A DNA stretch of 64,000 nt. It comes from Adineta vaga (taxonomy: Eukaryota > Animalia > Rotifera). Below are positions 1-64,000 of the stretch, in pieces. Within the stretch, counting starts at the first letter, position 1; each line of letters begins with the position of its first letter. The notes below the pieces were generated by a model. That model did not search any database. It had not been told where the DNA came from and saw only the letters and a list, made by a program, of their open reading frames with translations. The DNA lies in contig CP075494.1 of NCBI GenBank assembly GCA_021613535.1, positions 11,098,001-11,162,000 on the forward strand. Direction: 5' to 3'. The position numbers and the translations under genes are program-made.

Positions 1-406
1 TATTCATCGTCTTGTACCGATTGTTATGGGAGCACCCGAAAATAATTATAAACGAATTGCACCCAATCAATCTTATATTCACGTAGATAAATTTCCAACA
101 CCGAAAGATCTTGCCGTATATTTACATTACCTTATTAATCATCCGGAAAAATATCTTGAATATCTTAAATGGCGAGAATCTTATGTGATTGATCGAAAGA
201 ATTCACAAGGATGGAACAATATGTTATGCCCTCTTTGTCAAATGGCATATGAACGTCAAATCGATTCGAAAACTCGAATAAATTTTTCAACATGGTATGA
301 ACCAAAACTTGAATGTCATTCGGATGATGTTCAAGTATTCAAACAGTGTAAACAAGTTAATTTAAGAGACTGGATGGCTTGGATATATGGTAGAAAGTGT
401 CCGTGA
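1..406 (+). CDS. Alpha-1,3-fucosyltransferase (GT10 family), 3' part; gene begins before the window
   Basis: Open frame from the window edge: VPIVMGAPENNY..IAPNQSYIHVDKFPTPKDLAVYLHYL...YLEYLKWR...LCPLC, matching the GT10 C-terminal pattern (VPIV.G, S(F/Y)IHV.DF....LA.YL..L, Y..Y..WR, C.LC). Confidence 0.85.
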   Translation, partial: IHRLVPIVMGAPENNYKRIAPNQSYIHVDKFPTPKDLAVYLHYLINHPEKYLEYLKWRESYVIDRKNSQGWNNMLCPLCQMAYERQIDSKTRINFSTWYEPKLECHSDDVQVFKQCKQVNLRDWMAWIYGRKCP

Positions 407-595
407 ATAAATTTTTTTTTAATGATTTTTTCTTGAAAAGAATAAGTCGTACATATGTGGCTTTACTGTGTATTATATAATTTTGTTTTATATGAAATAA
501 ATATTTGAAAAGAAGATCAAAGAATATTTTCAGTGAATGAACTTTATTTCTTCTTTGTATAAAAGATATTTGAAATGTTATAGTGGAAAACTTGA

Positions 596-1030
596 TCATA
601 ATGAAATATGCGGATCATCTACTACAATTGGTTTCAAATCAGGAGAAATAAAGGAACGTTTTGCATCAGTTGAAAACATTAAGCCTGGTGAATAATATTC
701 TTTCCATAAAGACGAATTCAGTAGATTGGAATTTTGAACAAGAAAAATATTCGAATCTGATACAGATGAATCACATTTTTGTGTTGCATTCCAAACTAAT
801 GTTGTCCATAATTGAGTCATAGTTTCATGAAAACCGACAGTTAATTTCGATGCATGAATTCCATTAAAATGTTGTATACCTTGACGAATTTTTGCTAAAG
901 CTTCATCAAAATTTCTTGATGATTTACATACTAAATATGCCATACGAATATGAGCTGCATGTGTCCATTGTTCAAATGGTAAAACACCAGTTTGAAAATC
1001 ATCTAAAAACTGTATATCAGCATCCATCAT
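596..1030 (-). CDS. Uncharacterised 144-aa protein, intronless CDS, resembling a bacterial/fungal hypothetical family
   Basis: Clean ORF with motifs W-T-H-x-x-H-I-R-M-A-Y, F-H-E-T-M-T-x-x-W and Y-Y-S-x-x-L-x-x-x-x-A-K-x-x-F-x-x-P-D-L-K-P. Family assignment is from memory, not searched. Confidence 0.7.
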   Translation of the reverse strand: MMDADIQFLDDFQTGVLPFEQWTHAAHIRMAYLVCKSSRNFDEALAKIRQGIQHFNGIHASKLTVGFHETMTQLWTTLVWNATQKCDSSVSDSNIFLVQNSNLLNSSLWKEYYSPGLMFSTDAKRSFISPDLKPIVVDDPHISL

Positions 1031-1729
1031 TCAATTCTCTAGATACAAAAATAAAACATCAATAATTTACTTATCTTTCGTACAAAACATTTCATAATGA
1101 TAATAGTAGATAAAAATTTGAAGATTGCGTTATTTAACCGCTAAATGACACAGCAATCTTTTCAAAATTTCTTCTTATCGTAAAACTTCCAAAACAAACT
1201 ATAACACCTTTACGGTTTCTAATTAAATCGTATTCGTCGATCTTTTTTCTTATTTGAATTTGTTAATATTATGTTCGTCTATTTCTAGCTCAATTTGTTA
1301 TCATGACATTATATTGAAAGAAAAGAAAAGAAAAATCTGTTGTTAATGTAAATGAAAACTATTTCGAACATTTATTTCAAATAGAATGTGATTTTAAGGA
1401 GTAAAATAATACATATGAATGACAAAGAGAAAGATAAGTGTGTGTAAAATTGACTATATTTCTTTCCCTTTCTTGGCACTTAGCAGCTAATTCCATTCAC
1501 TAAAGTAGGGTCGATATATCAATAGATAGATTTGTTTGGGTTTTTTTTTCTTTTTTTCATATTTTTCAATAAATAAAATCAACCATATACAATACGTTCA
1601 TGTTTATCACATACAAAATGATCTTGATAATAACTGTTCGAATAGTCGAAACGTTGAATAAAAGGTTTTAATTTATCTATTTAAAACTCATATATCTCCT
1701 CAAAGCCGTTGTTGTCGAGCTGATTTTAT

Positions 1730-2863
1730 TTAAATCTTTGTTCTTGAATCAATTATTCCATTTCCATTCTTTTCATTATGAAAAATTTTCATGAGATCTT
1801 GAATGATACTTTCCAAATAACTATTTCCACCCAGTACATCAATTTCATCATAAATTTGTTTGGCTAAATCATCACAAACTTGTCGTGTATAGTCGAGTGA
1901 ACCAAATTCATGTAATAATCGTACACAATAACGTTTTAATTCCACATCTTCTGTACGTTGTTTAAGTATATGAATAATTCGCGTATCTGTTTCACGTGTA
2001 TTTATAGCATGTAAAATTGGAAATGAAAATTTTCCTTCAGTTAAATCTTCACAATAAGATTTATTATTTGCATATTCTTTTGAGATTAAATTACAATAAT
2101 CATCACGTATTTGAAATAATAATGATAATAATTGACATAATTTATTGAAATTATATGTATGACGTATTTCTATTGGTGCAAATAATTGCATTAGACGAAC
2201 ACCTAAATTAAATAGGCCACCACATTTTTTTATAACCATTTGTCGATATTCATCTTCCGATGGAGAAACAAAATTATCACGCCACCATATTTCCATTCCT
2301 TGTCCATGATGTAATTCTAACATTTGATCTAAAGAATGAAAGTAAATAGTTTTTTGAGGAATAAAATCTAAATTTGAAAAGACAAACCGACAAAAATTTG
2401 TGTCACATCAGTATGTTGTAAAGTGAAAGCTTTTTGCATAGCTAAGAAGTAGATGTAATTTGCAGCATTAATTGTTAATGGAATGCCATAGATGTTATGA
2501 GCAACGGGTACACCTCGACGTAATTTGGAATTATCTTGAATATCATCGATAAGTAATGAAGCATTATGAAGCATTTCAACGAGATCTTCGATGACAGTGA
2601 GTTTATCATCAGGTATATTCAACCAAAGATTGAATGCCTAGAAAAAAAGAGAGAGACGTAAAAAATAAAGTCGATCGAAGAATTGATGATTTTACTTTGA
2701 TTAATTTTGGTCGAATTTGTTTCCCAGGTATGGTGCGTATGTATTCATAAGGTTCAAGAAGAATCTTAAATAAAAATTTCAAAGAAAAATATGAAAGTGA
2801 TATGAAAATAATTACTTTATTTTCTGCATCAGGATCTGCAGTTACTTGTTTATCATTTTCCAT
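1730..2863 (-). CDS. GGPS1: Geranylgeranyl pyrophosphate synthase (4 exons)
   Basis: [85 protein letters not shown]; GT-AG introns join the ORF pieces. Confidence 0.95.
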
Positions 2864-3710
2864 GTTTAACTAGTAATATCTAGAAAATATGAAGTACTTC
2901 GTATATTCTGTAGTAGTAAAAGAAACAAGATAGTAGGATATTCAAAATAAATGCTAAATAGTAATACATATCATTGACAATGAAAGATGAAAGACAACAA
3001 CATATGGACATAATATTTCTGTTTCGAACAATGGCATGTAACTGTACACAAAAAAACAAAAAGTAATAGAGATGATTTGTTTGCTTTTCTCTCGATAATA
3101 AGCTTAGAAAAAAAGGAAAAGAACGGACGAGGTTCGTTTGTCAGAATGGATCTAAACTTGTCTTTCTACTGAGACATCACGTTTGCTATCATATGATCAA
3201 ATCTTTCTAGAAAGACTAGTAATTAAATAATTGATCGATCGAACGTGGAGATAATTATGCTTATGATTGTCTTCGAAAGATCACTTAAAGACGAAGGAGA
3301 AGTGCATGAATATATATTTCTTTCACAATGTCCTATAGACAAGAGGAATGGAAATGGGACGATTTGTTCGTAGAATTGTATCATTTGATAATGAATGAGT
3401 ATCTCGCAAGACAGAGAACAAGTTAATGACACTACCACCATATAAGAACGAAAGAAAGAAGGACAAACGATGTTCTAACTTCATTACTGTCTATCATGGC
3501 CATTATGCACTAGTGGGTTATTCATCGATCAGGGTCATACATACAAATTTCATGGTCAGTATGTATATATATATGTAATATTGAACATGTGTTTTTTACA
3601 AAACGTTTCCTATCTTATTCAAAACTAAAAACAAGCAAAAACGAAACAGATGAAATACACTCACAACAAAGAAAACTTTCTATGGCTGGTATAATTACTA
3701 TATCATATTT

Positions 3711-6036
3711 TTAACTAGATATTTGTTCAGTATCTAGTTTAATATATGAAGAATGAAATGGATTTTTCGTTGATTGAAGTAATTCTTCACTAAATGTTGG
3801 TGGCATTTCATTAGCACCAACTAATCTATCACGTGTTAAATAGTATGCAGTCAAACGAGTACGTGCATATTCCTAGAAAATGATATGAAAAATTCATTTT
3901 TGACCTTTTATTATTCATACCATATAACCAAATTTGATTGCAGTTGATGTTGCCATATGAATAGCCCATAATGTCCAGAAAAAATGTGAAGCTAATGTAT
4001 AATAATTTGCTTCTTTCATTATTTCATTAATTAATTCATCTCGATTGGAATTTTTCGATGAATCATTTGTACAAGGAACAGATTGATCTTGTGAAGCAAG
4101 TATTGCATCAACATATGCAGAAAGAAAATTGTGCTAAATAAAAAGAATATTTCATTGTAGAAGTTTTCAAGGTTAAACGATAATTTGAACTCAGCGGGAT
4201 GTTCACATATATTCGAATAACTTTAATAATAGTACCGATTACTTCATCGAAATTATATGCTTTTCAATTAATTTAGTTATTCGAAGGTCAATCGCACGGA
4301 TAAGAAGGCAAATCTTACTTGTTGTTCTTTATTTGGATAATGAGAAAAGTTAACTTTAAAATGAGGCCATTCTTTTGATGATATATAATCAAACATGAAT
4401 TCACAAAAATGATTTCCAATATCATATCCACTAGTAGAGAGAGAGAGAAAGAGATTTTTGTTGATTCTATTTCTAATCCAATGTTATTTTACCGATAATT
4501 ATAGGAACAATATTCAAAATCGATAACAGTGAAATTATTCAGATCAGATTTTAATCGAAGAATATTTCCTGCTTGAAAATCATTATGACATAATCGAATG
4601 GGACTATCAATTGTTGCTAAGATTTTCCTGAGAAAAAAATAAAAAGAGATGAAAAATGAAAGAATAGATCAAATTTACTTTAATTCTTCAAATTCTTCAG
4701 CAAATTTACATACAGATTGAAGTTCTTGATAGATGTGACGATCTTCTTCGATTTCAAATTTATGTAAATCTGTTGGTAAACTTGAAAGATATCTAAAAGA
4801 ATATCATTGTGAGAAAAAACAACAACGAATATATCGAAAACAAACTGTTCAATTGTATGATATAACCAAGTTGGTTCTTTAACTAATGGCATATCAAGTT
4901 GATGAAGGTCACCAAGTAATCGACCAGCTTTTTGTGAGATTTCTCGATCACGAACTTCTGCGACAAGTAATGCTTCAGCCTAAATTTAAAGCTTTTATAC
5001 GATAAAATGCTCTAAATAAACTAGCCGACTCTAGATTATGATTTAAGATTAGAACGATCGTCGATATTCATTATCAAAACAAATCGAATCACGTCAAAAC
5101 GATTTGACCTTTTCGTTTTTCTAGGACACGATGTCTTGACAGTAATCGATATTCATTGATTTTTTTCGACAGGTCGAATGTCATTCGAAACATCGCATGT
5201 TTACGATATTTAATAAATAAATAAGTAGATAAAATTCCAAAGTATCATATCACTTACATCAACAAATTCTTCTAATCGTCCTTCAGGAAATATTCCATGT
5301 ACATGAGGTCCAATTTTTCTATCTGATAATAATGTACACACGACACTATCGATCAAAAGAGTACCACGATGTTTTTGATGTGCTTCACCATAAATTCTTG
5401 AAATTTTATTAATAATCATCGAAGAATTCTTTGTCAGAAATCAATTACCTCAATAATACTTTTCGTGGTTCAGAATTTTGAGATTCTACATCATCAGGTA
5501 ACGAACAACAATAAAGATAATTCGATAGACCACCACTAAATATCATTAGAAACAAATTCATTGTATAGCAAGAGGAAGTTAAATATACATACGAAATTCG
5601 TTCTAAATGCATTTGATCGACCGTAATTGATGACCAAGCACCACATAGAAAATTCTGACACCATTCAAGTGCTTGTTCAGGTGTTACTATTTCTAGTGGC
5701 ATTGGAGATTTACGCATCAATAATCTATTCAAATATCGAAATCCTTCGAATATGATGACATTTTCTTTAGAAAATAAACTATTCTAGACAAAGACCTTAA
5801 GAAATCTATTTTCATTAGTCGTCTCATTCTCCACGAAGATAAACATCATCAATCAAATGATTCTTTTCTCCTTGTAAATAATCGATGATATTTCTATAGA
5901 TCTAAACCTTGAAGAAACTTATCTATATCATTTGATATTCATATTCAAAGATAAATCATACATTTCAACGTTCTTACCTTTTGACTGGATCAGCCATTTT
6001 ATGAATTGAACTTCGGATTTTATCAGTTAATGACAT
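3711..6036 (-). CDS. Choline/ethanolamine kinase (multi-exon)
   Basis: WCQNFLCGAW, SGGLSNYLY, EPRKVLLRIYG, GPHVHGIFPEGRLEEF, Brenner motif [48 protein letters not shown]; ATG at 6036, TAA at 3711. Confidence 0.9.
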
Positions 6037-6336
6037 AATACAATAGATAATACAGATCTATAGAAAAATATATGAATAAATAAATATTCTATTCACTCAA
6101 GTACAATAAACAATTCATTTTTACGAAGCTTGACTTTCAAGAAAGAGAAAAACCATTGTATGATTTCTATTTCATAACGAGAATATTAATCTAATATTTC
6201 CCAGTAAAATAAGCGAAGAATTCTGACTAAAATATAATGCATATTTCAATGAATCACTCTGCCACCTGCATCGTGTCCGTTATGACTCATCTTTTCGTTT
6301 TTTCTTTTCCTATTTATCATTCCATTCATAAAGGAC

Positions 6337-6349
6337 GTTGCTAAGTAAC
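6337..6349. promoter_or_regulatory. RFX X-box (GTTGCT-A-AGTAAC) upstream of IFT52
   Basis: Matches the RYYNYY-N(1-3)-RRNRAC consensus ~86 nt upstream of the ATG of a ciliary IFT gene. Confidence 0.7.
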
Positions 6350-6434
6350 ATTTAATGAATCAACATGGTTGAGATATGGAAGTTATACATTCACATCCTG
6401 TAATCAATTTACGTTAAACAACAAGAACAACAAA

Positions 6435-8478
6435 ATGTCTCCGACAGAAGTACAGATAAATTTCATCAATAGACTTGAAAATACATCGTTTTGCTTTCGA
6501 AATTTTAGAATGGTGATGAAAGAGGAAAACAAGCAAATAATGGTAATAATAATATACTTTTTGATCAATCAAAAAATGAACAAATATCCTTAACAAGTGG
6601 CTTTAAAAAGTTACAAATGCATTTAAAAAATTGGAAATTATCAAAGTAATTCATTAGATTGATTGATTTTTATTTCGTTTCATTTATTTCATTTCATAGT
6701 CATCGAGAAGAAATCACTGCCGAACGTTTAACACCATTTCGTGTATTTATGATTGCTAATCCGAGGGAAAAATTTACACCACAAGAAGTAAATTATTCAA
6801 TTTTAGAAATAAATAAAACATACTTTTCTCATATTAGTATGATTCAATGAAACGATATGTTGACAATGGCGGAAGTATATTACTAACATTAAATGAAGGT
6901 GGAGAATCTCGACAGAATACAAATGTGAATACATTTCTAAAAACTTATGGAATTGAAGTGAATGATGGTAATTCGTTTTTCATTTTCTTTCAATATTGAT
7001 TCATCTCAACTTCTAGATAGTGTTATTCGTGCTGCCTATTATAAATATTTTTATCCAAAAGAAGCTTTAGTTCTTGATGGTGTATTGAATCGAGCTGTAG
7101 CAGAAAATGCACATTTAATTGCTGCAGCTGCACCACCATCAAAAAATAAAAAGAGTCAAAATGCAGTTGTCGTTGATAAATCATTACGTGCTCAAGTTGC
7201 ACGGTAAGTTGTTACATTAGATCTACAAAACATTAATCGTTGTTATTTTGTAGTTCATTGGAATTTGTTTATCCATTTGGTGCATCCTTGAATGTTCAAC
7301 CACCATCTGTACCTGTTCTATCAACTGGTACAACATGTTTACCAACACAAAGAGCTATTTGTGCTTTTTATACGTCACCATCAAAAGTTTGTTAATGAAA
7401 AGGAAATTGTTGAGAAAAGTTTTTCTTTTTATTGTTAGAATGGAGGTCGATTATGTGTATGTGGTTCGACAATGATATTTCATGATAATTATTTGGAAAA
7501 AGAACAAAATCGACGATTATTAGTAAGTTATTTGATTTAGAATTTTTGGAAAAGAAAATGAATTTTTGAAATATTTTTAAAAGGATGTTGTGATAGAATT
7601 TCTAACAAATCAATCATTTCGTTTGAATGAAATCGATGCTGAAGTACCTGATGTAAGTATTAGAACTAATTTCCTATAACATTCATTCTGGACGATCTAA
7701 CATGCAAGTAGGATAAATATAATCATTTTCTGTACTTTCTATTCAATAGATATCGGATGAAATGTTATCACCAGATTTAATCGCAATGTCTGAAATGTTA
7801 AAATGTAGTTTACATGATGTGGAAGAATTACCTAAAGATGTCCGAAAATTACTCGATACTCAATTGTATAATTTAGATTTAACACTTATACCAAAAATGA
7901 TTCGGTAAGAAAAAAAGTCAATAGGAGTAACATGAACTGTGTCTGTTGTCTAATCAATCTTCTAGTGCTTATGAAGAATTGCAAATGAAACATGAACCAT
8001 TAACATTAATCAAACCTCAATTTGAAGTTCCAATGCCACCATTAAAACCAGCTGTTTATCCACCAATATTTCGTGATTGTGAACCACCATCATTGGAATT
8101 ATTTGATCTTGAAGATTATTTTGCTTCGGAAACATCACGTTTAAATCAATTAACAAATAAATGTTCAGAACAAGATCTAGATCTATTTATTAAAGAATTC
8201 GGTAGTATTGCTGGTATATCAAGTCGTATGCCAGCAGATCAACGTGGTGCAAAACAAATTCTTGAATTTGTTGTTACACAATTATTTGAATTTAAACGAA
8301 CATTTCAACCAGGAGTAAGACGATGTTCGGAGAAAAACAAACAGAATAATCGGAGAATTTTCTTATTTAGATGGATGATGATTATTTGGGTGGTCATAGT
8401 TCATTTAATCCAGGTCGATATACATTCGGAATGGGAGGTGACACAGCTTCGAATTTTGATCGTCTTATTGTCGATTGA
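6435..8478 (+). CDS. IFT52: Intraflagellar transport protein 52 (OSM-6 homologue), multi-exon
   Basis: ILFDQSKNE, PREKFT, GGSILLTLNEGGE, YYKYFYPKEALVLDGVLNRAV, FVYPFGASLNV, KHEPLTLIKPQFEVPMPPLKPAVYPPIFR, LELFDLEDYFASE..RLNQLTNKC. Confidence 0.93.
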
Positions 8479-9506
8479 TGATTATCGTATTCGTTTTCAT
8501 GTATTTAAAAAATAAAATGAAAAATTTTCGTTTTTATTCTTCATGCTATGCTCAATTTTATATTCTCTCGCTTGAATAATTAATTCCAATTTAAGCTCTA
8601 AATAAGCCAAAGAGAAAGAACACGATGAAAATTTTTTATATGTATTTATTGTGAATGAAAGTTAGATCATATATTGTATGACAAAATTATACGAATTAAT
8701 GATATCCTTTCTTCGTAAATTCGATCTGCATCTTTGTTCACAATTATTTTGATTGCATTTATCAGTAATACTAATAACGTTGAATATATACGTGTAATAT
8801 GCTAATTTATCTATTAATAATCTGTCTAGAAATATCATCATTCAATAGACTCGGTATGATAGATTGAAAGTCAATTAATTTCTAAAATCCATATATATTG
8901 CGAGAAAAATTTTCTCTCTTCAATGAAAGTAGATAGACTATTTGAATTATATTCTATCTCCTATTCATTTACAAATTAACTTCATTCTTTGGTTTTCTTT
9001 CACTTCATAAGAAAATATCAAATTAAGCACGATTGATTACTAAATTTAGTTAGTTTATATTCGTTTTCTGTAAAAGAATATATATGTGACATGTTGCTCT
9101 TTTATATTCTTCAATGGTATTATTTGAAAGAAGGGATTAGAGTTTTAGAAATTCTGTTTTAATTAAAACTATTACGCCGTTCCTCATATTCGCGTATGTC
9201 ACTATAATCAATATGTTTTTCTCTTACTATTAAAAACCAGCGTGTCGAGAAACTAGTACATTCTTGCCTACAATTTTGATTTGTTTTGAATACTAAGACT
9301 ATTAAATTTGATTTCATGAGTTTATGTTTGCATATTCTGTAATACTTTAAGTTTTTGATAAAAGTCATATGTAAATCATCAAAATATGTTTTATATCAAG
9401 TAATAATGTAGATTGAATTGACATTATTTATGCAAGAAAGATTTATAAATTGTATGTGAGAATGAAATAGATTTAGTTTTAGTTCATATATAATATGTAT
9501 GAAGAA

Positions 9507-9980
9507 CTAAAGCGGACGATATTCGCCAATAAAAGCATTACAATTGGGACAATAATGTTGAATATTTTGTAAATCTGATATACAAAATGGAATAAGACAA
9601 CAACCGAGCCAACAACCAAATATAACCAAAAAAAGACATAAAAGCCATGCTAATAATCCACTTGACTGTTCAACACGCGTAATAATTAATGAGTGACAGT
9701 TTGGGCAAGAACATTGAACAGGATTTTTAGCAAATGCTGTTAAAGGAACACCTTGCACTGCATAAGCAATCGGAGCAGCGTGTTGTTTCGGAGCAGCTGC
9801 AGTGTAATCTTGTGTTGGTACAGCATATGTAGCTGCTCTTTCACCAGGAACATAATAAACAGATTTATCTACTACTTCCACTAAACAACAGCAAAAGTCA
9901 TCGTTTTTGTTTTATTAATACAAATATAACTACTTACTATATGGTGGTGGAGGTGGAGCTGATTCAAAATTTTCATCCAT
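9507..9980 (-). CDS. LITAF-domain protein (2 exons)
   Basis: N-terminal PPPPY motif; CxCPNC - hydrophobic segment - GCCLIPFC - HYCPNC; intron ~9882-9937. Confidence 0.92.
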
Positions 9981-11439
9981 TTTTTGTTTATTTCAAATTT
10001 TATAAGAATCTAAAATAGTAGAGAACACATACGTAGATAGAATATATTAATAGAGAAAAAGCAAACGCATAATGAATCAGAAAAATATATGCAGTGATTT
10101 TCAACGCTTTACAAAAAACTCAATCGAGTAAATGGTATTCAAAATGAAGAACAAAAGAAATGCTTTAGATTCCAGTGAAGAAAAATGGATGAAACTCACT
10201 AAACTAAACTAATATATGCATACTGTATGGGATCGGATTAATTCTTGTCAACAACCAATTTGACGATGATTAATGTACTTTGAGAAATAGTATAAGATTC
10301 GTAAGTTGATATATGAGTTGAAATAATACGAAATTATATTCTGTCGATTTTTTTATTATTCTATAAAATAATATCAAATGTTTTATGAGCCTCTTACTTT
10401 GTTTTCACTTGATGAAGACTATTAGCGATATATAGTAATGACATTTATAAATGACTATTGATCTCTTCTGCTGAGTTCCTACGCTAGCACTTCCTATTTT
10501 CACAATTATACTGTGAGCTCCTCTTAGTTTTCTTGTTCGACGGAACATATCGACTGAGCGTAAAGAATTTTTTTTCTTTCTTCGTCTTTTTGCATAAGAG
10601 AAAACGAATAGTTTGTTTTTCTCTTCCTTCATTCTCCTGCTATGGTATGTCTCGTATTTCTTCGTATAAGTGCCTAAGAAGAAAAGATTGATCAACAATA
10701 CTGCACACTACTGACATCTTTATTGAAAAATAAATTTGCAATATTATTCTTTTCATTGTTCTTCTAGTTTATCTAATTTTTTTATTCATTTTCAAACAGA
10801 TTTCCTTCAATATTAATGTAAATTCATAATTGTTCTTTTTTCCTCTATTCGGAACATTACTAATGGTTGTTGTGCGATTATAAAACAAGACTACTCATTG
10901 TATTTATAGTCGTCATTATAACACGTAAGATATATACCTACGAACGAAGGGCAATAAACGACCTTCACATTATATTTAGATCTTCTATAAAAGAGTAGAC
11001 TATTCATTTAGTTTTCTTTTGTTTTTATTTAATTGAAAGAGCGGCAGGGTTGTTAAGACTGAATTTTCTTTTCACATATCTTCATTTTCTTTTTCTATTT
11101 TTCATCATTACATAATACTGATGCAATTTTTTTCCATGTACGTCATATGATGTTTACGCCTACCTTGTTTTTCTCTTATAAGTATATCCACCTTACATCA
11201 GCTATTTTATTTTTCAGATATTTGACTTTTTCATCTTATACGTGCAAAGCAGTTAACAACTGAACGCCATTTGAAAGTTTAGTTTCTTTATGAAGTTGTC
11301 GATACGAAGTAAGACTTTCATTATTAATAAAATGAAATTTCGAAAACTTTTGATTTTCATATTAGATATACAACCAGTTGCCCACGGCCAAATTAGTCAT
11401 TATAGACGCACAGGACAACCCAACGTTGTTCAAAATTCT

Positions 11440-11619
11440 ATGTTGAATGCTTCATGCCCATCTGGCAACTATTCGACAATATCGTCTTTCGCTAGACAGA
11501 AACGCTCAAGTTCATCACGATACAAAAAATATCGCCAAAATCTAGTATTCCTACATCCCTTTCAAAACTATTCTTCACAAATCAATATATCAAATAATTC
11601 TATACAATCATGGCTATGA
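11440..11619 (+). promoter_or_regulatory. Poor-context upstream AUG cluster and overlapping uORF in the eIF5 leader
   Basis: ATGs at 11440, 11447 and 11454, all with T at -3. The first opens a 59-codon out-of-frame ORF ending at 11619, past the strong-context main ATG (atcATGg, 11610). Confidence 0.65.
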
Positions 11620-13401
11620 TCAATGTTAACCGACAAACAAATGATATGTTCTATCGCTATAAGATGCCCAAACTTATAGCGAAAGTTGAAGGCACAGGAA
11701 ATGGTATCAAAACTGTTGTAGTCAATGCCACTGCAATTGCTAAAGCTCTGAATCGTCCAACTACTTGTAAGACTTTTGTTTTCAATGCGACAGTTAAAAA
11801 ATAATTATTCTTTTCCCCATATAATTAGATGTAACCAAGTTCTTTGGGTGTGAACTTGGTGCACAAGTACAAATGAATGCAAAAGAAGATCGATATATTG
11901 TTAATGGATCACATGATTGTGAAAAACTACAAAATCTACTTGATGGTTTCATCAAACGATTTGTTCTTTGTCCAAACTGTGACAATCCAGAAACAAATCT
12001 AGTATGTCCTACTACAGTCAATTGCTTCTTTAATCATTTCTTTCACCCATGTTTAGAGTTTTCGGAAACGAAATGGCGGTGAAATTCATCAAGTCTGTGC
12101 TGCATGTGGTTATCAGGGCACTATCAACATGGCATCACACAAACTTACCACATACATCGCTAAAAATCCACCAGATGCTGTAAGTTCATCATCATCATGT
12201 TCTATGCATGCACATCAACTATAACTATTCTCTCTCATTGTTACATAGGAAAGCAAAACCGAACCACCAGCTGACACAAAAGTCAAAGGCAAATCAAAAG
12301 GAAGCAAGAAAAATGCACAATCATCTGGTACAAATCGAGATTCTGATGAAAGTAGTCCCAATGAACATACCACTAAAACAGTAAGATCACCTTCACTTCT
12401 TCTTCTCCTCATCCACTCATCTCCTCATCTCCTCATCTAGAATGGCACATCGAAAAATACTGCTGGCGACGAAGATGATGACGATGAAGACTGGGGTGAT
12501 GATTTAACACCAACTGTTGATCAACTCACCACTCAAATCAAAGGCATGATACAAACAAATGATCTCGACAAACCACTTGCGGAACGTTGTGATCAGTTCA
12601 ATCGTCTCGTAGAAGTATGACACCTCACTTTCTCTCGTCTATCTACATTCTCTCGTTCTACATTTATTCATAGACAAAGAAGAAAGAACAACAACTGAAC
12701 AACCTTCACGCAGTCAAAGATCTTGTTGCCGAAGCTGAACGACTCGAAATCATGGAACAAGCACCATTTGTTGTTGCACAATGTGTTTTCACTGACACCA
12801 TCATCAAAGAAATCGATGAATACAAACTACTTCTCACCAATGTAAGTCATGTTCTCTTTCCTATGATGTGTCTATTGATTCTTCTTCTAATAGTTGTGTG
12901 CCAGAAATACGAAAGGACAAAAGTATCTGTTGCATGCAATCGAAGCATTGATTGGAGATCGTGAAGATATTCGTGCAAAGATCTACAATAAGAAGACGAT
13001 GTCAAAGATCTTGTTGAAATTTTACGATGAAGATATCGTTGAAGAAGAAACATTCTATCGATGGCACGAAAAAGCATCGAAACGATATGCAGATAAGACG
13101 ATAGCAAAAGGCATTCGTGAGATGGCAAGTGAATTTATTCAATGGTTGAAAACAGCGGAAGAATCAAGTGATGATGATGATGATAATAATGGCGAAGAAC
13201 ATGAACCAGAGGTAAGAGCAAGACTATTTGATGATGAAATGGAGAGAGAGAGAGAAATGATTTGCTTTCGTTATTGTTTAGATTGATTTTACACATAAAG
13301 CTGGAAGTGGTATTGAAGTGACCGTAGAATCAGTGAACAAAGAAGCACCTGAAGAGAAGATTGAACACAACGGAGAAGTCATTGATATCGACAATATCTA
13401 A
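11610..13401 (+). CDS. EIF5: Eukaryotic translation initiation factor 5, copy 1
   Basis: NVNR...[35 protein letters not shown], zinc ribbon CPNC...CAACG, W2 acidic/aromatic boxes [18 protein letters not shown]-like, C-terminal IDIDNI*. Confidence 0.96.
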
Positions 13402-14201
13402 AAATTTATCTTTTTCCTTTCCTTTTTTGGCTGATTAGTCGCTTATTGTATCGCTTTGTTTAATTTGTCATTTTTGTTCATTTTTCTTAGCTTCATTTAT
13501 TCTTTTCCCCTATTATCTCTATCACTATTATTGTCTATTCATTATACTCCACTCTATCCTTTTCTCACTGTTGGAAACAGATTATTTATTCATGAAAATA
13601 AACGCAAGAACCCATTTTATATGGGATTCTACCAAAATACATAGAAGTTGTTGTAGTGGACTTCGTCCATTGGTGTTCGGTACTATTATATTTGGAAGCT
13701 AGCAATAAAAAAATTATCGAATTTGTAATAATTGTTCGGAATAATCACAGATCATGCTACTAACAAGTTTATGATTTCAATTATTATGAGAAACAGTTTA
13801 ATTACAGAGATTCACTATCGTTGAGGAAGGTTATAATTTTAATAATTGACTTTCTCAGTTATTCCATCAAACTTGATGAAAATGCTATGAAATTATTATA
13901 TGCATTATGTAGATCCTTTTGGCACAGTGAAAATACTTTCATTATATATTTCATTAGAAACATGAATCGTTATTTATATTAGAGTTATGTGAAGATAATA
14001 GAAAAACAGCAGTTGTCTTCTTCGATGCAGATATCGAAAGAAAATATGAAAACTTAGAATTACTACCATATTCGAACACTTTTTTGATTGAAATGAACAC
14101 ATATTTTATCATGATCAAAAGGAAATATTGATTTATTTATTTACCATGAATACAGACAAAACAGATTCTTCAAAAATTCTAATACAACAGCAAAGTCTTT
14201 C

Positions 14202-15242
14202 TTAAGATTGAGGCATGACTTGATTAATAGTCGGTCTCCGTTGTGACTTGCATCGTTTCGGAAGGATTTCGAACAATACATAGATCAACTGACGACGAAA
14301 TCGTTCTGATGCATACATGTAAATATAAAATGGACTCTAAAATAGAAGATATGAAGGAGAATTTAAGTTAATATATAATCAATTGAAACTTACTGCATAA
14401 TATACATAACTAACAGCCACAAATACATTGTAGCTCAGTTGAATTTGTGCTTTAGTTACTGTATCACTTATGTAATTTGTATATAATTGGACAAAATAAA
14501 GAATGGAAAATGGTATAGTCGTGCAACCATTAACAAGAACTTGCGTCAAAACCATTACTGTTAATTGTTTATCTAAATCTCGTCGAACAATTGGAATCGC
14601 GTGATATGGTAATTGTTTTATATTGTGATAAGCCATCAAACCAAATATCATTGAAAAGGTTATAGGTAAAATAGTGACAAGAATGCCAACAATAACGTAA
14701 GCGCGATATTGTATGTATATCGGATTGGTCATAGTACAGCTGATTTTGTTAGTAGTAGGTGATCGAATATGTTGGAAAAGCACTAAATATGGAATGTCAT
14801 GTAAAGCCCATAAAACAATGAATATGATAACTAATTTTTGAGCTAATTTAATATTACACCATCGTCGAAATCGAGGTCGTGAACATGTAACAAAATACTG
14901 ATCGATAGTAGCCAAACAAAAACATGTCAATGATACTGCTGTAAAAGTTGTAACAATATAAAATCGAAATTTACAATAAAATAATGAATTTTCAGTTCCA
15001 TCGCTACCGTACATGAGCGAAATAACACGCGGCAAGATCGCGCTCAGTAAGTAACCTACATTTACAATAGACATGATCATGAGATAGAAAGCACATGAAT
15101 TTTGTCGAAATGTTCGAAGACTAAGAAACACGAGAATATTGAGAGTTCCACCTAGTACACCAGTAATCAAAGATATAATACAACCATAAATAACTACTTG
15201 TCTTTCTACGAACGCATAAGTTGCTATCAATAATGCAGACAT
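14202..15242 (-). CDS. Orphan rhodopsin-like 7TM GPCR (2 exons)
   Basis: Seven hydrophobic segments; G..LNILVF, YCK, LATIDQY (DRY-like). Final exon after the intron at ~14338-14393 reads SPFYIYMYASERFRRQL...*. Confidence 0.88.
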
Positions 15243-16510
15243 GATACTTTTTTTGTAGAAATCTTCTGAGTGAATAAAACGAAAGATATTTTAAAACGAT
15301 CTCTCTATATATATATATTGTTAGTAAAGAGACTTTCTCTAGTAGAAAAATATGTAGCCAACACGCAATTAATACTTTCAGCTCGACTGATAAGAACTTT
15401 TAAGTTTCATCCGATAAAATTACAGCGTACAAATTATACCTTTTAGAGCTTCGATTAATAAGTAAAAAGAAAAGAAAATTCCATTTGATAAAGGTAAAAG
15501 TTGAACATGAAACATTTTTGTGATGATATATTACTTGTTTCTAATTCATAAGTTTTCACTTATCAAAGAATTTAATTACCATAAGTAATAATATTCATAT
15601 GCTTCATGTAAATTTATTTGACTATTTTTATTTATGATGTTTTACGTACGTAAACAATAAGTAAGACAACGTAGTTATGTAAGATGAAGATATAATATCT
15701 CTGTAAACCAAAATAGAATGATTATAAAAATGCCAATATTAAAAAGCGTTTCCCATGGGTAATAAACGCCATTTTAGGTGAAAATAAAATCCTATTCAAA
15801 ATGGTTTTATTGAGTGCATATCGTAGGTCAATTAACTTATTCTCGTTTTGAATTTTTCACAAAAAAAGTGGCTTTTGCTTCACTAATTAATATAGCTAAT
15901 AGATTACAGATTACAAATTGTTCCCAAAAGTATCCTTGACGTTTGCGTAAATGAAACATTTTTTTAAAACATTTAATCATCATATGTTTCAAACATATCG
16001 CAATAAATCTGTCTTCGAAAAAAAATCATGCTTGTTGTCTATGTCTCATTTTGTTCGTATATGATCAGTTTCAATGTTTTTATATTAAAAAAAATAAGAC
16101 GAAAAATTTTCATCGATGACTTATAATCAATTGTATCATTTAATATAATTTATATTCGAATGCAATCATTTGGTACAATCCTTCTAGTGACAGCATACGA
16201 AAAGCAGTATGTCCTTGTCAAAAATCTGCTGTTTCCCTATGATTAATTATCTACATATGAAGAAACTGTGTATATGAATGAAATATATGTGAATGTTGCT
16301 TTGGCCAGTCCGATAAATAGACAGATTACTTTGGTACTTTATGGATTTATTGCTTCATAATGTATTGTTTTTGTTATTGGTTACATGTATATGGTCGCTG
16401 ATTGGTTTTTGTAACGGTTTCAGTCTGATATGACGGATATATATATATATTAGATAACAAGAACAGTATCAATATCATCACGACGTAATGATCAACAATT
16501 TTCTACAATC

Positions 16511-18294
16511 ATGGCTATGATCAATGTTAACCGACAAACAAATGATATGTTCTATCGCTATAAGATGCCCAAACTTATAGCGAAAGTTGAAGGCACAGGA
16601 AATGGTATCAAAACTGTTGTAGTCAATGCCACTGCAATTGCTAAAGCTCTGAATCGTCCAACTACTTGTAAGACTTTTGTTTTCAATGCGACAGTTAAAA
16701 AATAATTATTCTTTTCCCCATATAATTAGATGTAACCAAGTTCTTTGGGTGTGAACTTGGTGCACAAGTACAAATGAATGCAAAAGAAGATCGATATATT
16801 GTTAATGGATCACATGATTGTGAAAAACTACAAAATCTACTTGATGGTTTCATCAAACGATTTGTTCTTTGTCCAAACTGTGACAATCCAGAAACAAATC
16901 TAGTATGTCCTACTACAGTCAATTGCTTCTTTAATCATTTCTTTCACCCATGTTTAGAGTTTTCGGAAACGAAATGGCGGTGAAATTCATCAAGTCTGTG
17001 CTGCATGTGGTTATCAGGGCACTATCAACATGGCATCACACAAACTTACCACATACATCGCTAAAAATCCACCAGATGCTGTAAGTTCATCATCATCATG
17101 TTCTATGCATACACATCAACTATAACTATTCTCTCTCATTGTTGCATAGGAAAGCAAAACCGAACCACCAGCTGACACAAAAGTCAAAGGCAAATCAAAA
17201 GGAAGCAAGAAAAATGCACAATCATCTGGTACAAATCGAGATTCTGATGAAAGTAGTCCCAATGAACATACCACTAAAACAGTAAGATCACCTTCACTTC
17301 TTCTTCTCCTCATCCACTCATCTCCTCATCTAGAATGGCACATCGAAAAATACTGCTGGCGACGAAGATGATGACGATGAAGATTGGGGTGATGATTTAA
17401 CACCAACTGTTGATCAACTCACCACTCAAATCAAAGGCATGATACAAACAAATGATCTCGACAAACCACTTGCTGAACGTTGTGATCAGTTCAATCGTCT
17501 CGTAGAAGTATGACACCTCACTTTCTCTCGTCTATCTATATTCTCTCGTTCTACATTTATTCATAGACAAAGAAGAAAGAACAACAACTGAACAATCTTC
17601 ACGCAGTCAAAGATCTTGTTGCCGAAGCTGAACGACTCGAAATCATGGAACAAGCACCATTTGTTGTTGCACAATGTGTTTTCACTGACACCATCATCAA
17701 AGAGATCGATGAATACAAACTACTTCTCACCAATGTAAGTCATGTTCTCTTTCCTATGATGTGTCTATTGATTCTTCTTCTAATAGTTGTGTGCCAGAAA
17801 TACGAAAGGACAAAAGTATCTGTTGCATGCAATCGAAGCATTGATTGGAGATCGTGAAGATATTCGTGCAAAGATCTACAATAAGAAGACGATGTCAAAG
17901 ATCTTGTTGAAATTTTATGATGAAGATATCGTTGAAGAAGAAACATTCTATCGATGGCACGAAAAAGCATCGAAACGGTATGCAGATAAGACGATAGCAA
18001 AAGGCATTCGCGAGATGGCAAGTGAATTTATTCAATGGTTGAAAACAGCGGAAGAATCAAGTGATGATGATGATGATAATAATGGCGAAGAACATGAACC
18101 AGAGGTAAGAGCAAGACTATTTGATGATGAAATGGAGAGAGAGAGAGAAATGATTTGCTTTCGTTATTGTTTAGATTGATTTTACACATAAAGCTGGAAG
18201 TGGTATTGAAGTGACCGTAGAATCAGTGAACAAAGAAGCACCTGAAGAGAAGATTGAACACAACGGAGAAGTCATTGATATCGACAATATCTAA
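16511..18294 (+). CDS. EIF5: Eukaryotic translation initiation factor 5, copy 2 (same protein as copy 1)
   Basis: Near-identical to 11610-13401 including introns; by eye only synonymous and intronic differences plus an 8-bp intronic indel. Confidence 0.95.
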
Positions 18295-18461
18295 AACAGA
18301 TTACCCTATTTTGTTGACGAATGTTTTTTTTTCTTTTCGCTTATTTATATATTATTTTCTCTATCTTTGTTGCTGGTATTTGTTAAACATATTCTGCTTG
18401 ATTCTATTTTCATTATTTCAAACATGTTATTTATTAAAGAAATAAAAAAGGAAAAGAAATA

Positions 18462-21400
18462 TTATACAATTGCTTCTGGTAATATTGAAGGTCTGTTGTA
18501 TCTGGATGAACTGCGTAAAATGCCGTTTTTTTTCGTTACATTAATCGGATGTAAAATATCCACAGGTGGTGTACTACTCAGACTGCTATTCGTTGTTGTC
18601 GTACAATTGGTATTAACAATTAATTGTTGTGTAATTGTTCCATTACTATTAGTACTTGATGGTGATGAACCACCATGCAATTGTTGTTGAGTTTTGTCAA
18701 TATTTAACTGTGTATGTGCGTTAAGACAATTGTATTCACGTTTTCGAAAGCAACGTCCTCGTTTTGTCAAAGTAGTACAAAGAATAAGATTTATCAATAA
18801 TAAAACAAATACACAGAAGGTAATAGCAAAAACAAATTTCGGATGTTTAGTTTCAGTATAGATTGGACGTGATAAAAACGATGAACGAATTGTTGGCGAA
18901 TGTTGAGTAGAAAAATTCTGTTGGTGAGATAATTCATATAAAGATATCCATGTATTTATCAGATCAAAACGAAGTGGATGATTGGAAAGGTTGGGAATTA
19001 GGTTATTGAAAAGATAGTGAACTTGTGCATAGTAACCAGCTTGTTGAGTTAGTTTTCCATCTAAATTTAAGTATCCTTTTTTTTAATTTTCTCTTGTTGT
19101 TATTATTATTGATGTTTATAAGGAGAATTACTTGTCATCTTTAATAATCTATTTTAATTAGAAATCTCGTATTCTTGAGAAAAAACTCTCGTGATGGAAG
19201 ATTGATGAATTTAGAAAAGCTATTGAAAACCTTGAAGTATCACGCAAATCTATAGTTTTTGACAGATCCTTATTAAATTCGAAGGTTTTTGTCTAACGAA
19301 ATCAAAATCAACTCACCTTTCAAGATCAGAAAATTCAAGCTCGGAAAAACTGAATGCCATTCTTCATTTATATGATCTTTCGATCTTGTATTAAACGATG
19401 ATCTGATATTGATATCACTTTAGATTAACAAAGAAAACAAAACTTAGTTTTTCTCATTATATCAAAACAAATCAGATTGACTTACCCATTATGTATTAGA
19501 TTAGCAAATAGATCCATCATATACATACTTTCAATCCGATCATTTTCATTGGCAGTCAGATATGTATCATTATGAATACTCATGGATGGTGCTAGAACAT
19601 ATCCCAATGTCAATGGTAATTCGGATTGATATTTAGTGGAATGCTGTTCTAAAAGATGTAGTTGCGTTTGATTTGATAAATATTTTGCATATTGAAGTAA
19701 TGGAGCTATAATTTGTTGATGATAATTCAATAATTGTTGATCGAAATCGAATTGATTCGTTGTTTTATTCCATTTGGTATAAGCGTAATTGAATAAATAT
19801 TCGATTGTATTATTCTTATGTGAAGTTTTTATATCGAATGGTAATGATAATGTTGATCGACTGGTCAATGTCGAAGTTGTTAATAATATACGAAGATTTT
19901 CGGGTAATAATGCTTGAGATCGTTGAAAAAATCTTGAACGTAAAGGATTTGAATAATCATTACTTAATACTGAAGAATGATAGAATGGAAATGGATTTTC
20001 TAATGGACAAATAAAATTAGAATATCCATGTGGATTTAAATAGGAATTTAATTGAAGAAGATCATTCGTAGAAATTAAACTTTGATTACGAAGACATTGT
20101 GCTGTGGAACATGTTAGATGAGAAAGAAGATTTGATTGATATGTGGAGATTTCTTGTAATGTTGAAGTCATATATGGAGAAAGAAATGTTTGATCATTTA
20201 AAATTAGACGATGAACTAACGATTTTCGACGTTTTACTGTTCCTGTACCACCTAAATATGAAAAATGAATTATAAATCCATATCAATTGTTTTCGAAAAG
20301 TCGTTACATACCATTGACAGTTTCAAGCATAACAACAAGACTAGCTAAAACAGCTCCTGTTCCTGTTCCATATAAAGTAATTCGATCGGGATCTCCATTG
20401 AAATTAATCACATAATTTTTAAGCCAATGTAAAGCTGTATAGATATCTTGCAATGCGTAATCACCTTTATGTTCACGTGAAACATAAAGAAATCCTATAG
20501 TAAAAAAGTAGAAACAACATCAACTTATAAAATACTTGACTAATGAACTTCAATCGTCTATTTGACATTTAAAAGATCAAATTTCGAGCATATTTACAAA
20601 ATCAGGAGGTGGTCCATGTGTAGATCAAACAAGTTCTTTTCTCTTTTGTTTCGTTCAAAAGTGTGAATAACTGCTGTGAGAAATGAACAGATGAACATCA
20701 GACAACAACTGATTGAGGATATGTAAACAATCTTCTCATCTACTTATCAAGTCTAACAGAGCTATGACATAAAAAAATTTGTCATCAAATTTTCATTGAA
20801 TGAATAGAAAAAGAAATCATAATGAATGATAATTACGTTTGATTGCATGCAAAGTCTAGAATGGTCAAGTCACGCTCTATATTTATTTGATTAAAAGAAA
20901 TATATATATATATATATATATCTGTTATGTTATTCTAGAGAAATATTGATTTCTCGATTCGATTGTTTCATTTCAAGAAGATAATAAATATCAATTGTTT
21001 AGACTTTTCAAGAACAACAATGATTGATTGATGAATCTAGATGGTTCGATTATTCTTCTTCATTAATCTCTTATGATTCTACATAAACATTCATATCTAT
21101 CCGGATATAGAACAAAATTCTGCCGAGATACACATGAGGTTACATCATAAAATGTTTCTATTTTAATTAAAATCCTTCTTTCGATTTTGATTAGAAAAAT
21201 CGACAAATTATTCGGATGATTATATTCAATTCAAGATCAATTTCATCTATTTCATTTACATGAAATTATTCTCTATGTCATTGATGGATTCATTCATCCA
21301 GTTGAATAACTATTTTTAATAGACAGGAAAAAAAATACTAGACACTGTTTGCCTGATGAACGACAAATGTGAGTTAATCAACAATAATTGCCTCCTGCTG

Positions 21401-22587
21401 AAATGAGACTAGTCGACATCGAATGAACGGAAATGTCAATCACTACTCGAGCGATGTACATAGGAAATAATAGAACCTTGATCAAGTCTACATTTTTCTA
21501 CTTAATCAAATAATGAATCATGTTTGTCTCTTACCAAATGGACCAAGTCGATAGTTGATAGTCACAACAATTGTTTTCGTATAACTTGCAAAGATAGCTC
21601 CATCAAAAGCAGCACCTGTACCTATGTCATAACCATCACCATGAACAAATAGAAGTACAGGAAGACGTTCTAAAATGATATACAAAAAAAAAGAGTTTAC
21701 ATAGATTGAATTTGTCATCAACAGAAATTGAATATCTGTTCCATTGTTTAGTTGAATAGTGTACGAGATTAGAAGGATACGATCTTTTTCTCCTGTCAAC
21801 ACCATGATCGATTCATTTGAGATGAAGACTGTCTTTATAATGGAACTATATCATTTAATATGCATAAAGAGAAGATCAAACGTGTGTCAACAATGTCATC
21901 TCTATTAACGCGCCTGGTCAATGTGAACAACATATACACTGGTCAATGAAATAGACGTCGGGACCATCGATCATTGAGAATAAATTTAGTTCACATCAGT
22001 AGACAATATAATCATTGTCTAGTACAAAGGAATACTTATCTCAGCAATGATACGATACATTAATGATCAATCGAAAAATTTATTCTCTCTTGTTTTCTTT
22101 TACCTTTTAAATTTTTCATTTGCGGTTGATAAATATTCATATAAAGACATTGTTCTTCATTTTGTTTGGATATATATTTTAGTAATTTCGGATAATATTC
22201 TTCGGCAAAATACGGTGTACGTATTCGACTTAATTCACTAGTATTCTTCCATAAATATTGTGGACAGGCAGATCCAAATTCAATTTGTTTATTTACTTTC
22301 GTACTGGGATGAACATTGAATCGTTCTTTTGATGGTTCAAATCTTCCATGATATAAACCATATTGTATACCAAGGAATGCTTCGATATTTACTAGATTAT
22401 ATTTTTGATAATAATTATTTTCATAATCAATAGAAATTCCACGTATTGAACCTAATTTTGGGATGGTTAATACACGATCAGATAACGAATATCGTACATC
22501 ATTAAGTGTAAATAATAGGGATGAAGCTGATATGGGTAACAGCAGGTGGTGATAGTAATAGATCAAAACGATCAGTGAATAGAACAT
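18462..22587 (-). CDS. Neuroligin-like, non-catalytic carboxylesterase-family membrane protein
   Basis: Signal peptide; EAFLGIQYG, ACPQ, EEQCLYMNIYQP, LPVLLFVHGDGY, VVTINYRLGPFGF, DYALQDIYTALHWLKNY..NFNGDPDRITLYGTGTGA (no nucleophile Ser); TM helix FVFAITFCVFVLLLINLIL; cytoplasmic tail ending EAIV*. Confidence 0.85.
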
Positions 22588-23851
22588 GTGTATGTCGTGT
22601 TCAATTCAAACAATCTTTAATATATAAAAGAACAGCAAATTGCCGTGATCATTATCCTCAATATACCTATGATGTAATAGTCTTCGATCGGAAAGAATGA
22701 TACTCTCTTTTCTTCTTTATTGTACGGAACCAACCGTGCGATATATGTATGTATATGTGTACAAGCAAAGAAACGAAAGTGATGTACAGAAGAGAGGAAG
22801 AGAGAGAAAAAAAAGATGAGAAGAGAAAAGAGGAAGGGAGAGAGAAAAAATTGACCATTACGGGTTTTTCTCTTGAAAAAAGAAATCACTAATAAAACTA
22901 ATTTAAATCATCAAATATACATTGAATCGTTATTATTGAACTCCAAGTAAACTGATCGTATATATATATATATATTCTCATCCTTTTTTTTTCTTTTCTT
23001 ATTTCATCCTGTGATTGCATGCATCATAAATTATTTGTCTTGCTTCATCATTTTTTTTCTTCTCTTTTTCTCCTCAAGAACTTCTATGTTGTTATTGTTA
23101 TTTGTCTCGAAGAAAGAGAAGAGAAAAGAAAAACTGTCGGGTATTAGAGTTTGTCTTGATTGATTATCAAATTAAAATAACATATGAATAATGTCATTTC
23201 TTTAAATCAAGACGAATTTCCATTAATGATCTAGAAAAATTGTCTATTCTAAAGAACATCTCTTTGTCAAATAAATCTAAGACCTTGCCGGAAAGATTCT
23301 TCTTCTTCTTCTTCTTCTTCATTTTTTTTGTTCTATATTGTCACTGACAGTGAATTTGTCTTTTTTTCTTTTGACATCTATTGATCAATTTTGTAGAATT
23401 TAATCCTTTATATAAATGTCATTTATTGTTTATTAAATACGTAATCATCATTATAAGATATGAAATTTCGAGAGTTTTACAACTTAAACACAAATGTTCT
23501 TCTCTGTTCTATAAATATCCTGAAAACTGTAAAATAAAAATAGTAATACCCTAGAATTATTACAATTGACACACATGAATCCTTCTAATATCACTAGATT
23601 GTGCGATGAATGCTAGATTAATTTCTATCAACAAGAAAGAGAACTTTTCTGTCATATTTACTTTCTAATTTCTTCAATTTATCTATTCTATTACGACTGG
23701 ACAATCAAAAGATCTGTCTGAACCGGAAATTTTCTATCCCTTTTTTTGTTATTATTGAAGATAAATATTGAAAAAAAGAAACGGATGTATTTTAATTAGT
23801 TTTAATACCATCAAAGAATGATTATTCATACAAATGTATATCTTTTTCTCG

Positions 23852-25171
23852 TCATTTGTTTTTAGAATTATTTAAAATCGCTTGAAGAACTTTCATTGCT
23901 TGTAATTCACTGGAATTCTGACTGATTAATCGAAGTAAAAAAATTCCATCATAACTTAAATAATTTAAAATAGATCGTTCCGTTTCATTTGATCTTTCTT
24001 CTTTTAATAATTCTAATAAATGTCTGATGTATTGAATTTGTGAATATCGAAATTGTTGATAAATTAAACTAATAAAACCGAATATATTATGAAGAATAAC
24101 ATAACTAAACCAGAATGATAGAGCTAGAAAGATTTTTTCGTTTAAAATATTCACGGGTAATGCACATTGAACTGTATAACGATGAATTTCGGCTATTTCA
24201 CGTATAGGTACATCACAGAGTGTTACACGAGGAAAATAAGGTGAATCAAGTAATGGATTACCATAACGTAATATTGATTTCATAATATCAATATCAAGAA
24301 ACCAGGCATTACCACGATGGCCAAGTAAAAGATTAAGTAAAATTAATTGAAGAATTGAATTCATTAAATACATAAAACGTGTTAAAAAATATAAAGAAAA
24401 GAGATAATTTCCACGATGTCTATTATGACGAAAATATGCAGGTAAATTAATAGAAAAATTTGCACGACGTTTTTTAAATGTTTTACAATAGTAATCAAGT
24501 ATGTTTGATGCAATTTTCGTTGAATCTTTCGAATTAATTTCACTTTTTTTTATTAGATTTTGAATATCAATACCACAATGAGCATTGAATGAACGCCAAA
24601 ACAGTCGAGGAGAATAGAATCCTAATGCCAATAGTAACAATATGATCGGTACCCATTGATAATAACCTTTAACAATGAAAATAAGATTTTTATTAATTAG
24701 TCATAAATGAAATTTCGATATCAAAGCTAAGAACTATCGGTATTTTCTATGATTTGTTCGTACAAATGAATTATGAATTTCATGTTTGAAGTTAAAAAAA
24801 CAAGTTTTTTTCAATGTTATTATTCACTTTGAACAGTACTTATAATCAAATATTGACATACTTATCTGGGATGCTCTTCGATCTTCATCTGAAAGCGGTG
24901 GAGTAACATTGGAATGAATATAGTATGTATTACTGATCCAACAATAATCTTCAATATATTTTCCATAACTTTCACGGCGAAGTTCAGCCGGTACCCAACA
25001 TGACATTCGATTGATTACAAATGGACTTGTTAGCGTAATAAAAACGCAAAAAAGTATGATTCCAACTGTTACTCGATGATTAAGTCTATCAATATGTTCA
25101 TCATCATTATCTGCTGTTCGAAGACGAATAACCAATGGCCATTTCCACAATTCTTTAATCAATGATTCCAT
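23852..25171 (-). CDS. Innexin (2 exons)
   Basis: DDEHIDRLNHRVT, SCWVP, EDYCWI, YYQWVP, PRLFWR, FPRVTLCD, VQCALPVNILNEKIF, DGIFLLRLI. Confidence 0.95.
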
Positions 25172-25333
25172 TTATTAATGATTACAATCAGAACATAATG
25201 TCTTGTCGTATGACTGATATGATGTGGTTTGCTTTCGACTTTTTTTTTCTTCTTTTTTTGAAATAATGAAAACTTACATGTATGCAGATGCCTGTTTCAA
25301 GGATAAGCATAAAACGACATGTTATGTCAATAA

Positions 25334-25358
25334 AGAAGAAGAAGAAGAAGAAGAAGAA
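25334..25358 (+). repeat. (GAA)n microsatellite
   Basis: About 8 tandem GAA units upstream of innexin; a similar (TTC)n tract lies near 23297-23320. Confidence 0.8.
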
Positions 25359-25875
25359 AAAACCACAGATAAATTTAACGTTCTTTATTATTAATGTATC
25401 AAAGTTTCTTTTTTTTCGATTTTATCATCATGAAGAGATTGACAACTATGGAGTAGTGTTTCAATAGGATATTTTTTTCTATCAAATTTACAATTTATAG
25501 CTCCTGTAACAAATAAGAAATCGAATATAAAAACGTCAGAATATTCGTTCTATGAAGTAGTCGACTTGTTTTTATGTTAATATATGAAAATAACTCAAGG
25601 TATTGATGATCAATAAAAGGATTAGTACAACCTTCGCATTCGAACTGCTTCCATCAAACGATATATGATATAATAAATGATAGATGTCGCATGTGAACGA
25701 CTATTGATCACAATAGGTACAAAGAGAGAAAAGATTAGTTAGTTTTTCATTGGTTCATTCAGATAAATCTTGCGAAATGCCAATGGATTCATTCCTTCAT
25801 CATATCATTAATCGTTTCCTTTCCTTGTTTGTTCAATCGTGTGAAGTGAAGATTCTCACATAGATATAAAACATA

Positions 25876-27347
25876 ATGAAAGACGTACCACGTCCTGTTG
25901 ATTCTTCGATGTTAAAACCTCAAGTAAATTAACTTTCGCATTTTGTTAGATATTTCTATGACATTTATTTTCTTATATTTCTAGACTCCATCTATTCGAA
26001 CGTTCGAATTAAAAGAAGAATGTGGTATTAATAATTTACCAAATCAAATCATGGCTAAAGCTATTTCTGATGGTTTTGTTTTCAATATACTTTGTGTTGG
26101 TGAAACAGCATGTGGAAAATCGTCTTTACTTGATAGTTTATTTAATACACGATTAGATTCAACACCATCATCTCATGATATACCTCGAGTATTTTTACGG
26201 AAAAATACTTATGATTTATTTGAACGTGAAATTCGTTTAAAATTAACTGTTGTGGAAACAGCTGGTTTTGGTGATCAAATCAATAAAGATGATTCATTTA
26301 AAGTTATTGGTGATTTTATTGATGGACAATTTCAATCACATTTAGATGAAGAATTAAAAATTAAACGAAATCTAGCAAACTATCATGATACACGTATTCA
26401 TGTGTGTTTATATTTCATTAATCCAACAGGTCATTCATTGAAAGCATTGGATTTAGTTACAATGAAACATTTAGATAGTAAAGTAAATATTATACCAATC
26501 ATTGCTAAATCTGATACAATATCAAAAAGTGAATTACAACGTTTTAAACAAAATATTCTCAATGAATTAAATACAGCTGGTGTTAAAATTTATCGTTTTC
26601 CAACAGATGATGAAACATTAGCAGAAGATAATCTTAAAGCGAATGTAAATCGATAAGTTTCTTTGTAAATAGAATTTATCTTGTGTATTTTTTAGAATCT
26701 TCTTCCTTTGGCTGTTGTTGGAAGTAATGAAACAGTTAAAGTTGGAAATCAATATGTACGTGCTCGACAATATCCTTGGGGTGTTGTTCAAGGTAAGAAA
26801 TTGATTTAAACAAAGTGATAATCTCGTTTTTTTTTCTGTAGTTGAGAATGAAAATCATTGTGATTTTAAAAAATTACGTGATAGTCTTATTGAAAAGAAT
26901 ATGCTTGATTTAATTGAAACAACACATTCAAAACATTATGAAATGTTTCGACGTAATCGTCTTACTGAACTTGGTCTTGCTGATAATGTCGATGGGAAAC
27001 AAATGTCGATTAGTGATACATTGGATATGAAACATAATGAACTTCGACAAGAATTAGAACAACGTGAACAACAATTAAAAGAAGCTTTTATTCAAAAAGT
27101 TAAAGATAAAGAAGGAGAATTGAAAGAAACAGAAAAACAAGTGAGAAGCTTTATGATTGAGTTAAGATTTATGATTATTGTTGTTTTTCAGATAAATGAA
27201 CAATTAACAAATATTAAAAAACAATACAAAGATCAAAAGGATAAATGTGATGAAAAATGGCGTATACTTGAACAAGAAATTAGTTTATTCGAACAACGAA
27301 AACGTGCTAATATGGAAACAATGAAAAAAGGCACCAAAAAGAAATGA
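25876..27347 (+). CDS. Septin, SEPT6/8/11-like group
   Basis: [67 protein letters not shown]-terminal coiled coil. Confidence 0.95.
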
Positions 27348-27956
27348 ATACATCATATTAATCTCTATTTTTTTTCTCATCTCTTTTCATTACATTTGTT
27401 CTCGGCAATGATTTTCTTTGTTAGATAGATATATATTCTATGCAATAATCTTTTGAATGCACGTGTTTTTCTTTTCGTTTGGTTCTTCTTCACATTCTTC
27501 TTCTCAGGTTTATTCATTTCAATCATCTTCCGAGAACAAATGTCAGATAGATGTGCACACACGAATGATTCTCACTCTTACTACCACTATTTTTAGACTA
27601 CACTTTATTTGTGTGCGTTTTGGCTTCTTCTTCTTTTTCTCTCTCTCTCTCATTTTTTTTTGCTTCAGATCTAGAAATCAAATACATCTTGTTCATTTTT
27701 CTCTTCTTCTGTCATAGATTTATTATCAGAGACTTTTGTCTCTTCTTCTTCTTCTTCTTTTTTGCTAATTCAAATACTATTACAACGAATAAATATTCAC
27801 AAAATTTGATTTGTATTTGTTTTCATTTTTATAATCGTGACCTTGAACTTTAGAGAAGTGAAAAGAAAGACATTAACATGTGTTTGTTGCTCAGAAGTCA
27901 ATTTTTCTAAATGTTATTGAAATTACAACTCTCTCTCTCTCTCTGTGTTTTAGATC

Positions 27957-29397
<1,441 letters not shown>

Positions 29398-30013
29398 TTG
29401 TATAAATGGATTTCTGTTTAGAAAAATAAATTTCATTCGTAACTTCGCACACTTATTCACTTTAAATATTTGACCATCCGTTAAACTAAAAGATCGCTAC
29501 CGTTAGCTCACATTGGATGGAAACTAGAATTCTATTTAGTATTACACTCACAATCTTTATTGTCATAACTATTTTTTCCTTTTTTTTCTCTTGTTTCATA
29601 GACTTTGACCGATGAGAAACGTAAAGAAGAAAGACGCGGTCGTACGTTGATCGTTACATGATGACCACAAACGCGCGCGTTCATGTTTCTCTCTCTCTCT
29701 CTCTGTCTTTCTTTTTTTCTTTCTAGTCTAACGAAGAGAAAGAGAGAGATAGAACGTCTCGACTAATTCCGACCGACTCGCTGCTTGACAAGAGTAAGAA
29801 AGAGAACAGAATTGGACTGTCATTGTCTTTATATCTTGCATGTTCTTTGTTCAATAGTCCAATGTTAACGATGGTCGCATTCATGATCATTTCAGAGCGA
29901 AATTTTGAGAAATACAGCTGTCTTTTTCCGACTTTTTTGTAAGATGTAACGAAATTGAATATTTTCGGTATGATTTTAGATTTTTTCACAAATAATTCAT
30001 TCTATTCATTACA

Positions 30014-30655
30014 ATGGCTGGTGGTAAAGCTGGTAAGTTCGATAAATCTAGAGTATGTCCTTTGTTCTAGTTAGATGTTTTTTATTTAGGTAAAGACCAT
30101 GGCAAAACAAAAGCTAAAGCTGTTTCACGAAGTGCTCGTGCAGGCCTTCAATTTCCTGTCGGTTCGTGTTTCAAATTGTAATATGTTTCTTAGAATAATC
30201 ATTCTAACATCTAGGTCGTATTCATCGTCATTTAAAATCACGTACAACATCGCACGGTCGTGTTGGTGCAACTGCTGCTGTCTACACAGCTGCTATTCTT
30301 GAATATTTAACTGCTGAAGTTCTTGAACTTGCTGGTATGATATATTTATGAATCATGAAAAGATTTTCACTCAATTGTCGTTGTGTTTTAGGCAATGCAT
30401 CGAAGGATCTTAAAGTGAAACGTATCAATCCACGTCATTTACAATTAGCTATTCGTGGTGATGAAGAATTAGATACATTAATTAAAGCAACAATTGCTGG
30501 TGGTGGTGTTATTCCACATATTCACAAGGTATGTTATTCCATAATTGAATTATTGAAATATGAAATGTTTTGTTGCTTTTTAGTCACTTATTGGAAAGAA
30601 AACACCAGTTCAAGGAAGTTTACCTCAACCAACAACCAAAGGAGGTGCACAATAA
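30014..30655 (+). CDS. H2AZ: Histone H2A.Z with extended C-terminal tail (5 exons)
   Basis: [89 protein letters not shown], then [17 protein letters not shown]. Confidence 0.97.
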
Positions 30656-31130
30656 AAAGAAGAATAAACAAAGCATCCGTATTTCTTGAAATTCAAATTC
30701 GTGTACATTTTTTTCACTTAGATTTCTGTTTTTTTTTGTTTTCTCGTTGTTTATTGTGTATGGCTCATCGAAGCAACAATACTTAATTTCTGTGTGTGTA
30801 ACCGTCAAAGATGTATATTCTCTATTCGATAAAAAATAGAAATTGTAGTTCTGATTATAAGATAAGAAATATATATGTTGAAATAAATATACTAATAGAT
30901 GAAATGTACACTTTTCTTGGTGTGACGAATGTATATACAACGACTGAGAAAATTGCTTGCATTGATATCTAATTTCATTTCGATGCTATAGCCTGAACGA
31001 TTGGTTGTGTTTAGGGTAGTTATATGTTTTAAAAGAAAGGCCTCATTCACGATCTCTATGTTATGAACTCATGTCACAATTGTGTTGTCGTTCTCTTGGT
31101 TGATTTATTGTTTGAATAAAAATATCGAAA

Positions 31131-32281
31131 TTAAAAGTTTTTATCATCTCGTAAAATTTGAATTCGATCACCAACACGAATAATTCCATGTTCACTTGGT
31201 GCAAGATAAATTCCAAATTGAGCCTTATTTCCATACAAACTTGGTTTACGACGGTATCTAAAAATGAAAGTTTCAACTAAATAAACGCATAGACAAAATA
31301 AATTACGTTTGAAGTGTTTTCCATGGCTCTTGTTTGGAATCACGGATACCTGTTTCTTGATTAACTGTTGGCAATAAACACCTAAAATCATATTTGAAAA
31401 TTTTTTTAAATCAATAACAATCATCTACGTATTTACCGTAAACAAGAGCGAAACCAACGAAGTTTAACTTTGTCACCAATTTGTATTTCACGCCAATAAT
31501 CCTGTGTATTTCGTTCATATATTATTTATTGTTTTTGAAGTGAAAAAGAACATCTTACTTCACCATATGGTTTATCAACACCACTGACAATAATATTTGG
31601 TCGAAAATTATAGATTTTTATGGGATTTTCTAAACGTTGATTAAGATCTTTGATAGATTCTAATGAACCTAAATGAAATGGAGCCATATCATGATACGCA
31701 ACAGCATCAGAATCGAGTGCTTCATTAGGAAATTCAGGTTCAATATTTTTCGTATGTTGTGGCTCAAATTGTTCATCAAAATAGACTAAATGTAAGTTTG
31801 GTGTTTCTAAAAATTTTGAAAACCAATTGGAAACAGTTTGATCATACATTTGACCTTTAACATTAAGGTCTCTATGGAAGAAATAGATGCACAAATGAGT
31901 TTAGCATTATAAATAATAATACTCGATTTCAATGATCTCTGGTGATACAGGTTTAAATGGAATAACTAATGGTGTCATTCCAGGAGCATCAATTTGAAGA
32001 CCTGTTGATGTAAATGATGGCCGAATCAAAGCCATTCGAGGAAGATGACGTTGATTTCTCTGTCGTGCATCTTTCACAATCATCCATCGCCTAGATTAGA
32101 ATAATCTTGATACATATTTATCGATCGTCAAATTGAATGTTTACTACCGATCAGATAATAATGGATTCGATGGAACGGAAAGACCATAACGCGTTGTTTG
32201 TGCTTCATTAACTGAAAATTCAGCACAAGATTTTATAGGATAAATACGCAATTCTCGAACTTCGATCGTTGATGACGTCAT
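31131..32281 (-). CDS. MOSC-domain molybdenum-cofactor protein (mARC-like) without N-terminal membrane anchor
   Basis: LRIYPIKSC, DRRWMIV, QRHLPRMALI, YHDMAPF, NFRPNIIVSG..PYGEDYW, SCLRCLLPTVNQETG, QFGIYL...GIIRVGD. Confidence 0.9.
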
Positions 32282-33533
32282 TATCGCGTTCTAAACGTTT
32301 TCAGTAAATGATATAAACGAAAACATTAAGTACTTTCTTTTTTCTGATTCTCCCTTTCGCTTCGCTTATCACACTTTTTTTTATAAATGTGCAGGCTAAT
32401 AAGAAATAAAAACACGAAATAGTATAATCAATATAGGGTTAAGTATGACATCTATCGAGTTTTGATTTGTATCATAATTGACCATTATAATTACATTAAA
32501 TTAAGATTTTACAAAATTCGATGATGAAAGTTTTACTTTACATAATGACTGTAAGCAAAAGAAGAAGCATATGATGACACTTGAGAAAAGTAGTCTGTCG
32601 TGGTCAACCTGATCTACACGTGAGAGAACTAATTCTAAATTTATACCGTTTGTTGATCAATTATCTATAGACATGCTTTGTCCAAAAGACTTTTGATAAA
32701 GATTAAGTGTAACAACTGTGAATGTCAGAATGTGTCATAACAAGATTCTTAAAACTTATAATGTTATTTTCGTAGAAATTTCCTACAGATACAAATAAAA
32801 AATAATAGAACTCATCCTTTTAAATGTCTAGTCGAAGTTCATTCGAAATAAGCTTATTATTTTTTGCTTATAATAACAAATAACAGAGATTTGCATGCGA
32901 AATAACAATACTATCAACATTCTTTTCTCTATTTCGAAGAAAATATTTTGTCATCGACCGTTAATAATATATTTCCATGATCTACGCATTCATTAAAAAA
33001 ACTTTAAATAGAAGTATATGAGCACTGATGCGTATACAATGGATATTGCTTGCACTTTTTCTCTTAGGGACAAAGCTAATTTGATAACTGCCGGAAATAT
33101 TATTAACGAGAACCTTCAAAACAAGCAAGAGTTTAATCGTTTTTCTTCTTTGGTATATCGTTAACAAACGCAATAATAACGATCTGATATATAATGTGTG
33201 ATAGGCTAAGACTTATCAATATCAACAAGAAGACAAAAATGTCGAACTTCTATTTCTCTTCTTATGTTTTTACAGTACATAAACAGGATGTCAATATACA
33301 TAGGAGTAGAAAACTACTGTTTGCCTTATTTTTGGTCTCTTCAGTAAGACTAATTTGATGCCTTGCTTCTGTAATACTCACTTAGTAAACAACAGACGAA
33401 AGGGAAAAAGAAAAATATATCTCTACGTATAGAAAGAGAAAATACATCGAGAGTGTCTTTTTCTCTAAATCTCTTTTCTTCATACATCATTGTTTCTCCT
33501 TCTTCTATCACTATATCTGTACGCATTAGAAAC

Positions 33534-35020
33534 ATGTATTCTATGCGTAGTGTTTCTACTGGATATCATTATTCACCACCTTCTCCTACGCCTGTTCCTT
33601 ACAATAATTATTATCAACAGCAAAATAATCGAACATCGCAAGCTCAACATTATTATCCAGGTTCTCAAATAACAAGTCATCTTCCTCCAACACCAACACG
33701 CCGTGTTAATCCCGCATTATCAGTAAATTCTAATCAATCACGACCTACTACATATCCTACCTATGGGAAACAGCAGCAATATAAGTTTTCACAGAGAACT
33801 AATCGTGCTGAAATCGATGATTCACCTATAATTGATCCACGTGCTTTTCAATATTTAAATTCAAACGAACGAAAATTGAAGAAAAAACCTGGATCTGATG
33901 ATATAGAAAGTGGAATTGATTCTCGGCCAATTATTAATCTCGATGCCGTTGCACAGCTAGAACGCCGACGACAGCAACAATTAGACAAGAATAATCGCTT
34001 GCGCGGTGATGATGGGTCCAAAGAAGGAATCGATGATCGATCAATTGTCGATGTCAATGCTTTTCGTTATATCGAAGGCAAAACAAATAAAATTGACAGA
34101 CGAGGTCAAGCTATGACTAGTGGAATTGATGATAGACCAATTACGAATCCTGATGCTTTCAAGTAATTCATAATCTTTTTAGATTATTAAAACAAAAACA
34201 AAAATATATTCTTTTCTTCAGATATATTGATGGTCGACGTCAAAAAAAACCAATCAATCAATCGAACGAACCATCAATTGATACTCGACCGATAATTAAT
34301 CCAGATGCATTTCGATATATTGAAAAACGTGAGATTGTATCACGGAACAATATCGAAAGTGGAATTGACAGTGAACCAATTGTGAATCCAAATGCATTTC
34401 GTTATTTAGAAAATAATTCATCGCCAATTCGTCGTAATATTCAATCAGGTGTTGATTCAACAGCAATTGTTAACCCAAATGCTTTTCAATATATTGAAAA
34501 ACGAACACCAATTAAACAACAAAGACCTGAATCATCTATTGATTATCGGCCCATTGTCAATCCAGAAGCATTCAAATGGATTGAACGAAAAGAAACGAAG
34601 CGTCAAGTTGTTGATGGACCTGATATTGATGAACGTTCTTATGTTAATCCACAAGCTTTTCGATATATTGAACGACGTGTAGAAAAACGAAATAATATTG
34701 ATAGTGGAATCGATGAACGATCATATGTGAATCCAAATGCTTTTCGATACATCGAAGGTTTGGGACCAATGTCAAAAAATAAATCCATACATTCATCTAT
34801 AGGTCCACCTATTGACACAAAATCTTATATTAATACGGAAGCATTTCGTCATCTTGAAAATACCCAAAATCATTCAAAATATAATAATTATTCGGATCGA
34901 GATGGAATCGATGATCGAGCGATTATCCCACCAACAGCATTTCGACATCTTGAATTTGATACTGAATATATTTCTCCTTATCAACATAATTATACATCGT
35001 ATGGTTTATCGGATGTTTAA
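33534..35020 (+). CDS. Orphan tandem-repeat protein (P/Q/Y-rich N-terminus plus 12 IDxRPIxNPxAFRYIE repeats), 2 exons
   Basis: Two long ORFs joined in frame by the intron at ~34163-34221; 12 copies of a 16-aa motif are visible. Confidence 0.85.
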
Positions 35021-35454
35021 TGAATGTTATCTAGGATAGTTTTTGTCAACCCATTTTATTTCTTTAGTAGATTTAATTTGTTTATTATATATTGAAATGT
35101 AATATAGTGAAATGTTAAATAAATAAAAATTCAATTAGTTTTCATTGCATTCTGATGACTTACATCAATCAATGATTTCTAATAAGAAATCTCTCTGTTA
35201 TACAGTTTGAGTTTCTGGTCAGCGCTCGGCAGTTTTTCAGATGCTGAAATGTTGTTAAGAAACTTTGGTATATTTCCCACAACAGTTGGTTGACGAGAAA
35301 GAAAGAAAAACAGATCTTATCTGGGTTTTGTTAATATATATACGTACATAGGGTAGAACAGTACTTTGCTTGTCTAGATATTATCATGACATATACATTT
35401 GAATACCGTTTTACAGAACAATGGTCAAAGTTCAAATATCAATGTTCGTATAGA

Positions 35455-37968
35455 ATGTTTATGTTTCTGGTGTTCGTTATAGTACAATTAGGAGATAGTG
35501 TTACTGTAAATGTAAGTTTTGATGCATGTATTTGGTTCTTATGACTTTTTTTTATTGAAATTTAGATCACTATGTGTCCCATATTGATAGTACCTGATCA
35601 TGGGTATTTCATGTCGGGTTATTGTGAACGAGAAATAGGTTCATTATGTGGATTTGGATGTTTAACTGGCTATCGTCTTGATGATGGAGATAGTTTTCGT
35701 GAATGCCAGTCGAATGGAACGTGGAGTGGGCTTCAACCAAACTGTCAAGGTATATAAAAATCAATCACAATTGATGTTTTTTGTTGTCGATTTTATAGAA
35801 ATTCATTGTCCTCTATTGAAGACAACTACTCACGTGATTCAAGAATGTTTACCTAAACAGAATAGTATCAATCTAAAATTTGGTACTAAATGTCAAGCAC
35901 GATGTATTGAAAGTCATTCTCAACTCTTAGGATCACATACACGTGAATGTTTAATATTAGGTATATGGTCAGGTTATGAACAGTTTTGCATCGGTAAGTA
36001 AAAAAGAATATAGAAAATAGTAAATATTTCTAATAATTTTAGTCAGTAATGAAACGACTACAAATTCAGAAATGACTACTACTGCTTCTGCTATCTCAAC
36101 TTCACCAATGATCACAACTGTTCCAAAGTATTATGGTAAGAATTATTCATCTGTGATCGTCTTCTAAAATCACTTTTGCTTACAAAAAGATTATTCAAAC
36201 TATGCATTGAATATTGATAAGAATGATACGGGTATTGTCATACCGACATTTCAATCTAAACAATTCAGTATTGTATTCTGGTTCTATCTGGAGAATAATA
36301 GTAGTGCAACACTAGTTTCATTAGTACAAAGTAACAATAAAAAAGTATTTGAAATTGTCATTCGACAAAATAAGTGAGTGATTTGAGGAAAAAAATACGT
36401 TGCTCTGCTTTTCATTGTTCATAATTGTTAGACTTCTATATTATCATACGTTCCAAAATCGAACTCAACCAACATTGATCAAAATTTCGACTGCAAAATG
36501 GAATCATTTTGCTTGGACATATTCAATACCAAGTAAACGATCATATTTATATATTGATGGCGCACGTCAACAATCGTTTGATTTCACAGTCATACCTTTT
36601 GATTTTAAAAGTAAGTAAGATGAGATAAGCATGCTTCAAACAAATCATCATTTCATTAGATGTTTCGTCATTGATTCTATTGGATCAATTATTGCATGGT
36701 CGTATAACAAAAGCAGAGATCTGGAACGAAATGATATCTGAACAACAATTATTAGTTAGTTATCGTGATTGTCGAAAACAAAATGGAAATATTTTTTCAT
36801 GGTCAAAAATATCAGATATCATATCAATTGATACACGGAAATTAAAAAGTTCTCAGTTTTGTACTGGTAACTATTTTCAATGAGAGATAATTCTAATGAA
36901 ACGATTTAATAATTAGGTTGTTCTGAACCTGCATCAATTCATGGTGGAACCTATTACGTATCTGATTATGAAATTGGTTCATCAGTCGATTATAAATGTG
37001 ATTTTGGTTATGAAATGATGGGAGCTAGTCGTGCCTATTGTATGGTACCATCGGAATGGTATCCTTTGCCACCAGTTTGTAAATGTAAGTGATATTTGAA
37101 TAGAATATAAACGTTATTTTCCTTTTCGTTTCATGAGACAATCCATGTACAATCAATTGTGAACTGTGTGATAAGAAAACAGGTGTTTGCTCAAGACAAC
37201 AGACAAGATTCAATTCAAATATATGCAATCCTCCATGTAAAGATGATGCAGAATGTATTGATGGGCAATGCACTCAGTTAAACATTGATGATGATGATGA
37301 TGATTCGGATCAGAACGATAATATATGTCAGCCGCCGTGTTCAATTGGAACACAATGCGAAAATGGACGATGTGTAGCAAGTATTACATCGTCTTGTCCG
37401 ATGACATGTCGACATGGACAAAAATGTGTTGATGGTCGATGTGGCTGTTATAAAGGTTCGATAATCAAAGACTATTTGTACTATTAAAATATATAGGGAT
37501 CCAATGATTAGGTTTATGTGAACGTGGTCGTGCTTGTTATGAAATTTGTGAATTCGGTGAACGTTGTTATAATTGGTCATGTAGTTGTGGTTTACAAGGA
37601 AAATGTAATCACGGAGAAGTATGTTTATCAGATATATGTATGTGTGGTACACGACGTGGTGGTTGTCGTCCTCACGAACAATGTGTAAATGGAAGGTGCA
37701 TTTGTAAAACAAATTTTTGTGATAAATGTGATAACAAATGTAAATCCAATGAAATTTGTTTCAATGGAAAGTGTATTTGTTCTAAACAGTGTAGAAATGG
37801 TAATATATGAAATAATCTTTTCATTATTTGATAGAATGTAATTTATTTATAGTATTTTGCCCATTTCCATGTTTACATGGTGGTCGATGCACTGGTTTTT
37901 ATCAATGTACGTGTCATCAAGGATGGACTGGACATCGATGTGAATATCGTTCGAGAAAAAATGTTTAG
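35455..37968 (+). CDS. Secreted Sushi/CCP - pentraxin/LamG - Sushi - Cys-rich/EGF protein (mini SVEP1-like)
   Basis: Signal peptide [13 protein letters not shown]; CCP motifs (CP.L..P.HG...C.FGC..GY.L...[13 protein letters not shown]); [10 protein letters not shown]...LYIDG and G.I...EIWN (pentraxin-like); third CCP; Cys-rich repeats; terminal [11 protein letters not shown]...[13 protein letters not shown]. Confidence 0.8.
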
Positions 37969-38325
37969 TTCAATCAGTCTTTTGATAACAGTATCATCAA
38001 TAGAGTGCCTGAGAGAATACTCATACATAGTTAATGAACAATGAAATTGTCTGTTTTTGCTCTTTTGCTTAGCATAATATTATCATTATTTAACTGAACA
38101 AACATTACTTCATGTATTAACCGAATGATTATACAAGAGACTTATTCACTTCTAATAAGAATAAGTAAAAAATCTTTTTCATTACACATACAAAAGCATA
38201 TTAAGATGTTTATTTTAAAACTGATTATATATTTGTCTGTTACATTAAAACAACATAGAAAGGAAAAGAAAAGTAATTGCACATTATTTGTTCACATGTA
38301 GATTAGATAAGAATATATTTTTCAA

Positions 38326-40677
<2,352 letters not shown>

Positions 40678-41863
40678 TTACGAGAGAGAAATGAAACTAA
40701 TGAATTTATTATATCTCGCAGTTCAGTGTATGCGCTGACAAGAACTGAGAAAAGATTTCTTGGCAATGAACGGCAAAAGGAGGTAAGCCAGTGGAAAGAA
40801 GTTATTATTGGTGGAATAGATTTACGGAAGTAGAGGTCACTATTCCTCAATATAGAATTCGGAAAACTTTAGAGAATGTAATTGATCTACTTTATTGCTA
40901 TTCAAATGCTGCGTCAATGAAAGAAAAGTCGATAACGATTAAGCATACGAACTGTATCTTACCACTTGGCATCCGTAAAGGAGAGTGTTATATGTTAATC
41001 TTAATCTAACAATAAGATTTCATGTTGAATATTATATTCTTTAAGCTGACAGCGATATGGTGACTTGTTATTAAATGTTCCCGAAATTATATACATTGAT
41101 AATATAAAAATTTTGGACGATAAGATCTTGATATTTGTATTTGCATTACGTGAGTCGTTAGAACTATCACAATAATCATTTTCAATGATGTTGATCTACT
41201 TTTAGTATTAGATATAAATAAATATCATTATAGATTCTCTTTTTCAAGTTCATTGTAATCCGTTATTCAATTTCAGATTAAATTTATATCATATTCTTAA
41301 GAGAAGGTGTTACCATTTATATAAATTTACAGGGTAAAAATGGATCAAACAGCGAGGTTGTAAAAGGGGGCGCGCGGGTGCCTCACATATGAATTTAGTA
41401 AGAAAGAGAAAAAATACTATGCGACAATCAAACACTTGAGGGTTTGATGGTGAGTTACAGAAAGAAATGATTCACACCATTGTTGACTCAATATCTCCAA
41501 ATTTTTTACGATTCGTAAAAAAAATAAAAGACGTCAAGGAATAATCAAGTGACTATTGTTGACAATGCGACGTATATCGTAATCTTTAATTGAAATTTCC
41601 CTTACTTATTTGGAATTAGAATTCATAATCTTTTATCATAAAAATAAATAACTTATGGTTACATTGACTCACTAAAATGTTTATACAGAAGGTTCGAGAC
41701 CCTCAAATTCCGAAAAGAATTACTCCTTTTTTTAATTTTTCTTAGAAGGACAGAAGAAAAAAACGTGTCTCGTTTCTTATGTTTATACCTTTTTATCAGC
41801 GATAGCTGTTTTTTTTAAATTTCTCACATAGTCTGAAATTGTACAAAATTCTCTTCTATCAAT

Positions 41864-44800
41864 ATGAAAAGGATGAAATCCGAAGTACAAGAAATTCTTA
41901 CGACTACGAATAAATTCCATAAATCACGTAAGAAAGTAAAATTTCGTCATTTGAAGAAATGTTTTTAATTAACTTTCATAGGATCAAATGATATTATTCA
42001 AACGAATAATCATGATGACTCGTATGATTTAATCACTGATCATAATTTGATTGCTCCACATGAAATATGTCCTAGTGGTATTGGTCCACTTTCTATCCTC
42101 GTCAATCAACATATATCTGATGTATCGTTTTCAAAATTGTATCAAGCAAGGTAATTAGAGAAAGATTTCATATTTTCATGGATTTTTTGTTGTTGTTATT
42201 GGTTTTTATAGTTTAAAATTTGGATGGGAAAAGATATTTACTCAAGATCGACAAAAACTTAAACCTAATGATATATCAGTTTTGAAATGTATTGTTTTCA
42301 ACCGTCTATTACACGAGTATTTAGAAGTAAGATTAATTTAGTTCTCATAAAAAATAATCGGAGGTCGATATTATAAAAAAAAGAAGAAATAAAAATAGAA
42401 GGTCATATTTATTCGAAGTAGAACGTAACGCACTGAGGAAGGCCGTTCACCGATAAGGGTGCATTCGAGTGCAAATAGTGCCGTTTTGTTCTTTTTATTT
42501 TCATCAAATGATGATGTAATTCGACATACAATGAATGTACTTTGTTACCATTAACAATTGCAAATGGTTGTTTTTTTTTAAATACACTTTGAATCGTGTA
42601 TATTTTAGAACTCAGATGTTTTTGTTCAAAAAACGACAAATTTATATAATGAAATAAGAGCTCGAATGGTAACTGACTTCCCATCATGGGTAAGTAAATA
42701 ATAGTTTGTAAAAAAAGTTTTAATCCTAATTTTTAAAATAGACTTCACAAGATTTATTCAATGAAGTTCGTCGTTGGAGAGATGTTCAATGTAGACGACG
42801 TTTGTTTTATTTCAATCATGAGGAATTAATACAATTTCCAGGTTTACTTATGCTACAAAAAGCGTATGTATTGTTTTGGTTAGTTAGTCAAATCATATGG
42901 AATTAAATCTATAGATCAACAAATTGGTGCCATTGTTTAACGAATTATTATCGACAAAATAAAAATCTCTGGGAAACCGAAGGACGTCAACGATTTTCTG
43001 AACATTTGCAACAGTAAATTTTCTTTTTAAGCAAAACAACGATTGAAAACAAGCTTCAATCTTTATTTCTTTAGTTCATTTATTATTGTTGCTCAACCGA
43101 CTGGTGCAGAAGGTGCAGCTGTAACTCAATATATCAAAAGTACTTCCGGACATTTTGCTAGATTGAATACACGTATTATCTGTCTATTGGATCCTGTGAT
43201 TCTTCATAATTATATAGATCTTTCCGATATTGGTAAAGGATTTTCTTACAAAAGTTTTATGATCTCAATCAATCTTCTTCATAGATGTTATACTTTATCC
43301 ATTGAATCGAGAAATAAATGATAAGAAAGAAAAACAATCTTCAATTAAATGGGAAATACGTAAAGTAATGAGTGCTGAAGGTGCTACGATATCACTTTTC
43401 TGTGCTGAAATTCAAACACTTCAATTGGGAAAGAATGATTCGGAAAGTAAACGTCTGTCATTGAACTCAACACTCTGTCAATTAGAATTTCGATTTAAAG
43501 TCAAAGTAAATTTTTCAAATGACCAATTCATTACGAAGATTTTCAATTTTGAAATTAGGTCAAAGATTTTCATTTTGAAGAAAATATTCTTTTAATATCT
43601 CAACCATTTGGAATCTGTTCACATGCTCAATATTTTCCGAAATTTGTTTCACAAATCTTTCTCTACGAAATCAAACATATTTTAAATGATGTAACGATTT
43701 GATTCTCGTTCTATCTTTATTTTTCCTAAGACTTATTTCTAATTCTTTTCGTAGCAAAATCCTATAACTGATCCAAATATTCTTACTATATATGTTCGAC
43801 GATACTATACACGAATGACCGGTTTCGAAATAGCTGAACATACAAATCGATATATTCGAGATGTTTTCACACAAATTATTAATGGTAAGTCATTTACTTG
43901 AAATCATTCCATGTTTTAGATAGATTTCAAATATTTAGATACAAAAAGTACACGTTCTATTAGTACGCTAGATCATATACTTGAAGTAAGAGAAATATTC
44001 AGTTGATATTTGTTTTGTAAAATTTGATTATATTGATATTTAAAAGGATATATTGACGAAAATCATCAGTCAAATTGATTATCTCGTTTTACATCCCGTT
44101 TTATTATTAATGTATAATGATAAGTAAGATGAAATTCTATATATGTCAATTTTGTGATCTGATCTAATACTATTTTTCTAGTCTCTTTCTTGGCATATGT
44201 GATAGTCTTGCTTTTGATCGAAAGTTGAAGGGTAATCGTGAAAAACCTGATGTATTGTTACGTTTAAATACTCTTACGAAACATCAATGGAATAGTAATG
44301 CAAATGTTCGATTTCTAGTTCATGACGGTAGTGATAAAATATTTGATATTTTGTTCTTCTTAACAATTTAGAATAATGTAAAATGTAGGTAATTTAAGGC
44401 GAGCAAGTTTTGATTCGAAATCATTCGTAAATGAACTCTGTAGACTTATTTGTGAATCGGTTAATGTAAAAACAAAACAAGCAACTGTTTTATCTCCAAT
44501 ATCACTTCGTCAATTTACTGATTTTCATTGGTATTTTCGTAAGTAATTCTTCTTATTCTAATCTAGAAAATAATTGATGAAATTTTATTTAGATGATGAA
44601 TTGTATCGATTAAATAAAATGACACCATTAGATAGTGATGCTTATGATCCTTTATTACCGATTCTTTGGATGACAATGTAAAGATTATCATTTTTCGTCT
44701 CGAAATACTATCAACTTTCTCTCTCTCTCTCTTTCGTTTTAGGAGACGCAATGATGATCAACATACTTTAGAAAGAGATGGTGTCTTGCAAAGTACACTT

Positions 44801-45519
44801 CCACGGAAAAAACGAGCACGTTCTGATTCATTTCCAACAATCGAATCTGTTGTATCGGAATGCCAACCAATTCCTATTAATATTGTACTTCATATAAATA
44901 AAATCGATGAATCATCATCACAATCCACGAATTCTTCTACTAATTCTCACATTGGAAATTCTGGTAAGATAATCTAATTTCTTCTTTGAAAATAAAATAA
45001 AATAATATATATATATATATATCTTCAGTTACTGATAAACCATTGACAACTAATGAGAAAGTTCAACAAACGAATAATCCGGATGGTTCTAAAAAGCGTC
45101 GTCAATGGTTAATTGAAATGCCTGAAGATATCAATATATCTCCAGGAGTAATTTTTCAATATTTAAGTGAAAAATTTTTCCATATAATGAACAATCAAAA
45201 TGATAGTATATCTTCTTCCAGTTATTTACTTCGACCTGAACCATCCACATTATCAACGATAGATCTAAAGTATTTGCATAATTCCAAACGGATAACATCA
45301 CCTGTTGATGAATCATCAGATGATTCGAATTCTTCTGTAGAAGTAAGTAGTTTTAGTAATAAGATAACTAATAATACGGTTTTCTATTTCTATGTTTCAT
45401 AGCTAGCGAAAGCTGATTTAGATTCATCAAGTAATGATTCAGTAAAACGGATTAAAGTTAAAGATGAACCATGTGATGCTGATTATGAGACCATATCCGA
45501 CAGAATGACAATTCATTGA
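41864..45519 (+). CDS. Divergent STAT-like protein, array copy A
   Basis: EVRRWRDVQCRRRLF..LLMLQK (coiled coil); SFIIVAQP...TRIICLLDP and QPFGICSHAQYFPKFVSQIFLYEI (DBD); RYYTRMTGFEIAEHT (linker); LMYND.LFLGICD...VLLRLNT (SH2); SDAYDPLLP (post-SH2 Tyr); Ser-rich tail. Confidence 0.72.
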
Positions 45520-46868
45520 GATGATTTTTTTTAATATATTTTTATGGAAAACATTTTATTTTTAATTGAGAATCAAATCATCGTTCCAACGAACCTGAAA
45601 AGTCTTTTGTATTCATTTGTTTACTTTTATAGTTTATAAGTACTGTATTGTTCAAATTGAATTCTCTCATGTGCTTCTCTATTCAATTCATACTTGGTAA
45701 AAGAATATCTATTGATGTTCGATGATACCTAAATTACTGATTGAATATAGATTAGTCTATTCACTACGTTCAACTGAAGTAATAGATTGTGAGACAAACT
45801 TATAGTTAGCAAATGATTCTACCTGATCTCAGATGATTTATTTTGCTTGACACACGATCTTTCATCAGCTAAGTATTGACGTTGAAGAATCGTTACATTT
45901 AAAAGTTTTTGCTAAAATATTGTCTAGCCAAACCAAATAAATGTTTAACAATACGATCAGTATGTAATGAAAATTTTACGCGAGTTACTCATTGAACGAT
46001 GTAGTTATCATAAATAGAGAAGTGCAACGACGCTTCTATGGTAAGACAGCTGGTTTATAACTTGCCATGGTGAAGATTACATTTTCGGTTGTCAAGTTTT
46101 GAAGTTGATAATCATAATAAAAACAACCATTTTCATGACATAATTGTACGGTAAAATTTGCCTGAAGGACTTACTTTCGTTAATGAGAAAGCCACGCCGC
46201 TAGATTTAAAAAATCGCGGAAAGTTAACGTCTGTTTTTTTGTATTTGATAATATAAATTTGATTATTACTTACGATAACACGATGTCACTTGAAAACGAA
46301 AATATATGTCTGGAAGATAACAGTCGTACGTTACAGTTGATATTTTTTCATATTAATTACAACGATTAAGAGAATTGTCTATTGACGTCTTCAAGAGAAG
46401 GAATTTGTATGCTGTGACGAAAATCTATGAAAATAATTTCATTATGAAGAAATTCTTACGAAATTAAAAAAAAGTCTTCGAATTTACATGATTATGACAA
46501 AAAATAATGAATTTCGTTTGTTTTAGTTGTAAAATGTAATACTCATCCTTGACTTGGAGAGAAAGTCTTGCCAACTTACTTATCGTTGGTAAAAACCCTA
46601 GTTAAATAATAGCAAAATAAAATTTTTCGTGGAAAGGTAATCTTTCATGGTAACAACGGCTACGTCATTTTCGTGTTGTTTTATTCGTTGACAGAATAAC
46701 AAAAGAATGAAGCACCGCTGGTTTCTAATAGAATAGAAGACAAAATCATATTTAGCCAAGTTTTTAGTCACGTATTAAAAGCTTAGACAAGTGAATTATT
46801 ACGTGACACATTTTCAGTATAATTGAAATAAATTCTCATACAATAATCCAAGAGATTAATCATCCTAT

Positions 46869-49605
46869 ATGGCAACAAAGGATCATCATTTAACCAAACG
46901 ACCAAAGACAGGTGACATACATTTGTTCACTCTTAGTTATCTCTTATGTGTTTATAGAATCAACATTAATCAATCCTATCGATATCAACTATCACAATTT
47001 TCTATCCCCAAATGAGGCTTTCTCAAACATTGATATTTATCTTTTCTTCTTAATGAACGGTTCAATAGTGAAATCATCTTTTTCAGAGCTATGTCAAAGA
47101 AGGTTTGCAGAATTGAATTTTAGCTCAATTAAATTAGAACTAGTTTTGTAGTTTACAGGATGGATGGCTAACATTGCTTCGTAATGAACGAGACAAATTA
47201 AAATTAGATCCAAAATCCAAAATCAAACGTTTTATCCTGAATCGATTGCTCGCACAAGGTCCTGAAGTACGACTGATCAAAATAATTTTTGATGATAGTT
47301 TCTCTCTATTGTAATTTAGTTTTTTAATCAACAAGTCTATCAATTGATTGAACAAATCAATGATCATATGTCCAATACGATTCCTATTCATTGGAATAAT
47401 TATAGTGATCGACAAGTAGTAGAAAGTATCTACAGTGAAGTGAAGAACTATCGAATGTTACAAAATCAACAAGGTTTACTTCACGTCGAACGTGATCAAA
47501 TATGCAATTTATTTGTTTTACAAGAAGGGTTCGTTCTTACTTTTCCCTTTTTTTCTCTCGTTATATTTCAATACTAAATAGAATAACCAAGCGTTTTCTT
47601 GAACTGGTTAGTTCCTCATCGAATCATTCGAATGCAGAACAAACGGATGCAAATGTTATGTTTCAAGAGCTTTTTGATCAGTATGAATCTATGAATATAA
47701 ATAAGAAAAAACATTTATTCTGATGCTTTCTTTTTCCACTACGTAGTTCTCTGATTATTGTTGATCATCCATCTGGTCTTGAATGTCCAGCAGTGGTCAA
47801 ATATGAACTCAACGAGGAGAAATATGAGATAAAGATCAAGACGCGTCTTATCTGTTTACTTGATCCACAACAAGTCGGTCAATATTTGAAAATGTCCAAT
47901 ATAGGTAAGTTTGTCTTCTTTCGAAGTTTATAATATAATTGTTGAATTTCTTTTCGAAGAGGCTATACTTTATGCAAAAGATTCCGAAAACGATCCCAAT
48001 GAAAATATCAAACTTTCACTTTCATGGAAATTTGAAAAGATAATGGATACTGCCAATACGAGCAGAACTTTTCTTTACTGTGAATTAACTGAAGATTGTC
48101 CAATCACATTCGGTAAAAAACTAAACAAAAAGAAATTTTTCTACAGTCAAAGACTATGTTACCTGCAATTCAGCATTAAATTCCATGTATGACTAAACAT
48201 TACGGAATAATACATTATCATATATTCTTGCTTAGGTTCCGATTTTAACTATTGAAAAAACTTCAGTCGTTAATTCGCAGTTATTTGCTATTTGTTCGCA
48301 TCCACAATTATTTCCACAATATCTAGCAAAAGTTTTAATTATTGAAATGAATAATTCATCTTCAATTGTAAGCGAAATCTTCTGATATGAATAGATTTCT
48401 ACGGATTATTTCTCGTTCAGATAAATTATGAACAACATGTCGGAACACTTATGAATTATATTAATCTTTATCATCAACGTGTCTGTGGAATTAAACTCAA
48501 TGATGAAAGTCATCAATTCATAGTAAAACAATTAGAAAATGTCTACTTATCATCACATGAAAAGATATCGAGCCTTTCATTTGATATCTATGAAGTAGGC
48601 AGATATCGTTTATTGAAATTTCAAATTTTTCTTATGTTTTAAAGCATATCTTATCGAAATTAATCGCACAAATTCGATTTATGAGTAATCATCCTTTCCT
48701 TTGTACGATGTATCACGAAGGGTTTGATAAAGATTCTCTTGTCTGTATTATATATGTGTTCATATACTTTGTGTCTAGACTATTTCACGGAATATGTGAT
48801 GCGGCTATTGATCAAAATTTAAGGAATGGAACAAGAACGAAACCTTATATATTGATACGATTCGATACATTAGACAATCAAACGACTGCATGTAATCAAA
48901 ATCTAATTTTTGCTATTAATAACGGTTCGTATCAATAAAATTTTGTACACAATAAATGTAAAGTTTAATATAGGCGAGTTGTGTAAAGCAGAGATTGAGA
49001 GCCAAAATCTCGCTGAAGAACTATGTCAATGTTTTCATAAAGCAGCAAGTATTAAAAGTCAAGCACAGATGTACAATCATGAAATTCTTTCATTTGAAAA
49101 CCTACGTTTTTATTATGGTAAAATAAATGATGATATGTTTATTTCAAAATTCATACATAACGATTTCAATTTAGATGAAAAAATGCAAACTGTTAAGAAA
49201 ATCAATTACTATCCACTAAATCTACTTCTTCGCGATAAAATGTAGTTATAATTGAGATCCTATATTTTCTATTTATTTGTATATTTAAATTTTAGACAAC
49301 CCGTTGATACTAATCCACTACGTAAGTCTGCAAATTTCATATTCAAATTTCATTTCTCTTGTATAGCTGCAACAACAACTACTGTTCAAGATCTGTTTCC
49401 AATCAATTCAGAAGCACCAACACAATATAGTGCAATTCTATCATTGAATATAACTGCTAATAGAGATTTAAGACCCTACGTGATTACATATTTACAACAA
49501 GCTCTCTCACAATTATGTTCAGAAAATGATATTACTGGTGTTCTAGACTCTTTTTCGTCATTAGAACTTCTCGATCATATTAATCCGTCTGATTTTCGAA
49601 CGTGA
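46869..49605 (+). CDS. Divergent STAT-like protein, array copy B
   Basis: FILNRLL; SLIIVDHP...KTRLICLLDP; QLFAICSHPQLFPQYLAKVLIIEM; YHQRVCGIKL; HPFLCTMYHEGLFHGICD...YILIRFDT; KINYYPLNL. Confidence 0.72.
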
Positions 49606-50109
49606 ATTCGAATAAAAACATTAATCTAGAAATGAGATTTAAATCCAATTGTTTAATTTTTATTTGAGACAACTTTGTTAGTCATTTGACGCAAGTAAAC
49701 TTTTCTAAGTATGCGAATCTTTTCGATCATTTTTTTTTCTCTAAATTTTAGAGAATAGATTCATCTCTTTATCGTGATCTCAATATTAGCATCAATCACA
49801 TGACGGCTGAACGGAGGATAAAAGTTATGTGATAGAAATATTTTTTTGTTAGAAGGTTTGAGAATAAAAAATAATCAATGAATACTTTTATCTTAGAAGC
49901 GTATTTGATGTTAATATGACTATATTTACTCTTGTTTCTACGAAATAATTGAAAAAGAATGAAAAAGAAAAGAGAAAAAACTGAAAAAACGAATTCTTGT
50001 CTATTGCATTACACTCGAGGCTTTTTTTCTAAATGCGAAATGTGTGAAAACGTTTTCACATCAAGGACTTGACACGATTATTTCAATATTTTAGAATTTA
50101 TCGAAATAG

Positions 50110-52823
50110 ATGTTCATGTCACAAAAAGCAGGGTCAAACAAACGAAAAAAAGCAAGTAATAAACAACTATTCATTGTATTTTGGTGAATTGTATCTAAAA
50201 AGTACTATTCATGCCTATCTAGATGCATCCGAAATTCTTAGTCATATCAATTCACAAAGTTTATCGAACGATTTTGAATTTCTTACAGGACCAATTGATG
50301 TTCAGGATCCATTCCTATGGTTATTATTATCTGGTCGAATGATGAATAGTACAATTTGGAATCTATTTGAAAAGAGGTAACTAAAACCTCGAATAAAATA
50401 CGTTCAATATCAATTCTTTTAGTGATGAAATAAAACGAAAACAATTATTAATTGATGAACGAAATAAATTGAAGTTAGATGATAAATCCAAATCAAAACG
50501 ATTGATACTCAATCGATTAATTCATGCATGTTTAGAAGTATATCTTATTCAGAATTCATAGCATCAAAGATTTTCATATTGTTTCATTTCTTATAGAATT
50601 CGAACTGTTTACATCAACAAACTGAACAATTAATTCAATCGATCCGACATCAAATATCCGATCCATATCCATATGAATCAATATTTTATACTGATTTACA
50701 ATTATATGATGAAGTACAAGTATGGAGACGAACTCAATGTCGACGACGTTTGTTTTTCGAACAATTCTCTCCATCATGTAATTTACTTACATTACAACGA
50801 TTGTAAGTTCATTGAATTCCTTTCCTGTTATTCTCAATAGTGGATTATTCAATAGAATGACTGATCAATTTATTCATTTGATCAATCAATTTCATCAAAA
50901 TCCGAATACTTTTCAAGAAACGGATCAAAATGCTCTTATCAAATTGTTTGATCAGTATGTTTCTTTTTTTTTCATTTTCCTTCGATGTTTCTGATTGCTT
51001 GTATCTAGTTCATTGGTCATTGTCGTTCAACCATGTGGTACAGATTGTGTAGCAGCAACTAAATATGAAAAAGAAGCGAAAAATTTTGTTGCAAAATTAA
51101 AAACACGAATCATCTGTCTATTGGATCCCGTTCGAACTCATGGATATTTGACTCTATCAGATACGAGTAAATCGTTTGTTTTTTTTTCTCAAGATTTTAC
51201 TCTTCTTGTTTAGATGTGGTACTCCAAACTGAAAACGATGATCTCGATGGCGATCCTCAAGCATCTCTTACGTACAAAACACGAACAATAATGACTAATG
51301 AAAATATCGAAAGAACATTCAGTTATTTCGAAATGAAAGAAATTCAATGTTTGAAATTAACAAAATTAAATACGAATGGAAAACCTTCGTATAATAGAAA
51401 TTTATGTAAATTAAAATTTCAAACCCTATTTCAAGTAATAGTCAATGGATTTACTCTTCAAATTCCTATTCTCTTCCAATCACAATTATTTGGTTTATGT
51501 TCTCATGCCAAATATTATTCGAAATATTTAGCAAAAATATTCTTATCAGAAATCCATCAAATGCATCCAGATGTAAAGCATAGATTGAAAACATTCTTGA
51601 ACTTTTCTCTTTTCATATATAGATCGATCCGACATTTCATATCAATGTTTTGAAAACTTATATCTGTCAATTTCACAGACGTCTGACCGGTGTGGAAGTA
51701 AAACTACATACTGAAAATTATATAAAAGAAAACTTACAAGCGTTCTATCGAACATTTGAACAAAACGCCTCATCTCCAACGACTGATGTGATGTTTTTTT
51801 CGTGGAATATCTATGAAGTATGATTAATAGTTTTGGTCTATAACTGTTTTTTTTTCATTTATTAGGAGCGTTTAACAAAATTATTCAGTCAAATTCGATT
51901 CCTAAGCAATCAACCATGTCTAGCACTGATGTATCACGACAAGTTATTATTTAGAATTCTTCTTATCGTTATATTTTTGATCATTTAATCTATTTAGTCT
52001 TTGCCGTGGTATAACTAATGAAGCATATGATAAAGATCTCGAGAAAACGATCTCAACTGAAGCTGGAATATTGATACGATTTGAAGAATTTACTCATCAA
52101 GAACCAACAAGAAATCCTTATATTATTGTCGTAAAATTCAATGGTTTGTATCAAACGAATTCAATAACTATTGGCCTTCGTAATAATGCTATTTGTATAG
52201 GTACACTATCAATATCACGTATCAGTCATGAATATCTCCTCAATGATATCTGCAGATATTGTGAAAGAACAATAGAAAATTCTTTACACATATTCGCTGA
52301 TGATAAACTTCTACCTTTTTCAACATTTTGTCTATATTATGGTAACATTCTAGAATATCTTTCAAAAAAGAAAAGCGAAAACATCGTTACTTTACCTTAT
52401 TAGATGATGGATTAAATCGGAATAATTTCATTCAGTCTGATAATTACACGATATTTCATTTAACAAATGTTCTTATGCAAAACAACAGGTGAATCGAATA
52501 CGTTTATGATTCATTATTATTCTTTGATTTTTAGACAGGATGATTCAGAGCAATCTCAGACTAATCAGCAGAATATTTCACCGACATTTTATCTTTCCGG
52601 AAAATTAACTGGAAGAACAGATGCAATGAATGAAGCTATGACGGACCTGAAAGAATATTTTGCTACTCTGTGTAAAAAACATAACATTCACGGTACCTTA
52701 TTTCAAAGTGAGACAAAGCCATTCACGGATGTCATATGTAATACGAATGAACTTGATCTTTTAAGTAACTTTTTATTACCTGCAAGTGATGTTGATGATC
52801 TTCTTACTGAACATGATTACTAA
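50110..52823 (+). CDS. Divergent STAT-like protein, array copy C
   Basis: DEVQVWRRTQCRRRLF..LLTLQR; SLVIVVQP...KTRIICLLDP; QLFGLCSHAKYYSKYLAKIFLSEI; FHRRLTGVEV; LMYHD.LCRGIT...GILIRFEE; SDNYTIF. Confidence 0.72.
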
Positions 52824-53266
52824 GATTACATATAAAAAAATGATAAATACTAAAGAAAGAAAAACTATATTCAGTTGAATAGATCTATGCCTTAGTCCTT
52901 GAAAGATAGATGTCAACCTTTTGTGTTCCTCTAACCTCATACGACTCTCAAGGTACAGAGACAAGGTCGGTTAAATTACTTACTTTTTGTCCTTTGAGTG
53001 GAAATCATTTTTTTGATTCTTTTCTCCTCGTGAAGTCGCATAAAAGAAATATGTTCTTTTCCGCGAAAACTGTCTGACCTTAATCGGAAAAAAGAGAATT
53101 TCACTGAAATATTACAATATTTCTGCGTAACTCAAACTTTTTAATATAATGATTGTTTTATCTTCGTATACGGAGAAACGAATCTGTCCAAGAAAAAAGG
53201 AATTCAACTAAGTATTTAAACAATGCAGATCGAAGAAAGGTCATACCAGTAAAGTTAAAAGTCAAT

Positions 53267-56200
53267 ATGGCAACTGAAAAGAAATCTCCTAGACAAGGAA
53301 CAAAACGATCTGGTAAATTTGGCTTTTAAAACAAACGTTCATTTGTTAGAAATCATTTAGCATCCGATCCAACGATTGAACTAGCACAAATGCCTACTAC
53401 TATTAGTCATAAGTATCCAATATCATCGGATTTTTCGAATGATAAAGATTTACTTGTACCAAATGAAATTAGTAATCGAGCAATTGGTCTTCTCTCTTGT
53501 TTGACAACGAGACGACTAATTAATATATCTTTCACAACTTTATATCAACGAAGGTAAACAATATGATTGATATAGATGAATTGATCTTACTTAAAGTTTA
53601 GTTTAAAAATTACTTGGTTGGATTTATTAACGCGTGAACGACGAAATCTTAAATCAAATATTAATTCAGTAGAAAAATGTTTTATGATTAATCGATTGAT
53701 TGCAGAATGTACAAAAGTATGATTAAATCTTTAGTAATTTCTTCATAAGAATGCTTTCTTCTATGATTATAAAGGATCCGTATAAATTTGCACAACAAAC
53801 AGGAGAATTATTTGAAGAAATCAAATCGTCTATGTCGACAACATTCTTATCAACATGGGTAAATCAAATCAATATGAATAATCGAAATAATTTTATCTAA
53901 TTATACTTTTCTAGTCAGCAGAAGATTTCTATAATCAAATAATAATTTGGCGTCGTTTGCAATGTCAACGACGTTTATTTCATATTGATTATGATGAAAT
54001 TAATCGACCACAAAGTCTACTAACATTACAACGATTGTAAAATTTTTCAATATTAGTTCTTAATCATTCGTTAAACTTCCTAAATTTAGTGTTAGTGTAC
54101 TTACCAATCAATATCTTAACTCCTATCGAGTCAATCCAACGATAGATAATCAAAATCATTTGAAAAAATTATTGCAACAGTAAGAAATCTTTTTCTTATA
54201 TAATCATTCTAATCTCTCTGAATTATAGTTCGTTTCTTATTGTTGCTCAACCATCTATTCCAGAATGTGTTGCTGCAACAAAATATGAAAAAACAAAGGA
54301 TAATTATGTTGCGAAATTATCTTCGCGAATCATCTGTTTAATAGATCCAGATACAATTGAAAAATATTTCGTTCTTGATAGTATTAGTAAGTTTCTCAAT
54401 AGAATTATCGATGAAAATTTCATTTTTCTATTAAAGATGTGATTCTTTATCCATTCGATCGAACTGTGGATTCATTCGGCGAAAGGCAATCTGCATTAAA
54501 ATGGTATACAAAACCAATAACAGATGTTGAAAATCAAATTAGAATGGTTCTCTTCGCCGAACTTGACTCGATTTCCTTACAAAAATTAGATATTCGAAAT
54601 ACTCGACCATTATATAGTGCTAAACTATGTCAATTACAATTTCAAATAAAAGTCAAAGTAAACTACACTTTTCTTCAGAATATTGTTTTTTGTTCTAAAT
54701 CGATTTTCAATAGACAAAAGAATTTCATATCGAAGAGAATTTACTTTATCTTTCACAACCATTTGGACTTTGTTCACATGCTCAATATTATCCAGAATAT
54801 GTTGCAAAAGTACTTCTATATGAAGTTTCATTACTAACACAAACTGTATGTTATCTGTTTGAAATTTTCAAATGAAATTCATAAGAATATTTCAGATTGA
54901 TCTAATGATACATCCAGATGTTCTTACAGATTATCTTGCTCGATATCATGTTCGAATAGCAGGTGTTAAAATGAAACGTCATACATGTGAATATATCAGA
55001 AATATTCTACGAATAATTTATGGTAAGAATAGTTAGAATACTAAGAGTTTAACTAGTATGAGAGTATTCGTTTAGAAGGACGAAAAGATGTACTAATGAC
55101 GGCTGCTTTTGGAATCTATGAAGTAAGTTTGATGGTATTGTTTCTTCATATTTGAAATTGTTCTCTGTTCATAGGAAATCTTAGCTCAGATGATTAGTCA
55201 AATGGAAATGTTTATAGATCATCCATTTCTCGCTATGATGTATCATGATGGGTATTGAAAATTTTTCTTTATCGAAATATTTCATCTTAAACTAACGTGC
55301 TTCATTTTAGTTTATTTCTCGGTATTTGTAATAGTGCACTCGATCAAAATCTTCATGGTACTCGTGAAGAACCACATATTTTACTTCGTTTTAATACGTT
55401 ATCGACGCATCAATCAATTCAACATGCATCTGTTCGATTTATTGTTCATAATGGTTAGAATTTCTCGGAGAAAGTCAATGTTTATTTTGATATTTTCTAG
55501 GTCAATTGATACGAGCGACTTTTCATGCAAAAGCCTTCATCGATGAAATGTGTCGAATGATTGCTGAAGCCAATTCGGAGAAAGCAAAAAAAATTCGATT
55601 ACTTTCCGATACATCGAATCAAACATTCTACGATTTTATTTCATATTTTGGTAAGTCTGAAAGTATGTAATGACTTGTATATATTTTTTTCTATCATTCA
55701 TCTCAGATAATGAATTATTTCGACTTGATACAGCAGCAGCACCTATGAAAGATGCCTATCAACCATTCATACCGATCCTTTGGAATACAATGTAAGTCGA
55801 TGAATCCATTTGATATCTACTATTATATTTATTGTTTAGGAGAACAAATACTGATCTATCAGAACAACAGATACGTATGTTAAAATGTCACATTTCTATC
55901 AATTTAAATGTTTAGTATTTTATTCTAATTTAGCTTCTCCTCTATTCGTTGTGAAAACTCATCCAATAGATTTATCTCAAACTGGTGCATCTTCCATGCA
56001 AGGTAAGATATTCGTAGCTATGTTTTCGTATGAAACTATTTGCTCCGTTTAGTTGATACTCCTCATGTAATGGAAACTCATTCTCAATTGCCACGAACAA
56101 CTGAAAAGATAACTTCACAAATTGATTCAATTATTTTTCGTGTATTCGAAAAACTCGTTGATTTATTGACGAAATCTACTTCGCCATATTCGACTCAAGC

Positions 56201-56392
56201 ATCGACATTTCTTTCAAGTTTAGTCGAGACTAATATCACTCAACAAAAAGAACTTATAACGCAGGCTATATCAGAATGTTTACAATCACCAGATTTTATG
56301 GAAATGTCTACACAGGTAAGAAGCAATATCTTGACTTATATTTATAATTTATCGTGATTTTCTAGACATCATCAGATATTTCATCGACTAGT
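53267..56392 (+). CDS. Divergent STAT-like protein, array copy D
   Basis: IIIWRRLQCQRRLF..LLTLQR; SFLIVAQPSIP...SRIICLIDP; KLCQLQF; QPFGLCSHAQYYPEYVAKVLLYEV; YHVRIAGVKM; HPFLAMMYHDGLFLGICN...HILLRFNT; AAAPMKDAYQPFIP. Confidence 0.75.
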
Positions 56393-57366
56393 ATTTCAGC
56401 TGATACTTAAATCAAAGCTTTTGTGTGACATTTAAAAATTTATACTTTTAATTATAAATAATATTTGTCGAATTATTTAAAATAAATCAAGTATTATGAT
56501 CATATGGATATTTTTCTTTTAAATCTTTATTCATCATATGTAATCAGAAAACAAAAGATAAATATTGATCGATGTTCTTTATCCTTTGAAAGCATTTTAG
56601 TATCTTTATGATTTCTTTATCGAACGGTTGAAATATATCTTTAAAAACCCTATAAATTATATTATTGTCTACAGTTGGAATTTTCTAACTTTTGTAAATT
56701 TCAAATTCTGTGAATGTTGAATGTGAGAAATTTCCAGTTGACCTAATGACGTATTCAATAGGTTTTCAGTCGCGGAATAGCAAGCCAGACAAGGTAATAT
56801 TGACATTGACAAGTAGAGAAAAAGAACAGAAGCAACCATTTTTTAATAATTTACTCTTTCGTTACCATCCAAAACATCAGGTTTCTTTTTTTCTTATGAG
56901 TCATCGACATATTTTCTCGTCGTCAGATGATATCTATTTATATAAATCATGGATTCTGGATACAATAAATACTCGAGAATCAAACGAGTACAAATACATT
57001 CTTAACTTGCCTATGAACATGGGAGTAAAACAATGTTTAGATCACAACTACAATCAATAGTTGATGAATAATATAATCAATTTTTGCTACTCCATTTCGA
57101 CATGTACCGAGTTTTTTTCATGTTCGATGTAAGCAGAAAGACAAGAAATTCGCAACCAGGTGAGTATTTTTATTACATTTTTTTTGCATTATTCTTAATC
57201 TCTTTAGCAGTCTTTGTAGAGATCAAATCGTGCGAATTGATCAAAGATTATTTTCTAAATGTATTAGTATTATTCACGTTTGCTTTTATTTTGTGAGTTC
57301 AAGAATATCTTTGTATAAGATTGTTGCTGTTTTAGATCGTTTTTATTTCTTGTCTTATCATTGATA

Positions 57367-60300
57367 ATGGCAAAACGAAAATCAGGAAGTTCACGAACAC
57401 TATCAAACTGTAAGCATTGTTTTGTCGGTTGTATAATCCCTTCAATTTCTTGTGCTTCTTTTAGCACCAAAAGAATTTCCATTGGTAAGTTTTTCTCATT
57501 GAAAATATCCCAAATGATCTTTCTCACAAACAAACTATTTCAGACTGTTCGAACTGGTCTTTTTGAATGTTATGCATTTCTTGCACCAAATGAATATAGT
57601 GAAAAAACATTCGGTTTACTTGCTTTTCTTGTTCGAAGTTCTGTTGGTGAAATAAACTTTTCATCAATTATGGATAAAGTTCAACAAAAAATTCAAGAAA
57701 AACCCAAAGAAATACGATCGGTTCCGAATGATTTAAGTAGAGCAAACGATTATATACAATTGTTAGAAAAAGAACGAACGAATCTTCCAGAAATTAATGC
57801 TTCAATTGAAAAATGTTGGATGTTAAATCGGTTAATTTCATATATAAATGAAGTAAGAACGAATCTCTTTTTGATTTTTGAATAGCGATTTAAAATATAT
57901 TCTGTAGAACAATGCAGAATTTCTTTCGATTGTCGATCATATTCGCGAAGATATGAGATTGAAGATGATCGATGGAACAGAAAATCAAATAATCAATTAT
58001 CCAAATGTAAATTTAATTTCATTGATTGATTGATGAGTTTGCATAGAAAAATTTTCTTTTCATAGGATTTTCGACAACGCGAAATCGATTTTGATCATCG
58101 AAGAAATGCTCAGGAAATGCGCCGTCTATTTTATCTTAGTCATAAAGAAGCAAGAGAACCACCCAGTTTAATTCATTTACAAAATAGGTAAGTCTTCTCG
58201 TCGATAATATAATCTACATGAAAGATTGATGATTTGTGTTGATAATTTAGGGTAACACAACATCTGGATTATTTGCTTCAGGCAAGAAAGCAATACGTTT
58301 CGACATTTTCACACAATGGTCGCGAAGAACTTTTGAAAATAATTGACAAGTAATATTGTTCTTTCGCTTTATGGAAATCAACATTATTCTAATTAGTTCA
58401 TTTATGATTACTGTACATCCTTGTAATGGTGATATTCCAGTGATAATCTATAAACCTATAAGGTCTCAATATGTAGCTAAAATCAACATGACAATTGTCT
58501 CGTTATTGCATGATTTTATGAGGAAGTATCCAGATATGATCGAGCTTCAAGATATCAGTATGTAAATCATTATTTAGTACAGCTCTATCTGATGAAAGTA
58601 ACTATTTAGAATTCAAATTAGTACCAGAAGAGAAAAGTTATAGACTTCAATCGTCTGAACCGATGATCTGGCAGACTTGTGAACTACAAGGACATCCAAG
58701 TGGTCGATCGCCACGAATGTATTTTTCTGAATTATCCTCAATCTGTGTTGTTCAATCACATAAAGATGCGGCAGGAGTTGAATTCGCTCAAAAATTACAT
58801 GCAATTGAACTTACTGTTCAGCTAAAAGTTAGTACGGTAATAGATTAATATTCAATGAATATTTATTTGATTATAGATAAATATTAAAGAATTTAATATT
58901 TCAACAACTCGTTTGATCACATTTACTTCTTTAAAATTTGCTATTGCTCAACGTACCTCTCAAATTCCACGATTATTAGCAACTGTAGTTTTGAACGATA
59001 TTCAAAAATATTTAAATGTTCGAATAATATTATTCGAGAAATTATATTATAAATTTGATCTATCTTACTTAGAGTTCAACACCTGCCGTTCAAAATCTTA
59101 TTGGTTTTCTGTCACGTTATTTTATGCATCGAACAGGTGTGTTTTATAATCGTTCTCTTCTAAATTTTCTTCAAAAGGAATTAAATCAAGCCCAAGGTAA
59201 TTGAATTATACATTCAACTTCATTATCAAGTATACCTCTGTATTTTAGTGGAAAGAGCAAATTTTAAAACGATCGAAGAATGTTTTATGGTATGTATTGT
59301 TGTTCCACTAAAAACTTCTATGTTAAATGTGTGTTTTTGTTTTTAAAGGATTTTCTTACATCATTTGTGCATCAAGTAGAGTTTATGGCTCGTCATCCAG
59401 TTCTTTGTATGTTCTATACGACTAAGTAAATAGTTTTTCTCTCCCAATCATATCAATCTACTTTCTTAAACATTATTCATAGATTATTTCTTGGCATCTG
59501 TGATAGTGAACAAGTGGCATTAAGTTTAAAAGCATTATCAATTGACCATTTTGTAATAACTGCTTTTCGTTTGAATACAATCAGAATTGATTACAAATCT
59601 ATTGCTAACAAATCAATCGTTGGCAGAGTTATTCAACCTTCGGCATGTGCTTTCCGATTGGATATTTTCAATCGTATGTTACAAAGACAAAGAATGTTTT
59701 CTATATATTTTTCTACGAATAATTTCGAATCATTTAGATAGAAATAGCTGTATGGAAAATTTCACACTCGATATTGATAAGATGATACAAGAATTAAATA
59801 AGCTCATATATACGAGTAATGACGAGAAAGCAACTAAAATACAACTTTTTAAGAGTATTAATCAAACTAATGGACAAGCAGAATTTGAATCTTTCGATAA
59901 ATATCGAAAATATTATGGTATGTATCATATTTATATTCGTAAGTAAAATAATCATTAGAATATTTCAATTAGATTCACGATTAAAAAAAATATGTGTTGT
60001 TCAGGAGGAATATCAACCTCTGATAAATCTTATAAGAACGTAAGTGTAGAGAATCTCAATAATTATATGCATATTGCATGATTATAAAATAGTGCTAATC
60101 TATTGAGCAATAACGATCCACACAATGATATGAATGTTCCAAATGACAATACAAATAATTCAGGTAAAATCAAGAAAATATTTAAATTCTAATATATGTG
60201 TTTTGTTTAATTACAGGCATTTCAGCTTTCTGTTCAACCATCAGTTCCCAACGAGTAGAAAACTTTAAAAATAATTTCGATCAAAATAAAGATCTTATTC

Positions 60301-60929
60301 TTTTTCAGAATCATCCTGAAAATCATGTATCAACGCCTTCATACATTGACAACTCCAATGGAACAGTATCGCCACAAAGTATCTTATCATCCGACCAAGC
60401 ATCATATCAAAAGATCCTTGAATATGTACTCTCAAATGTAAAACTATGCACAGAAATCCAAGAAAAATTAAACACATCACCTCCAATGTCAACGACAGCA
60501 TCCGAATCACTAAATCAACGTCAATCATTCGATGTTTTTGATCAGTATTCACCAGAAGAAACACAAATTTCTTCTCAGAATCTTTTAACACAAGCACAAC
60601 CATTTCATGAATTTCCTTCATTATTATTATCACATGAGATCGAAAGACAATCAATACATCAAACTGAAAATTCACATCAACAACAAGAACAAATCTTTAC
60701 GACTAATCTATCTGAACCAGAACAAGATCATTGTATTGATATATTCGAACAAAACGCAGATGCTTTTACGTTTCAATTACCTGAAGATATTCAGGACTAC
60801 CTAATGAATTCAATAGGAGAGGTAAAGGTCAATCATTTTTTCCCATGGAAATACCCTTTTAAATACAATCTACGTCATCATTCTTTCGAACTTTAGGTAT
60901 CAGAAGACACATTAAATCAATATGTGTAA
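57367..60929 (+). CDS. Divergent STAT-like protein, array copy E (a possible extra upstream exon near 57102-57160)
   Basis: EKCWMLNRLI; EMRRLFYL..LIHLQN; SFMITVHP; QKLHAIELTV...TSLKFAIAQRTSQIPRLLATVVLNDI; HRTGV; HPVLCMFY..LFLGICD...TAFRLNT; EEYQPLI; long Q/S/E-rich tail. Confidence 0.72.
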
Positions 60930-62036
60930 TGTGACTCAATACGTGAATCATTGTGTGTATAATCTTCGACATATAAACTGTACATTGGCTAAATGATGAT
61001 TATTTAATAAAAGATTTTTGATTGTTTTTCTTATAAAGAAAAATTCAAATGGTTCATTTTTTAAAGTTGGTTTTTTTTTAAATAAATAAATTCTTTTTTT
61101 TAATGTGTTTTGAAAGCAAAGAAAAATGTGAAGTTATGAGTCGTTTTTAATAAGTTGAATAGTCAGTGTCATACTCCATCTTTCCGAGAAAGTCGACCGT
61201 CTACGCAATATTGACTGTATGAGTTTTAAAATGCGATGCGCCTATATTTTATTGTTTTTTTCTTTGTTCGTTCTTCCGAAGAAAAAGAAAGAAAGTTTTT
61301 ACCATGCAGCCTTCTGTTTTATTTGCCTTCTTCTATTTATCGAGTCATTTAACAAAGCAAAAAAAAGAAGAAAATTTCGCATACAAAAATTGAAACGTTC
61401 GCAAAAAATTTATTTGAAAAAGAAAAATTTTCATCGACACATGTTAATACATACGCCAGGAACTATAATGTTTTACTTCCGAGACACGTAACACAATTGA
61501 TTGAAATTTCGTGAATCAAGTAAGATGGAAAAGAAAACAGAAATTTGCAATTTCAGTAGACCATTGATTATGTAGATAGAAATTCAATGATGTGTATAAT
61601 CATTATCAATATTCTCAATGTATTATGTCGAAATTATATTGCTACTATTATCTAAAAATGTTGTTAACAAAAAGAAATTCATTATACTACTTTTGTATGT
61701 GATATGACTCATGATTATTCATTATAATAGAAATTGTATGGATTTAAGTTGAATATGTTAACACTTTGGTAGTTATTAAACTATGATTTAAAATGAAATC
61801 TTGTTCATAGATTTGATTATGTAATGATATTCTGATAACTTACTATTTCGTCATGTTTATCTCGGAATAATGAACAGCACAGAAAAAAACCATCTTTGAA
61901 ATTATTCAGACTACGCCATCAAGTTTCTTACTGTTTTATATGTGTATAATATGTATGTATTATAAGTGTCAGAGTGCTTTGATTCTTTTAATTGAGTATC
62001 TTTCGGCTGTAGCTTTATGTACACATATCATAATTC

Positions 62037-62080
62037 TTCGACGAACCATCCATTCGGAGAAAAATCGTCTATTCGGCGAA
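62037..62080. promoter_or_regulatory. Cluster of three GAS-like palindromes (TTC-N3-GAA) upstream of STAT-like copy F
   Basis: TTCGACGAA 62037-62045, TTCGGAGAA 62053-62061, TTCGGCGAA 62072-62080. Confidence 0.5.
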
Positions 62081-62483
62081 GGTTTTTCAAGGCCTTGTTT
62101 TTCTTTTCGTTGGTTTCTTTCGTATATAATTCTTTAACCTTTATTTCAATAGTGAAATAGATGACATGAATCAAAGAAAATATGATTCTGGATTTTCGTT
62201 TCTAATTCCAAAAACGTTTTTGGCAAATTTAGATGAATTATGATCAATTACAATTCTTTCTATTCTGAATGTATACTCATTTCGAGAGAGAAAATGTAAG
62301 CGAATATCTGCTATAAGTAAGAATATTTTACTTTTTATATTACAAAAGGTTATGTAGATGTCAATGAATCAAATATTACTCAATTTCTAAATAAATGTGT
62401 ATAATGAACTTTTAACTGAATTTCAAAATTATATACAGAGGACTTTTACCTATTAGATTTGATCTATTTTCAGATTAGTAATT

Positions 62484-64000
62484 ATGTTCCCAAGTAAATC
62501 GAAAAACAAACGATTAGCAGCACGATGTAAGTTTTGATCTTGATAACGATGATTGATCTATTGAATTTCTACATAGCACCCTCACCATCATCATATACAT
62601 TCACATTAGTAAGTATGGTTAAAATTATGGAACGAAGAGATTCATTTAAAAAGCGCTATTCTAGACTCATCGAAGTGGCCTTTTCGAATGTTATCAGTTT
62701 CTTTCGCCGAATGAATATTCCGAAAAAACATTCGGTTTGCTTGCTTTTCTTGTTCGAAGTTCTGTTGGTGAAATCAATTTTTCACCAATCATGGATGAAG
62801 TAGAAAAACGTAATCAATCAGGGTAAAAATATTGATATTCATTTGAATGTATTTTTCTAATTTACATCGTGTTTATAATTAAGATCATTAATTGATTATG
62901 TCAAAGTCTTAGAAGAGAAACGAACAGGTCTACCAATCAATGAAGCATCTATTGAAAAGTGTTTAATGTTAAATCGATTGATTTCTTGTATAAAACAAGT
63001 CAGTTGTTTTCTTTTACCATTGAATTCTGTACATCAAATTTCTTTGTCATAGAATATTGCTGAAATACTTACGCTTTTCTCCGATATTCGTCTCGATATG
63101 AAACTTAAATTAGTAGATCAGCTAATCAATCAAACAATCAATTATCCAAATGTAAATTTCATTTCATTGATTAATTGATGAATTTGCATAGGAAACTCTT
63201 GTTTTCATAGGATTTTCGACGACGTGAACTCGATTTTAATCATCGAAGAAATGCTCAGGACATGCGCCGTCTATTTTATCTTAGTCATAAAGAAGCAAAA
63301 GAACCACCCAGTTTCATTCATTTACAAAATAGGTAAGTCTTCTCGTCGATAATATAATCTACATGAAAGATTGATGATTTCTGTTGATAATTTAGAGTAA
63401 CAGAACATCTAAGTTATCTAATTGATGATAAAATGCGATATGATTCCAAGTTTCGTGATACTGGTATTAAAGAATTAACAAATATAATGAGCAAGTAATC
63501 ATTCTCTTTTCGATAATAACAGTTTCGATAGCAAACTTACTTTCAGTTCCTTTATGATTGTTACACAACCACATTTTGGTATTAATCCTGTCATTATATA
63601 TGATCGAAAAGCAGGAAATACTGAATATACAGCAAAAGTATCAGTAACAATTTTTTCATTGTTACATGATTTCATGCAAACACATCCGAATACAATCGAA
63701 TTATACGATATCGGTAAAGAATTTCGATCGTAATTCTTTATCTATTTGTTTTTATTTGATTATTTATAGAAATGAGTTTATGGCCATCATCACCACTTTA
63801 TAAACTTGATGAATCTCAAACACTTTCATGGAAAACTTGTCAAATTCAAATATCATCAGATGATCGACCACGAATGATTCAATATGCTGAATTATCTTTT
63901 ATAACAATCATACCAGCAAATAAAAATAATCCTCGTATGCATTTTAGTGATGCATTACATTCATTAAAATTCGCTATTAAAGTTCATGTAAGATTCTTAT
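62484..64000 (+). CDS. Divergent STAT-like protein, array copy F (truncated by the window end; closest to copy E)
   Basis: PNEYSEKTFGLLAFLVRSSVGEINF, EKCLMLNRLI, DMRRLFYLSHKEAKEPP, SFMIVTQP, FSLLHDFM, DALHSLKFAIKV; exon structure similar to E. Confidence 0.7.

Follow-up and report, generated by a model that had tools for sequence, protein, structure and literature searches.

Six collinear paralogues (A to F) lie on the forward strand of the Adineta vaga stretch analysed here, a window of 64,000 nucleotides of which they occupy positions 41873-64000. All six are intact and intron-rich, with products of approximately 670-880 amino acids that are annotated as hypothetical proteins without a recognisable domain. 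A first-pass annotation had proposed that at least six intron-rich, STAT-like genes are arranged here on one strand. Exactly six are present, near the starts that it gave, and no seventh copy occurs within 48 kb beyond the array; two further family members reside on chromosome 2. The open frames of copies A-D match one another exon to exon and in order by BLASTP (E down to 1e-19), those of E and F do the same (E to 1e-27), and the cross-matches between these two groups are weaker. An exon-wise hmmsearch with a family profile matches every copy collinearly over approximately profile positions 23-595, with the matches of C and D arising partly by construction. Pairwise identity among the six copies is 18-42%, and E and F are 42% identical.

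The gene models were obtained by dynamic programming, and exons of some copies were refined by hand or against database proteins. Joined models assembled from these coordinates were used for a six-copy alignment, a tree and a tblastn comparison with the chromosome 2 locus. Copy A (41873-45402, + strand, 17 exons, 794 aa) is a dynamic programming model with collinear profile matches and a single unusually long intron (42327-42608). When this model was set against P0048, its orthologue in A. ricciae, a candidate exon at 42438-42536 proved spurious and was removed. Copy B (46869-49605, + strand, 13 exons, 673 aa; profile matches 36-594) combines a dynamic programming model with first exons that were solved by hand (46869-46911, 46958-47103 and 47159 onward), and it forms the longest branch in the tree. 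The model of copy C (50116-52823, + strand, 12 exons, 702 aa) was combined with protein P0001, which is 97% identical to the copy C query exon and against which the 3' exons were corrected. P0001 removes 51437-51622 as an intron, a span in which the conserved SQLFGLCSH block is encoded.

Copy D (53267-56410, + strand, 19 exons, 733 aa) has a model identical to NCBI I4U23_025503 (P0026), for which no encoding contigs are on record. The remaining two copies belong to a second type (type II). Copy E (57367-60896, + strand, 17 exons, approximately 883 aa) is a dynamic programming model with weak but collinear matches to the type I profile; its donor after 59017 is uncertain, and it ends in a long C-terminal exon rich in Q, S and N (60217-60896). 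Copy F (62484-65951, + strand, 19 exons, 824 aa), also a dynamic programming model with profile matches, crosses the window end at 64000 and continues for 1,951 bases, and its arginine and Tyr-Lys-Pro codons discussed below fall in this outer part.

Each model is open from ATG to stop over 12-19 exons with no internal stops. The introns are mostly 45-70 bases long and bounded by GT..AG. The claim of the first-pass annotation that intron positions are largely shared holds: four positions have an identical phase in A-F and approximately eight more are common to most copies, with copy C missing three introns that others have. A 340-nt RNA contig (run X10) shows three copy D introns spliced (55651-55706, 55792-55839 and 55875-55933, + strand, with small exons between them in the span 55651..55933). 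Its joins fall at 55649/55706 (cut +1), 55791/55840 and 55874/55934, and all are GT..AG. The other three presumed RNA runs yield nothing on 50000-55999. Expression appears low, with a short contig in one of four presumed RNA runs.

Conserved motif blocks (SF.IV.QP, SQ.FG.CSH, Y..R..G, LF.GI...R and Y.P) recur through the family in the order that had been proposed. The arginine of LF.GI(20-22 aa)R, which sits in an (L/I/F)R(F/L/M) context, does not vary across the six copies and 23 further family sequences. In copy D this is Arg497 of the ILLRF motif (codon 55387-55389, + strand), a candidate phosphotyrosine-binding residue that is probably equivalent to the STAT SH2 arginine. The corresponding + strand codons are 44261-44263 in copy A, 48858-48860 in copy B, 52077-52079 in copy C and 59568-59570 in copy E. 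A Y-x-P motif lies 89-108 residues downstream of the arginine in every copy except C, and it is kept in orthologues of these five copies, the D-like and A-like ones among them. The candidate phosphorylation site of copy D is Tyr586 (AYQP, codon 55757-55759, + strand), 89 residues after Arg497, and the tail tyrosines of A (AYDP, 44643-44645), B (YYPL, 49207-49209) and E (EYQP, 60011-60013) are encoded on the same strand. In copy C a phenylalanine replaces the tyrosine (NYTIFHL), and Phe occurs in the C lineage of several species. Beyond the Y-x-P tail the C-terminus is variable and often acidic or rich in Q, N and S. The Phe of copy C and a low-confidence model of the SH2-like part qualify the proposed succession of an SH2 domain and a phosphotyrosine.

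Sequence profiles do not connect this family to STATs. A Pfam search of nine copy C exon translations gives no relevant match, and among six relatives (five near full length) it gives only sub-threshold chance matches; in neither set is there a match to STAT_bind (PF02864), STAT_alpha (PF01017), STAT_linker (PF21354) or SH2. Searches of PDB sequences by hmmsearch with three exon profiles, a full-length profile and an SH2-region profile recover no STAT at E <= 10, returning two chance rows that both have E > 1. The profile match to STAT and SH2 domains that the first-pass annotation anticipated was thus not found. A six-frame search of the whole genome with STAT_bind, STAT_alpha, STAT_linker and STAT_int also produces no real match, though this is a weak test because its control genomes are prokaryotic. 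The STAT N-terminal domain STAT_int (PF02865) in particular has no match in the genome. These Pfam profiles are detectors of STATs and not a definition of the superfamily, and the assignment proposed here is supported by predicted structure instead.

The AlphaFold2 model of copy D, a type I member, predicts the STAT domain order. It has a pTM of 0.67 and a pLDDT of 85-95 across residues 40-430, and it was computed from an alignment 17 rows deep by a network whose training included STAT structures. After approximately 40 disordered residues, with no STAT N-terminal domain in the model, a helical bundle (residues 40-216, exons 2-6) is followed by an immunoglobulin-like, DNA-binding-like beta-sandwich (residues 219-363, 54229-54845), a helical linker (residues 366-470) and an alpha/beta, SH2-like part (residues 473-542, 55311-55650), all on the + strand. 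Foldseek against the PDB returns STATs as all 45 of the chains at E <= 0.001 (STAT1, 2, 3, 5a, 6 and Dictyostelium STAT), with a best E of 8.2e-11 and alignments of 480-585 columns. With VIA-align, STAT6 scores Z 15.9 (rmsd 4.2 over 332 residues) and 33 STAT entries score Z 10.3-15.9 over approximately model residues 135-595, versus 6.7 for the next family. An exhaustive VIA-align comparison with 48,161 chains, made without Foldseek, finds Z >= 8 for only four chains, all of them STATs (15.5 to 10.5). The structural match to the STAT fold order that had been predicted is strong and specific. Identity to STATs within these alignments is 9-15%.

Searches of the Atlas agree with this assignment. 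By shape, the model matches STAT4 and STAT5A clusters (TM 0.45-0.50 over 400-460 residues) and a STAT5B DNA-binding fragment (TM 0.67, rmsd 3.0, 146 residues). By language-model features, the named clusters listed beyond the family's own rotifer cluster are all STAT, with best scores of 0.90-0.92. A feature search with the copy E SH2-like exon gives no usable match. The SH2-like part has a pLDDT of only approximately 45-55 in the full copy D model, and its predicted secondary structure is a strand, a helix, three strands and a helix. When this region is folded alone its pLDDT is 48.6, and no Foldseek match reaches E <= 0.001. Many of the weaker rows in that search are Cbl-TKB, Grb2, PLC-gamma and STAT SH2 domains, a hint only.

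The canonical metazoan STATs (human STAT1-6; 1yvl, 1bf5, 4y5u and 9big) have the same core order that is predicted for the rotifer proteins, from a coiled-coil bundle to a tail tyrosine and C-terminal tail, and they align to the copy D model with Z 13-16 and rmsd 3.4-4.2 over 330-355 residues. Unlike them, the rotifer family has no Pfam-level similarity to STATs (10-15% identity in these structural alignments), no N-terminal STAT_int, eight paralogues per haploid genome and no JAK signal seen in the genome search. Dictyostelium STATa (1uur and 1uus) likewise does without the metazoan N-domain and matches model residues 125-598 (Z 10.5-10.8, 333-346 residues). Because some nematode STATs lack STAT_int as well, this domain is not a defining feature of the superfamily. 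The Dictyostelium match is weaker than that of animal STATs (rmsd 5.6-6.2, 9-10% identity), so the rotifer family is closer to the latter. A STAT-like Atlas cluster whose commonest phylum is Nematoda resembles it in that STAT relatives of another protostome lineage have diverged until profiles barely detect them. This cluster has a feature score of 0.91 and shares 208 of 256 features. Only 14-19% of the members of that cluster carry STAT Pfam domains; some match STAT_linker, STAT_bind or SH2, whereas no bdelloid member does. Velvet, TonEBP/NFAT, NF-kB, RBPJ and Runt domains resemble the beta-sandwich (approximately residues 212-366) at Z 5-6.7, a single-domain match at background level, and in none of these families is the sandwich accompanied by a bundle, a linker and an SH2 domain.

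The best overall explanation is that the tandem array encodes STAT-superfamily proteins that have diverged strongly, and we regard this reading, including a latent-transcription-factor mechanism, as fairly probable. Its parts differ in strength. Homology to STATs with a putative role in DNA binding is very likely, and retention of regulation by SH2-phosphotyrosine dimerisation is favoured only slightly. If that regulation is retained, the proteins would be latent transcription factors with a tail tyrosine that is phosphorylated by a tyrosine kinase. The phosphotyrosine would then be bound by the invariant arginine in a partner's SH2-like domain to create a homodimer or heterodimer, which could contact DNA through the beta-sandwich and activate transcription through the C-terminal tail.

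An unlikely alternative is that these proteins derive from STATs and have lost phosphotyrosine signalling, so that the SH2-like domain is a structural remnant and they act as DNA-binding or scaffold proteins that are constitutive or respond to other inputs. The SH2-like region is the lowest-confidence part of the model and has neither an SH2 profile match nor a significant match to a solved SH2 domain, and the phenylalanine of the copy C lineage in several species fits such a loss. The genome search also gave no JAK signal: in an exon-wise six-frame search of uncertain sensitivity, with prokaryotic controls, Jak1_Phl has no match and the JAK SH2_1 profile gives only sub-threshold matches (best 23.3 bits, cut-off 27). 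However, STATs operate in the absence of JAK in C. elegans and Dictyostelium, and the genome contains at least 60 SH2-encoding exons. The LLRF arginine is invariant over approximately 25 sequences, some of which are only about 20% identical overall, both deeply split types keep Y-x-P at similar spacing, and the STAT alignments extend through the SH2 region to approximately model residue 595.

It is very improbable that this is instead a bdelloid-specific family unrelated to STATs, with a memorised fold imposed by AlphaFold2 or reached by convergence. Sequence and profile similarity to STATs is never significant and the 17-row alignment is shallow, but four domains in the correct order at pLDDT 85-95, a clean gap between STATs and non-STATs in three different aligners, STAT clusters from an independent language-model feature search, and a motif order and spacing that match the STAT pattern given in the first-pass annotation all argue against it. 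Decay of the array into pseudogenes of one functional gene has almost no probability in our view, since the high divergence between copies (18-42% identity), very little RNA and the very long copy B branch are outweighed by six models that are open from ATG to stop over 12-19 exons, by conserved intron positions and phases, and by orthologues of each lineage in other genera that carry the same motifs.

Members of this STAT-like family were found only in bdelloids, with orthologues in Adineta and Rotaria species. A syntenic pair of family genes on chromosome 2 of Adineta vaga brings the total to eight per haploid genome with the six of the array. Copy D is 44% identical to its chromosome 2 counterpart, versus 92% for the adjacent septin pair, and this difference supports fast evolution. 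The A, B/C and D lineages of type I are older than the Adineta-Rotaria split in the tree, and the expansion is old, not recent. The earlier description of a lineage-specific, fast-evolving expansion is upheld in its restriction to bdelloids and in its rate. The ancient types I (A-D) and II (E/F) already adjoined each other before the bdelloid genome duplication.

The family may represent the only STATs of bdelloids. A speculative extension, which we consider doubtful, is that bdelloids have no canonical STAT or JAK and that the eight cryptic genes are their whole STAT complement per haploid genome. This complement would fall into two ancient types comprising five or more lineages, would escape Pfam, and would be driven by tyrosine kinases other than JAK. 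The paralogues could then constitute a fast-diversifying set of combinatorial dimers in which the C lineage is a non-phosphorylatable, built-in modulator, and pressure from pathogens, desiccation or DNA-damage recovery could drive their diversification.

STATs are central switches between signals and transcription in animals, and their evolution is usually told from taxa with recognisable STATs. Our literature search found no work on STATs in rotifers, a whole animal class of which has an eight-gene STAT-like family labelled 'hypothetical protein'. The family is domain-less in standard annotation, and therefore a Pfam-based survey would count bdelloids among the animals without STATs. If these genes are the bdelloid STAT complement, then they would offer a natural experiment in how far a STAT core can diverge with its fold retained, a further likely case of JAK-free STATs, and candidate regulators for pathogen escape and for desiccation and radiation tolerance. 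Structure-based re-annotation can recover signalling components from fast-evolving genomes.

In a translated comparison, plus-strand open frames between 41.9 and 66 kb pair up in one consistent order, and these matches define six paralogues. Copies A, B, C and D (type I) are 27-60% identical per exon (E values as low as 1e-19), copies E and F (type II) reach 85% identity per exon, and several blocks match across the two groups (E 1e-4 to 1e-6). Gene models were built with a dynamic-programming script (codon log-odds, GT..AG introns) and then corrected against orthologues and by eye. Each is open from ATG to stop on the plus strand: A has 17 exons (794 aa), B 13 (673 aa), C 12 (702 aa), D 19 (733 aa), E 17 (883 aa) and F 19 (824 aa), with F running 1,951 bases beyond the end of the window. 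Introns are mostly 45-70 bases long; four positions with the same phase are common to the six copies, and most copies have about eight others in common. The first-pass annotation had described at least six same-strand, intron-rich paralogues with ordered motifs and largely common intron positions. The ordered exon matches and intact models confirm this description at a count of six, since no further copy was found in the next 48 kb. All 733 residues of the copy D model are identical to NCBI protein I4U23_025503 (P0026), and a 340-nt contig from one presumed RNA run joins the exons across three copy D introns exactly, all of them GT..AG. Three other presumed RNA runs gave no contig on the copy C/D stretch examined, so expression in their conditions is probably low.

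Copy A contains a 282-base intron (42327-42608), compared with 45-70 bases for its neighbors, and an exon that the first model placed inside it was wrong. In copy C, positions 51437-51622 are removed as an intron in the database protein (P0001), yet they are in frame and encode SQLFGLCSH, a conserved block in the DNA-binding-like domain; its loss from P0001 reflects faulty annotation or else an alternative isoform. Copies E (57535-58265) and F (62656-63410) have in common a 764-nt tract with 76.6% identity through exons and introns, whereas the rest is far more diverged, which suggests partial gene conversion, a mosaic history or a younger 5' part.

For copy D, an AlphaFold2 model computed from an alignment of 17 relatives has a pTM of 0.67 and pLDDT values of 85-95 across residues 40-430. 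It consists of helices (40-216), a beta-sandwich (219-363) and further helices (366-470), followed by a low-confidence strand-helix-three-strands-helix unit (473-542) and a disordered tail with terminal helices. When this model is compared with the PDB by Foldseek, all 45 chains at E <= 0.001 are STATs (STAT1, 2, 3, 5a and 6 and Dictyostelium STATa; best E 8.2e-11, 480-585 columns), and chains other than STATs begin at E 1e-3. VIA-align gives Z scores of 10.3-15.9 for 33 STAT entries, led by STAT6 (Z 15.9, rmsd 4.2, 332 residues), and pairs model residues ~135-595 with STAT residues ~130-665. The next families, which include velvet and TonEBP, resemble copy D in the beta-sandwich only and do not exceed Z 6.7. 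A Foldseek-independent search through 48,161 representative chains returned four with Z >= 8, every one a STAT. Beyond the proteins' own rotifer cluster, an ESM Atlas shape search retrieves STAT4 and STAT5A clusters (TM 0.45-0.50, 400-460 residues) and a STAT5B DNA-binding fragment (TM 0.67, rmsd 3.0, 146 residues). In a structure-free search with language-model features, every named cluster displayed after the rotifer cluster is a STAT (best 0.90-0.92). On this evidence we take the STAT fold and domain order as established for copies A-D, as the first-pass annotation had proposed from ordered motifs. Copies E and F appear to be STAT-like through homology to A-D, because collinear exon-wise profile matches, common introns and the same motif blocks tie the two types together. 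A STAT N-terminal domain is absent both from the copy D model and from a genome profile search.

Profile searches for STAT and SH2 domains, another check proposed at first pass, matched nothing in this family. Pfam recognizes neither domain in the copy C exons or in six relatives (five near full length). No STAT was retrieved from 177,635 PDB sequences at E <= 10 by any family profile, whether six-copy single-exon profiles, a 17-sequence full-length profile or a 23-sequence profile of the SH2-like region. With the long exon of copy C as query, phmmer run exhaustively over 1.84 billion representatives yields only 21 proteins. Two word-indexed searches yield 18 and 38, nearly all labelled Adineta or Rotaria and none carrying a function name or Pfam domain. 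On the evidence of these database searches the family appears to be restricted to bdelloids and unannotated. One 6,524-aa protein (P0007) scores 60 bits against the copy C exon without any single matched stretch listed, and is probably a fused gene model containing a family member.

The SH2-like region carries a conserved motif pair, LF.GI followed 20-22 residues on by (L/I/F)R(F/L/M), and its Arg (Arg497 in copy D) is invariant in the six copies and 23 relatives. The copy D version, Y.DG.F.GI, 19 residues and LLRF, has the same spacing as STAT3 (W.EG.I.GF, 19 residues, LLRF), a correspondence that serves as a lead. In A, B and D a Tyr-x-Pro motif follows the Arg by 89-90 residues; in E and F the distance is 108 residues. 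SH2 function is plausible for the modeled region; folded alone, it has a pLDDT of 48.6 and no significant structural match. In the copy C lineage (A. vaga, A. steineri and several Rotaria species), Phe occupies the aligned tail position, and judging from its residues this lineage could be a non-phosphorylatable STAT-like branch. Across window positions 52404-52488 and the orthologues P0004 and P0050-P0053, Phe replaces the tail Tyr in most of the lineage, and P0004 may keep the Tyr.

The array follows ordinary animal genes for a polyprenyl synthetase, IFT52, a rhodopsin-type receptor, an innexin, a septin and an alpha-amylase (596-40502). The window, bases 11,098,001-11,162,000 of chromosome-scale contig 5 in a 100.8-Mb genome of six contigs, has a G+C content of ~30%. 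Scanned across the whole genome, the family profile hits this array and, beyond it, only one minus-strand locus on contig 2 (~7.092-7.102 Mb, analyzed within C2:7084001-7114000). There, a D-like gene (P0023, I4U23_007962; 748 aa, tail motif TYKP) lies ~5 kb from an F-like gene, both on the minus strand. The septin of the window has a 92%-identical partner in matching orientation at C2:7128218-7128814, 27 kb from the contig 2 locus, which marks the two loci as ohnologous duplicates from the ancient genome duplication of bdelloids, the rotifer group of Adineta vaga. The innexin lacks a close syntenic partner on contig 2 (best match 39-42% identity).

Identity between copy D and its contig 2 counterpart is only 44%, compared with 92% for the septins; the family diverges far more quickly than its septin neighbor, although septins are slow to evolve. 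A maximum-likelihood tree of 33 sequences, in which A, B, C, E and F are represented by their spliced models, contains three starred clades (A; B with C; D with the contig 2 copy). Proteins from Adineta and from Rotaria occur in each clade, so the duplications predate the split between these genera. The expansion proposed in the first-pass annotation is therefore upheld as bdelloid-confined and fast-evolving, but the array is old and not a recent development in A. vaga.

Six-frame genome searches with four STAT Pfam families detect no canonical STAT. The method works on exons, since it finds 65 SH2 matches in the genome; its sensitivity for STAT domains is uncalibrated, so that this family is somewhat less likely than not to be the sole STAT complement of bdelloids. 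The SH2 match nearest the array belongs to a gene with an SH3 and then an SH2 domain ~40 kb downstream (C5:11201503-11202608). Its product is an adaptor or else the N-terminal part of a kinase, and any functional tie to the array is purely hypothetical. The genome profile search, a weak test in this case, finds no JAK-specific domain. If this absence holds, the activating kinase would be of another kind, by analogy with nematodes and Dictyostelium, where kinases other than JAK drive STATs.

For proteins with a STAT fold and domain order, an invariant Arg and a conserved tail Tyr, encoded by intact genes with spliced RNA, a tyrosine kinase would phosphorylate the tail Tyr. Reciprocal SH2-phosphotyrosine contacts would allow dimerization among up to eight paralogues, the beta-sandwich would bind DNA, and the variable C-terminal tails, which are long and Q/N/S-rich in E and F, would activate transcription. 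Copy C, without the tail Tyr, might function without phosphorylation or serve as a modulator. Literature searches found no publication on rotifer STATs, and the family proteins are public in databases but unnamed. The family is a new and very divergent variant of the STATs rather than a new kind of system.
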